From: Perkinsela sp. CCAP 1560/9
Taxonomy: Eukaryota > Protista > Euglenozoa: Kinetoplastea
Assembly: GCA_965644495.1 (NCBI GenBank)
Contig: CBFFSA010000047.1
Coordinates: 1-59,270 of the forward strand
Length of the DNA: 59,270 bases
Reading direction: 5' to 3'
Positions 1 through 59,270 of the stretch are shown one piece after another (position 1 is the first letter of the stretch; each line of letters opens with the position of its first letter). The position numbers and the translations under genes were made by a program. Under the pieces are notes generated by a model, which had not been told where the DNA came from, ran no database searches, and was given only the letters and a program-made list of their open reading frames with translations.

Positions 1-75
1 GGGGGGTCCAGGGGGGGTCCAGGGGGGGTCCAGGGGGGGTCCAGGGGGGGTCCAGAGGGGGTCCAGGGGGGGTCT
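1..75. repeat. G-rich tandem repeat (GGGGGGGTCCA)n, ~7 units
   Basis: 11-bp unit visible from base 1 and degenerating at ~70-85. Confidence 0.9.
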
Positions 76-83
76 AGGGGTAG

Positions 84-490
84 GGGCATACGTCATTTTT
101 TGAAATTTTCAAATCTTGATTTTCGAAATCGAGCGCGGGGAAGTGGTAGAGTAGGCCGCGGCGATGGCTCCCCATCCCTTCACCTGGGGGTACCCCCCCT
201 GGTGCGCGCAGGAGGGGTCCGACAAGGTCAAAAATTCCGAAAAATTTGGGATGACCAAAAAAAAGCTTTTTGCCCAAAAAGAAGCAAAAATACTATTTTT
301 CCAAAATCGACGCCTAAACCGTATTTGGAGAGTTTGGGACCTCAGCTACCATTCTACGACGTTTTTGTCGTCAGATTCGCCTCCTACCCCTATTCGTAAG
401 GCATCAAAACCAGCCCAAAATTGGGTAAAAAGTTCGCAAGTTTTGCCGAAAAATCGAGCATTTTCCCCCAAAAAAGTAGATTATTCATGA
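84..490. mobile_element. Dispersed repeat, probable transposon terminus
   Basis: GGGCATACGTCA...AAATCGAGCGC..GGAAGT.GTAG.GTA.GCCGCGGCGATG recurs, diverged, at ~14056-14140. Confidence 0.5.
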
Positions 491-514
491 TAATCTGGAG
501 ATTTTCCTTTTTTA

Positions 515-609
515 GGCTCTTCGTTAAACGAGGTGGTAGTTTTCAACGCGAAGCGCACAGCATGAGTGACTTCTAAGTTGAAAACAACCACCGCGTTTAA
601 CGAAGAACC
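515..609. mobile_element. ~95-bp palindromic MITE, copy 1
   Basis: ~33-bp imperfect TIRs (GGCTCTTCGTTAAACG...CGTTTAACGAAGAACC) flanked by TA; second copy at 41012-41106. Confidence 0.85.
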
Positions 610-619
610 TATTGTAATA

Positions 620-804
620 CTAATGGGAGGGGGGGGCTAAGTTTCATTTTATGATTTTTTTTGGAAAAAAGTATTTTACCTATTTTTAGAAAGTGACAGA
701 TAACTAGGTGGGGTAGTCGACGAAAAAAAAGAATCGAAGTCCCAAAAAGTGACAGATAACTAGGGGGGGGGGGTGACGTGTGACAGATAAATAAGGGGGT
801 ACAG
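620..804. mobile_element. MITE/Tc1-mariner end (TGACAGATAA...GGGGGTACAG|TA family)
   Basis: Repeated GACAGATAACTAGG subterminal motifs; reverse-complement end TA|CTGTACCCCCCCTAGTTATCTGTCA at 4534. Confidence 0.6.
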
Positions 805-1033
805 TAATTATGTTCACATGGAGATCCCTGTTGAAGATACCGAAGTCGATCGAACAATGCAATGTCTCAATAGTACTTTCTTTCTTCCTCTGTTAAAGGA
901 TGCTTCTCGTGCTTCCGATATCGATATCTGTAACGTCTATCGTGCTGATCTTCATCTCTCTTGGTGACGAATTTTCTAAGGCATACGATCGGTCTGACCT
1001 AAACACTGAATACATACATACGTACATAAAATT

Positions 1034-1828
1034 ATGGCCGAAGCACCATGTACGCTGATTGACGCTATATTACACTTTGTATCTATGGCAACGGAAGTCG
1101 ATTATACTTCCGACAGTCTTCTTGAACTACTCGGTCAACATGTCTCCCAGTTTTCTCAGGCGTACAAATTTATGCTTGACGTGAGCATTCTTCCAGACAT
1201 TTTGCACATTTCCACGTTTCTAGAAATTACCGACATTACAATGTCGTTTCACTATCGAAATTTTATACTTTTCGCACTTCGAGTAATGGCTTCAGTATTC
1301 GGTGTTCCTACTGTTGTGTACAGGCCGCACGTCAAACTCATTGACATCATTCCCCCTTTTCTAGTTGTCGATACTTTTCCCGTTACAGAACTCCATCTTT
1401 TCACGTTTATTGCGAACGGCGTCAGCAACTTGATACCAGCTACTTTTCGGAGTGAAATAAAGCTCCTTGCTCCTCAGCCCTTAAGCTCAATTCAGAATAC
1501 AACGCCCGCAGAAAAATTCTTGGTCACTAGTGATGCACCCGAGCCCCAAAGGTTTGGAATAGAAGAAGGCCGAGCTCTGGCCACTACGTACAAATGTGCC
1601 GCAGATTTATATCCGCGTAGAGCCCGTAGAGCGCATCACGTTTTAGCACCCTCGTGCACAGAGAAGATTAACCCGTCGGGGTCAGCTAGAAATAATTGGC
1701 CCAATGATGAGTATGAGGCATTTTTATCGAAGGTGCATCGTTGTCTAGAAACAGTGACGAAGAAAACGTCTGATAGGATCGTAACAGAGTGTGTTACATT
1801 TCGCGCCGCACAGATGGAAACGTTATGA
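1034..1828 (+). CDS. Hypothetical protein (264 aa), opposite strand to host genes, possibly TE-derived
   Basis: ORF length only; no recognised motif. Confidence 0.3.
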   Translation: MAEAPCTLIDAILHFVSMATEVDYTSDSLLELLGQHVSQFSQAYKFMLDVSILPDILHISTFLEITDITMSFHYRNFILFALRVMASVFGVPTVVYRPHVKLIDIIPPFLVVDTFPVTELHLFTFIANGVSNLIPATFRSEIKLLAPQPLSSIQNTTPAEKFLVTSDAPEPQRFGIEEGRALATTYKCAADLYPRRARRAHHVLAPSCTEKINPSGSARNNWPNDEYEAFLSKVHRCLETVTKKTSDRIVTECVTFRAAQMETL

Positions 1829-2429
1829 AAAGATATCCGAACTGCCAATCCCACTTTCACTTCGCGCACAGCTGCCTGTGGGGAATGGGGAAGTTTTCAA
1901 AATACACGCAAACTAGCTCTTGCCCTCGAAGAAGTCAAAAAAATGACATCGCAATTTAGATCCTAATGAAGCCCCTTCATATAAAGACCTAATGAGTTCC
2001 GCTGAGCGCGCTGGTGAGCAGAAGAAGCTCGAGCGCCTGCAATGATAAAAAGGTTATTTTTTTAGGTCTGATACCGTATTTGTCTGCTTTAGATTTTATT
2101 CGTATATTGGGTTTATTATTTATACAGATATTATCTTCTGTGAATACGAGCTTAAAGGAGTTTAGTTTACCTCTCGGGTTTTTTTACGCTGATTCCTTCG
2201 CCAAACATACGACAAAATTCGAGATCTATCGAATGCCGAAGGAATTAGGTAAAACGATCCCAAAAGTTAAGGGGGGAAAGTTATCTTTTAAGGGGTGTAT
2301 CATCCGCAACTCCTCACATGAATTCTCTTTCATAATTCATTACTATCGTGCATGCAAAATTCTTTTATGCGACGCCTCTCAATCAAGAAAGCACAAACGA
2401 ATACTCGTGTTCGCGACGATCTTTCGTAC

Positions 2430-3693
2430 TGCATGACTCTTTTGTAGAACAGACGGAAGTTTCTTCAATTCTAACGTACCTTCCAGAAGATTATTATTCG
2501 CCAAAAAAAGGTCGTTAAGAGTTGCAGGAAGACATGATAAGTCCACGAGTCCTTGAAACTCATTCGCGTTCATATAAACTTTATATGAGCCAAACCAAAC
2601 TTCTTTATAAGCCGCATAAAGTGCTCGGGAGTGATTGCAAATCGATTTTTCCTGTTAAATAATTCTCACTGATGTCTGTTTTATCATGCACTTATAGTGC
2701 AGAGATTTACTCACCATGTCCTTATCCCGCATACGACGGGTGGATCATGTGAGGTTTCGTCCTCGCCGGAGGTGTGCGGGTGCGGAGAGCTGGCGTCCCA
2801 GGTGCAGAGAGCTCGGTTGTCATGTGCAGGTGCAGAGAGCCGGATGCGTAATCCCCATATTACAGTTTCGGGGGCAATCCGGGTGCAGAGAGCTGCGACA
2901 GAGCCGAGGTGCGGAGAGCTGGGCGACCGCCAGGTGCAGAGAGCCGAGTCTCGTCGGCGGAGGACACGTCTAGTGGTCCTCAAGGGAGGCCACCGTGACG
3001 CATGGCCCTCTCGGAGAGGAAAAAGACAAGTCGAAAAAAGCCGAGAGGGGGAAGCACACTCACCCCAGGGGAGTGAGTCGGGGAGGGGTGAAGGGGTGAA
3101 AGCGCGTCCCCTGCTTCAGCGACAAGAGGGACAGTTCCGACCTTTTTAATTCAAATACAGATAATTCAATACAGATAATTTCAAATACAGATAATTCAAA
3201 TACATACTAGGTAACTTCGTAAGGCATATTTTGCCGGAAAATTCGTTGCTATCCATCCATGCGCCATACAAATTCACAGGCAGAGCTGTGAGGTCTGGAT
3301 TTCCTCTAAATGCATTCCCACTAATGAGCAAATGAGTGAGATCCATGAGAGGAGATAAATCGCTCAGAAATATTTCCCCTGAGAACAAATTGTTGTGAAT
3401 TTCCAAGCGAGTGATCGAGATTGGGATGTATGCAAAGTTGAAGGCCCTCCAAATATCGACAGAACCATTTTTTTTTGTAATTATCTGCTCTGAATTGCAC
3501 TCTATGCCATTCCATTTACAAGGCGCGATATCGGAACTCCAACTCTCATGTTGCGGATGTACGTCAACAATGAGGCGCTCAATATCCATTTCCTGTGGTA
3601 AACGTACGCCACGAATTTTGGCGTTGTTTTAGGGAATGGATTCGGGCAATCCATTTTCTCGTTGCGTAAAAAATATTGCAAAAAAGAAATCAA
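2430..3693 (-). pseudogene. LRR-family pseudogene interrupted by a SINE-like insertion
   Basis: PQEMDIERL..SW...PCKWNGIEC cap and LPxxLxxLxxxxN repeats; frame resumes as DISENYLTG after the 2677-3144 insert; extra frameshifts. Confidence 0.85.
2677..3144 (-). mobile_element. Non-autonomous retroelement (SINE/SIDE-like monomer A), 5'-truncated copy
   Basis: Nearly identical to 33307-33775; shares 5' and 3' stem-loops with the RT element; ends ...TGCATGATAAAACA on the minus strand. Confidence 0.85.
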
Positions 3694-3856
3694 ATCCTAA
3701 TAATTGATCTAGCTTCAATGTATTATTCGTAATTTTGTTCGACTACCAATAGAGGAAAGTTTTGCTTTTCACAGAATGTGTGTACATCGCCCCTCTTGTT
3801 CAACCTAGAGAGAAGCTCCTTATAGAGGGCATATCTTGAAGCTCATTATTATCATA

Positions 3857-4952
3857 CTGTCCTCCCCCACTTAAGCGCAACCAGGTTTTGGCCTAAAATT
3901 GCGCATAAGTAGCCGGGTCAAAAAAAAAGGGGTGAAAAAAAAAATTCGCGTCGCTTCGCGGCGCGTGTTTCAATCATGAGTTACGCGGGGTGCCCTCGGG
4001 GCTGCTTTTGTATACTATCCCCCCTATCCTAGCGTGGCTGGGTTGGGATGAAATGCAACGCTAGGAGGGGGGGCAAAAACTGGGGACGAAGAATTGCTAA
4101 GCCGAAGATGTTGTGGGATTACTGAGGAACATTTTCAAAAAAATCGCTGTTCACGGTACATTTTTACCATAGCTTCGCGGCAAGAGACAGTCTAAAAAGC
4201 AACACTGGCCCCCTGGGTGCCATGGGGGGGGCTGCTTTTAATATACTATCTCCCCTATCCTAGCGTGGCTTTGTCGGGATGAAATGCAACGCTAGGAGGG
4301 GGGGCAAAAACTGGGGCCGAAGAATTGCTAAGTCGAAGATGTTGTGGGATTACTGAGGAACAGTTTCAAAAAAATCGCTGTTCAGGGTAGGTTTTTACCA
4401 TAGCTTCACGGCAAGAGACACAAAAAGCAACACTAAAGCAACAGACACAAAAGCAACAGACACAAAAGCAACTGGCACAAAAGCAACACTAATGGGGGGC
4501 TACCGAGGCAACGCTAGGATAGGGGGGATAGTACTGTACCCCCCCTAGTTATCTGTCAAAACTTTTCGTGGAAAGGTGACAGATAACTAGGGGGGGGTAA
4601 GTTTCGTTTTAAGATTTTTTTTGGAAAGCAATAGCTAAGACAAAAGCGTACAGTACGTGGCAGGAGCGTTCCTCTGATGTACAGTACAGTATAGTATGCA
4701 AAGACTCGCCGTACAGATCGGTGGAGGTCAGTGTGGATCAGAGGAGATCGCTGGAGATCGATGAAGATCATTTTTGAACGTCCAAAGGGACTACCTGCAG
4801 ACTTTCCATTTCAATAGCGGCGAAAATTGGTACAAAAATTCGTACCACGAAAAAAAAACGCGCCGCTTTGCGGCGCTGTTCTTCTGAACGATGCGTCAAT
4901 ATTGCGCTTAAGTGGCCGGGTCAAACGGTTGCGCATAAGTAGGGGGGGACAG
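3857..4952. mobile_element. Non-autonomous Tc1/mariner-type element containing nested MITEs
   Basis: TA|CTGTCCTCCCCCACTTAAGCGCAACC ... GGTTGCGCATAAGTAGGGGGGGACAG|TA TIRs. Confidence 0.75.
4015..4531. mobile_element. Nested MITE with tandemly duplicated left end
   Basis: TIR CTATCCCCCCTATCCTAGCGT at 4015 and 4246, reverse complement ending at 4531, TA flanks; ~200-bp direct duplication. Confidence 0.75.
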
Positions 4953-4993
4953 TAAGTATCCAAGATAACTTATCCCTCCATTAGAGGAACAAC

Positions 4994-5716
4994 TTACTTC
5001 TTCGTATTTTGCTCTATTAAGGAATTACCACTGAGATTAATTTTATTCAAGTGGATCGGAAGCATCGACAAATCAACGAGACCGCACAGTTTATTATTAT
5101 GTAAGTACAATATACGCAGTTGGGTCGGGAGTGACCGCAAGTCAAGACTTCCTGCTAATAAATTGTCACTGAGATCAAGATACCACAGGGTAGGGGGCAA
5201 CTGTGTGAGGCATATCTCTCCTGAAAGTTTGTTTCCTTCCATCCACAACGAAACCATTCTCTTAGGCAAAGCCGTAAAATCCGGATTTCCGGTAAATTCA
5301 TTTTTACCCATAATTAAATCATTAAGGTGAGTAATGGAAGATAACTCACAAAGCTTTACCTCCCCTTTTATCGTATTTTCCTCAATATCAAAGCCTTTAA
5401 CCGTTTCAGGAACAAACACAAAATTTAATGACCCCATCAGCTTCATACGGCTCCATCGTATTTCTGAAACGTTTTCATCCGGGTTGCACATGATGCCTTG
5501 TCATTTACATGCGGGTGTCTGTGAACTCCAAGTGCGCTCTCGTGTGATTATATCACGAGTGAGACGCTCCAGATCCATTTCTTGCGGTACTTTTAGACCA
5601 CGTACCTTTGCAAGACGCATCTTACGTGCCGGATACTCCATTGTGTGGCAGAAACAATCTATGGAATGTAAAAAGAGTAAGAAAATCAAATAAAAAAACG
5701 AAAGCTCACACCACAT
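4994..5716 (-). pseudogene. LRR-family gene, frameshifted near 5500
   Basis: ORFs 5501-5716 (KVRGLKVPQEMDLERL..SQTPACK) and 4994-5491 (LRR repeats) are contiguous halves. Confidence 0.85.
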
Positions 5717-5984
5717 GTGTTTTTGTTGAATGTATTACAAACGGTGTGCTTCCAACGACAAACGGACAAAGTAGTTTACTGGTGAATAGAAGAGCGCGAC
5801 AAGGGAATGCCGCTTTCAAAGATGGTGCAATTGTAAATTTGCACATTTCCTCCACAAGTTTACACATTTAACGGAGAGAGAATAAACCGAGTTTCGGTTT
5901 TAAAAGTTTAAAAAAGTTATATTTAACGGAGTATGTATAATTTGTACTCCATTAAATACAGTTTGAAATATAGTTTGAAAAGCC

Positions 5985-6387
5985 CCACAATCATGCTAGC
6001 CTCGACGGTGCCATTAAAAATGGCTTATCAGATTCTAAAACGTCCCCAAGCAAAACGTGAAGTGTGCACCACAATTGATTCAGTCCCACATAGACTTCAA
6101 AAAGTGTTGCAAAACAATAGGCGCCATTTCGGATGCTAGTTCTTTGCCTTCAGAGTTAACCTTTGACGAATTCCTTTTTTTGGTCCATTTTATATAGGTA
6201 AAAAAATTGCTGTTTTTTGATTTTGGTCAACTTTCGGGCCGCCCAGGGGGCACGAGGGGGTCTATATGAAAAAGAGGCGACAAAGCTCTTCGCTAGGGGA
6301 ATGAGATCTCTCCAACGCTGCAAAAATGAGAAAAAAACGGAGAAAAAAAAATCCGCGGAGGGGGAGCAAGATCAACGGAAACCACTG
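5985..6387. mobile_element. Tc1-like transposon end, diverged copy at ~15470-15984
   Basis: Colinear similarity ending GCAAGATCAAC.GAAACCACTG|TA in both copies. Confidence 0.65.
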
Positions 6388-6691
6388 TATAATACTGTAC
6401 CCCCTGTGTAGGCGAATCTCACTCTGATTCGTCTTCTTTTCGTAAATGTAAGTTTCGCTTCTTTTCTCGGAAGTCGTTCACTCGGTCCGTTCATGGTTGA
6501 AACGGGCAGTGAAGGACGAAATGCACGAACTACGCTTACAAGCTTAAAAACGTTTTACAAAACTTCTTTCACAAAAAGACAGCCATTACATATTAAGCTC
6601 TCACTTCCATAGGCCTCCCTATGAGATGTTTGAAATCTTTTCAAATGCGGAGAACATTCTTTCCTTTAGCGTACAACGTTCATCATACACG

Positions 6692-7318
6692 TTACATCAG
6701 TCTGCAATATTTCGATTCCACGATGCCCGTGTTATGATAAAAAAAGCCTTTCCCTAATCCAACTGGAAGGGCTTCACGATGAAAGCGTCCGACAAGCTTA
6801 TGATTTCCTAAAATAGAAAAATAAGAAAGTTCACTAGGGAGTGAAGAGAGGCACACATTCCCCTCGAATTGGTTACAACTTAAATCGAGGCGAACTATCG
6901 TACTTGGTAATTTGCCGAGACTTAACTTACCCGTGAGCTGATTGTAATCTACCAGAAAAACAATTAACGTTGGTGGCAGATCTTGCAATGGGAGAAAACC
7001 CGTCAACGCATTTTCGGACAAGTAAATAGTCTCCAGAGTCTGCGGTAGGTGAACCCATTTGGGCGGACCTCGTAGGCTCAAACCTTTCCATGACAGTGAA
7101 GTCACTTCTCCATCGGTGTTACAATCCACTCCTCCCCATAAACATGCCGATTTTTCGATACTCCATGATCCCAGGGCGTTCTGAACTTCCTGCAGGAAAC
7201 GGGTTAGAAGGCATTCTGGTGGCAGCCCTGCGGCACGTACTCTTCCCAAACGACAACCAGAGTGAGGAGTGTCAGCTGTCAAAATGAAAATTGAATCGTT
7301 CATAAGAAACATTACCAT
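6692..7318 (-). CDS. LRR-family protein (208 aa)
   Basis: SW...ACLWGGVDC cap plus LPxTLxxxxLxxNxLTG repeats. Confidence 0.9.
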   Translation of the reverse strand: MVMFLMNDSIFILTADTPHSGCRLGRVRAAGLPPECLLTRFLQEVQNALGSWSIEKSACLWGGVDCNTDGEVTSLSWKGLSLRGPPKWVHLPQTLETIYLSENALTGFLPLQDLPPTLIVFLVDYNQLTGKLSLGKLPSTIVRLDLSCNQFEGNVCLSSLPSELSYFSILGNHKLVGRFHREALPVGLGKGFFYHNTGIVESKYCRLM

Positions 7319-7472
7319 TTTCTGATTCAGAAAATAAAGAGTTCAGCTTTCTGGAAGAGTCCTTTCTGAAGAGATATTTCATTGTATTACATGTACTGAT
7401 ACTACACGTAGGGACTGCATGTAAGGGGCTGCGGAAATAGTACAACAAAGTAAAACTATTCACAAGTAAGTA

Positions 7473-8783
7473 TAAACCCCTGGCCAAAATAAGGCACCCC
7501 CCTCTAAAAATTCGATGCTTTGTTTGTTTGAGCTAATTTCAATGGCATTTTGCAGATCTCAATTCGGGATTTATGTCCTCCCACACTTGGTCACTAGTCC
7601 TATAGCTATATATAAAGTGGAAACTATTTACCACTTTTTTACCTTTTCGCCACCTAGTTCGACGCAGGCCTTCAGTCTACGATCGAAACTTAAGATGGTA
7701 TCATTTATCATCTCAGTCGGTAAAGAACTCCATGTGTTTAGAATACACCTTTGCAGTTCGGAAACTGTAGATGGTGGCTTTTCATTTACGTCTTGTACCA
7801 TTGACCATATGTTTTCAATGGGAGAAAGATCGGGAGAATTTGGGGGCCAATTTTTTAGTAGATTAATTTTTCGTTTGTTCAGGTAATTTATGGTGGCCTT
7901 GGCCGTATGAGCGGTGGCACCATCTTGTTGAAATATTCTTTTGTATGTATGTTTCGTGGGTAATAGAGGTCCTGCTGGATAAAATTTTTAAGCATCTCCA
8001 GTTAATTCCTATAACACCCCACACCTGACACTTAGGCGCCCAGCGCACCTTTAGTCTCTTTGCAGGGGTCTCTCCTTTTTTTACCCACATTTTCATTCGA
8101 TTATCGTTTGTATCAAATACCTTCTCATCTGAGAATATCAATTTCGATGTGTCCTCTTTGTAATTTAAAGAAAACTGTACGCGTTTTTCTTTTTGTACAG
8201 CGGTGAGCCCTTGTGAAATTGGGCGTGGCCTATATTGATGCCCTGCTTGCCTCAAATCTCGACGAACAGTTCGAGGGCTTGCAGTAACACCCTTTCTGCA
8301 CAAAACAATAGAAATACGCTTTGAACTGTTGTACTTTGGCACCCCTGCCGCATCTTTCTTAGAAATAATGGTTTCAATCCCTTTTTTACGAGACTTTATT
8401 TTTTTTTCTGTGGGGATTTCTTTAGGCTTTTTTTCGTCTCAATTTTGGGGTGATCACGGAGGCATTTTCGAATGTATTTCACGCTTACATTCAATTCACG
8501 TGCTATTCGTTTCTTTGGGATGCCATCTTGAAACCTTAAAAGCATGAGTTCCTTCCCCAGGGGGCTGAGGCCACCTTTCGGAGGCCTGCGGAATGATTTT
8601 TTCATAAATCGACCCCAATGTTAAAGTGGTAAAATATTTTTTTATTTTTTTATTTTTCATGAGCTAAAAACAGCGGGAACGTACAGATCTCAAAATTTTG
8701 AACGAAAACATGGTATGATAACCCTACCATACCCCCTCATGCAAAAAATAAGGGGGGGTGCCTTATTGGTGGCCAGGGGTTTA
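7473..8783 (-). mobile_element. Tc1/mariner (DD34E-type) transposon with frameshifted transposase
   Basis: TIRs TAAACCCCTGGCCA..AATAAGGCACCCCC with TA flanks; HTH (KRIARELNVS), TVRR.L, IFSDEK, QQDGATAH and WPPNSPDLSPIENIW on the minus strand. Confidence 0.93.
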
Positions 8784-8814
8784 TAATAAGTAAAAATATA
8801 TATTTAATAACCTA

Positions 8815-9123
8815 CTGTGACCCCCCCTTTACACTTCTCCCATTTTGAGCAATAACGAAGTATAAAGGGGGGTCTGAATTTTTTCCCCGCTGTGAAAAAA
8901 GGCCGCGCCGCTTCCCGGCGCGGCTCATCCAGTTTTCCTGTCTTTCCTTCTATATCACCTTCCATTTCTAGGAAGATTTAGAACGTTCTTGTTTTTTTCC
9001 AATTTTTAAAAAAAAAAATTTAAAAAATTTAAAAAACAGTCGTTCCCCCTTCGGGAGGGCACACGAAAAAAGAAGCATAGGGGGGGTCTGACCAGTGAAG
9101 TATAAAGCGGGGGGGGGTCATAG
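8815..9123. mobile_element. MITE (TA|CTGTGACCCCCCC...GGGGGGTCATAG|TA)
   Basis: Imperfect TIRs, TA flanks, internal GC hairpin at 8902-8924. Confidence 0.75.
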
Positions 9124-9180
9124 TAAATTAATATTTAATAATTTAATAAGTAAAAATACATAAGTAAATAATAAGTAAAT

Positions 9181-9909
9181 CTATTCATATATCACAATTT
9201 TCGTCTCCAAGAAGGATTGTGCAATTTGGAACTTTCCTCCAAGTTTAGGAGGCATTTTATCCAATATTACTCTACCTTCTAGGAGTTTGTTATCTCCCAA
9301 CTTGAGTGTAGAAAGATTTTCCGGGAGGTACGACAAGTCCACGCTTCCAACAAAATTATTTCCCTTCAGATACAAGCTTACTAGAGTAGCGGGAAGAGAC
9401 CGCAGGTCAATTGTCCCCGTCAAAAAATTGCTGCTGACGTCAAGGTATTTTAGACCAGGAGGCAATTGAGTAAGACACACGTCCCCTGATAATCTGTTAC
9501 TTTCCATCCATGCTGAAGTCATACGTCCGGGGAAAACAGTAAGATCTGGATTTCCTGTAAAAAGATTCCCACCGAGAAACAAACCAGCAAGATTTGAAAG
9601 CGGGGAGAGGTCACAAAGGTCGGTTCGTTCTCCAGACAGCGAGTTTTCTTCAATGTCAAACTCCGTAACGGAGCTCGGAATATGCACGAGCTTCAAGGAC
9701 CCACTCAGCTCTTCATGGTCCCATACTATTTCTGTGACCAGCATATCAGCGCTGCATGCTATACCTTTCCATTCACAAGCAGGTGTCAGTGAACTCCAAC
9801 TTTGGTGTTGCGGGTATATTCCACTAATGAGTCGTTCCATCCCCATCTCTTGCGGTAGATTTGAGCCAGAGACCTTGGCCGCACGCGACTTGTGTCTCAC
9901 GGAATCCAT
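9181..9909 (-). CDS. LRR-family protein (242 aa)
   Basis: LPQEMGMERL..SWSSLTPACEWKGIAC cap plus LRR repeats. Confidence 0.92.
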   Translation of the reverse strand: MDSVRHKSRAAKVSGSNLPQEMGMERLISGIYPQHQSWSSLTPACEWKGIACSADMLVTEIVWDHEELSGSLKLVHIPSSVTEFDIEENSLSGERTDLCDLSPLSNLAGLFLGGNLFTGNPDLTVFPGRMTSAWMESNRLSGDVCLTQLPPGLKYLDVSSNFLTGTIDLRSLPATLVSLYLKGNNFVGSVDLSYLPENLSTLKLGDNKLLEGRVILDKMPPKLGGKFQIAQSFLETKIVIYE

Positions 9910-10354
9910 TGTAAAGTTCTACGAAATGGAGAAGAACAATTGTGAGAAAAAAAACTTCCTATTGTAGGTCCGGGGTCTCCTTTAACCCTGCTAAACCGGC
10001 CCAAATCCCGGGGGCTATGTAAACAAATACATAGAAAGGTGATTGAAGGATTTGTAACTTTATAAAAAGTGTAGGATGGAAAATTGTTTAGGGGTCCGAA
10101 AAACTTCAAAAACTATAGATATAGGACTTTATAGTACTATAATCTTTTTTTTGCTATATATTGACAAACTATATTAAATACAGAAAAATATTATTTTTCA
10201 CCGGAAGTTTGCGATTATCGAAGAGTGACAGAACATCTTTAATTAATTTTCTCTTGTTCAGTAAAATGTAAACCTTAGTGGTGTATTGCCTCAAATCTAA
10301 TCTTTTTGTGTCTATAGAGCTTCAAATCTTATTTTTCAGACCAAGTAGCCCAAT

Positions 10355-11340
10355 ATGGGAAACAACAAATTCAATGATGAGTCCCGAGATGCTTTCGTAT
10401 CATCACATTTCGCACCTGTTGCTGGGCAGGGAAAAAAATTGAGTGCCAAGTTTGCTCCGAAGGGTCGCGAAAAGCTTTCTTATGTGAGAAGGGTATACGG
10501 TCGTCGTATACCGATCCTCTCTCGCATTTAACAAATTCCCACAAGGTTGCTTTTGATGAGTGGAAAAGCGAAACGAGAAATAAAAAGAGGCTCTCCGAAC
10601 AAACTTTGAAAGGTTTTACTACGGGTCCAAACTTACAAAGTATGAAACGACTGATAAGATGGAAATGCAAGCATGGTGTTTCTAATGCGAGCCTACAAGA
10701 TGAAGATTTTAATTGGATGGTGACGAAAGGACTTGTTTCAGTTCCTAGTGAGCCTACCATGAATAATCTCATTTTACAATATGCTCAAGAATGTCGTACA
10801 GAGTTTTGCAGGTCAAACATAGGTTGCAAGCATTGCAATTGATGGGGAGACGTTTTGTAAGCTTCTTGTTCAGTTTGTATTGTGAGCGCGGAAACGTCGT
10901 TTCCGTGGAGCATAAAAGAGCTGCCTCCCGTCCGAGATGCCGACGCGTACAAAGAGTTAATAGTCACAATCATCTCAGAACTACAGGAGCAACGCGTATG
11001 CATCACCCATGTAGTTTCTGGTGGTGACTACACAATTCGGAAAGCGCTCCGATTGGCATGCAAGGAAACAGCAACAGTTGAAACTGTGTGTGTTGCACAC
11101 GCACTCCAACTTTCAATGAATCCAATTTTCTTCTTGGAGAAAACTTCCGATGTAACAGCTCTGGCGGAGGATTGTTCGGTCTGGCGAACACCCGTTTGAA
11201 CACGGTGGTGGTCCGTTGTAACCGAAGTACAGCGGGCACTAAAGTGCGCCGCATGGGAAAATCATGTAGCCGAAGGAACCTTACAAACTTTGTTGGATGT
11301 CATGATTTCCTTCCAAAAAGTGGGAAGGTTGTTTGAACGA
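10355..11340 (+). pseudogene. hAT-superfamily transposase remnant
   Basis: N-terminal BED-like finger (CQVC...HLTNSH), CVAHALQL (hAT CxxH motif), TRLNT resembling TRWNS; multiple frameshifts. Confidence 0.75.
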
Positions 11341-12532
11341 GACGATTGCTCTCTCGCAATTTCCCTTGGACTAAATCGTGACAAAGGGAAACGCGACCCG
11401 GAACCAAGAGTCAAAACCTAATCCAATTATAGGGCAACATGATTTTAGCAAGAAACTGATTTTTACTATAGCGAAAATGAGCACGGTTTCATACTCTTCT
11501 TTAATTCTTCTTTAGTTCTGAGATACTCCAATTCTGAGACATAATTCTTTTAGCTGAGCGCAAATTCCTGGTTTCGTCGAATATTTATCGTTTTTCGTTG
11601 CAATGTTAGTTTCATTGTTCGTGCAGTCAATTTCGTATTAAATTTCTGTTCAAGTTGATGCTTACACGCGAGTTTTCAATACATACCTGTAGTACTTATA
11701 ATAATTAAAAGAAAAAACACGTTCAATAGCGGGGTTTGTTTCCTTTCTTATTTAAATATCATAAGCATTCCGGCAGAGGTAAAATGCTCTACAGTGTATA
11801 GTAGTACTTTTACATACGTATTAAACACAAAGTAGTTGTTCTATAGTTTACTTCCAGTAATGAAAGTTTACAAGTATAGTACAAGTATAGCATCACGAAA
11901 TATAGCGTAGAAGGCATAAGATACCTAGAAGATATCTCTTTACGGGGAGTTTGGCGTTACAGCCAGGCAGATCTGAGTGAGATTAGTAACCTTATGGGTT
12001 AATAGTTTATGAAGAATATCGTACATTAGAAGTAGAAGATAGAAATTCGAGAAAGATACGAAAGATACCGTTCTCTTGACGTGCACCGCCACCTTGCTCA
12101 GCTTGCAGTTACGAGACAAACTGCCGCGAGACGAGAATGTTACTTTGCAAGACTGGAAAGCCTCTTGCAGGTCCGCGGCGTGGTTAATGTACTTGAGAAA
12201 CACATTTTAGCCTTGTGCGCAAGTCTAGCGCGTTTCTATCGTGCCTCCACATTACAATCATTTCATGCCGCCCTCGTGTGCTGCCAGGTAGAAGACATGC
12301 CCATAGAGGCATGCTGGACGCAGTCTATTCGGTTTCGTAGACGATAGAGGTGCACTGAAGCTTTGTTTGGATCCCGTGCCCCTGGGATCTGTAACGTTCG
12401 GTCAGTTGCGAACTTTAGCAAGTCACTGCTCTGAGCGAGGTGAAATAGACTATGCCAGAGGTTTTATCGTCGCCTTATACGGGCTGTTGCGACATAGCGA
12501 AATCACTTCATTAAGACGAAGCGATATAGAAT

Positions 12533-13136
12533 GACCGTTCATCGAAGGTGCGGCACCTTCGATGAATCATTCATCTAACGGTTCAAAACTGCTTTTCCGA
12601 GAAAAATCCAAAAAAAATCACCCCCAAAAAAAAGTTCCCCCCCAAAAAATTCAGTTCGCTATATGAGTAAGCGTATTCTTTTTTATGCGTATTCTTTTCT
12701 AGTTTGCGTGTCTGGAGGCAAGGCCCAACTGTTAGCGAAGCCAACTTCTGCGAACAAGGCCCCAGTTTGCGAGCAAGGCCCAACTGTGTGCGAAGCCAAT
12801 TTATGGAGGCGAAAGCCCCCGTTTAAGAGCAAGGCCCAACTGTGAGCGTAGCCCTGGGACAGAAATATATTTTTTGACAAACCGCGCGCTCCCGCGCGCG
12901 GGTCGCGCGCTAAGAACCTGGATGTCTGTCACTTCCGCAGGATTCTGTATTAATTTTGCTCTGCTGCGATACCGAGTTTACGAGTCTGGAGCTATGACCC
13001 AACTCTGAGATTTTGTTTACATGACAGGATTAAATGACGACATTTTTTTTTATTTTTTTCTCGAAAAGCACTTTCAAACCCTTCGATGAAAGATTCATCG
13101 AAGGTGTCGCACCTTCAATGACCGTTCATCGAAGGA
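12533..13136. mobile_element. Foldback/MITE-like element with palindromic long TIRs and internal GCGA(A/G)CAAGGCCC repeats
   Basis: TTCATCGAAGGTG..CACCTTCGATGAA palindromes at both ends; ~80-bp inverted similarity between 12533-12620 and 13045-13125. Confidence 0.7.
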
Positions 13137-13512
13137 CCATACTCTACTTCGGAGCATACTCCTGTGTTTCGAGGACATCGGAGTTTATCGAAGTGGTTTT
13201 GAAAGTTCGAAAAGTTCTGAAAGTTCACTTATCTCCACAATAGGCTAAAGTGTAATATTTATACTGCGTGTAAAACGACAATACGCGTAATTCTTCACTC
13301 GCTGTCAGTATTTCAAGAACGAAACCTTATCATTTCGAGCTTGTACATTTGCATTACCTCTTACTTCGCTCGCTTCACTCATGCAAATGGATTCTCTTCT
13401 AGTCTCTGACAAGTCAGACTGTCTGGTCGAACCAGACTGCTTTCTCCCTCCCTGCGATATCAGGTGAGGCCGTGGAGCGTACGCTACGGATAATGATGTT
13501 TTATGTCCGCTT

Positions 13513-14052
13513 GTGAACGTGGCCGGAATGAAACTTTGTCCTTCACTTTTTAAATATGCTCCTTTCGCGAAAGGAGCGTTGGAACTTCTAAGCAGGGACC
13601 CATTTAAGTCTAATTACGAGGAAAGAAAATTGGAAGAGACACCAAACTCAGAGTGCTTCAGGTCTCACATACAAACGCTAGAGAATGCAAAGGTTCTAGT
13701 GCCCGCCTCGTGGGAAGTGCCTCACGCTATAGGAAATTATATGGCCGCACTCAAGGACCAAACTTACGCTAGAGCCATATTCGACTTGCGATGGACGAAC
13801 GAGCGGATCACCGTAGTCGATTTAGCGTTTCATACCTTAGGCACCAGCGAACTGGTGAGAGCCCTCATTCAATTAGGTAATACTGCCTAATCCAAAATTT
13901 GATTTCTTCACGGGAACATAAAGAATATGTATCAAATACCCATCTCTGCGGCACTTAGTTAGGCATGCTGTATTAGGCAAGGTAAAAGATTATTACGCCC
14001 TACAGTACTTTCTATGGGCTACAAACATGACTGTAGCACTGCACAGTCCATG
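13513..14052 (+). pseudogene. Degenerate DIRS/VIPER/TATE-like reverse transcriptase fragment
   Basis: RAIFDLRWTN; past the stops, FLHGNIKNMYQIP and TVLSMG (LPMG-like) in frame; truncated by a repeat at ~14052. Confidence 0.6.
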
Positions 14053-14663
14053 GGGGGGCATACGTCACGATTTGTTTTTCGAATTTTTCGCTTCTGAAAA
14101 TCGAGCGCACGGAAGTAGTAGGGTATGCCGCGGCGATGATTTTCGCGATGAATCAAGGCGGGTGATAAAATCGCGAAAAAAGGGGGGGTATGGTCGATGA
14201 AAGGAATACTCATGATTTTCATTTTCGCCAGGGGGTGTGATTAGACGAGTCGTTAGGTCCAGTAACTCTACATCTAAGATTGTTGGGTTCGATTCCCACG
14301 GAGGTACTTTTCGTCCGGCTACACAGGGATTAGCTAAGAAGCTTGGGTCCACGATATCTGAACGGATTGGTCCATTTTTCAATCCCACCCAATAGCATGT
14401 GCGTTGGACGCGACTTGTAGTTTTTTTACACGAACTACATGCAGCACGAACGTCGTTAGTGGGAAGCAAGTTGCGAAGTCGAAGGAGTGGTAGGGTGAGG
14501 AGCGCAACGATGATGCGGATACCACTAAAAGAAAGCGACAACGCACTTTCGAATCTAGTGGGTATAAGATGCACGATATTGATGATTGGTTGTTATCGTT
14601 TCATTGATGTTGAAATTTATTGCGGTCAATGCATAACCGGATTTCCTTATTTACGGAATTTCT

Positions 14664-14926
14664 TAATTTCGGTTCCTCTCTAATTACGGCTCCCCCTAAT
14701 TACGGTTTCTCTTTAATTACGGTTCCTCTTTAATTACGGTTCCTCTCTAATTACGGCTCCCCCTAATTACGGTTTCTCTCTAATTACGGTTCCTCTCTAA
14801 TTACGGTTCCTCTCTAATTACGGTTCCTCTCTAATTACGGTTCCTCTCTAATTACGGTTCCTCTCTAATTACGGTTCCTCTCTAATTACGGTTCCTCTCT
14901 AATTACGGTTTCTCTCTAATTACGGT
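14664..14926. repeat. 17-bp minisatellite (TAATTACGGTTCCTCTC), ~15 copies
   Basis: Direct head-to-tail units with no spacers. Confidence 0.95.
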
Positions 14927-16082
14927 TAACCGATTTAAGGTTAAAATTCTCGGCACTGGTGGAATAACCGTAAAACAGCGTTCCAAGGACCTGAAATCGC
15001 CGATCCACGAGAGTGCGCTTTGTCTGGCGCCTCGTTTTCGTGAGAATCAACAGTCATTAAATGGATGAAGGGAACTACGCCGCGTACACTATACGCAGTC
15101 CAATGCCCTGCATGGAAGGGCCACGAGTGTGCGCTTTGTCCGGCGCCTCATTTTCGTGAGAACCAGCAGTCATGGAATGGATGAGGGGAACTAAAAATAA
15201 AGTCTCAATGATTTCCAGAAATGAAAATGTTAGAAATTTACACCATATTTACTCTACCTTTTTGGTCAAAAAAATTGGTCAATTTTTTTCGGACATTTTT
15301 TTTTCAAAACAGCACTATAAGTGTTCTAAATTGATATTTTGAAAGCTCTATGTCTAGTACCCTCTCTATTCCCTAGTTTTAGTAAACACCTCTACATTAT
15401 TAAGATCAGACCCTCTAACCCCAAACAGGGGGAGTACATAGAACGATGTAATATCAAAAGAGAAGACAACCCCACAATATGTGCAACACAATCTATTCCG
15501 TCCCTATTAGACTTCGAAACGTGTTGCAAAACAATGGAAGCCATTCCAGATACTACACCCCCCCTGCTTGCGAGTTCCCCCAATTCTGGTACGCTTATCA
15601 GTTCCTTTTTCTAAGGCGAATGTTTTTGTACCCCAAAAAGAATTTGTACCCACTTTTCGCGAAGCGATTTTTTTTGGACTGAACAAAAATTCATAATTTT
15701 CCCAACTATTGTACGTCAGGCTGCTGTACAGACTAGTTCTTTACCCTCATAGTTAACTTTTGGACACAAATTCCGTTTTTTGTTTCATTTTTCATAGGCA
15801 AAAAAATGTCATTTTTAATTTTGGTAAACTTTCGGGTCATCCATGGGGCACCTGGGGTCTATGAAAAAAAAGCGGCAATGCTCTTCGATAGGGGAACAAG
15901 ATCTCTCCAATGTGGCAAAGATGAGCAAAAACGGATATAGAAAATCAAAATTCCGAGGGGGGGCAAGATCAACTGAAACCACTGTACATCTGATACGCGA
16001 ACTAGAATGAGAAGTACGCGTATTTCAGTATACTGATATTATACGTAGGGACTACAGGTAAGGGGCCGCGGGAATAGAAAAA

Positions 16083-16748
16083 CTATTCATAAATCACAAT
16101 TTTCGTCTCCAAGAAGGATTGTGCAATTTGGAACTTTCCTCCAAGTTTAGGAGGCATTTTATCCAATATTACTCTACCTTCTAGGAGTTTGTTATCTCTT
16201 AACTTGAGTGTAGAAAGATTTTCCGGGAGGTACGACAAGTCCACGCTTCCAACAAAATTATTTCCCTTCAGATACAAGCTTACTAGAGTAGCGGGAAGAG
16301 ACCGCAGGTCAATTGTCCCCGTCAAAAAATTGCTGCTGACGTCAAGGTATTTTAGACCAGGAGGCAATTGAGTAAGACACACGTCCCCTGATAATCTGTT
16401 ACTTTCCATTCATGCTGAAGTCATACGTCTGGGGAAAACAGTAAGATCTGGATTTCCTGTAAAAAGATTCCCACCGAGAAACAAACCAGCAAGATTTGAA
16501 AGCGGGGAGAGGTCACAAAGGTCGGTTCGTTCTCCAGACAGCGAGTTTTCTTCAATATCAAACTCCATAACGGAGCTCCATAACGCAGCTTTGCATGCTA
16601 TACCTTTCCATTCACAAGCAGGTGTCAGTGAACTCCAACTTTGGTGTTGCGGGTGTATTCCACTAATGAGTCGTTCCAGCCCCATCTCTTGCGGTAGATT
16701 TGAGCCAGAGACCTTGGCCGCACGCGACTTGTGTCTCACGGAATCCAT
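16083..16748 (-). pseudogene. LRR pseudogene, recent duplicate of 9181-9909
   Basis: Near-identical sequence; TGG>TGA at 16410-16412 and a net 63-bp internal deletion. Confidence 0.9.
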
Positions 16749-17014
16749 TGTAAAGTTCTACGAAATGGAGAAGAACGATTGTCCGAAAAAACATATTGAA
16801 AGCTGTTATTTAAAAAGACTGTTTTACAAAATATTTTTTGTCGCGTGATAGGCTGATGTCAAAGAAAGTGCTCTATAATGGGAGCGAAGGACATTTTTGT
16901 TCGTTTGCAGAGTTAATGAGCAAACACATAAACAGATGTGGGACTGTAGATGTACATATCTGTATTCCAAAGGGGAACATAGATTAACTAAACAAAACGC
17001 TGTATAACCCATCA

Positions 17015-17347
17015 TTAGTCCTGCTCTTTCGGTTTTTTCTTCCACACCTTTTCCCATTTTTGTATCGCCTCCTCATCTTTAAATGGGGCACGATACGCCG
17101 CCCACTGCCGATATCGCACCCACACATTGCCCCACGATAGAGCACATGCATCCACAATATTTTTGCCTTCCATTCTGGCCTCCTGTAAGCATTTTCGGTG
17201 ATCCTCCTGGGCTTGTGTAAGCAGTGCAACTAAGGCATCGGAGGGTTTCATGTTATTTTGCTCCTCTTTCGAGACACCTCGCAAACCACCATCTACCGGA
17301 TCGGGATAAAGCCGCGGATTCGTCTCGTCGATTTGACTGATTGGCAT
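17015..17347 (-). CDS. Hypothetical small protein (110 aa)
   Basis: Clean ATG-stop ORF on the cluster strand with protein-like composition. Confidence 0.65.
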   Translation of the reverse strand: MPISQIDETNPRLYPDPVDGGLRGVSKEEQNNMKPSDALVALLTQAQEDHRKCLQEARMEGKNIVDACALSWGNVWVRYRQWAAYRAPFKDEEAIQKWEKVWKKKPKEQD

Positions 17348-17772
17348 TACAACGAAGGACGAATTGTCTGAATGAAGAAAAGATGATTTAACACAAACTA
17401 TTTAACAAGAAAAGTGCGATTACTTTTTATGTAGAACACCGAAGCGTTATTCTTTTGTCGCTTTTAGTCCTAGTAGGAAAAGTAATACAAACATCCCGAA
17501 CAACACCTATTTACAACGGAAAGAGTCTTTAAGACTAACAAAAAGAATATTATTAAAAGTAAGCAAAGCAAGAAATACAATGAAACGATGTTCAAAATAA
17601 TCCAGGATAGTAAGGCATGCTTTCTAGTGCAAAAATCGATTTACAACAAAACAGAATGTACGAAAAGGTTTCCTAAAGAATTACAGCATCTGCATTACAT
17701 CCAAAGCAAAATGAGCTCGCAATAAATGGGCTTGCGATAAAAGAAGCCAACTGCCCTTCATCCCCATCTGGG

Positions 17773-20700
17773 CTAGTCATACAGCGCAAATACCTCACAT
17801 TGAATAATGTGAAACTCATTTCTCACACAGCCCTGCACAAGGGGAGGGCTGCAAAAGGAGGGACAGCACTCCGTGGTGCCGGTGTGGAGGTCAGCGGCGA
17901 GACACAGGGCTGGACCGTAGCACGTTCCCTTCTCACTCACCTCCACACCACGGCTGTTACACGGTTGTTCGGTTTCCACTACCTCCTTATGGGGTAACCC
18001 TCCCGAAGCCTGCGCCTTCACAGCGCTGATGATGTTTGTGTTCACATCAGAACAAGCACCTAATTCTTGTTTGAAGATTGTCTTAATAGATTGGTTATCT
18101 TGTGAGATGCATGGCGTCTCACTCGGTCCCGTCATATCCTTCGCGGGATCTACAAGATTGGCTCCACAGGAGTCTTTGTCTTGCGAGATGAATTCTGTCT
18201 CACCAGGATAAATATTATCCTTTGTTAGATTGGCTCTACAAGAGTCGTTTTCCTCTTGTGAGATGAATTCACCAGGACGCCTCATGTCCTTTGCTCGACT
18301 TGACCCACAAGAGTCTTTTTTATCCTGTGAGGGGAGTCGATGCAACGAAGGGGATGGTGTTCCCCGGGAGCTGTGCTTTCCAATGGAAAGGGTTTGAGGG
18401 GCGCATCGAAGCACCCCGGGCTCTGCCGCAACAAAGCGCTGCGCATGAGGAAAAAGGGTAAAGACTAAACCGTGTTCTGGAAAGGAACCTTTTTCGGGTG
18501 GGATGGGCCTTGGAGAATCTAAGCAAAAGGGAGAGGATGGAGAGGGCGTGTCGATGGGTTTCTGGGGTCGGGGCAGAGGCGAACGTGCAGGGCTGAGACT
18601 GGGATTATGAGGGCTTCGGGTCAGGGAACACTCAAAGGTTCCAGGAAGGATGGCGCCGATAAGAACCCGACGGGTTTTAGGAGGAACGGTTTCTTTTTTG
18701 GAATTTGAGTCGTGTTCGGATGGCTCCAAGATTCTTTCAGTAGAACTCGGTTTTGTTGCGTCTTCTGTTGTTTCCAAAATTCGGACACCTTTTTCAAAAA
18801 CTCGTGGAGGAGACTTTGGGACGTATGGAAGTGAAGAATCAAACGGGAAAGAAGAAAACTCCGAAGCTGATTTGGATTTCAAATTCTCTGTTTTGTCATA
18901 AGATTTGCTTTCGGTATTCAGATCAGCACGTATCTCCGTATGCTTCGGCGTGGCATGAAGCAAAAGTAACGTACTGACAACTCCTTTCTTTCGAGCTTTT
19001 TTCATACTCTCGTTAAGTGTTTTTATACGCGCGTAAAGTGTATGAAGAGACCATCCATGTACCGATGTGCTGTACGCTAACGCAAGCGTATGGCCACAGG
19101 AAAATCCGAGTGAGTCATACCAGAGCACAAAAAGATCCTCCCAAATCATTGGTGTAGTAAGAATTACGCTTTCTCCCTCAATTTCGGGGCGATTGGAAAT
19201 GGAGAGACGACCAACGCCTCTTCGAAGTTCATCCCAAAGTGTGCTTGCAGATTTTGACGTAAATGAATCGGGATCTCGATGGTAATCGCTGCACGTGCGA
19301 GATGAAGAAACTTTCGAGGAGTGTTGCTCTACGTCTTGATGCTCTTCTAAGGTCAGTAATTCTCGTCGGCTCAATTTCCATTTGTAAGAACGAGTCATGA
19401 AAGTATCCCAGTATTCCTTTGCGAAGGTCTTCTTTTTTGCAAGCTCCAGAAGAGAAGACACAGAGCGACAAGTGGGTAAGTGTTCAGCGAAATCAACTGT
19501 CAGCGTTAGAGCGAAACGAAGTAACACTTTGACACCTTCATTTAAGTACGCATCAAATAGGTGTACCGCATAGTGTAATGGGAAAACCGTCGTAAACATT
19601 GTACACAACAAATGATGCAGCAAATGGGCAAGATCCACACGATGTGCGACAAATAACGATGCAGTGCGAGCGCTTTTATAAGACACTAAGGCTGGAAAGC
19701 TGCACAACGTTTTTGTATAGCTCGTAAAACACACTGGAAGATAATACACTGCTTCGTTTCGCCAAGGCAGCTTCGAGACACGAATCATTCCTACAATACT
19801 CGAAAGAGCCTCCTCGGGAGATAGAAACAAAAGGAGTAAGGAGAGAGCGACGGGTAACATGGGAGCGCAATGTATTTCTGGAAACTTATGTGCCACCACC
19901 CCAAGTAAGAGCTTGAAAATCTTTTCTCCATAACTCGTGAGCCACTTAGCTACCTGGGTAAGATCATGCAATGCAAAACAAGGTGTTTTGCGGGGACAAA
20001 AATCTGGAAATCGTTGCAATAAATTTTCCCAATGATAGGTTTGACTTAGCGCGACATCGAAATAGTGGGGCCGCGTGTCCAGCATTTGCCGGGCTTGTGT
20101 GAGTGTAAGCCAAACCGGCCTGCGAAATACGAAAGGGATCCCATCACGGATTAGTTTTTTCCACTGTACCTCTTTGTAATTCACGACGGGGGCCGTATTT
20201 TTTTCAAATCGTGCTGACCAAATTGCCTTCCGAGCTTCTTCTGTTTCTGAGGCTGTTGCCGGATAGGTCGCAAAAAAGTAGTTCACATCGACTTGAGCAA
20301 CTTGGAGTTGGTGTTCACGTTTAATATTTTGAAGCGAATGAGAAGGAAGAGATCCTTCTTTTACGTCTTCCAAGCTCTGACTAGGCTTACGATGGAAAGG
20401 CATGAGTAGAGAAAACGATCTACGTGGTCGGGTTGCGCAGGAAATTTTCGAGGATTCCTTCTCGACATTTGTTTGAGGGAAAGCAGAAAAATTCTGGATA
20501 TGTTCGTTGTGTTCATCTTTTCTTCGCGGGTTCAGCACACTAGTTTTTCTTCTGGGTTTCGGATACTGTGATTTGATTCCAGGTCCAGGCAGAGATTTCG
20601 AGGAGACGTTGTATTTTAATGCTTCATTTCCCGGCTCTAAATTTGATTCCCACGCGCATGAATGTTCAATCATTTCCCAAACCAATACAATCGAGTTATG

Positions 20701-21480
20701 GACAAAGCACTCAGAAGGAATCACCCAAGAGTTACGTTTCGTCAATCGTACGTAACCTTTGTGTGTGGAATCAAAATAGCGAAGCGCAGACGAAGTTGGT
20801 AGATTGGCTGCTCCATGGAAATTTGTGTTCTCTGCGACACGTGCTGTAAAAGGATCTGTGTTTGAATGATCTTGATCTGTATACAACTTGTCAGAAATTA
20901 CATTTTCAACGCCGGCAAACGAAATCTGACACTCGTTCGAAGATTGCAGCTTACTCCGTAGCAAATGTCTTCGAATGCAGTGCGCGTTGTGGAGATTTTC
21001 ATTCTGGTAGCACAACTCCACATCAAAAATATTTACAACCTTTGGGGTGATATGAAATACTTTATCCGGTTCATGAGATGTGGGCCTTGAAGACGTGATG
21101 AAGCCTGAGTCTTGAATATCTGTGAGCGGGTTTATTCCGGTGGCATTATTTTGATAAAGCCGCGATTGCTGAAACACGTTCAGATATTCCTGCGGACGCT
21201 TAATTTCGATCCAACCAGTGGAATCATTTACGAAAATAGACTGTAGAGGCTGAAAGTGAAGCAGAAGTTCGTCTTCGAAAAGCACGTTAAGGAAGAGGTC
21301 ATGGGATAGTATGTGAGAGGTGGTGGCTGGGTCAAACTGTTCGGATCTCGTGTGCTCTTCTATTTTTGATTCATCAACTGAAATCGATAACGTGCGCTGA
21401 ATCACTCGAACAAAATCTTCGTCGAATTCATCAAATACACGGAGCAAAACGGAAATGTGAATCTCATCTTTGAGAGGCAT
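17773..21480 (-). CDS. Rab-GAP TBC plus TLDc domain protein (TBC1D24/Skywalker-like)
   Basis: KKLIRDGIP..FRRPVWL and FDAYLNEGVKVLLRFAL (TBC); YSTSVHGWSLHTLY and GPAL..DL..GTT..CPSFCSPPL...CEVF (TLDc). Confidence 0.88.
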   Translation of the reverse strand: MPLKDEIHISVLLRVFDEFDEDFVRVIQRTLSISVDESKIEEHTRSEQFDPATTSHILSHDLFLNVLFEDELLLHFQPLQSIFVNDSTGWIEIKRPQEYLNVFQQSRLYQNNATGINPLTDIQDSGFITSSRPTSHEPDKVFHITPKVVNIFDVELCYQNENLHNAHCIRRHLLRSKLQSSNECQISFAGVENVISDKLYTDQDHSNTDPFTARVAENTNFHGAANLPTSSALRYFDSTHKGYVRLTKRNSWVIPSECFVHNSIVLVWEMIEHSCAWESNLEPGNEALKYNVSSKSLPGPGIKSQYPKPRRKTSVLNPRRKDEHNEHIQNFSAFPQTNVEKESSKISCATRPRRSFSLLMPFHRKPSQSLEDVKEGSLPSHSLQNIKREHQLQVAQVDVNYFFATYPATASETEEARKAIWSARFEKNTAPVVNYKEVQWKKLIRDGIPFVFRRPVWLTLTQARQMLDTRPHYFDVALSQTYHWENLLQRFPDFCPRKTPCFALHDLTQVAKWLTSYGEKIFKLLLGVVAHKFPEIHCAPMLPVALSLLLLFLSPEEALSSIVGMIRVSKLPWRNEAVYYLPVCFTSYTKTLCSFPALVSYKSARTASLFVAHRVDLAHLLHHLLCTMFTTVFPLHYAVHLFDAYLNEGVKVLLRFALTLTVDFAEHLPTCRSVSSLLELAKKKTFAKEYWDTFMTRSYKWKLSRRELLTLEEHQDVEQHSSKVSSSRTCSDYHRDPDSFTSKSASTLWDELRRGVGRLSISNRPEIEGESVILTTPMIWEDLFVLWYDSLGFSCGHTLALAYSTSVHGWSLHTLYARIKTLNESMKKARKKGVVSTLLLLHATPKHTEIRADLNTESKSYDKTENLKSKSASEFSSFPFDSSLPYVPKSPPRVFEKGVRILETTEDATKPSSTERILEPSEHDSNSKKETVPPKTRRVLIGAILPGTFECSLTRSPHNPSLSPARSPLPRPQKPIDTPSPSSPFCLDSPRPIPPEKGSFPEHGLVFTLFPHAQRFVAAEPGVLRCAPQTLSIGKHSSRGTPSPSLHRLPSQDKKDSCGSSRAKDMRRPGEFISQEENDSCRANLTKDNIYPGETEFISQDKDSCGANLVDPAKDMTGPSETPCISQDNQSIKTIFKQELGACSDVNTNIISAVKAQASGGLPHKEVVETEQPCNSRGVEVSEKGTCYGPALCLAADLHTGTTECCPSFCSPPLVQGCVRNEFHIIQCEVFALYD

Positions 21481-21816
21481 TTCGGAGTAATTGTTCGAAA
21501 AACAAATCTTCTCTTGAGAGCAAATTTCGTAAAAATGAAAAGAATAGAGATTTCTGAATTATTCCTCTTCTCAATATGATCCTCTATCTCAATACAAAAT
21601 ACTACAAAAGTGCACTTAATCCATTTTCATTCAACAGTATCTTAATCAAACTTATCCAGCTTTAACAGTATCCCTCATGAATTTGTATCCAGAGCTGCTT
21701 TCTTCATTTCTTCCTTTCCACTTCGCTATTTCCACTTCTTCATTGTTTTCTTTATTTCTCAACTTCTCCCTCTTTTATCTCCACCCTTCCTCCCCACCCC
21801 TTCCTTCCCCCTCTCC

Positions 21817-22338
21817 TCACCGTCTTCCTCCTCCCCTCCCTCCTTTCCCTCCCCCCCTCCCCCCTTGTCGAGCATACCCCCCCTGTCCCCTCCCCGCGGC
21901 GGACTGCGGCATCGCCACACTCACCCCCGCCTCCCCCGCCCCCCCGTGCTGTCCCCCGCGCTCCCCCGCCGCGCGCTGCACGGTGCTGGGGCGGGAGCAC
22001 GGCAGCCCCTCGACCATCCTCCACGTCTCCTCATCCACCACGATCCCGGAGGTGGCGGTCTGGTCCACGATGGAGACCTCGGGGACGTAGTCCATCCGCT
22101 TCTCCCGCTCCTCCTCCTGGAGCCTCAGCGAGATGCCGCGGACGGGCCCGAGCGCGATGCGTTTGATCAGGTGGGTGGTGTACCCGGTGATCTTGTTCCG
22201 CAGGCGCCGGGAGGGGATGGTCCCGATGTCGAGGAGGATGCGCTTGTTGGTGTAGTAGTCCCGGGTGAGTTTGGGGTAGTACCGCTCGACAATGAGCCGG
22301 GAGGCACGTTTGATGGTCTTGGTACGGACTTTGCCCAT
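21817..22338 (-). CDS. RPS17: 40S ribosomal protein S17 (eS17) with Gly/RGG-rich C-terminal tail
   Basis: MGKVRTKTIKRASRLIVERYY...LRNKITGYTTHL..RI..GPVRGISLRLQEEERE; true start is the internal ATG at 22338. Confidence 0.97.
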   Translation of the reverse strand: MGKVRTKTIKRASRLIVERYYPKLTRDYYTNKRILLDIGTIPSRRLRNKITGYTTHLIKRIALGPVRGISLRLQEEEREKRMDYVPEVSIVDQTATSGIVVDEETWRMVEGLPCSRPSTVQRAAGERGGQHGGAGEAGVSVAMPQSAAGRGQGGYARQGGRGGGKGGRGGGRR

Positions 22339-22504
22339 GGTGGAGGGGAAAAAAGTAGAGTAGGAAAGAAAGTAAAGAATGTGAAAAAAGGTGCAAAAAT
22401 AGAGGAAGAGAACATTATGGAAAATAAAAGAGTAGAGAACAGAAAATACGAAAAATAGAAAATAGAACGAAAATGCTACCCTGTAAGTTCCACTTCCAGA
22501 ACGT

Positions 22505-23113
22505 TTATTGAAGTGGAGCATACTCTATCCATGATGCAGGAATCTTCCAACATGCTTGAGTAGGCATGTGACTTCGAGCTATCTTTCCACGAAGTCCAGG
22601 ATTCCCCGTTATGTCGAATGCAGCAGTAGGCTTCATAAGAGTCGTGTGCTGCAAACACGAAAGATCCACAAATCCGGTGAATCTACAACTGGATACATTT
22701 AACACATCAATGTTAGGCGGAAGATGGGCAAAGTCTGGCTCCCCTGTAAAAAAATTGTGTTGAAGCCACATGCACGTCAAAGGCTGAGGTAAGGTTGTGA
22801 AGTCAACATCGCCACCCAACCGATTCATCAGCAGCCGGGCTTGTTGTATCGTACGCGGTAAATACAGCCAGTGTAATGTCCCATTCAGTTCGCGTTGACG
22901 CCATCTTAAATCAACTATACTCTTAGATTTGTCACATTCCACGCCGTCCCACTCGCAGGCAGCCGTATGCGTATCCCACGAGAGGTGCGGGTTCCTAACA
23001 TCACGGACAAATTTAGCAAGTTCGTATTCTTGCGGCAGAGCAACGCCCTTTACCTTACCTGCACGTGCTGCTGAGGATGCAACGTCGGCTGCCTCATACA
23101 ATAGGAGTGACAT
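22505..23113 (-). CDS. LRR-family protein (202 aa)
   Basis: KVKGVALPQEYEL..ACEWDGVEC cap plus LRRs; paralog of 26926 and 39991. Confidence 0.9.
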   Translation of the reverse strand: MSLLLYEAADVASSAARAGKVKGVALPQEYELAKFVRDVRNPHLSWDTHTAACEWDGVECDKSKSIVDLRWRQRELNGTLHWLYLPRTIQQARLLMNRLGGDVDFTTLPQPLTCMWLQHNFFTGEPDFAHLPPNIDVLNVSSCRFTGFVDLSCLQHTTLMKPTAAFDITGNPGLRGKIARSHMPTQACWKIPASWIEYAPLQ

Positions 23114-23197
23114 GGATACCTTAATTCTATGGGGATACCATTGATATTAATTTGAACTAGAAAGGTTCTAATTAAAAAAATCTAATTGAATAATGTA

Positions 23198-23377
23198 CTG
23201 CCCCCCCCGTTTAAGTGTACCTCGCTTTCCGTGAAAGGTGCGCTTAAACGGGGGGGGTCTGAATCAGTACATAAAAAAGATTTGGCGCCGCTTCGCGGCG
23301 CCGAAGTCTGCACCTCAACTCTATGTGCGCTTAAACGGGGGCGTCTGACCGGGTGCGCTTAGGGGGAGGGGGGACAG
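23198..23377. mobile_element. 180-bp MITE
   Basis: TA|CTGCCCCCCCC...GGGGGGACAG|TA; internal GGCGCCGCTTCGCGGCGCC hairpin. Confidence 0.75.
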
Positions 23378-24104
23378 TAATCGAAAAAAAAGTTTCTGAT
23401 GATCGCTTACTTAGTAATGCAGAAAATGCCGATCAGTAAGAACTAATACGTGATTTAAACTTTGTAGATTAGTACCCAGAATGTCCGCCGTCATTTTCTA
23501 ATTCGGAGTCTTTTGTGTTTAGGGTTTGTAGGTCTTGTTTTCATAGTTTCACAAAAGGGAAAAATGTACGTGAGGGATACAAATTTGCTAAACATCATGT
23601 TTTATATTCCATGAGAGCTCTAAGGAGCCATTAAGAAAGAAATGCAGCAAGGCTATTAGCTATAAGGACGAGATTCATCAAACGCGATTAAAACGAGAAA
23701 AAATGCAAAGGACATAATTTCATAAAACATAAAAAAATGCAAAAAAATGGGTGCGCTCCAGAAAAATGGTATCAAAAAACCATGTTTTTTGGACCTAGGG
23801 GGTCCCAGGGGGTCCCTATGAAAAAAAGGCGGCAAAGGCCTTCGCCAGGAAAACCTTCCCGACCCGTCTCCGAAACACACAACTCGCAGACAATTCAACA
23901 TCCCTTTTTGTTCTCCAAAATCAGAAAACCCTTCCTTTTAAGTAGTTCCGGAAGCATTCTCCAGTCGCTTCCGGTCCCCTAGAAAAAAGGTCGGGGTGTG
24001 TCCATTAGCTCAAACAATTTGGCACAGGATTGCAGGGGCGGGTTACATGGGTTCTAATGTCCCAGCCTTTATGGATGCTATCTTTAGCGTCCATAAAGTC
24101 TTTT

Positions 24105-26798
24105 GCGAGCGAACGCGGGCACAAATTAAGGAATGTCGCAAAGCGATCAAGCTGAGGGAGGAGGAAGCTACAATGCAACGCAGAGAACTAGGTGAAAGAT
24201 GGGCCGCACAGAGATTCTCTAGAAACTCGTGGACCGCGGCATCCGAAACGATTGATAAGCCTAACGGAAGAGAGGTAGAAAACACCGCATTTCCCAGCTG
24301 TGACAGATCTAGCATTGAATCATACTTTCAAGAAAGTTTTAACCCCAATGAGCAATCCTCGCGTCTCCCTCCTTCAGATCTACTAGGTCCGACAGCTAGC
24401 CAGCCAATGCAATGGAACCCGATCTCCCGTGAGGATGTCACTGCAGCTGTCACAATGAAGCGCAACGCCAGTTCTCCAGGAACCGACACGATAACTAACA
24501 AAATACTCAAAAACTGCCCATCGACACGCGAATACTTTGCATCTGTGTTCAACGATCTAATGACTTTCTCTGTGTGCCCGCTATCATGGAAAACCGCAGT
24601 AACCAGGCTGATATATAAAGCAGGTAGCAAAGAAAATCCGAAAAACTGGCGCCCGATCTCCCTTACTAGTGCTCTAGGTAAAACCTTTCACACGATCATC
24701 GCACATCGACTGACTCAACACCTGACTGAACACCATGTCATTGACCCTCAAATACAAAAAGGCTTTCTCCCTTCCATTAACGGTACACTGGAACACACCC
24801 AAACTCTTTGCTCACTCCTGCGACATTACCAGAAACACAAAACTCAATATTGCCTCGCACAACTCGACCTGAGCAATGCCTTCGGGTCTGTCCCACATCA
24901 TATCATACATGCCGCTCTGAAATGGGCCCAAGTACCGCCGGAGGTCATCCACTACATCAAAAATACCCTAACGGATGCGCACATGCGCATTAAGTGCTAC
25001 GAAGGTCTTACGCAACCTATCTCTATACGAAAAGGTGTCCTCCAAGGGGATACCCTCTCTCCTATTGTCTTCCTGATAGTGATGGAAATTGTTTTGCGAT
25101 ATGTCCGATTCTCCTGCCCGCACTTCGGTATGAAACTCCCAAACGGTCTGAACAACTTCCTTAAGGCTTTTGCTGATGACTTAACTATTCTTACTGAAAG
25201 CGACGGAGACATGCAACACGCACTTGATGCAGTTACCAAAGTGCTGGGCGAGCTAAGCCTTAAGATTAACGTGAACAAGAGTCGAATACAGTGCATGAGC
25301 ACCCGTAAAGGCGAGGAACATCCAGGCTATATGACAAGACGTCCGGAAATAAAAGTCTACGGAGAGACCATACCACACATATGTGATGTCGGTAGCACCT
25401 TCCTCGGGATGACCTTGGCACCGGGGTCCCAACAACTGAAAGAGCTGTTTCGTAAACTCGACTCAAAACTAAAACAGTGGATGGAGAACATCACACAAAG
25501 TGCCCACAGCCTTCCCGCTAAGCTTTTGATGTACAAAAATGCCGTTCTCTCACGTCTCCGTTTTCAGTTCGTTATTCACCCGTCGTTAATTTCACCCATC
25601 GTTATTCGGATCCGTGCTACGCCTTCAGAAGCGAGCCACGTCTCACATACGGAAATGGATAAACATGGCGCGTGCCGGAAGCTCTGAAGTCCTGTACTCT
25701 TGCCGAGGCTGGAACCTTACGAGTCTGTCAAAACTTTGGTACGAATGCACGGGAGAATCTATGACGCAAATGAACAAATCCAAAGATCCAAATGTCCTAC
25801 ATACACTTCGCATACGCATACAGGAAGAGCAACACAAACGTCAAAGAGGTCAAATACGACCCGCTACTTTAATTACAGAACATCTGGATGATCCCCGAAT
25901 GACTCGTCAACGGCTTCGTGAAGCACATGAGGAGGAAATAATCACGCGCTTGCAGCAACGCGCGCCCATCGCAGCCCTATGGTGGCAGTTTCCTACGGAT
26001 CCAGAAATGGCCCAAGAATTCGCTTCTGCCATAAATGGGATCCGGAATGCGAAGATCTCCCGCTTTGTAGCATCCGTCATGACTCTTACACCGCTCCCTT
26101 CCCGAGCAGCGCTTGTTCAATGGGGCCGCAGCACCTACAGTAACATGAAATGCCCTATTTGCAACGACCGAGTGCAAACCGTCAGACACACCCTTTCCGC
26201 CTGCACCACTTCACTTCAGCAAGGACGATATACTTTCCGTCATAACCTTGTCCTTGCCGAATTTGCGAAACATATTAGGGAAGCACAGGGAACTGAGTTT
26301 TCATATTTCGACCTACCAGGAGAGCGTAACCCACCAGCTTGGCTGAGGGAACACGATACACTGCTCCGTCCCGACGGTTACATTAAACTTCACAATGGGA
26401 CAGAGTTCCTCATCGAACTCACAGTCCCATGGGAGGAGAATGCGGAGAACGCTCATCGGAGAAAATCCGAGAAGTACAACATCCTTTTACATACACGGCG
26501 ACAGGAAAACCCGGACACCTACATAATAGCCTTTGAAATAGGTGCCCGGGGATTCCCCAATGGGTCATGCAAATATATTAATGCCATCTTTAACGGCGAC
26601 CATATTTTGGCCACAAAGTGTCGAGAAAGCATGACACAGATGGCCCTCAGGGGGAGTTACATACTCTGGGCTCGCCGAAATGAGGCGACATGGTCGGAGG
26701 AGGAAACGTATTGACATTGTCTTCTAAAAAGGGGGCAATCCCGTTGAATGCGGGTCATACCCCCGACTTACTCTACTGGAAAGTATGAAAAATAAAAA
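24105..26798 (+). mobile_element. Non-LTR retrotransposon (RT plus restriction-like endonuclease, HERO/NeSL-like), 5'-truncated copy
   Basis: RT: SPGTD, WRPISL, QKGF, DLSNAFGSVPH, GVLQGDTLSP, AFADD; CCHC CPIC..H..SAC, RYTFRHN, RPDG..IELTVPWE..KY; A-rich tail; near-identical to 34386-37090. Confidence 0.95.
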
Positions 26799-26925
26799 TC
26801 TATTTACAGCTATTTCTACTTTGGGACCCTGCACTTTGTGACATGTTTTGGCATTTGTACGACGACTGTTTCACTCCTTTCGTAACGAACCTGCAACAGG
26901 CATCTCCATTTATTTTAAATACATT

Positions 26926-27510
26926 TCAAGACTCCTTTTGAACCCATAATGCAGGAATCTTCCACCATGCTTTAGTTGGAAAAATACTGCGAGCTATTGT
27001 TCCATTAAGCCCAGGATTCCCCAGTATAGCGAGTGTAGCAGTGGGCTTTGCAAGACTCGAGTGCACCAGACAGGAAAGATCCACAAATCCTGTGAATCGA
27101 CAATTCGATACATTTAATATATTAATGTTGGGGGGTAGATGGGTCAAGTCCAGCTCCCCTGTAAATAAATTGTTTTGAACCCACAAGTTCAGCAAAAGTT
27201 CAGGCAGGGCTGAGAAGTCAACATCGCCACCCAACTGATTCGTCATCACCCGGGCTCGTTGTATCGTACGCGGTAAATACAGCCAATGTAATGATCCTTT
27301 CAGCGCACGTGAATACCAGCTTACTTCGCTTATACTTTTAGATTCGTCACATTCCACACCGTTCCACTCGCAGGCAGGCGTATGCGTATCCCACGAGGGG
27401 TGCGGGTTCCTAACATCACGGACAAATTTAGCAAGTTCGTATTCTTGCGGCAGAGCAACGCCCTTTACCTTACCTGCGCGTGTCGCTGAGGATGTAGCAT
27501 CGGCTGCCAT
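26926..27510 (-). CDS. LRR-family protein (~194 aa)
   Basis: Same cap and LRR motifs as 22505 and 39991. Confidence 0.88.
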   Translation of the reverse strand: MAADATSSATRAGKVKGVALPQEYELAKFVRDVRNPHPSWDTHTPACEWNGVECDESKSISEVSWYSRALKGSLHWLYLPRTIQRARVMTNQLGGDVDFSALPELLLNLWVQNNLFTGELDLTHLPPNINILNVSNCRFTGFVDLSCLVHSSLAKPTATLAILGNPGLNGTIARSIFPTKAWWKIPALWVQKES

Positions 27511-28671
27511 AATAGGAGCGAAGAACGTGTCATAATATTCTCGGGAGTGAACTCGGATGAATCAAGACTAGTTCTAGAACAAAAAACATTGCAATCGAAA
27601 TTCTCTCAATCGTTTTCCGTACATTGTGCTGCCCCGCACATAAATAAACTTATAAATGACTATGCAGTTTATCATACCCCCCGGTATTCTGCGAAAGTAC
27701 GGATACCTTATGTTAAATAGCACTATGTAATTGCTGATTAAGTTGATTTGATGATCATGCGCTCGTTGGCACAGATATAATTCCCCTATTGCGATGGCCG
27801 ATATCACCACGAAGGTCCACTCGGGCCCTACATTGGGTCCACTGTAAACCCTGTTCTGGGTTAATGTGCCTATAGCTAATTATTGTGCCGGGGGGCACAA
27901 TAAGTGGGAAGGACCGCTATTATTATGCCCCCCGCAAGTAAAAAGGGGTCTTAAGACAATTTTCGCGACTGCTGCAGACCAGGCATTGCGGTAGTCGAAA
28001 AATCTAAACCAAAAAATTCATCACGTTGGCTTGGCATTGACATTTCATAAGTATTTTCGGCCTCTATAACAAAAAGGTACTGCGAAGCGGCGCCATTTTT
28101 TGGGGGGGGGCTTTTTCACGAAGGCTAATTAAAGGGCTGAAACCAGTAAAATGCAAACCCAGGTAAATACAGTCAGGTCCCAAGAGAAACCAATGGCAAA
28201 GGTATCTGGCGTTTTTTCGGTTATGGAGTTCGCTGGAGGATCCGGGTAGGGGGTCTAGGAGGCTACAGTGGGATATATGGAAGGTATTGGGGGTGACTAT
28301 AGCCACGTATTTTGCCTATAGCTGGTTATTGTGCCGGGGGGGGGCACAATTACTCGGAACAGGGTTATTTTGTAATTAATGAGCAGATGTGGGTGAGGCC
28401 AAAACGAGATCACGCGAGATCACATGAGATCGCGCTAGCCCCTCAAATGAAACAGTTTGTTTTCGCAAATCGAAGAAAAGAACCGAATTAGAAGTTTTAA
28501 CTAGAAGACCTTTCTGTTGGAGAGGGGTTACGTTCTAAACATCGAAATGTAAAAGGGGTTCTGACAAGACACATGCATGTACGATCGAGGGGTCACCGCA
28601 ACTACTTTGTCTCTTGCAAAAGGATTGATAAATACTTAAAGTACGTTACTTGTAGAAACTCTGAGAGAATG

Positions 28672-29391
28672 TTACTCTACAACAACAAGATTCGTGTTCG
28701 AAACAATCTTAAGTATATTTTTTTTTAACTCTGGATGAAGTTTACTCACTGCTATTGTACCTTCGAGAAGGGTATTGTTCTCTAATGATAAACTCTCAAG
28801 GTTTTCGGGAAAAAATGAGAAATCAACGAATCCTTCAAAAGTATTGTCAGCCAAGTATAAAGCTTCCAGAGTGCGAGGAAGTGCCCCGAAATTAAGTTTT
28901 TCTGTCAATAAATTATCACTGATGTCCAAATACCACAAATCAGCAGGTAATTGTGTAAGGCATACATCACCATACAATTTATTTCTCTCCAGCCATGCGG
29001 CATTCAAACATTGCGGGAGCTCTGTGAGATCCGGATTTCCTGTGAACGTATTTCTCCCCAGAAAAAAATCTGTCAACTCTTCTAATCGAGAAAAATCGCT
29101 GAGTCCTATTTCACCACCGACAGAGTTGTATTCAATGTCAAAACTGGAAACGGATCTTGGAATATACTGAAATTTCATGAATCCTGTTAACTTTTTACCA
29201 CTCCAGCGTACCTCTTTAATTAGTTTATCTGCATCGCACGCTATGCCTTCCCATTCACAAGCCGAGCGGTCTGCGGTCCAACTCGCTGCTCGGTTATGTA
29301 AACCACTAGTGAGTCTCTCAAGATCGAATTCTTGTGGCACATTCACTGCACGAACCTTTGACGGACATGTTGAACGTTGAGGGTGATCCAT
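28672..29391 (-). CDS. LRR-family protein (239 aa)
   Basis: VPQEFDLERL..SACEWEGIAC cap plus LRRs. Confidence 0.92.
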   Translation of the reverse strand: MDHPQRSTCPSKVRAVNVPQEFDLERLTSGLHNRAASWTADRSACEWEGIACDADKLIKEVRWSGKKLTGFMKFQYIPRSVSSFDIEYNSVGGEIGLSDFSRLEELTDFFLGRNTFTGNPDLTELPQCLNAAWLERNKLYGDVCLTQLPADLWYLDISDNLLTEKLNFGALPRTLEALYLADNTFEGFVDFSFFPENLESLSLENNTLLEGTIAVSKLHPELKKNILKIVSNTNLVVVE

Positions 29392-29690
29392 TTTGCGGGA
29401 GAAGGTTCAGATATTCGGTAGGTAAAATAGACAATAGAATATAAACTTATATTGCTCTTTTGGTAATCAACATGCATGTAGCAGTGTTTGGAAGTTCGTC
29501 CCAATGCAATGCATCTCCAACCGGTAAAACCATTTGAAAAAATAATGAGTATCGTATACCATATACCAAGAGTCAAGTGTACCATATACCAGTGTAAAGT
29601 ACAGGTTAAGGCGAACCTAAACATTTACTTACTCTTTCGGTTCGCTCATCTCGCCTGGTCGGCTTTGTACACAAATGGGATACTGCACCG

Positions 29691-31784
29691 CTACCCGTTG
29701 GCACGTCCCCACGTAGAGCAGCGAATGTACCTTGCCTGCACGCCCTCCTCCGTTTCCCCGTCGTCGTACTCTACGCGATATCGAATGTGTTGAGGCGACA
29801 CCGATCGGTTCGGTTTCACAGGCGACAGCGCTATAATTTTTGCCCGACACCACAGTGTGCCTTGTTGCCACCGCACCTCCACGGTATCCCCCACATTATA
29901 TGGGGCTGCTTTTTGTGTGTTTTCAAATCCAATCGGGTTGGAAGGGGTTTCGAGGCTCAGCCTTGTTGTCGAAGCCATAAAGGTCTCGGATTTGGATGAC
30001 TCGGAAAGTCCAGATACGCCGGTAAAGGGTAACAGGGTAGTGCTGGAGATATTCGAATCGGGTTTCACATCCGTCCGTTTTCGTATACGCGTCGTTTCGG
30101 GGGAGTACACCTCCCTTCTCCTGTCACTGTCTTTGTTGGTAAAATTTGCTATCTTGGGCTCCGGCATGTCAGGAGCAGAGTGTGCAGTGACGTTCGGAGA
30201 GTGGGGATACTCGTTTTGATTTTTCGTCTTTCTGCATTCAGGCTCCTTGACGCAGCCATAATCCATATCCAAACAAAAGCGCGTGCCCTCCTCGAGATAA
30301 TGTCGTGGATTCAGCACAATGAGCACCACCGAAATGTCATCATGGAAGTGACGACGTTTCCCACATGGGATGGAGAGTAGATCGGGAAGACTCATGGCGT
30401 GAGCCGAGGCCACTTTGGTGCGCAGTGCGTGTCGGATTAAGTCCGCGGGCACGGCGCTGCACCACTCACTGGCATCCGCAGCCTCGGGTCGTGCAAAAAC
30501 CCGGAAAGGGCTGGATGCGGTCGAAGAGTCACGATGATGTACAAAGGAGGGAAACTGAGACTCGGCTGGGGTGTGTTTGTGAGTTGAAGGCAATTCTTTT
30601 GACTCCGAGGACGCCTTAATTTGTTCGTCTCTCCACACAACGCTTTTGGAGTGATTCTCCAAGTCTCGGTCCGGCAGGCATTCATCGGTAAATCGTTGAG
30701 CGGCTCTCCTTAACAGCCCGTCCGTGAGATACACAATCTCCTCATTTGTGAGTAAATTATGTAACCCATCGGACATCAAAACTACAAAAAGATCACTAAC
30801 GGAGACCAGACGAGAAGTAATCTCCGGGCTGGCATGGATATAAGGGATATAATCAGAATACGGCGTCATGGAGAGATTTTTATGTTTTAAATAACCGTCC
30901 CCGAGACTCCGGGTGACCATTAAGCTCCCCGCAACCCGCAAAGGGGCGCCTGGGACTTTCAAATGGAAAGGAGTACGGCGTAGGGGGGTGGGATCCGAGG
31001 TGCGGGCTTGAAGATCGGAAACCTCGGATTCGTTCTCAACATCGTGGTCCCGGGTCAGGGGAATGGCCTCGAGTATGGAGATGTATCCGTTCTGTGAGAT
31101 AGAACAGCTGCGCGTGCTCGAAATCCTGGACACGGGTGGCTCCATAGCAGAAAACGAAAATGGCTTTGATTTTTTTGACGCGGGTGAAATGATCCGGATT
31201 TTTTCTTCCTCCGCGAATTGCAAGGATGCGGATTGAGACGCCCTTTTTTCCTTTGAATTTTTACAGAACTGTGCTTCGTTATTTTCCAAATTAGCGTTTC
31301 CATACTCCCGAACAATACGCATCCTACTTCCTGACCTTCCTTTAGAAATTTTCATTTCCTTCGACATTTTCTCATTTTTTTCTGTTTCTTCTTCTCGCGT
31401 AATGCGACGGCGACACAACACAGCTCGACAGTCCCCGACATGGGCTGTCGTAATCCGCTCTTTTCCCAACACCAACGTCAGAGCACACGCCCCGGATGTC
31501 TTCTTCCGTACCCCCTCCGTAGCCAGAAATTCCCTGTCCATGTTCTCGTAGCTCGCGCGTAACGCTGCCTCGATGGAGCTCGCGTTTGTATTGTGGATTT
31601 GAGAAAAATAAGTATCCGCAATTTCGGGAAATTCTGCAGCACAATAGGAGGAGCATACCGGCCCTCCGTGGCCATCAAACAAGGAGAACAAGGCAAGGCT
31701 TTGGTTGCGAACATAGCCGAAGCAAGCGCGGTCCTCGTTGTGGGTGTTGGCTGCGACGGTCGCGAAAGAAACAGGGCGCGTCAT
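29691..31784 (-). CDS. PP2C/PPM protein phosphatase with C-terminal Tudor/Agenet-like domain
   Basis: NEDR, FDGHGG, HVGDCRAVL, TRSLGD, SDGL, HDDISV; C-terminal VGDTVEVRW...W..AKI...YRVEYDDGETE. Confidence 0.93.
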   Translation of the reverse strand: MTRPVSFATVAANTHNEDRACFGYVRNQSLALFSLFDGHGGPVCSSYCAAEFPEIADTYFSQIHNTNASSIEAALRASYENMDREFLATEGVRKKTSGACALTLVLGKERITTAHVGDCRAVLCRRRITREEETEKNEKMSKEMKISKGRSGSRMRIVREYGNANLENNEAQFCKNSKEKRASQSASLQFAEEEKIRIISPASKKSKPFSFSAMEPPVSRISSTRSCSISQNGYISILEAIPLTRDHDVENESEVSDLQARTSDPTPLRRTPFHLKVPGAPLRVAGSLMVTRSLGDGYLKHKNLSMTPYSDYIPYIHASPEITSRLVSVSDLFVVLMSDGLHNLLTNEEIVYLTDGLLRRAAQRFTDECLPDRDLENHSKSVVWRDEQIKASSESKELPSTHKHTPAESQFPSFVHHRDSSTASSPFRVFARPEAADASEWCSAVPADLIRHALRTKVASAHAMSLPDLLSIPCGKRRHFHDDISVVLIVLNPRHYLEEGTRFCLDMDYGCVKEPECRKTKNQNEYPHSPNVTAHSAPDMPEPKIANFTNKDSDRRREVYSPETTRIRKRTDVKPDSNISSTTLLPFTGVSGLSESSKSETFMASTTRLSLETPSNPIGFENTQKAAPYNVGDTVEVRWQQGTLWCRAKIIALSPVKPNRSVSPQHIRYRVEYDDGETEEGVQARYIRCSTWGRANG

Positions 31785-32011
31785 ATAAAATCGTACAAAG
31801 TATACCGCAAGGTGATATAAATGGTAAGTCGGAGTTGTGAGTTAGAACTAATTCTTCTTAAACCACCGGTGTGAACTGTAGTTAAGGTTGGTGAAAGAAA
31901 ATGATAATATAATAATAATAATAATGATAATATAATAATAAAGTTTACTTTCTGCAATATTACACATATAACTATGAACAAAAACTAGAAAGATATAGAA
32001 AATTTATTGCT

Positions 32012-32345
32012 TTAGTCTTCCACGGTTATCAGCGTGTTCACCCAACTTTTCTGTCCAGTGCAGCAGTGTTTCTGTCCCTCTAATAGCCAACGGTAGCCCT
32101 GTAAGACGAACCTGTTCATACATTTCTCGATTATCGTCCAACAACAAACCATGCAATCCCCACGGAAGAGCAGCAAAATCGAAAAACCCCGAAAAACGAT
32201 TTTTAGATATACTGTAGATAAGAAGGCTAACGATCGAGGGAGAAGTGATACATCAATTTCCCCAGTAAATAGATTTCCTGTTAAACAAAACGATTCCAGT
32301 CCAGGGGGCAAAACTGTAAAGTCCACTGACCCCGCAAGTCCGCAA
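32012..32345 (-). pseudogene. 5'-truncated LRR pseudogene
   Basis: GSVDFTVLPPGLESFCLTGNLFTGEIDVSLLPRSL. Confidence 0.7.
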
Positions 32346-32477
32346 TAAGCAGCAGAAAAATGAATGATTATTGATGGAAAGTGCTCTCACTTTAGGTTTC
32401 CACCCAGATCGTACAAGGCCCATTGTATTTCATCGATGTTACCAGAGGAGCTTTGCATTGTTTTTATGCCATTCCAC

Positions 32478-32741
32478 TCACATACAGGATCCTAACATTA
32501 TTCGAAATTCTTCATTATCAATAGCATTCTTACGTATGTATTTTATACGTTCTAACCCTCCTGTCTCCCGGTGGCGTTTAACCCATCGAGAGACAGTTGC
32601 TTCACTGCATTTCGTAAAAGCAGCACTGTCTGCAATCGAACGCCCCTGGTTTTGTATCTCATGGACGCAAAATACACGTGTTTCATAAGTGATTTGTTGC
32701 GTCCAGAAGGTGCGCCTCTGGCGGCGAAGTGTTTTCGGCAT
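32478..32741 (-). pseudogene. IS630/Tc1-type transposase N-terminal HTH fragment
   Basis: GRSIADSAAFTKCSEATVSRWVKRHRETG is a typical Tc1/IS630 HTH. Confidence 0.7.
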
Positions 32742-33305
32742 AAAATGGGTTAGAAAGAGTTAAATGGTATTTTATTCATAGTTTGATGCGCTAGAATGAC
32801 AAAAAATGATAAAAATCTGATTTTTTGCAGAATTTGTGGTTAAGAATTTCAGTAATTTATTCTCAAGTCGTCATATCTGCTTCAGGGGCGGCAACAATGG
32901 TGCCAGTAGTCTTAAAATTTCGTGATCTGTTGAATGCCGTAGGAATTAGGTCAAAAGCTCGCACGATACAAATTTTAGACCCCCTCCACCTTTTTCGTGA
33001 CCCCCCCTGTATAGTAGCGATGCCGCATTTTATGCATACCCCCTTACTATTCGCAATAAAAAAAGTTAAGAACACGATCCTACGAATATTGAGACGGATA
33101 GGTTCGCGTAATAAATACGTTTCAAGACTCTTCTTGAATCCACGACGGAGGAATGTTCCACCATGCTCGAGTAGGCATGTGACTCGGGCTATTGTTCCAT
33201 TAAGCCCAGGATTCCCTGTTATGTCGAATCCAGCAACAGGCTTTGCAAGATTCGAGTGCACCAGACAGGAAAGATCCACAAATCCGGTGAATTGACAATT
33301 GGATA
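32673..33305. repeat. Left copy of ~700-bp direct duplication flanking the RT element (continues at 34322-34385; right copy 39542-40241)
   Basis: Direct comparison shows only a handful of differences. Confidence 0.92.
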
Positions 33306-33306
33306 G

Positions 33307-33880
33307 TGTTTTATCATGCACTTATAGTGCAGAGATTTACTCACCATGTCCTTATCCCGCATACGACGGGTGGATCATGTGAGGTTTCGTCCTCGCCGGA
33401 GGTGTGCGGGTGCGGAGAGCTGGCGTCCCAGGTGCAGAGAGCTCGGTTGTCATGTGCAGGTGCAGAGAGCCGGATGCGTAATCCCCATATTACAGTTTCG
33501 GGGGCAATCCGGGTGCAGAGAGCTGCGACAGAGCCGAGGTGCGGAGAGCTGGGCGACCGCCAGGTGCAGAGAGCCGAGTCTCGTCGGCGGAGGACACGTC
33601 TAGTGGTCCTCAAGGGAGGCCACCGTGACGCATGGCCCTCTCGGAGAGGAAAAAGACAAGTCGAAAAAAAGCCGAGAGGGGGAAGCACACTCACTCCAGG
33701 GGAGTGAGTCGGGGAGGGGTGAAGTGGTGAAAGCGCGTCCCCTGCTTCAGCGACAAGAGGGACAGTTCCGACCTTAGTGCCGGCCGGCAACGGGCATGAA
33801 AATACAGTAAGAGTATGCCCGTTGCCGGGGAAAGAAAGGATGAACTAAGGAAAAAGTACCAACAAGGTACAGAAACTGTA
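33307..33880 (-). mobile_element. Non-autonomous retroelement monomer A, beginning with a partial SL
   Basis: Near-identical to 2677-3144 and extended 5' to TACAGTTTCTGTACCTTGTTG|GTAC; inserted in LRR coding sequence with loss of ~2 bp and no TSD. Confidence 0.85.
33860..33880 (-). ncRNA. 3' 21 nt of spliced leader followed by GTAC
   Basis: Identical to the SL 3' part at 39505-39525; resembles the kinetoplastid ...ACAGTTTCTGTAC....TTG|GT consensus. Confidence 0.75.
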
Positions 33881-33887
33881 GGTCATG

Positions 33888-34292
33888 ATCATACGCTCGT
33901 GGCGCAGAGATACGTCTCTCTGTGTGACGGCCGATACCATCGGCGCATGACCCGCATACGACGGGTGTCACACAGAGAGTGGAGTGCGAGGTAGGAGACG
34001 AGACGCCCATCGGTCATGCTACAGCACGTATAGCCATGGTTCATGCTGCAACACGGTCAAGCCGTGGGTTCATGCTGTCAGATGGTCTATCGTGGATCAT
34101 GATGCATCATGGGGAGGTCCGTTACCGCCGCACTCGCTACAGCATGTAGGGAGAGAGGGGTGCAAGTTCGCATCCCCTATACACGCATACAACGTGTCCT
34201 CCCGCTGTAGCACGCCCAGTGGTCCTCAAGGGAGGCCACCATGGCGCATAGCTCCCGGGAGAAGAAAGCACGAGAAGGAGAGAGCCGGGCTT
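33888..34292 (-). mobile_element. Non-autonomous retroelement monomer B (diverged relative of A)
   Basis: Shares GGTGGCCTCCCTTGAGGACCACT, CACCCGTCGTATGCGGG and the terminal ATCTCT-hairpin-TGA with monomer A. Confidence 0.75.
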
Positions 34293-34385
34293 TAGCACAG
34301 CCGGGCTTTAGAGAGCCGGGCTTTAACACATCAATGTTGGGAGGTAAATGAGCAAAGTCCAGCTCGCCTGTGAATAAATTGTTTT

Positions 34386-37300
34386 TATTTTTTCATACTT
34401 TCCAGTAGAGTAAGTCGGGGGTATGACCCGCATTCAACGGGATTGCCCCCTTTTTAGAAGACAATGTCAATACGTTTCCTCCTCCGACCATGTCGCCTCA
34501 TTTCGGCGAGCCCAGAGTATGTAACTCCCCCTGAGGGCCATCTGTGTCATGCTTTCTCGACACTTTGTGGCCAAAATATGGTCGCCGTTAAAGATGGCAT
34601 TAATATATTTGCATGACCCATTGGGGAATCCCCGGGCACCTATTTCAAAGGCTATTATGTAGGTGTCCGGGTTTTCCTGTCGCCGTGTATGTAAAAGGAT
34701 GTTGTACTTCTCGGATTTTCTCCGATGAGCGTTCTCCGCATTCTCCTCCCATGGGACTGTGAGTTCGATGAGGAACTCTGTCCCATTGTGAAGTTTAATG
34801 TAACCGTCGGGACGGAGCAGTGTATCGTGTTCCCTCAGCCAAGCTGGTGGGTTACGCTCTCCTGGTAGGTCGAAATATGAAAACTCAGTTCCCTGTGCTT
34901 CCCTAATATGTTTCGCAAATTCGGCAAGGACAAGGTTATGACGGAAAGTATATCGTCCTTGCTGAAGTGAAGTGGTGCAGGCGGAAAGGGTGTGTCTGAC
35001 GGTTTGCACTCGGTCGTTGCAAATAGGGCATTTCATGTTACTGTAGGTGCTGCGGCCCCATTGAACAAGCGCTGCTCGGGAAGGGAGCGGTGTAAGAGGG
35101 AAGGGAGCGGTGTCATGACGGATGCTACAAAGCGGGAGATCTTCGCATTCCGGATCCCATTTATGGCAGAAGCGAATTCTTGGGCCATTTCTGGATCCGT
35201 AGGAAACTGCCACCATAGGGCTGCGATGGGCGCGCGTTGCTGCAAGCGCGTGATTATTTCCTCCTCATGTGCTTCACGAAGCCGTTGACGAGTCATTCGG
35301 GGATCATCCAGATGTTCTGTAATTAAAGTAGCGGGTCGTATTTGACCTCTTTGACGTTTGTGTTGCTCTTCCTGTATGCGTATGCGAAGTGTATGTAGGA
35401 CATTTGGATCTTTGGATTTGTTCATTTGCGTCATAGATTCTCCCGTGCATTCGTACCAAAGTTTTGACAGACTCGTAAGGTTCCAGCCTCGGCAAGAGTA
35501 CAGGACTTCAGAGCTTCCGGCACGCGCCATGTTTATCCATTTCCGTATGTGAGACGTGGCTCGCTTCTGAAGGCGTAGCACGGATCCGAATAACGATGGG
35601 TGAAATTAACGACGGGTGAATAACGAACTGAAAACGGAGACGTGAGAGAACGGCATTTTTGTACATCAAAAGCTTAGCGGGAAGGCTGTGGGCACTTTGT
35701 GTGATGTTCTCCATCCACTGTTTTAGTTTTGAGTCGAGTTTACGAAACAGCTCTTTCAGTTGTTGGGACCCCGGTGCCAAGGTCGTCCCGAGGAAGGTGC
35801 TACCGACATCACATATGTGTGGTATGGTCTCTCCGTAGACTTTTATTTCCGGACGTCTTGTCATATAGCCTGGATGTTCCTCGCCTTTACGGGTGCTCAT
35901 GCACTGTATTCGACTCTTGTTCACGTTAATCTTAAGGCTTAGCTCGCCCAGCACTTTGGTAACTGCATCAAGTGCGTGTTGCATGTCTCCGTCGCTTTCA
36001 GTAAGAATAGTTAAGTCATCAGCAAAAGCCTTAAGGAAGTTGTTCAGACCGTTTGGGAGTTTCATACCGAAGTGCGGGCAGGAGAATCGGACATATCGCA
36101 AAACAATTTCCATCACTATCAGGAAGACAATAGGAGAGAGGGTATCCCCTTGGAGGACACCTTTTCGTATAGAGATAGGTTGCGTAAGACCTTCGTAGCA
36201 CTTAATGCGCATGTGCGCATCCGTTAGGGTATTTTTGATGTAGTGGATGACCTCCGGCGGTACTTGGGCCCATTTCAGAGCGGCATGTATGATATGATGT
36301 GGGACAGACCCGAAGGCATTGCTCAGGTCGAGTTGTGCGAGGCAATATTGAGTTTTGTGTTTCTGGTAATGTCGCAGGAGTGAGCAAAGAGTTTGGGTGT
36401 GTTCCAGTGTACCGTTAATGGAAGGGAGAAAGCCTTTTTGTATTTGAGGGTCAATGACATGGTGTTCAGTCAGGTGTTGAGTCAGTCGATGTGCGATGAT
36501 CGTGTGAAAGGTTTTACCTAGAGCACTAGTAAGGGAGATCGGGCGCCAGTTTTTCGGATTTTCTTTGTTACCTGCTTTATATATCAGCCTGGTTACTGCG
36601 GTTTTCCATGATAGCGGGCACACAGAGAAAGTCATTAGATCGTTGAACACAGATGCAAAGTATTCGTGTGTCGATGGGCAGTTTTTGAGTATTTTGTTAG
36701 TTATCGTGTCGGTTCCTGGAGAACTGGCGTTGCGCTTCATTGTGACAGCTGCAGTGACATCCTCACGGGAGATCGGGTTCCATTGCATTGGCTGGCTAGC
36801 TGTCGGACCTAGTAGATCTGAAGGAGGGAGACGCGAGGATTGCTCATTGGGGTTAAAACTTTCTTGAAAGTATGATTCAATGCTAGATCTGTCACAGCTG
36901 GGAAATGCGGTGTTTTCTACCTCTCTTCCGTTAGGCTTATCAATCGTTTCGGATGCCGCGGTCCACGAGTTTCTAGAGAATCTCTGTGCGGCCCATCTTT
37001 CATCTAGATCTCTGCGTTGCATTGTAGCTTCCTCCTCCCTCAGCTTGATCGCTTTGCGACATTCCTTAATTTGTGCCCGCGTTCTCTCGCGTTCCGCCCG
37101 GTTCCTCGTGTAACGTAGCGATCGTTTCATCGTTTCTAAATGGTGTTTGAGATCGGTTACGGTTCTTTCCGCCGCGAGTGGTCGGTATCTACGTCGTGCA
37201 TGTCCGGTACTGGTCCTTATCAGGAAACCTTTCGTCGGATTTGCTTCTATGGCGACTTCATGTGCTGAGACTGCTAATGCGGCACTGAGTAATTCCGCGT

Positions 37301-39542
37301 TTCGTACAGCTGCCTCTTTATCCGGTGTAGGGGTAAGTAGTTGAATGCATCTCTCTTTCGCTCTCGATTCGACAATCCGCCACTGTACCTCATTTAGTCG
37401 TATCGTAACCTTACCTCCGCTTATGGCTTCGTGCTTCTGGAGAAGTTGCGTTTGCAATCTGGTTCGAGAGTAGGCTTCTTGCTCGGGGGAGGCAGGGTAC
37501 TCTGCAGCCGGAGGAGGGCTGTTCGGGTGCTGGATGGCTGCTGCATCGGTCTCTGAGTCTTCGGTGTCTCTTTGCGTAGTGTTCCTCCGGGCATACACTG
37601 GTCCGTATACTTTGCAGCACTTGTGGGCACATTCCACTTTGTTTCGACATGTGTGCTGACACGGGTGCAAACTAAGCTTCGTAGGTGCCCTACTGATAGT
37701 TTGGATGCGGTGAGGGGATGCTTCTCGGCGCGGGTTCTTTTCATAGTGTACGTCTGAGGGATCTTCCTCCCGCTTATGTAGTGTAATATGCAGATGTTGA
37801 AGGAGGGGCACATCCCGTCCGGCAAGAACCTTGAGGATTGCGCGGCCGAGTGCTCCCGCGGAGCTGTATGACTCACCAAGTTTGAAGGTATCATCTTTGT
37901 AGAGGGAAGTCCAGCTGGCGTGCCGTCGGTGTTCTTGCGCGTGCGCTTGTTTTACAACCCTTATGTAGTCACATCCCTGGTGATCCATGAGCTCGTCCAG
38001 TGAGGCTGGCTGAACAATTAGGTCGTGGGAGCTTCCGTTCCCTGAAAGCATTTTACTGAGTGCCGCTTGCGCTGCTTGATGAGAAGCAATTCTGGCCTTG
38101 ACTAGAGGGGATTCGCTGGCGGCCCGGACGTCTGGAAAATACCGCCAGGTGAGATCTGTGAGTGTTCTTATTTTTAAGGGGCGCGCCCGGCTTTGGACAA
38201 AATGAAGATTTTGTTTGTGTTGAAGCGATGCACTCAGTCCAGTAGGTGTTGTGGCGGCGTCATCTAGGTTTCCCGAGTGTTGGTTGTTGAACACCCAGGT
38301 GGGAACTTCGTCCGTGCTTTCTTCCAGTAGGATGTGATGGTCTACGGAGACGCTAGGTACCGGTAGTGGGGAAGGGAGGCGAGCGAGCACCTCGGGATAC
38401 AGAGATTCTGTATTTTGGTTTTCGTATCCAGGGATCTCGTCGTTTTTAGTGGCACTGCATGAGGTAGCTATCGAGGCGTCGTTTTTGCTGTCGCAGTTTG
38501 GTTGCTCGGGAGCGCGATTTTCAAGGTGCAATAGTGGATTCGTACAATTGGGTTCATCATTCTCTGCTTGTACATTATGCGCGCTTGGAGCTTTGGGGGT
38601 AAGGAAGTCTATGTACCAGAGAAAGATGCGTAGTGGTAATTTTACAAGTTCCAAAATGATGGTCGATGTTGATGTCTTCTTGGTCTTCGCAAGTAGCAAC
38701 CAAAGTTCATCGTATTTCCGTGAGACAGGCGTTTTGAAGTTGGAGAGGGTTAGATAGATCTGGTTGATTGCCACTGGAACTAGAGGTATGCTGCTTCGCA
38801 AAAGACTGAGCGCATACCATGTGAGTGCGAATATTAAGTGGACAAGTGTGCAGAATAGTTTCATGAGGTACTTCACGTTATGAAATAGTATTGCAACCTT
38901 GAGGGTCTGCTCCGTGTAGGGGTTGCTCGTTTGATCTGGAGTAGTGTGTACTAAGTGGCGTTTGCAGCAGGCATGCTTGCATGTGTTTTTGTTTAGACAT
39001 TTATGTTTACATGGCTTCGTTTGAGGTGGTTCTGTAGAGTTTCAGCAATATGCAGGTTGGGTTACGAAGTAGGGTATTTTCATGAATATTGTCGCCAGTA
39101 ATGCTTCGATGATGCAATATACTCTCCCGAAGAATCTCGGTGGGGTGCTTATATTCGTCAAGTTCGGTGCTGTAGGAATATCGATTTTGTTTATGCGAGG
39201 CTGTTGCCTCTTACAACACGGGTGAAGACATGTTCGTTTGTTGAGGCACCTGTGTTTACATGGTGTTCCGTGGGTCATGGGGGTTTGCGGTACCATATTT
39301 GCAGTCACTAGTTCGGTTGGCGTGACGCATGATGGTGGTTCGGAGGGGGCACCATTCTCGTCGACGGGACGTCCATGGTCTAAGAGATCAACGGTTGACA
39401 TATCAACGCCGCGTGGTCCTCCCGTAAGGTCCTGCGGCGCATCAGCATGAGTGCAATGTGAAGGGGGTCGCGTCATTGTAACGATAAAGATAAGAGAAAA
39501 AAAACAACAAGGTACAGAAACTGTATCTTTATCGTTCAAATT
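34386..39542 (-). mobile_element. Apparently full-length HERO/NeSL-like non-LTR retrotransposon (SL - 3x Zn finger - RT - CCHC - RLE)
   Basis: One reading path from ATG 39476 to stop 34467, broken by an in-frame TGA (39042-39044), a +1 shift near 35600 and a 14-bp duplication near 35100; same RT/RLE motifs as the plus-strand copy. Confidence 0.95.
39505..39542 (-). ncRNA. Complete spliced-leader (mini-exon) sequence AATTTGAACGATAAAGATACAGTTTCTGTACCTTGTTG at the retrotransposon 5' end
   Basis: 38 nt with the euglenozoan-conserved ACAGTTTCTGTAC core and TTG end; located exactly at the element/flank junction. Confidence 0.85.
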
Positions 39543-39990
39543 ACACGTGTTTCATAAGTGATTTGTTGCGTCCAGAAGGTGCGCCTCTGGCGGCGAAGTG
39601 TTTTCGGCATAAAATGGGTTAGAAAGAGTTAAATGGTATTTTATTCATAGTTTGATGCGCTAAAATGACAAAAAATGATAAAAATCTGATTTTTTGCAGA
39701 ATTTGTGGTTAAGAATTTCAGTAATTTATTCTCAAGTCGTCATATCAGCTTCAGGGGCGGCAACAATGGTGCCAGTAGTCTTAAAATTTCGAGATCTGTT
39801 GAATGCCGTAGGAATTAGGTCAAAAGCTCGCACGATACAAATTTTAGACCCCCTCCACCTTTTTCGTGACCCCCCCTGTATAGTAGCGATGCCGCATTTT
39901 ATGCATACCCCCCTACTATTCGCAATAAAAAAAGTTAAGAACACGATCCTACGAATATTGAGACGCATAGGTTCGCGTAATAAATACGTT

Positions 39991-40602
39991 TCAAGACTCT
40001 TCTTGAATCCACGACGGAGGAATGTTCCACCATGCTCGAGTAGGCATGTGACTGCGGGCTATTGTTCCATTAAGCCCAGGATTCCCTGTTATGTCGAATC
40101 CAGCAACAGGCTTTGCAAGATTCGAGTGCACCAGACAGGAAAGATCCACAAATCCGGTGAATTGACAATTGGATACATTTAACACATCAATGTTGGGAGG
40201 TAAATGGGCAAAGTCCAGCTCTCCTGTGAATAAATTGTTTTGAACCCACAAGTTCAGCAAAAGTTCAGGCAGGGCTGAGAAGTCAACATCGCCACCCAAC
40301 TGATTCGTCATCACCCGGGCTCGTTGTATCGTACGCGGTAAATACAGCCAATGTAATGATCCTTTCAGCGCACGTGAATACCAGCTTACTTCGCTTATAC
40401 TTTTAGATTCGTCACATTCCACACCGTTCCACTCGCAGGCAGGCGTATGCGTATCCCACGAGGGGTGCGGGTTCCTAACATCACGGACAAATTTAGCAAG
40501 TTCGTATTCCTGCGGCAGAGCAACGCCCTTTACCTTACCTGGGCGCGCTGCTGGGGGTGTAGCGTCGGCTGCCTCACACAATAGGAGCGAAGAACGTGGC
40601 AT
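39991..40602 (-). CDS. LRR-family protein (203 aa)
   Basis: Paralog of 26926 and 22505. Confidence 0.9.
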   Translation of the reverse strand: MPRSSLLLCEAADATPPAARPGKVKGVALPQEYELAKFVRDVRNPHPSWDTHTPACEWNGVECDESKSISEVSWYSRALKGSLHWLYLPRTIQRARVMTNQLGGDVDFSALPELLLNLWVQNNLFTGELDFAHLPPNIDVLNVSNCQFTGFVDLSCLVHSNLAKPVAGFDITGNPGLNGTIARSHMPTRAWWNIPPSWIQEES

Positions 40603-41011
40603 AATATTCTCCGGAATGAACTCGGTTGATTAAAGCTACATGTATGTAGTTCTAGAAATAAAGAATTTGCAATTGTAGTTTTATCAATTGTTTTCCATAC
40701 ATAATAAAGCATATTCCAGGATAGTATACCTTGTAGGTATATTAAATGGGTACGGTATACTAAATGTTGTCTAAAAAGCCAAAAAAACGCGGCGCTTCGT
40801 GGCGCATTCCTTATCTGTAGTTGCTAGAAAAATGGTGGATTGGCCTTCAAATAAGATTTCTTGGGTTGCGCTTGCTAGAAAAGTTGCTCTGTCGCTTCTA
40901 AAAATGGGACGTCTACCGCTTATGTTGTGTTGAAGGGGGTAGGTTTGCAAAATGGCCTTGGGTAGTAGGTCCCGAAATTATTAATGATCTTTTTGCGATT
41001 TTTCTTTTTTA

Positions 41012-41106
41012 GGCTCTTCGTTAAACGCGGAGGTAGTTTTCAACGCGAAGCGCGACGCATGAGTGACTTCTAAGTTGAAAACAACTACCGCGTTTAACGA
41101 AGAGGC
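41012..41106. mobile_element. ~95-bp palindromic MITE, copy 2
   Basis: Homologous to 515-609; TIRs and TA flanks. Confidence 0.85.
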
Positions 41107-41131
41107 TAATAAAGAAAAATTGTCATTAATA

Positions 41132-41748
41132 CTACAAATTCATGTATACTTCACGGCGCTGCTCTCCGTTCGACGTTGTAATCTGTGTGTACTGGAAATC
41201 ATAACTCAAGTAGGCGCAGTATAAAGCTACGTCGAAAACCCCATGAAGGTTTCCATTCATTTCTAACGAAAGAACCCGAAGAGTTGAAGGAAGTGAGCTC
41301 AAATCTACGGTCCCGGTAAAAAACATTCGATTACTTAGCAATTGCCTTAACATAGGCGGTAGGCAAAGAAGATTGGGTGTACCAGTGAAATCATTTCCAG
41401 CTATCAAAATATGCGTCATGTTCGGAGGAAACTCTTCAAAAGGAACTTCACCTCGTAAGCCTCACTGCTGTATGTTGAGAAAAACTAAGCTTGCTGGGAG
41501 GTATTTCCAAACTAGTACTCCACGCAGCTCCCGGAGACGCCAATCAATTTTATCAACTTGTTTCTTCTCATTGCATGCAATGCCGACCCATTCACACGCA
41601 GGTGCTTTTTATCTGCGTTTTCAACAAGTCTCTCTAAATTATATTCGTCTGGTAAAGAAATAGAACGGATTTTTGCTGCACGGCGATTGTTTGCAGATTG
41701 AGTGTCTGTCGTACGCAGCGCGCAGGCAAACGCAACGAAGATGAACAT
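41132..41748 (-). pseudogene. LRR pseudogene (frameshifted)
   Basis: KIRSISLPDEYNLERL, PACEWVGIAC and LRR repeats split across frames. Confidence 0.8.
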
Positions 41749-41913
41749 TAAAAGTAGAAAGACAAAAACACACTGAGCTAAAATTATTTTATTCTTTTTT
41801 CGAACACAACTTTATACAACAGTAAAATCGGCACCTTAACGCTCAGTAAATGCTGAAGAACTTAAAATGAGTGCATAATAAGGGTTGCGGAGAGTTTTCG
41901 CGGGAGATATCTT

Positions 41914-42774
41914 TTAAGAACGAACGTGTCCAATGTAAGGAGTACGCACTTTGGGATTGCAGCTTCTCTCCCGGATCCTGCGCAACGCTCCTCCATACCA
42001 CATAATTTGTAGGGCAATGAGCCCATTTAATACGCAGCTGAGTGCATGCTGGGTAGCAAGAACCACTTTTCCTTGATCGAGTGCCACACGGACCAGAGTG
42101 GTAAGAACACGCACCGCAGACCCCGCAGACGAAAGAAAGAACGTTGTAAAACTTAACACCCCGGTGGTATGTCGGGAATAATTGACAATGAGCTGTGGAA
42201 TCCGCGAACACAGCGAGGCGGCGGTTTGTATAGCGAATAAGAAACAGGAGTAGTGAGTAAAAGGCAAAATACGACCCGGGATCACAACAATCCCGGTCAG
42301 AGAGATGAGAAGCGCAGACCAAACAAGCGCCGGATTCCGGGAGTGATCTGCTACGAAATGTTTTGGCACTGTACTCAAACGCGTACCTTGTAGGAATCGC
42401 GGCAATGAAGATATTGATTTCTGAGTATTTTTCGTGGTTATGCGTTGCCTTGTACTTTTGGCTGTTGTCTTTTCCGCTACCGATGGGGTTCGATACCAGA
42501 AATAGAGATAAAGGATTACTGTGTTTTGTGTGAGTAAAATAAGTGCCTCACCAAAATCCCAGAAAGATAATTTGTTTAAAAGCGCAGTCTGAGCTACTGC
42601 GAGAAGTGACAGAATATCAAGCATCACCATGGCCAAGCTGAGATTCTGAACACTTCTTAATTTGATGATTCGAAACAATTGTGGAAATTTCACGGCGGCG
42701 GAGCCTAGAACAATAAAAACGCTTACATAATAGGAGACGAGGTCCATCGTTTCTACATTAACGGGCATATTCAT
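41914..42774 (-). CDS. PQ-loop membrane protein, MPDU1/Lec35-like
   Basis: GSAAVKFPQL..I...SV..LS, F.DFGE, SRIPQL..NY....TG.LSF.T. Confidence 0.9.
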   Translation of the reverse strand: MNMPVNVETMDLVSYYVSVFIVLGSAAVKFPQLFRIIKLRSVQNLSLAMVMLDILSLLAVAQTALLNKLSFWDFGEALILLTQNTVILYLYFWYRTPSVAEKTTAKSTRQRITTKNTQKSISSLPRFLQGTRLSTVPKHFVADHSRNPALVWSALLISLTGIVVIPGRILPFTHYSCFLFAIQTAASLCSRIPQLIVNYSRHTTGVLSFTTFFLSSAGSAVRVLTTLVRVALDQGKVVLATQHALSCVLNGLIALQIMWYGGALRRIRERSCNPKVRTPYIGHVRS

Positions 42775-43373
42775 GGATCACCACGTTTTCTAAGGCTAAG
42801 TTACGGATCACGCTAATGAAATTAGAATTATTACTGAATCATAATACTTTTCTATGATTTTTTCTGTTCCCTCCCTATTATGTAAACGAAGGGTTTGTGC
42901 ACGAATTCTACTTCTATTTCTCACTTGAATTTTGTAACTATTTGTACATCGCAGTATTATGAGCTACATCGTAGCTAATAATATTTGGGTTATGCAGAAA
43001 TCGCTAAATCGCAGAGTACATTCTACTAAAAATATGGGGTCCTCTCATTATGGTTTTACATTGAACTGCGAAGATCCATACATCGCGAAAGACAAATTCA
43101 ATTGGTACGAAGGCGTCCTTTGCACCTGTTGCATAAAGTTGGATTCCGCCATTCAGTTGTGTTCTGTCCTTTAAACATCCGTCGAGAACTCAACGCCGTG
43201 CATCCTGTTTGGGCTATAACATACGACACTCCTCGGACATTTCAACAGAATCCTGCACGTACCTATCTTCTCGAAAACTTCCCAACCCAGTACCAAATAC
43301 AGTACAAGTCGGGATATCTCTCCATTCAGCGTTCAATGTCTCTTTTCCGCTGTTCTCTTCCGCCATTTTCTTC

Positions 43374-44768
43374 CTACCCCCAACGATACATCAAACTCCC
43401 CCACACAAAATGCCCCACAAACAACACCACCCCAAGGGCCACAAACGGGACCATGGCGCCCATCATGAAGAGCACAAAAAGCAGCAACGGAATCAGCACC
43501 ACCCCGGCCACAAAAACATCAAAACTGGAGGACACGATACTCCGAAACGATTGAAATCCCGACACCAGCGCGTCCCGCGGGTCGCTGTACTCTGCGAGAT
43601 TCGCCGTTCGAGCCCCAAGGGTAAACGGGAGTTTCGGTAACGTCCGCAACCAGCGGGAGTAAAAAGGCCGAGAATTAAACGAGCGCAATAAGAAACCTAA
43701 ATCATGCCCGTAATAGGAAGGAGGAACAGAGTGGTCAATCACCCAATGACCCCTTTGTTTTCCACCTCCACCTTCCTCCCTTTCTCTCCTCTGTGCTAAA
43801 CCCTCTGAAACCCCCTCCTCGCTCCCTTCGACCTTCACCCCTTCCCCGTGGTCCTCCCCCTCCCACCCCCCCTCCTTTCCCCCCTTTCGCGCCCCCTCTC
43901 GTTTTTCTCCCTTTTTCTCCCCCTCCCCCCACCTCTTTTTTCCTTCTCCCCTTTCTTCACTCTCCCCCTCCACCCACCTATAGTAATACCGCCGCCCCCG
44001 CCGCACCGCCTCCCCCACACAGGCCTCCACCGACACCTGCGGCAGCAGCCGTACCCGGGCCTCCACCCCCTGCCCCCTCGAGAGCCCGTGGACCCTCTCC
44101 GCACTGACCGGCACATCCTCCAGGGTCAGGTGCGTGCAGTTCCCTTTCTTTGAATACTCAATGTATTCGACAAAGGTCTCCTCAAAGGCGGCAATCAACG
44201 CCTCCCGTATCCCGTGGAGCAGATTTTGATCCACCGGGAAGGAGGGGGCGGAGGGGGGGAGGGGGGGGAAGGCATCCCCGTGGAGGGAGAGGGAGGGGGA
44301 GGGGGCGTAGCAGTGGCCCGGGGGGTCGGGGAGGATTTGGATTTTGTTCCTTCGGGGAGAAGAAGTAGGGTTGGAAAAAAGAGGGGGGGGAAAAAAAGAG
44401 GAGCGATTTTTGGAAAGGGTATTTTGAGGGTTGGAACGACCAACGGAGATGTTGGAGCGACCCATGCCGTAGAGATCGTGGGGTTCAGATTTTGGGGGTG
44501 AAGGGTTTTGGTTTCGGTTTTGGTTTCTGAGGTTCGCTGCGGAGGACCGACGGGGGGAGGGGGTCCATTTTTCGTTTTCCTTGGAGGTTGTCTCGGAAGG
44601 GAGAGGTTTTAAGGTGTGGTAATGGAGATGGGAGCGTCGTTTGGAGCGGGGGGGGTGGGGAGGAGGAGGAGGGGAGGCGTCATAGGGTGTGATTTTTGTG
44701 AAGGTGGGGGGTTGGGGAGAGAGGAGGAGGAGGCTGTAGAGAAATAAGAGGAGAAAGCAGCGGTCCAT
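43374..44768 (-). CDS. Hypothetical protein, low complexity, hydrophobic N- and C-terminal segments
   Basis: 464-aa ORF on the cluster strand with signal-like start and TM-like end; homopolymer-rich, so the frame is uncertain. Confidence 0.55.
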   Translation of the reverse strand: MDRCFLLLFLYSLLLLSPQPPTFTKITPYDASPPPPPHPPRSKRRSHLHYHTLKPLPSETTSKENEKWTPSPRRSSAANLRNQNRNQNPSPPKSEPHDLYGMGRSNISVGRSNPQNTLSKNRSSFFPPPLFSNPTSSPRRNKIQILPDPPGHCYAPSPSLSLHGDAFPPLPPSAPSFPVDQNLLHGIREALIAAFEETFVEYIEYSKKGNCTHLTLEDVPVSAERVHGLSRGQGVEARVRLLPQVSVEACVGEAVRRGRRYYYRWVEGESEERGEGKKRWGEGEKKGEKREGARKGGKEGGWEGEDHGEGVKVEGSEEGVSEGLAQRREREEGGGGKQRGHWVIDHSVPPSYYGHDLGFLLRSFNSRPFYSRWLRTLPKLPFTLGARTANLAEYSDPRDALVSGFQSFRSIVSSSFDVFVAGVVLIPLLLFVLFMMGAMVPFVALGVVLFVGHFVWGSLMYRWG

Positions 44769-45031
44769 GGTGAGTTTTGAAAATAAGAAGACGGGCTAAA
44801 AATAATGTCATTTTTTGCGAGATCAAGGGGTCTTATTGTATGCAAACGTAATGAAACCTGTTTAGCCGTAGTTTAAATACATTGTGATTTTTTACATTGT
44901 ATTTTTGTGGTTTACTTCAAGTGTTTGCGCAACTTGTCTGTGTACTATTCATGTTCAAAATATACCAAAATACACTTCCTACATATAATACAAGCCAAAA
45001 ACAAAAGAATCAAGGCTTACATCTCCTTCGG

Positions 45032-48000
45032 TCACGGAAAGTGTGGAATCTCTCGTACGATTTTTGCCAATTGCTCAAACTCTTGTGTGCGCAGCACCTC
45101 TAGATACGCCTTTCGAAACTGATCTCCCACGTTCTTTACCTTCTTTGCACTAAAATTCGCATTTCGCCCAGACGCCGCATAACACTCAAACGAACTCACC
45201 AAACGACGCAACACCTCACTGCACAATCGCGAGAACCGACGTTTTAACATTTCAAGCACGTTTTTGCATGTTAATTCTTCACCCTCTTCTTCCTTACCGA
45301 ATCCACCGTCTATTCTTTCACACCAGTGCACAATTTTCACTACTTGTTGCAGGGCTTTCTGTTGTACCCAAAAAACGGCCGGGTCCTCATTGGGTCGCGT
45401 AAAGCGAGCGGAAAGAAAAGTAGAGGGTGGGGTGAGTTGATTTTCCCTGGCCTGCTCCTGGGCATTTTGAATCAACTGGTCGCGCTGCTTCCATTCCCGT
45501 GCAAGGAGATCAAAATGGAGAAGAAAGAAACCAATGTAGGATAAACCGGCGCGTATGGTTTGTACGCTATTCGGGTCGGTTTGGGAGAGCAAGGTATCGG
45601 CTTGTTCCCAGGCATGGGAGGTTAGTTTTTTCATCGAGGCGTAGAGCTCACGCAGTCGAAGAATGAGATCCGCCTCCGGATGGACTTCGGTTTGGGTAAG
45701 ATTGAGCTCAATTTCACGGAAAGTGAGTTGGAGAGTGCGAAGTTGGGTTTCACGGACTCCGGTCGGGTTGTGTAGACTCCGGTAAGCACTTTCGGCTTTG
45801 CTGAGTAAGTCATAGATGTCATCTTCTTTAGGGGATTTAGTGGAAAATGAAGAGTTCTCTTTCTTATTTTCAACTCTCTTATTTTCCTCACCTTTTTCAG
45901 CCCTCCCGTTTTCGGAATCCCGTAATGTTTTGGGAGACTCCCATTGATCGGCTACTAGTCGCATGGTGACCTTTGCCATAAGCTGCATTTCGGGAATCAT
46001 ACGTTTCGGGCGGGTTTTACGGAATAAAATATCCAATGCCTCAAGATAGTCTTCTTTTTGTGAACAAGAAAGGGCAGGATGGGAAGTCCAAGGGAGGAAC
46101 AAGAAATCGTAAAGAGGTGTTTTCGTTTTTTTTGGTTTCGTACATACCAGATTAGTCTGATCTTCCGATTCGGAATTATTAGACTCATGCTCTTCGAATC
46201 TTTCATTCTCTGATGAAGAGAAAACGCTTGTCGTTTTCATGTGCGCTCGCTTTACGTATGCCAATGCTCGATTTAAATCCGTAATGGACAGATTAACGTC
46301 ATCTGCACTTTTTAACATGTAATCTCGAGCGGTCTCGAAATACTTCAAAGCATCATTAAAGTTATCTGTGGCGAAACAGGACTCTCCACGTAAGTTGTAG
46401 AGGTCACCTAATTTTCGACAGATTGTTTTTGTCGTCGAACTCGCAGAGCTTAGCCTCCGCAGAAAAGGGTTGGAAAGAGTAATATCAGTTTGCTCAGTTA
46501 AAAGCGGAGGTTCTGCGAGTGATGAGACTGGAATGAGTTGCATTTCAGAAGGATTGGTTTTCTTCGCTCGTTTGGTACCTCCCATTGCTTCATCCAGTAA
46601 TGCGAGGTAGTATTTCAGGGAATGGGAAAAATGTACGTCCACAGACTCACTCATATTTCGCATGACCAAAGTGTTTGCATCCACAAGAGGTAGAACAATT
46701 TCGTTTTCATCAGACTTCAACTGCGAACTATTCCCCCAATGGTTGGTGTCGATGTCCGAATTAGTATCTCGTTCCTTTTCAGTAGATACCTCACGCAAAG
46801 AATTCAAAGCTTTGCATTCATTCTGGTTCATAATTTGCAAAACATTTCTACTTTCGTTTTTCACTTCACTAGCAGCCCATTCTTTCATTCGTGTTTGCAA
46901 ATCTTTAATTTTTATTTTCTTCTTAAAACACGCAGTAGCAACATGATGATGCCAATCTCCCAGTATTTCTGCCAACCTTTCTTCTCGGCTGGTAGGAGAC
47001 AACTCGTTCAGCCAATTGGGCTTCAAGTTCAACCCGGTTTGTAAATTTTGCAATAATTGCCAAGTATCGAATAATTCGTATTTCTCCAACTGGATGTGAA
47101 GCAAAACATATTGAGCCTCCCATAGACGTGTTCGAGAAATACTTTTCGCGTCCAGGCGCAATGCATGCTCCATATGATTCACCAAAAGATCGTGATAGCG
47201 TAGATTTTCCTCATCTTCCGTTTCTTTCGCTTCCGCATTCGGTACGGTTTCTGCTATCTTATCCTCCCTTGTTGCTACATCCATTCCCTTTCCTTTTCCT
47301 GCCGATTTTTTATTTCCGTGTGGTTTCGACTTCAGTTTCACTTCCACAGCAACGGGCGCCGACACGGTTCTCCGCTTCTGCTCCAAAGTACGAATAGCTT
47401 TTTCATACAAATCAATGAGCAAAAGTAGTGCTTGAACGGTCGTCACGGGTTGACTCTTTTCATCGATCAGGGCGACGCATTTCTCCAGTAGTCCCCGAGC
47501 ATGGAGATATTCTGTAGATCCTTTGCGCGGTTGTGCGAGTGCCATTTCTGCCATACGAAAGTAGAGTGTAGACATAGGAAGGGAAAGTTCGGATGGCGAT
47601 GTTCCCTTCATTGCACTCCCGGTTTCTTTCCCAACATTTCGGTCGGATAACAGTGTTGCAGAATCCTGTTGTCCTTCCATAATTTGTCGTGGAATCTTGT
47701 CCTTCGCATTTCCTTCCCCTTTTCTTTCTTCATCACTCTGTGCCGTGTAATACTTTGTAAATCCGCATAAATCATATAATTTTAAGCTCCCACTATTTGG
47801 GTCTTTTAGCACCAAATAACTTGCGCCTTTTCGCGTACAATGCGCTCGAAGCCATTTCAGGACACGTCCAGAAAACTGTTGCAACTCCACGGGCTCAAAC
47901 GAGGCGGACGGAAAAGAATTGGGCAGCTCACTTGTGGGAATAATTTGATACCCCTCGACAATGCCCTCATTGTGGTAACAAAGCGCTACGTGACTTACCG

Positions 48001-49429
48001 CACTGAGTACATTTTCCAGCCACAGTTCTAAAAGTTCAAGCTGGGAGAGAGAAGCAACCGCGGAGGATTTGTTGCTTTGTTCAGAACCGGAAGATGAAGA
48101 CACATTTTGAAGATGAAGCCTTAAATCGGTACCATGCTCCTCACTATGGACCAAGGGGAGGTTGGAGCCGACCAGCATTTTAAGCTCACCCATACGCCAG
48201 CATACGGAGCGAGCGTAAGTATCGGGGGAAGGTTTGTCGGGAGGTGAATCCAAAGATGGTCTAATTCTTTGGCGTGTGGAAAGTTGTGGAGAACTCGCGT
48301 CCGTGTGGCTTTCATTCGATTTGTAGGATTTGTTTCCCAAATTATTTTCATCTTTTTCTTCCTCTGTTTTCCTTCCGGTTGATCCTGTTGTTGCTTCTTT
48401 ATTTTCCTCTGCACTTTCCACGCCTGCGAGCACAGAGTAATACAACAATTTTGTTTGTAGTGAACGATAATGCGTTTCCGAGACATTCGCACAGGATTGC
48501 ATCGGTTGTGTGCTACTGGATTCAATTACAATTGCCCGTCCGACTTTGTGGACGGCTAGAGCCAATGCTTTTTTGGAAGGTGTCGCGGGAGTACTTAGCA
48601 AATCCCGCAAAGTATCGACAGAGGAAATGACATCAAACTGATCGGCGGCGCTGGTTTCAGAGGAATATGTGTTTGGGTCTTTTTCATGTTCTAGATGGGA
48701 ATGAGAAAATTGGGAAATATTTTCGGAAATGGACTGAGCGCTGGAATTTTCAGTCGATGGTTTCGAAGGCGACTCGAATTTGTTATCTGTTGGCTGAACC
48801 GTATGGGAAAGAGCTAAGGCACTTTCGGGAAAGACAGAAATCGCGTGAGGAGATCGAGATGCTGTTCTGAGGTAAGATGTTTTGGACTTTCTTCCCGAGT
48901 ACATCCCAGAGGGCGTCTCGTTGAGATTCGTGCCTGAGAGGTCGGAAAATTTAGGAATCGGTTCAGTAGATAGTGCAGGAGACATTTTCGACATTTGATT
49001 TGACGCAGAAGTGTTTGATTTGAATATTGGCAGCTTCGCATGCGCTTTGGCATCTTTGTGTCGATTGTTGAGATTTTTCTCATCACACGACATTTTAGAT
49101 AACTTTTTGATCGCCAGATTCGCAGTTTCTTCCCCTACACTCTTAGGCTCGTCTTGTTCCTTGTCTTTCAATGTTATGACAGATGATGTGCCTCGGGGAG
49201 GGTGGATGCGCGTAACGTCGAACTCACTTAAAAAGTTTGGAGGGAGAAGAGTGTAGGACGCTGTTAATGGATTCCATGCGCGAGCTGAGGGATCCGAAAA
49301 CGAAGAATGGACATGGGACCTCTCTGACGAAAACTTCGAATTCACTGCCGATGTGTGTTTGTGGGAGAAAACGTCGCCTGTAGACATGGAAAAGTGGTTG
49401 TTTTCTACGCAATAGAATACGAATTCCAA
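45032..49429 (-). CDS. EDRF1-like TPR-containing protein (1465 aa)
   Basis: VHKVGRAIVI, MLVGSNLP, WLENVL..V..VALCYH.EGIVEGY, C...G.SY....LKLYDL motifs of the EDRF1 N-terminal domain. Confidence 0.85.
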   Translation of the reverse strand: MEFVFYCVENNHFSMSTGDVFSHKHTSAVNSKFSSERSHVHSSFSDPSARAWNPLTASYTLLPPNFLSEFDVTRIHPPRGTSSVITLKDKEQDEPKSVGEETANLAIKKLSKMSCDEKNLNNRHKDAKAHAKLPIFKSNTSASNQMSKMSPALSTEPIPKFSDLSGTNLNETPSGMYSGRKSKTSYLRTASRSPHAISVFPESALALSHTVQPTDNKFESPSKPSTENSSAQSISENISQFSHSHLEHEKDPNTYSSETSAADQFDVISSVDTLRDLLSTPATPSKKALALAVHKVGRAIVIESSSTQPMQSCANVSETHYRSLQTKLLYYSVLAGVESAEENKEATTGSTGRKTEEEKDENNLGNKSYKSNESHTDASSPQLSTRQRIRPSLDSPPDKPSPDTYARSVCWRMGELKMLVGSNLPLVHSEEHGTDLRLHLQNVSSSSGSEQSNKSSAVASLSQLELLELWLENVLSAVSHVALCYHNEGIVEGYQIIPTSELPNSFPSASFEPVELQQFSGRVLKWLRAHCTRKGASYLVLKDPNSGSLKLYDLCGFTKYYTAQSDEERKGEGNAKDKIPRQIMEGQQDSATLLSDRNVGKETGSAMKGTSPSELSLPMSTLYFRMAEMALAQPRKGSTEYLHARGLLEKCVALIDEKSQPVTTVQALLLLIDLYEKAIRTLEQKRRTVSAPVAVEVKLKSKPHGNKKSAGKGKGMDVATREDKIAETVPNAEAKETEDEENLRYHDLLVNHMEHALRLDAKSISRTRLWEAQYVLLHIQLEKYELFDTWQLLQNLQTGLNLKPNWLNELSPTSREERLAEILGDWHHHVATACFKKKIKIKDLQTRMKEWAASEVKNESRNVLQIMNQNECKALNSLREVSTEKERDTNSDIDTNHWGNSSQLKSDENEIVLPLVDANTLVMRNMSESVDVHFSHSLKYYLALLDEAMGGTKRAKKTNPSEMQLIPVSSLAEPPLLTEQTDITLSNPFLRRLSSASSTTKTICRKLGDLYNLRGESCFATDNFNDALKYFETARDYMLKSADDVNLSITDLNRALAYVKRAHMKTTSVFSSSENERFEEHESNNSESEDQTNLVCTKPKKTKTPLYDFLFLPWTSHPALSCSQKEDYLEALDILFRKTRPKRMIPEMQLMAKVTMRLVADQWESPKTLRDSENGRAEKGEENKRVENKKENSSFSTKSPKEDDIYDLLSKAESAYRSLHNPTGVRETQLRTLQLTFREIELNLTQTEVHPEADLILRLRELYASMKKLTSHAWEQADTLLSQTDPNSVQTIRAGLSYIGFFLLHFDLLAREWKQRDQLIQNAQEQARENQLTPPSTFLSARFTRPNEDPAVFWVQQKALQQVVKIVHWCERIDGGFGKEEEGEELTCKNVLEMLKRRFSRLCSEVLRRLVSSFECYAASGRNANFSAKKVKNVGDQFRKAYLEVLRTQEFEQLAKIVREIPHFP

Positions 49430-49828
49430 AGTTTAAATATTTTTGTAAACTTGGCAATACCACAGCAAGTCACGGGTCACTCACTAAACAAAGAAGTATT
49501 TTTTGGCCTCGCATTTCGTGATGTTTCTATTCTAGAACTGTAAAATTGCGCATGTCATGTCGCTGTATAAAAGGCGTACACGAATCACACCCTTCGAGGG
49601 CATCACGGTTGAATATGAATGCAACACATTCTCATCGGAATTTTAATCTATGTACACAGCGCTCCAAAAAATGCGACGGTTGACTCCCTGGTAAAAACTT
49701 GGAGATCAACTCTTTTATAAAAAAAAACCATGGTTTCAAATGTGTATAAAATCAGCAAGTTATCCAAACTATACTTTTTCGATTTGGTTCTGAATCATTT
49801 TTTTAACCCAACGTTTTCCGTCATCATC

Positions 49829-52074
49829 TTAAAAAGGTACAAAACAGGCCACCAAACAAAGGAAAACACTTGCGAGCATCCAAAAAAGCGAACCCCAAAG
49901 CGAGCTGGACGTCCCGAGCTCAGCTTCCGTTTCCCCTTCCTCCACTGACATCGATTTTTCCTCTTGCATCCTCTGCGGGGTGCGTTTTCCAATAAAAGGT
50001 CCATGGAGACTTCCTCCCAAGCCATCCATTCCGGCATAAAAGGGGGAACTCCCTGCTTCCTCCCCCAGTGCGCTCGAAGAGGTCCATCGGCGTAGAAACT
50101 GAGACGCGGAGTAGGACAGCGGGGAGGTATACGCACTTGCGGCATTCACCACGCACTGCCCCGTGCGCTCACTGTTGCTACAGACCCGGATGCCGACCAC
50201 AGACACCGCAGAGCTCTCGAGCGGACGGTTCTCGTTTTGGAAGCACGCAACGGTGTGCGGGTTGGTCCCAGAGCGCTCTTCATCGGAGGCCGTTTTCCCG
50301 GTCTGATTTTTAGCTTCCTCCTTGGAGGTTCCACCTTCCTCCTGCGCACGCTCCGCCTCCCCTGTTGGAAACGCTTTCGAGGAGCGTGGAAGCGCTGAGT
50401 GGGCATAGTACCCCTCCGCCGATAAATCGTTCATGTCCATCGAGGTCGAGTGTCGTGTCCTGTGAAGCTGCAAATCCCCTTTGGGGAGGAGACGCTTACT
50501 CACAAACGGGTTGCCCACCATAATCAGTTTCCCTCGCGGCATATGCCAGCACGGGGACTTCTCCGAAATCTCGTTAAACGACAAGTCAATGAGCCGCGCA
50601 GGAGGCGTGGGGAGTTTCGAAAAAGGCGTTTCCCCCCTCTCTGAGGACCCATAAAACTCCGAGCGATACCCCACCCTACTCACCCCTCGCTCCAGCCACC
50701 CTTTTCTCGAAAACAACGGCCACTTTGTCAGTTTGTTCTGCGCCATGTCAATCTTCACCACACTCTCCGGGAGCTCTGAAAAATCAACCTCCGTCGGAAC
50801 CTCCTCCTCCCCACTCCCCTCCCCATTCGTCAAAAACAACCCCGGCTCTCGACAATGCTCATTAAAACACAACCCCCGGGGAACCGGCCGAAACGGCACC
50901 ACGCCTCCCCCCTCCCCCCCCTCCTCCCCCCCCCTCCCTCCCCCCCGGCCTCACCGAAAACGTCAAATACCCCGCAACCCTCCGCGTCGTCTCCCCCGCA
51001 AACGTCACCGTCACCCTCACATACCCCTGTCCCCGCGTCAACGGGGCCAAATCCCTCCCCCGTACCCGTCTCACCCGCGCCCGTGGACACCGTCCCAGGT
51101 GTCTTACCCCCCCACCCCCCCCTCCCCCCCCCCTCCCCCCCCCTGTCTCCGTCGTCTCGGCGAGACGTGCACCACGCGCAGCCCCCCGAGGAACCCGTTC
51201 ACCTTCGCCAGCCCCGTGACCGCGTCCCGGAGGTAGGCCTCGCACCGCGGGATCCCCCCCGGGGGCTCGACCCGGACCCAGGGGACGCCGCGGAGCTCGA
51301 GGCAGGCGGCCCCGCGGAGGGAGACGGCGGTGAGGTCGAGGATGGCGCGGTGGGTGGGGGGGGCGTGGGTGAGGGGGCAGAGGAAGGCGTGGTCGAGGGT
51401 GGCGGGGGCGGCGCGGGGGGCGTAGCCGGGGCGGAAGGCGTGGCTGAGGTTGAGGAGGCGGAGGGCGCGGGGGGGGGAGGGGGGGGCGAGGGGGGAGGCG
51501 AGCGCGTTGGCGCTGAGGTCGCAGATGTCGGTGGCGGGGGGGAGGAGGCCGAGGTCGAGGGGGGGGCGGGGGGCGGGGGTGGGGGGGGCGCTCGTTCGGT
51601 GCATGGGGGGGAGGGGGGGGATTGCGTTCCTTTGGGACATGTTGAGGATTTCGTTCCTTTGGGGCATGTTGAGGATTTCGTTCCTTTCGCGCATGTTGTG
51701 CATTTTGCGGGTGTTGTGCATTTCGCTCATTTTGTGCATTTCGTGCATTTTGTGCCTTTTGCGGATTTTGGGCATTTTGTGCATTTTGTGCCTTTTGCGG
51801 ATTTGAAGATTTTGCTGTGCTTCTTTGGGTTTCGTTTTGGGTTTCGTTTTGGTTTTGGCTTTGGTTTTAGATTGCGATGCCTCTGAGGTGGGTGGGGGTT
51901 AGGGAAGGGGAAGGGGAAGGGGAAGAAGCTGCGGATGAACGGGAAGAGGGTGATGCGGAGGCGTGGGTTGTGCTTACCCTTCGAGGATAGGTCGTGAGGG
52001 TACAGATGGGGGAGGGAGTTTCCGAGGGCGGGGGGTCGTATTGGGGATGAGGTTGGGAGAGGTAGGCAGGCCAT
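49829..52074 (-). CDS. Probable LRR-containing protein with C-terminal TM, frame broken in G/C homopolymers
   Basis: LDLGLLPP...CDLSANAL, LRLLNLS and VDFSELPESVVKIDMAQNKL across ORFs 51104-51784 and 49829-50902. Confidence 0.5.
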
Positions 52075-53990
52075 GGGGGGGTACCGGGGGCGGAGAGGGT
52101 GGCGCTGGCATTCATCATCTCTTTTGTGGTTCCGGTGGTGGGGGGTTGATGGCCTCGTCGTCGCTGTTGTTGTTCATAGATGGCACGTCGGTAGGACCCG
52201 CTGAGGTCGAGGGCATAGGAGAGATGCACCCAGAGCACGACTAGACCGGTAGGGGCGTCGGAGGGGTTTTTTCCCATGGCGTACTCGCTGGAGCTTCGTC
52301 GACGGTAGGTCGTGGGGGAATGGCCGTTGTCGGTGGTGTGCTGCGCAGTACCGCTATGGGCGTGATGTTGTGGCATCCCGGCTTCCTCCCCCTTCTCCCA
52401 GTGATGGGTAATATCCTCACTTGGTGTATTCAACGGCGAACGCTGAAGTGTCCACCCGCGACGTGTGGCGAAACGGGACGTTAGCGCGGCTTCGTTGGGG
52501 TTGATGCGCGCAACGGTGAGGGAGTACAATGAGGCAATCTGTTCCTGTGGAATGAGCTGGGCATGGGTGAGAATGTACTCCTCTTTGCCCGGGACGGGGC
52601 TACTTCCTGCCCCCGAAGGTCCATAGAAACTGGTCGATCCTGTGGTTTTTGAAGGCCTTCCACTCTCGGAAGGATGTCGCCGACTTCCTGTAGGCGTAGT
52701 TCGCGATGAGGAGAAACTCCCATGTTGGCGTTCTCCTTTTGGGGGATGCGCTCGTCGTTCGACACTTCGCGAGCGCCCGGATTTGATGGAATTCGGATTC
52801 TTATGGGGAGTGCTTGGGGGAGACTCGTTCGCGCCCGGATTTGCGCACGAACCAGCCATCGTCCCACAGGCGTCTCTTCTCGTTGGCGTGATTGGGAGCG
52901 AAAATCGGAATCTCCAGCCGATGAGTCGGGGGCAATGGTTCTTGTGGCATAGAGGCAAAGGAGAGCGTATTGTTCTTGGGAGAAAACTGTCCAAAAGAGG
53001 GAAACGACGAAGCCCCATGCATCGGATGGGGTGCCGAATGTGCCGCACTCGGCCGGCCAAACGCATTTTGCCCGCTGTGTAACAATACCATTCGTGGATC
53101 ATTAGGGGAGGACAGTGTCGCGCCAGCGGAGCCTGTCGGGTTAATCAAGTGTGCTTTTTCCGCTGCGTTCTGCACCCCCATCTCCTCTAAATCCAACGCC
53201 TCCCGTACCCATCGCAGCACCGGATCCTCCCATGACGCTAGGGGGTGAATATAACTTCGTGAGACCTCGGGATGCAAAGGCTTTGTTTTTTTCGGGGTGG
53301 CGCTGACAGATTGGGCTCGCTGTTTTCCTTTTCGTAATGTTCAACCGTAAAGGTTCGTAAAAACGCGTTTAACCCACTAACGTCCCGCCGGAGTAGCTGC
53401 ACTAATTGTGTAGCTAGACTCGAGGGGAGGCCAGAGGGGTGAGGACTGTCTTGGGGTAATGCCAATGGAGTAGGGGTCGAGCCAAGACTGCGGGCATTCA
53501 TTCGAGGTGCTTGGGTGGCTTGCGCCAATAAGGTAGGCGAAACGTGTACATTTGCGGAAGATCCCGAAGCGCGAGAACGGGGATCATTTGGTGAATTGGT
53601 TCCACTTCCTTTTCCCTCAAGGGGGGCGCTGGAAATCGGATTTGCTGTCACAGTCTTTGGGCTTGGATTGGAATTTAGGGATGTTTGTCGTGAGGGACTG
53701 CTGTGAATTTCTTGTCGCAGCGCTTTGGCTTTCGCAAGAGCCGATTCAGTAGGGGAATTGGTAAGGGATCGTTCAGCCGCAGCGGCTCGTCGAGCCCCGG
53801 CTCGTATGGACGAAGCAGATTGTGCGCTTTCGCGTCCCGCAGGAGGGCTACGTGCTTTGGAGTATCCTGAGGCGCCTGAGGAAGACACGCTCCGGGTTTG
53901 AAAGCTCTTGTCGTCCTCAAGGTTGTCAGAAGGAAATTTCGGTCTACGTCGAATCGGATCGCTGGTTGTAACGCCCAAGGAGGAACCCAC
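51867..53990 (-). CDS. Hypothetical Ser/Pro-rich protein, apparently frameshifted (ORFs 53238-53990, 52801-53277, 51867-53102)
   Basis: Overlapping same-strand ORFs; begins MGSS (possible myristoylation). Confidence 0.45.
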
Positions 53991-54850
53991 GAAACGGGTG
54001 ATAGTTCGTACTTAGAAATCTTTTCGCAGGATGAACCTCCGATCGAATGAATCGAAAAGACGGCAAAGCATATCGCAAGATGAGAGAGGACAGGAATACG
54101 AGTGCGGCGCATAGGAGTATTCTCTCGAGATATTGTCTTCCGCATGTTTACAGCAGAGCACTGCAGAGTTGCCGTGTCAAGGAGTGCACAGAAAACAATG
54201 AGACAACGAGAAATAACAAAGGTAAGAGTAAACGAAGCGTTTCTAGGCTTTTCAATGGCAAAAAAGTGGATCGACCATACACAAAGGGAAGTTCGGTTTT
54301 CGTAACCAATTGTTAGTTTTCACGTATTGTAGTCTATAACGTTTGCCAAAAGCCAACGTACTTGTACTACTATATAATGTACTAAGGAAGGTGCAATTGA
54401 GGCAAAGTCATACACGAATATACTGGTATCACGTTGGAAAAACTACTTCACAAATTGCTGGGAAAATCTCCCGTCTACAAACGCATGGGAAAAATTTTCC
54501 AAAAGATATATATAAATATGAAGAACATAGCATATGAAAGTGTTACAACACAAATAAAAAAAATCTCAAACAAAAGCGTACAACGCATTTTAAGGGCTAG
54601 GCTATCTGAACTTGATAACGTATCATTAGACTTCTTTCAAATAATTACTAAAATGTCAAACAAAAATACAACTCAATCAATTCCGCGGCTTATTACGGTA
54701 GTTTTTCATAACAACGTATTGATTCTTCCTTATTTGAGAGCTAGGTTAGGCTACTATCGATCAGTGCTGCTTTCTTCAAAGTTTTTTGAGCTTGAAAAGA
54801 AGCTGCTTACGCCAAGCACGAGTGATACGGCCAACTAACGTTTTGGACAT

Positions 54851-57637
54851 CTATAACTTTTTTTTCTCGACATGAAGCAAAGGGGCAAGCATTGAGAATT
54901 GAACGCCAGGCGAACTGCCAACGCCATCCATAGAGTACTCCCCACTGTTCGCGTCTTTGACAGAGGTACATTGACGGAGCGAGTCAAGCGTCGTCGGTTT
55001 CCAGCCCCTTTCCATTTTCATATCACTGTCAGTACCTATTTGAGTAGAAATAGAATTCTCCGCGTTCCTCCCTTCTTTTTTTGTTTTCCCAACATCGGTC
55101 ATTAAGATTACAGAGCTTTCTTGTTTCGTTTTTAATATCCCAGAATGTGACGGTTCATGAAAATCCCATTTACATGTAGCGTTAGACTCATGTGGCTGCA
55201 CCCATTCATTTGTTGTCTCTTTTTGACCACCTGAATCAAAGAAGTCAGAATTTAATGGAGAACTTGTCTGGACTTCATTCTCCGTCGTCCTTTTGAGAGG
55301 CTCAAAATCCTTTTTTATGACTTCCATAAAATTACATTCGGCTGGAAACATCACTTCACCGACAATATCGTCCAAGTCCTTTTCAATTTCCGCAGAGAAC
55401 GAATCTGAATCCGCACCAGATTCTTCTCTCTCCTCTATTTCCGTTTCTTTTTCCGAATTTTCAGATTTCGTTCCCAATTTTTCTTTCTCAAATTCTTCTT
55501 CTCCCTTGTCTTCTTCCTCGAAGACGCGACTAAATGATCGAACGAGCTGTGTCAGCTGGAATTCACTCCGTGTGTTATGGACTCCATCGCTTAACATTTC
55601 AGAGGCTTTAGGACTTGCCAATGCATTGCTGAGCCAATCCTGAGAAAGGGCTTCGGTTGTTTGTGAAATCTCAGGCGTTTCCAACAATGTTGGAGATGAA
55701 ATTGCTTCAGGTATTTTCTGTGCAAATGTTGATTTTGATCTCGACTTGGAAATATTCGTAACCACAGATTTTTTCTTTTGAACGATTTTCACCTCTTCTC
55801 GTGACGACGCGCTTATTTGTTTCCTGACTTCATAGGGCTCGTCTTGCATTTTACTGATGCGGAGTTCCTTTTGACGCACACTCATTTCATTTTCATCCCA
55901 CCTTTTCCGATAATGTAATCCCAATTCTTCGCGATAGCACCATAGGAATCGCCAGTACATTTGAAACACATGATCGACTTCCTTTAGACCTTGAAAATGG
56001 GGCGATTTCAGCGAATAGACACGCAAACGATCTTCCATGCCTTGAATCGATTTGTTTTTGCATCCAATTTCATTCGCATCCAGCGCAAAGCCAAGCTCGA
56101 ACGGAAGATAAAACAACCGAGGTAATTCGTGAAGCAGAATGTCCTTCCGTGTTTGTTGCGCACAAAAGGTTTTAAACGAGGTAAAGGAACTTCGGGTTAA
56201 CGTACTCTGAGCCTCTTTAAAGGTAAAACCCGTCACAGGCTTTCCACTACAAATACGGGAATGCCATAAATCATATCTTTTTTCACAGCAAACGTTAAAA
56301 TGGTGTTGGGCTAAGGTACGAAATGTTGGGGTAAAGATACCAGAGGTGCGCTTTGTCTTCGTTTCTCCGATAAGAAGTGGAGCCAAAAGCAGAAACGCTT
56401 GAAATAAGGATCGGCAGAGGTTGGGGGTGGTCGATATATTTTTTATGTGACTCGGGCTGGTAGGGTCGCCATCTAAACTTTTTTGAGTATCTTTGGGAAA
56501 AAGGCAAAGGGCGTTACTTAGGGCGTCTAGAATCCCGCGTAAAAAGATTGATAAAAGTTTATCCATCGTAAAATCTTTTGTGTTTTTTGAAGGGGTGGAT
56601 TGAACTTCGGATTTCTCACTACGAAGACTCTGAATACACAGAAGACAAGCCGCGAGACTCGGGGAAATTGTGAAGGGCTGATCTTCTGCCTGGGAATCAA
56701 ATGACTCATCCATGGTACGCTTCCAAAGTGTTGTCGCTCGATCCATGAGTACCTGGTCTACTTCTTCTTTTACACAGATCGTAGCAAAAAGATGGCAAAT
56801 ACTTGATTCCATTTTCTTTATTTTTTGTTCCTCGGTCACAACTTTATCGTTCTCGCTGCCTTCGTCTCTAACGGACCAGCCTGTCGCTTTTCGAATAGCA
56901 TTCATATTTCGCTGCGCATTTTCAGATCCAAAAAGAATAAAAGGCCTAGCCGCCGACATGGAGAGAAGAGAGTAAAGTAACGCGTCCACATAGCGTTTCT
57001 TTTGAAGATAGCACACCGAGAGTTGATTGTACGCATGGCCCCAGGTGGGATTCAAATGGGTTGCACTTTGATAATATTCAATCGCATGTGACATTGTTTT
57101 GTGATCAAAGGCATAGCTCGCATGATCGTTAACTTGATATTTTTTATCCTCTTTGCGAGATTCAGTATTTACTTCCGTTCGTTCGGTGGCATTCAAATCA
57201 GTTAATTGTTTCGGAAGCTGAGCTTCATATCGCCATAAGTCTCCCAAATTCATTACGCATTGATAACGAAGATCGCGTGAAACGCTACCCAATTCTGGGA
57301 CTTCCGACCTTGCGAATTCAGAAAGCGCTACCTCAATGTCAACAAAAAAACAACGGGCATTTCCAAGTGCTTGTGCGTATACTATCGAGGGTACATTTTT
57401 TTGCATCTCCTTCAAAAGTTCGTACATCAATTTCCAGATCAAGGCGAGCCTTTTCTTCTTTAAAAGAGTGGCTGCAAATGTCTCGCATTCGGTACTTTTC
57501 AAGCCGTTTTGGACTTCTTTCGCCATAGAGGCAAGAAGGGAAGAATTGTACTCTTTTGTCATGTCTTTCTTGTTCAGACTTCCGCGGACGATATCCATCG
57601 GCTTCACCACATCAACCGCATCATCTGAGTCCTTCAT
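54851..57637 (-). CDS. EST1/SMG5-6-7 family (14-3-3-like TPR domain) protein
   Basis: LGDLWRYE, A.EYY..A..LNP..GHAYNQL, DALLYSLLSM.A.RPF...A..N. Confidence 0.85.
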   Translation of the reverse strand: MKDSDDAVDVVKPMDIVRGSLNKKDMTKEYNSSLLASMAKEVQNGLKSTECETFAATLLKKKRLALIWKLMYELLKEMQKNVPSIVYAQALGNARCFFVDIEVALSEFARSEVPELGSVSRDLRYQCVMNLGDLWRYEAQLPKQLTDLNATERTEVNTESRKEDKKYQVNDHASYAFDHKTMSHAIEYYQSATHLNPTWGHAYNQLSVCYLQKKRYVDALLYSLLSMSAARPFILFGSENAQRNMNAIRKATGWSVRDEGSENDKVVTEEQKIKKMESSICHLFATICVKEEVDQVLMDRATTLWKRTMDESFDSQAEDQPFTISPSLAACLLCIQSLRSEKSEVQSTPSKNTKDFTMDKLLSIFLRGILDALSNALCLFPKDTQKSLDGDPTSPSHIKNISTTPNLCRSLFQAFLLLAPLLIGETKTKRTSGIFTPTFRTLAQHHFNVCCEKRYDLWHSRICSGKPVTGFTFKEAQSTLTRSSFTSFKTFCAQQTRKDILLHELPRLFYLPFELGFALDANEIGCKNKSIQGMEDRLRVYSLKSPHFQGLKEVDHVFQMYWRFLWCYREELGLHYRKRWDENEMSVRQKELRISKMQDEPYEVRKQISASSREEVKIVQKKKSVVTNISKSRSKSTFAQKIPEAISSPTLLETPEISQTTEALSQDWLSNALASPKASEMLSDGVHNTRSEFQLTQLVRSFSRVFEEEDKGEEEFEKEKLGTKSENSEKETEIEEREESGADSDSFSAEIEKDLDDIVGEVMFPAECNFMEVIKKDFEPLKRTTENEVQTSSPLNSDFFDSGGQKETTNEWVQPHESNATCKWDFHEPSHSGILKTKQESSVILMTDVGKTKKEGRNAENSISTQIGTDSDMKMERGWKPTTLDSLRQCTSVKDANSGEYSMDGVGSSPGVQFSMLAPLLHVEKKKL

Positions 57638-58195
57638 TTTCTAATCGTTGAACGCGAGGACCAGAACAGCTTTTCCGGCACCAATTTGCGAAGCGAGTCG
57701 GATCTAAATGATGCGGTTCATAGATCCGAATAAATGCCAACGCTTCCTGAAAGTCAGATTACTTGTCGTGTTCGAAAGAACTGTACATGCGCCGAATTTC
57801 CTCCCATGATGGATTAAGAATGAGTTTCCGATTTATAAAATGAACATAAAATGCTGAATTTTACATGTAATTTTATTTCCGTGTGATCGCTAAAATATGA
57901 GGAAAGAGACAGCCTCTGATTGAATATCCGTAACATGAAATGAGGACATGAAATGAATCAACACGTTCTAAGGCTCACAGAGGCAATTACTGAGGCAAGT
58001 AAAACGGCAAGAAAATACATGTTTTTTCCTAATGCTACTCAAGACACACTGAAAAAATTAGAGTCACACAAGGGGCTGGAAAAATGCTGCCCATAAGTGT
58101 TTTGTGCACGAATTCTATCTATTTGTATTCTATTTGTCAAACTGTTTCCAAAAATCTTTTGCACGAAAACGTCGAGTTCCTTTCCAGTTTTAGTC

Positions 58196-58977
58196 TTAAA
58201 GCAAGAAAATTAAGTTGGACGTACGTATCGCTTCCACAACTAAATTATTCTTACCCAAGTTTAGATAAGTTAAGTTCCGTGGCAAGTTAAGTTCCACGCT
58301 TCCTTTCAATTGGTTGGAAGATAAATCCAGCTCCCTCAGCGACATTGCGATTTGTGAAACCGAGTCCTTAAATGGGGCACTCTGAGAAGAATTCAGTTTC
58401 CTTTTCTTGTTTGAATCCTGAAAATGTTCTCTCAGTAGAGTAGTATCAACTGAAATCCACGGATTTTCATGCAAGCCTTTATTCTTAAGCCTTTATTATT
58501 CTTAAGACGCAATAGTTCCAAATGATTTGGCACGTCGCTTATATGAAGCTTACCCGTAATTTCGTTAGAACTTAAATCTAGGATTCGAAGTGACGGAGGG
58601 AGTGCGGCAAACGTAGCTTGAAGGTTTCCGCTGATAAGATTGTGAGACAAATCTAACACACGGAGGCCAGTGGATAAGAAAGGCAAAGCTTTATCCGTCA
58701 CATTCAACTGATATCATTATGACAAAGAATGAGTTCTTGTAGTTCTCTCATATATACACAGGCAAGTTCCCCCAGTCATCGAATGAAATTTCCACTTTTC
58801 GTAAAGTTTCGGGAAAGACACTCCAATCAAAAGAAATTTCATGCTTGACGGTCGGAAATGAACGCGGCACCTTTTCAAAATTCCAATTAACTTCACGCAG
58901 CGCACACCCTTCCCAATGCAAAGTTTTGCTAAACAATTCATCAAATTCATGCGGGCGCTTTTCGATCGCGCTAGCAT
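58196..58977 (-). pseudogene. LRR-containing gene, frameshifted or interrupted
   Basis: LRVLDLSHNLISG, LRILDLSSNEITG and LRELDLSSNQLKG in different ORFs. Confidence 0.75.
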
Positions 58978-59028
58978 CTAAAAATTCTCCAAAATACGCA
59001 TTTAGACCTTGTTTCTGATCTGTTTCAT

Positions 59029-59270
59029 GTGCCGGTTCACATTGATATTAAAGAAGTACGCAAGCCAGAATTAAACGCAACCTTAGTGGCAATCAGTATT
59101 GCACAACAATTGGAGCGTCGAGTGATGTTTCGTCGTGCAATGAAACGTGCGGTGAGTAGTGCAATGCGCTTGGGTGCTGAGGGCATCAAAATTAATGTTG
59201 CTGGTCGTTTAGGTGGTGCTGAGATCGCGCGTAATGAATGGTACCGTGAAGGGCGTGTACCGTTACACAC
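59029..59270 (+). CDS. rpsC: Bacterial 30S ribosomal protein S3 fragment (gammaproteobacteria-like)
   Basis: [78 protein letters not shown]; not listed in the ORF track. Confidence 0.95.

What the first reader, a model, noticed from the sequence alone, without database searches (positions are those of the whole stretch)
33307..39542. SL-headed HERO-like retrotransposon with a family of bipartite, structured non-coding partner elements
Seen in sequence, three shared parts. (1) The full RT-RLE element starts with a complete 38-nt SL, and monomer A starts with the same SL 3' 21-mer. (2) A 5' stem-loop is shared by the element (39406-39442, RNA AUGCGCCGC-AGGACCUU-ACGG-GAGGACCAC-GCGGCGU), monomer B (34212-34249) and monomer A (33596-33633, 2966-3003), with a compensatory GCGCC/GGCGU versus GCGUC/GACGU change. 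(3) The 3' ends share CCCG(UUGAA/UCGUA)UGCGGG, then a CUCU-hairpin-UGA (UACU-GGAA-AGUA, UGCACU-AUA-AGUGCA, UGCGC-CACGA-GCGUA). Known: RIME/NARTc and R2 SIDEs are 5'+3' deletion derivatives mobilised in trans; the kinetoplastid retroelements I know are CRE/SLACS/CZAR, ingi/L1Tc, VIPER and TATE; RYTFRHN..VL, ELTVPWEE and EIGARGF resemble the HERO/NeSL group. Inference: a LINE/SINE partnership, undescribed to my knowledge, whose RNAs get their 5' end from the SL system rather than from a promoter or ribozyme.
Basis: partly seen in the sequence, partly recalled or inferred. Interest (0 to 1): 0.88.

Follow-up and report, generated by a model that had tools for sequence, protein, structure and literature searches.

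The report
Spliced-leader-headed retrotransposons piled in an LRR gene
Window 33305-39542 holds three neighbouring insertions, one broken 5.2-kb retrotransposon and two short non-coding relatives, whose DNA copies all begin with the cell's spliced leader, share two structured RNA signals and sit at one fixed position of a leucine-rich-repeat gene.

Summary
On the minus strand, 39542->34383 is a 5.16-kb RT plus restriction-like-endonuclease (RLE) non-LTR element. It starts with the spliced leader (SL): 32/32 bases exact, 36/38 against the genome's SL RNA genes. Downstream lie a 5'-truncated copy of non-coding family B and a full copy of non-coding family A.

- **SL heads:** every autonomous family I fetched 5' ends for (E and seven others), and the non-coding families A, B and C, is SL-headed, joined exactly at the SL exon's 3' end. 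Recurrent re-splicing variants argue for trans-splicing.
- **Shared RNA modules:** all share a 5' hairpin, which in autonomous elements overlaps the start of the ORF, and a 3' module ending CUCU-hairpin-AUGA. I found 18 different perfect terminal hairpins.
- **Target:** A, B, an E-family copy and five other autonomous families insert in sense at one register of LRR repeats. The "tandem monomers" here are insertions into one LRR gene.
the window element is a dead copy and not the closest autonomous relative of A or B. A's 3' end matches another family. "HERO-like" could not be tested, and the CRE features I could test (SL-gene target, poly(A) tail) are not met.
- **Limits:** RNA reads could not be obtained. 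Other readers of this scan noted SL heads and the LRR target on other pieces of this genome.

The parts
39505..39542 (-). Spliced-leader head of element E (38 nt; 39536-39505 is exact)
   Evidence: 36/38 identity to the SL exon of SL RNA genes at C1:661319 and C1:661616, which read exon|GTATGAG. No SL promoter or intron lies around it.
39480..39492 (-). 13-nt anti-SL stretch pairing with SL nt 7-19, just before the ATG at 39476
   Evidence: Seen in the sequence and in the fold of the first 75 nt, -14.5 kcal/mol. Also present in the P0002 family.
34467..39476 (-). Single ancestral ORF of about 1,660 aa, broken in this copy
   Evidence: Frame map. Lesions: TGA at 39042-39044 where the C3 copy has CGA; a 13-nt duplication at 35594-35606; a 14-nt duplication at 35099-35112.
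39406..39440 (-). 5' hairpin of E, inside the ORF (peptide ..QDLTGGPRGV..)
   Evidence: Fold -19.3 kcal/mol, z about -2. The same architecture appears in all families.
35877..36566 (-). Reverse transcriptase domain
   Evidence: Pfam RVT_1 E=3e-31. Best solved relative is R2Bm, E=4e-27.
34473..35099 (-). CCHC knuckle plus restriction-like endonuclease domain
   Evidence: Profile match. The profile aligns to the RLE of zebra-finch R2, E=3e-8, through CCHC, RH(D/N), PD, (D/E)xT, K..KY and GARG.
34383..34450 (-). 3' module of E: enclosing stem, CCCG..CGGG hairpin (34427-34441), CUCU (34407-34410), hairpin (34397-34406), AUGA (34393-34396), A-rich tail; no poly(A)
34327..34381 (-). One LRR repeat unit of the host gene (NLFTGELDFAHLPPNIDV) between E and B
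   Evidence: Translated by hand. Same register as other insertion sites.
34290..34326 (-). Ragged 5' junction of B: three slipped copies of AAAGCCCGGCT..
   Evidence: Read. Other B copies continue 5' into an SL-headed leader instead.
33881..34289 (-). Non-autonomous element B, 5'-truncated copy. 5' hairpin at 34212-34247; 3' module at 33881-33973 with CUCU at 33906-33909 and AUGA at 33889-33892
   Evidence: At least 14 copies at 99-100% identity elsewhere. Structure.
33305..33880 (-). Non-autonomous element A, full copy. SL 21-mer at 33860-33880; 5' hairpin at 33596-33631; 3' module at 33305-33379 with CUCU at 33331-33334 and AUGA at 33314-33317
   Evidence: About 27 matches at 85-100% identity elsewhere, a lower bound.
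33100..33304 (-). Host LRR-like coding flank (KTLSNCQFTGFVDLSCL..GNPGLNGTI..)
   Evidence: Pfam finds no LRR in this short ORF, but it does in the flanks of other copies.
24105..26792 (+). Second, 5'-truncated copy of E (99% identity); it lacks the 14-nt duplication
2677..3144 (-). Second, 5'-truncated copy of A, also at the LRR register (flank ..ISENYLTGKIDLQSLP)

Best explanation
Region 33305-39542 is a pile-up of three retroelement insertions in one LRR-repeat gene of a kinetoplastid-type protist. The three are a dead autonomous RT-RLE non-LTR element (E), a 5'-truncated copy of non-autonomous family B, and a full copy of non-autonomous family A. All belong to one superfamily.

Proposed mechanism:
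1. Copies lying in sense inside polycistronic units are transcribed, and the RNA receives the SL by trans-splicing. The SL is therefore reverse-transcribed into each new copy, usually losing its first 10-13 nt.
2. The RT-RLE protein recognises a structured 3' module (enclosing stem, a conserved NNCG..CGNN hairpin, then CUCU-hairpin-AUGA and a short A/U tail without poly(A)). It starts target-primed reverse transcription there.
3. A 5' hairpin is a second cis signal. In autonomous elements it overlaps codons ~15-28. It may work like the 5' protein-binding RNA of R2.
4. The endonuclease, or flank homology, directs insertion to one register of LRR repeats (LPxxLxx | xLxxNxFxG), in sense.
5. A, B and C keep only the leader, the 5' hairpin and the 3' module, and are mobilised in trans.

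Shown here: anatomy, copy structure, covariation, and the target register. Inferred: trans-splicing as the source of the SL, protein-RNA recognition, and trans-mobilisation.
For: SL identity:
- SL RNA genes carry exon|GT, lie beside 5S rRNA, and number 8 copies.
- The SL 32-mer occurs 397 times in the genome.

SL heads:
- Every fetched 5' end of an autonomous family and of A, B and C is joined exactly at the exon's 3' end.
- There are 40 A/B/C-type leaders preceded by ..TTG and none preceded by AG.
- SL truncation points differ between near-identical copies.
- A variants lack exactly GTAC..CCTTAG, ending at an AG after a pyrimidine tract, in both A subfamilies (L021, L025, L026). One copy, L015, has the SL joined after the ACAG inside an older SL.

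3' module:
- It lies 46-82 nt after the stop codon in 28 of 30 RLE loci.
- The 18 distinct terminal segments all form perfect 3-6 bp hairpins. Per-sequence shuffle fractions were 0.001-0.035 for 17; the regex mis-anchored L082, which I read by eye as 6 bp.
- The inner hairpin covaries: CCCG/CGGG, CGCG/CGCG, CUCG/CGAG, CACG/CGUG, UCCG/CGGA.

5' hairpin:
- The architecture is the same in 17 sequences, with z between -0.8 and -4.
- Both-side changes occur at 4 or more pair positions, while the encoded amino acids differ.

Target:
- The AUGA-to-Asn-codon distance is 16-20 nt in at least 13 A/B copies and 17-23 nt in five autonomous families. An E-family copy (L043/L080) sits at 20 nt by my hand reading.
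- All of these copies lie in sense, and the flanks are LRR by Pfam.

Activity:
- Copies are 99-100% identical.
- There are at least 148 RLE matches, about 15 of the listed ones with open frames of 1,500-1,860 aa.
Against: - Trans-splicing of these RNAs and use of this SL on mRNAs are therefore inferred from DNA only.
- An SL-headed DNA copy has TTG, not AG, before its leader. It is not explained how the same SL-leader junction is regenerated in the next round. No SL-less master with AG|leader exists in this assembly.
- SL heads of RLE-family copies nearly always start at SL nt 10-14, which is odd for random truncation.
- BLAST finds no significant similarity between E and A/B beyond the SL. 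The partnership rests on short structured motifs and the shared target.
- There is no consistent target-site duplication.
Confidence: 0.72

Rival explanations
1. The SL head is not renewed by trans-splicing. It was captured once per family and has since been inherited as ordinary element DNA. New copies take it from the parent copy's transcript.
For: Every copy of the A/B/C leader and of the F10/P0006-type leader has ..TTG before it, and none has an AG acceptor. SL heads start in a narrow range, SL nt 10-14.
Against: Truncation points vary among near-identical copies. No copy carries parental flank upstream of the SL. The re-spliced short variant arose in both A subfamilies, and a double SL exists in L015, so fresh SLs are added to transcripts of SL-headed copies. 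Unrelated poly(A) retroelements in the genome are SL-headed too.
Confidence: 0.13
2. CRE/SLACS-style strategy: master copies sit inside SL RNA genes at the exon end and are transcribed from the SL promoter. Dispersed copies carry the SL for that reason.
For: Kinetoplastid CRE-clade elements target SL genes (PMC12278014). The A/B/C leaders begin GTA, like the SL intron.
Against: All 8 SL genes found have an intact exon|GTATGAGAAGC. Flanks of E, A and B are LRR or other sequence, with no SL promoter or intron. About 10 different leaders all join at the exact exon end. The AG-dependent variants need trans-splicing.
Confidence: 0.07
3. The shared 5' and 3' motifs are only leftovers of common descent (internal-deletion derivatives) with no RNA function. 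The adjacency of E, B and A is chance or template jumping.
For: A/B/C look like 5'+3' deletion derivatives. The hairpin region of A/B/C reads as the ORF start of a P0006-like element with CGA changed to TGA. R2-type RTs are known to jump between templates (my knowledge).
Against: Stems keep pairing through both-side changes while loop and flanking signatures stay fixed, across families only 40-50% identical in protein. In the coding overlap the amino acids change but the pairs hold. Adjacency is explained by the common LRR register.
Confidence: 0.08

Closest known systems
R2 and its non-autonomous SIDEs (arthropods, birds)
   Same: Single ORF with RT followed by a CCHC knuckle and RLE. The best solved relatives are R2 (R2Bm for the RT, E=4e-27; R2Tg for the RLE, E=3e-8). 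There is a structured 3' UTR without poly(A), a second RNA element at the 5' end, site-specific sense insertion into a repeated target, variable 5' junctions, and short derivatives that keep both ends.
   Different: The target is a codon register of LRR protein genes, not 28S rDNA. The 5' end carries an SL and has no HDV-like ribozyme (no Rfam hit in the window). Pfam finds no N-terminal C2H2/Myb domain. In an RT tree of unnamed database proteins, the six families included form their own clade.
CRE clade (SLACS, CZAR, CRE1/2) of kinetoplastids
   Same: Kinetoplastid host, RT plus RLE, and a link to the spliced leader.
   Different: CRE elements insert at a fixed position inside SL RNA genes and end in poly(A) (PMC12278014). 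Here the SL is at the element's own 5' end, the flanks are LRR genes or microsatellites, and there is no poly(A). No SLACS-like protein was among the 120 best RT matches, which is weak evidence because the search is word-filtered.
HERO and NeSL/Utopia clades
   Same: RLE-bearing, single ORF. Some families target microsatellites, as some families do here ((TA)n, (TG)n, (AAAT)n). NeSL is also connected with the SL.
   Different: NeSL targets SL1 genes and carries a Ulp1 protease (PMC4640811), and Pfam finds none here. Clade membership by RT phylogeny could not be tested for lack of named references.
ingi/RIME and L1Tc/NARTc (trypanosomatid LINE/SINE-like pairs)
   Same: An autonomous element plus short derivatives that share its ends, in kinetoplastids.
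   Different: Those are APE-type, poly(A)-tailed, and start with the Pr77 promoter/ribozyme that yields unspliced transcripts (PMC1874656, PMC3185411). Here the elements are RLE-type, lack poly(A) and are SL-headed.
Dinoflagellate retrogenes with relict spliced leaders
   Same: DNA copies of trans-spliced RNAs keep the SL at their 5' end, sometimes in tandem relics (PMC5585692, PMC6050394).
   Different: Those are cellular mRNAs retroposed with poly(A). Here the SL heads the retrotransposons themselves and their non-coding parasites, in Kinetoplastea.

Membership tests
RLE-bearing non-LTR retrotransposon (R2 group in the broad sense) | RT domain of the non-LTR type | tested here: met
   Pfam RVT_1 E=3e-31; R2Bm E=4e-27 and L1 ORF2p about 1e-17.
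RLE-bearing non-LTR retrotransposon (R2 group in the broad sense) | CCHC knuckle plus PD-(D/E)xK-type endonuclease C-terminal to the RT; no APE domain | tested here: met
   The profile of the C-terminus aligns to the RLE of R2Tg, E=3e-8, through all motifs. Pfam finds no Exo_endo_phos domain.
CRE clade | Insertion at a fixed site inside SL RNA genes | tested here: not met
   Flanks are LRR genes, other elements or microsatellites. The SL genes found are intact.
CRE clade | Poly(A) tail at the 3' end | tested here: not met
   Ends are CUCU-hairpin-AUGA plus 8-12 nt.
CRE clade | RT groups with SLACS/CZAR/CRE1/CRE2 in a phylogeny | not testable with these tools
   No named reference sequence could be fetched. 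None appeared among the named hits.
HERO clade | RT groups with HERO elements in a phylogeny | not testable with these tools
   Same limitation. In a tree of unnamed database proteins, the six families of this genome that were included are monophyletic (SH-aLRT 99) and sister to unnamed environmental RLE elements.
NeSL clade | SL1-gene (or U2/tRNA) target and N-terminal Ulp1 protease | tested here: not met
   No Peptidase_C48 by Pfam, and the target differs.
R2 clade proper | 28S rDNA target site and 5' HDV-like ribozyme | tested here: not met
   The target is an LRR register. Rfam finds nothing in the window.
LINE/SINE-type partnership | The non-autonomous element shares the 3' recognition end with an autonomous element | tested here: met
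   The same 3' module architecture is present in all families. A against F10: 28 nt at 93%.
LINE/SINE-type partnership | Same insertion-site preference as the autonomous partner | tested here: met
   The same LRR register is used by A, B, an E-family copy and five other autonomous families.
LINE/SINE-type partnership | Mobilisation in trans by the partner's protein | not testable with these tools
   Needs a TPRT or retrotransposition assay.
Trans-spliced RNA intermediate | The SL is joined at the exact exon 3' end, without SL promoter or intron, and alternative junctions fall after AG | tested here: met
Trans-spliced RNA intermediate | SL-bearing element RNA is seen in transcriptome data | not testable with these tools

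The most novel reading that the evidence does not exclude
A kinetoplastid retrotransposon superfamily uses trans-spliced, SL-capped RNAs as its transposition intermediate. It homes to one codon register of LRR genes through a two-site RNA code: a 5' hairpin overlapping the ORF start, and a CUCU-hairpin-AUGA 3' end. Non-coding parasites copy that code. In the boldest form, the pyrimidine-rich SL remnant encoded in each DNA copy, ending ..TTG, itself serves as the 3' splice region for the next trans-splicing, so the SL-leader junction renews itself without an AG.
Probability: 0.4. Interest if true: 0.88.

Novelty: new variant of a known kind. Interest (0 to 1): 0.72.

Why it matters
**Record of the template RNA.** Non-LTR elements normally solve the "5' end problem" with an internal promoter or a ribozyme. 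Here the DNA copies themselves record that the template RNA carried the host's spliced leader. That gives a natural tag for retrotransposition intermediates in an organism with polycistronic transcription.

**RNA code.** The many families provide a ready-made covariation data set for the RNA signals that an R2-like RT reads at both ends of its template.

**Target.** A protein-coding repeat register is, as far as the papers I searched show, not a described target class for RLE elements.

**Consequences for the host.** The superfamily appears recently active, so it is likely to shape the LRR gene family of this protist.

**Literature.** Five full-text searches found no description of SL-headed retrotransposons in Kinetoplastea.

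Tried and rejected
- **Rfam:** no ribozyme or other family in the window. On an SL-gene locus only 5S rRNA was found.
- **Naming the RT clade:**
  - The word-indexed search with the RT found only unnamed proteins and spider "R2" labels.
  - The C-terminal region found only this genome's own families.
  - The exhaustive profile search gave 5,038 unnamed hits.
  - Cluster look-ups named only a Perkinsela "polyprotein".
  - A search from an external relative named only coral and oomycete hypotheticals.
  - The ESM Atlas was uninformative.
- **Perkinsela locus:** it shows no SL head and no CUCU-hairpin-AUGA.
- **External relatives:** the nearest external RLE elements are not SL-headed.
- **BLAST:** no E-to-A/B similarity beyond the SL.
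- **Masters:** a search for SL-less masters (AG|leader) found none.
- **Target-site duplications:** no regular TSD.
- **The count of structure pairs:** not used, because MAFFT put the outer stems of different families out of register. I tabulated pairs from individual folds instead.
- **SL-intron origin:** I rejected the idea that the A/B leaders derive from the SL intron, since only GTA is shared.
Full report
**What is in the window.**
All features lie on the minus strand.
- From 39542 to about 34383 runs a 5.16-kb element, called E here.
- Its first 38 nt match the spliced-leader (SL) exon, and 32 of them are exact.
- A 13-nt stretch complementary to SL nt 7-19 follows. The ATG is at 39476.
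- One frame then stays open to 34467 except for three lesions:
  - a TGA at 39042-39044, where the copy on contig C3 has CGA;
  - a 13-nt duplication at 35594-35606;
  - a 14-nt duplication at 35099-35112.
- The ORF carries RVT_1 (E=3e-31).
- Its C-terminal profile aligns to the CCHC knuckle and restriction-like endonuclease of zebra-finch R2 (E=3e-8).
- The best solved relative of the RT is Bombyx R2.
- The E family is small. It comprises this copy, a 5'-truncated copy at 24105-26792(+), a copy on C3 split by a 4.9-kb insert, one 3' fragment, and one diverged fragment.

**The spliced leader is genuine.**
- The genome is 21 Mb in 110 contigs.
- It holds 8 SL RNA genes with a 38-nt exon followed by GTATGAG. 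One pair lies beside a 5S rRNA gene.
- The exon has the kinetoplastid core CAGTTTCTGTAC (my knowledge).
- The 32-mer occurs 397 times. The copies I sampled outside the SL genes lie at the 5' ends of repeats.

**The "monomers" are two dispersed non-coding families.**
- A is 575 nt (33880-33305). About 27 other matches at 85-100% identity were found, which is a lower bound.
- B is about 610 nt when complete, with at least 14 copies at 99-100% identity. The window copy (34289-33881) is 5'-truncated and has slipped repeats at its junction.
- A third family, C, appeared in other loci.
- All three share a ~290-nt 5' module at about 78% identity, a variable middle and a 3' module.
- Every full copy starts inside the SL. 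The start points differ between near-identical copies (CGATAAAGA.., GATAAAGA.., TAAAGA.., AAAGA.., TACAG..). No copy carries parental flank.
- Three A copies from both A subfamilies lack exactly the 15 nt GTAC..CCTTAG. This places the SL after an AG preceded by a pyrimidine tract.
- One copy has an SL joined after the ACAG of an older SL.
- These are the expected products of trans-splicing on transcripts of SL-headed copies.

**SL heads are general in this genome.**
- The autonomous families whose 5' ends I fetched are all SL-headed at the exact exon end. They are E, the families of P0002, P0006, P0007 and P0009, F10, and those in L087 and L088.
- All 11 copies of one autonomous leader are SL-headed.
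- All 40 A/B/C-type leaders have ..TTG before them, and none has AG.

**The 3' module.**
- I profiled the RLE domain and found at least 148 matches in the genome. About 15 of those listed have open frames of 1,500-1,860 aa.
- In 28 of the 30 loci fetched, a CUCU-hairpin-AUGA motif lies 46-82 nt after the stop codon. A tail of 8-12 A/U-rich nt follows, and there is no poly(A).
- Counting A, B and C, there are 18 distinct segments between CUCU and AUGA. All form perfect 3-6 bp hairpins.
- Per-sequence shuffle fractions were 0.001-0.035 for 17 of them. For L082 the regex anchored on an earlier CUCU, and I read its hairpin by eye as 6 bp.
- Upstream lie an enclosing stem and a hairpin whose stem covaries (CCCG/CGGG, CGCG/CGCG, CUCG/CGAG, CACG/CGUG; UCCG/CGGA in family C). 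Its loop stays U-rich.

**The 5' hairpin.**
- Energies are -14 to -25 kcal/mol, and z scores range from -0.8 to -4.
- Pair types change on both sides at four or more positions, A-U to G-C and C-G to U-A.
- In autonomous elements the hairpin overlaps codons ~15-28 (..DLPRGS.., ..QDLTGGPRGV..). The flanking amino acids differ while the pairs hold, so the RNA is the constrained object.
- In A, B and C the same stretch reads as that ORF start with CGA changed to TGA. These families therefore look like 5'+3' derivatives of an autonomous element of the P0006/F10 type, not of E.

**Why the three elements are adjacent.**
- The flanks of at least 13 A and B copies translate, in the element's own orientation, as 24-residue leucine-rich repeats. 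Pfam confirms LRR_1, LRR_8, LRR_6 and LRR_4.
- The upstream flank ends 2-3 residues after LPxxL.
- The Asn codon of xLxxNxFxG lies 16-20 nt after AUGA in A and B, and 17-23 nt after it in five autonomous families.
- An E-family copy (L043/L080) sits at 20 nt by my hand reading.
- With a 72-nt repeat unit this clustering is far beyond chance.
- In the window the layout is as follows:
  - E is followed by one LRR unit (34381-34327, NLFTGELDFAHLPPNIDV);
  - B and A then sit at the next register;
  - the gene continues downstream (KTLSNCQFTGFVDL..).
- The second A copy in the window is at the same register.
- The pile-up is thus repeated site-specific insertion. The direct B-A junction could be reuse of the site or a template jump.
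- Other families end in (TA)n, (TG)n, (AAAT)n or (ATC)n.
- There is no regular target-site duplication.

**Partnership.**
- A, B and C share both RNA modules and the target with the autonomous families, so trans-mobilisation is the natural reading.
- E is not their nearest relative. BLAST finds only the SL in common between them.
- A's last 28 nt match family F10 (C1:3742189-3747217, 1,637-aa frame) at 93%.

**Classification.**
- The element is an RLE-type non-LTR retrotransposon.
- The CRE features I could test are not met: insertion in SL genes and a poly(A) tail, as described in PMC12278014.
- NeSL's Ulp1 protease (PMC4640811) and R2's rDNA target and ribozyme are also absent.
- In a quick RT tree of unnamed database proteins, the six families of this genome that were included form one clade. 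Its support is SH-aLRT 99, and it is sister to unnamed environmental RLE elements.
- The only named relative of the RLE domain is a Perkinsela "polyprotein", and its locus is not SL-headed.
- HERO versus CRE by phylogeny stays open.

**Open problem.**
- SL-headed DNA copies have no AG at the SL-leader junction, and no SL-less master exists in the assembly. How the same junction is remade in each round is unexplained.
- It is also unexplained why RLE-family heads start at SL nt 10-14, whereas poly(A)-tailed families in this genome keep nearly the whole SL.

**Prior work.**
- Five full-text searches found no description of SL-headed retrotransposons in Kinetoplastea. The nearest analogue is SL relics on dinoflagellate retrogenes.
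- Other readers of this scan, and one follow-up agent, noted SL heads and the LRR register on other pieces of this genome.
- I reached the LRR result independently, before reading that note.

Noticed in passing
L003-L010 (G000:C1:1.44-1.49 Mb): Other SL-headed repeats that end in poly(A). One is a ~680-nt unit. The other is an element whose first ORF has an RNase H domain (Pfam E=3e-13). Their SL heads are nearly complete (..TCTTTAACG..) and often sit directly after the poly(A) of the previous unit.
   Followed up: partly
L001 (G000:C1:659819-662850): Two SL RNA genes 297 bp apart lie next to a 5S rRNA gene (Rfam 99 bits). A B/C-type element end lies in the opposite orientation just downstream.
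   Followed up: partly
L042/L058 (G000:C3:385262-390176): The C3 copy of E is split by a 4.9-kb insertion. The insert is another, apparently intact, RLE element of the P0007 type on the opposite strand (1,593-aa open frame).
   Followed up: partly
window 33390-33590 (A) and 34000-34130 (B), minus strand: The variable middles of A and B are tandem partial copies of their own terminal motif. A repeats ..GCTCTCTGCACC.., the CUCU-stem half. B repeats ..GCATGA(A/C)C.., the AUGA half.
   Followed up: no
L053, L054, L065, L072, L074, L060-L064: Several autonomous families end in microsatellites, (TA)n, (TG)n, (AAAT)n or (ATC)n, instead of LRR units. Target preference has therefore diversified within the superfamily.
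   Followed up: no
L011-L030, L093-L103: SL heads of RLE-family copies nearly always begin at SL nt 10-14 (..(G)ATAAAGATACAG). The window's E copy, with all 38 nt, is an exception.
   Followed up: partly
window 38950-39290 and 37620-37680, minus strand: The N-terminal 400 aa of E, absent from the P0006/F10-type families, carry three Cys/His knuckles of the form CxHxCxNKxxCxHxCCK and a hydrophobic stretch. Pfam finds no match.
   Followed up: partly
L088 (G000:C10:472460-473270): As in the window, an autonomous element is followed within about 10 nt by a C copy and then by another A/B/C-type head. Pile-ups downstream of autonomous copies recur.
   Followed up: no
L051 against L046: The ENA metagenome assembly ERZ24900291 contains the same locus as G000:C10:~499.5 kb, with an identical 3' flank. 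The database 'relatives' P0002-P0009 probably come from this same organism.
   Followed up: partly
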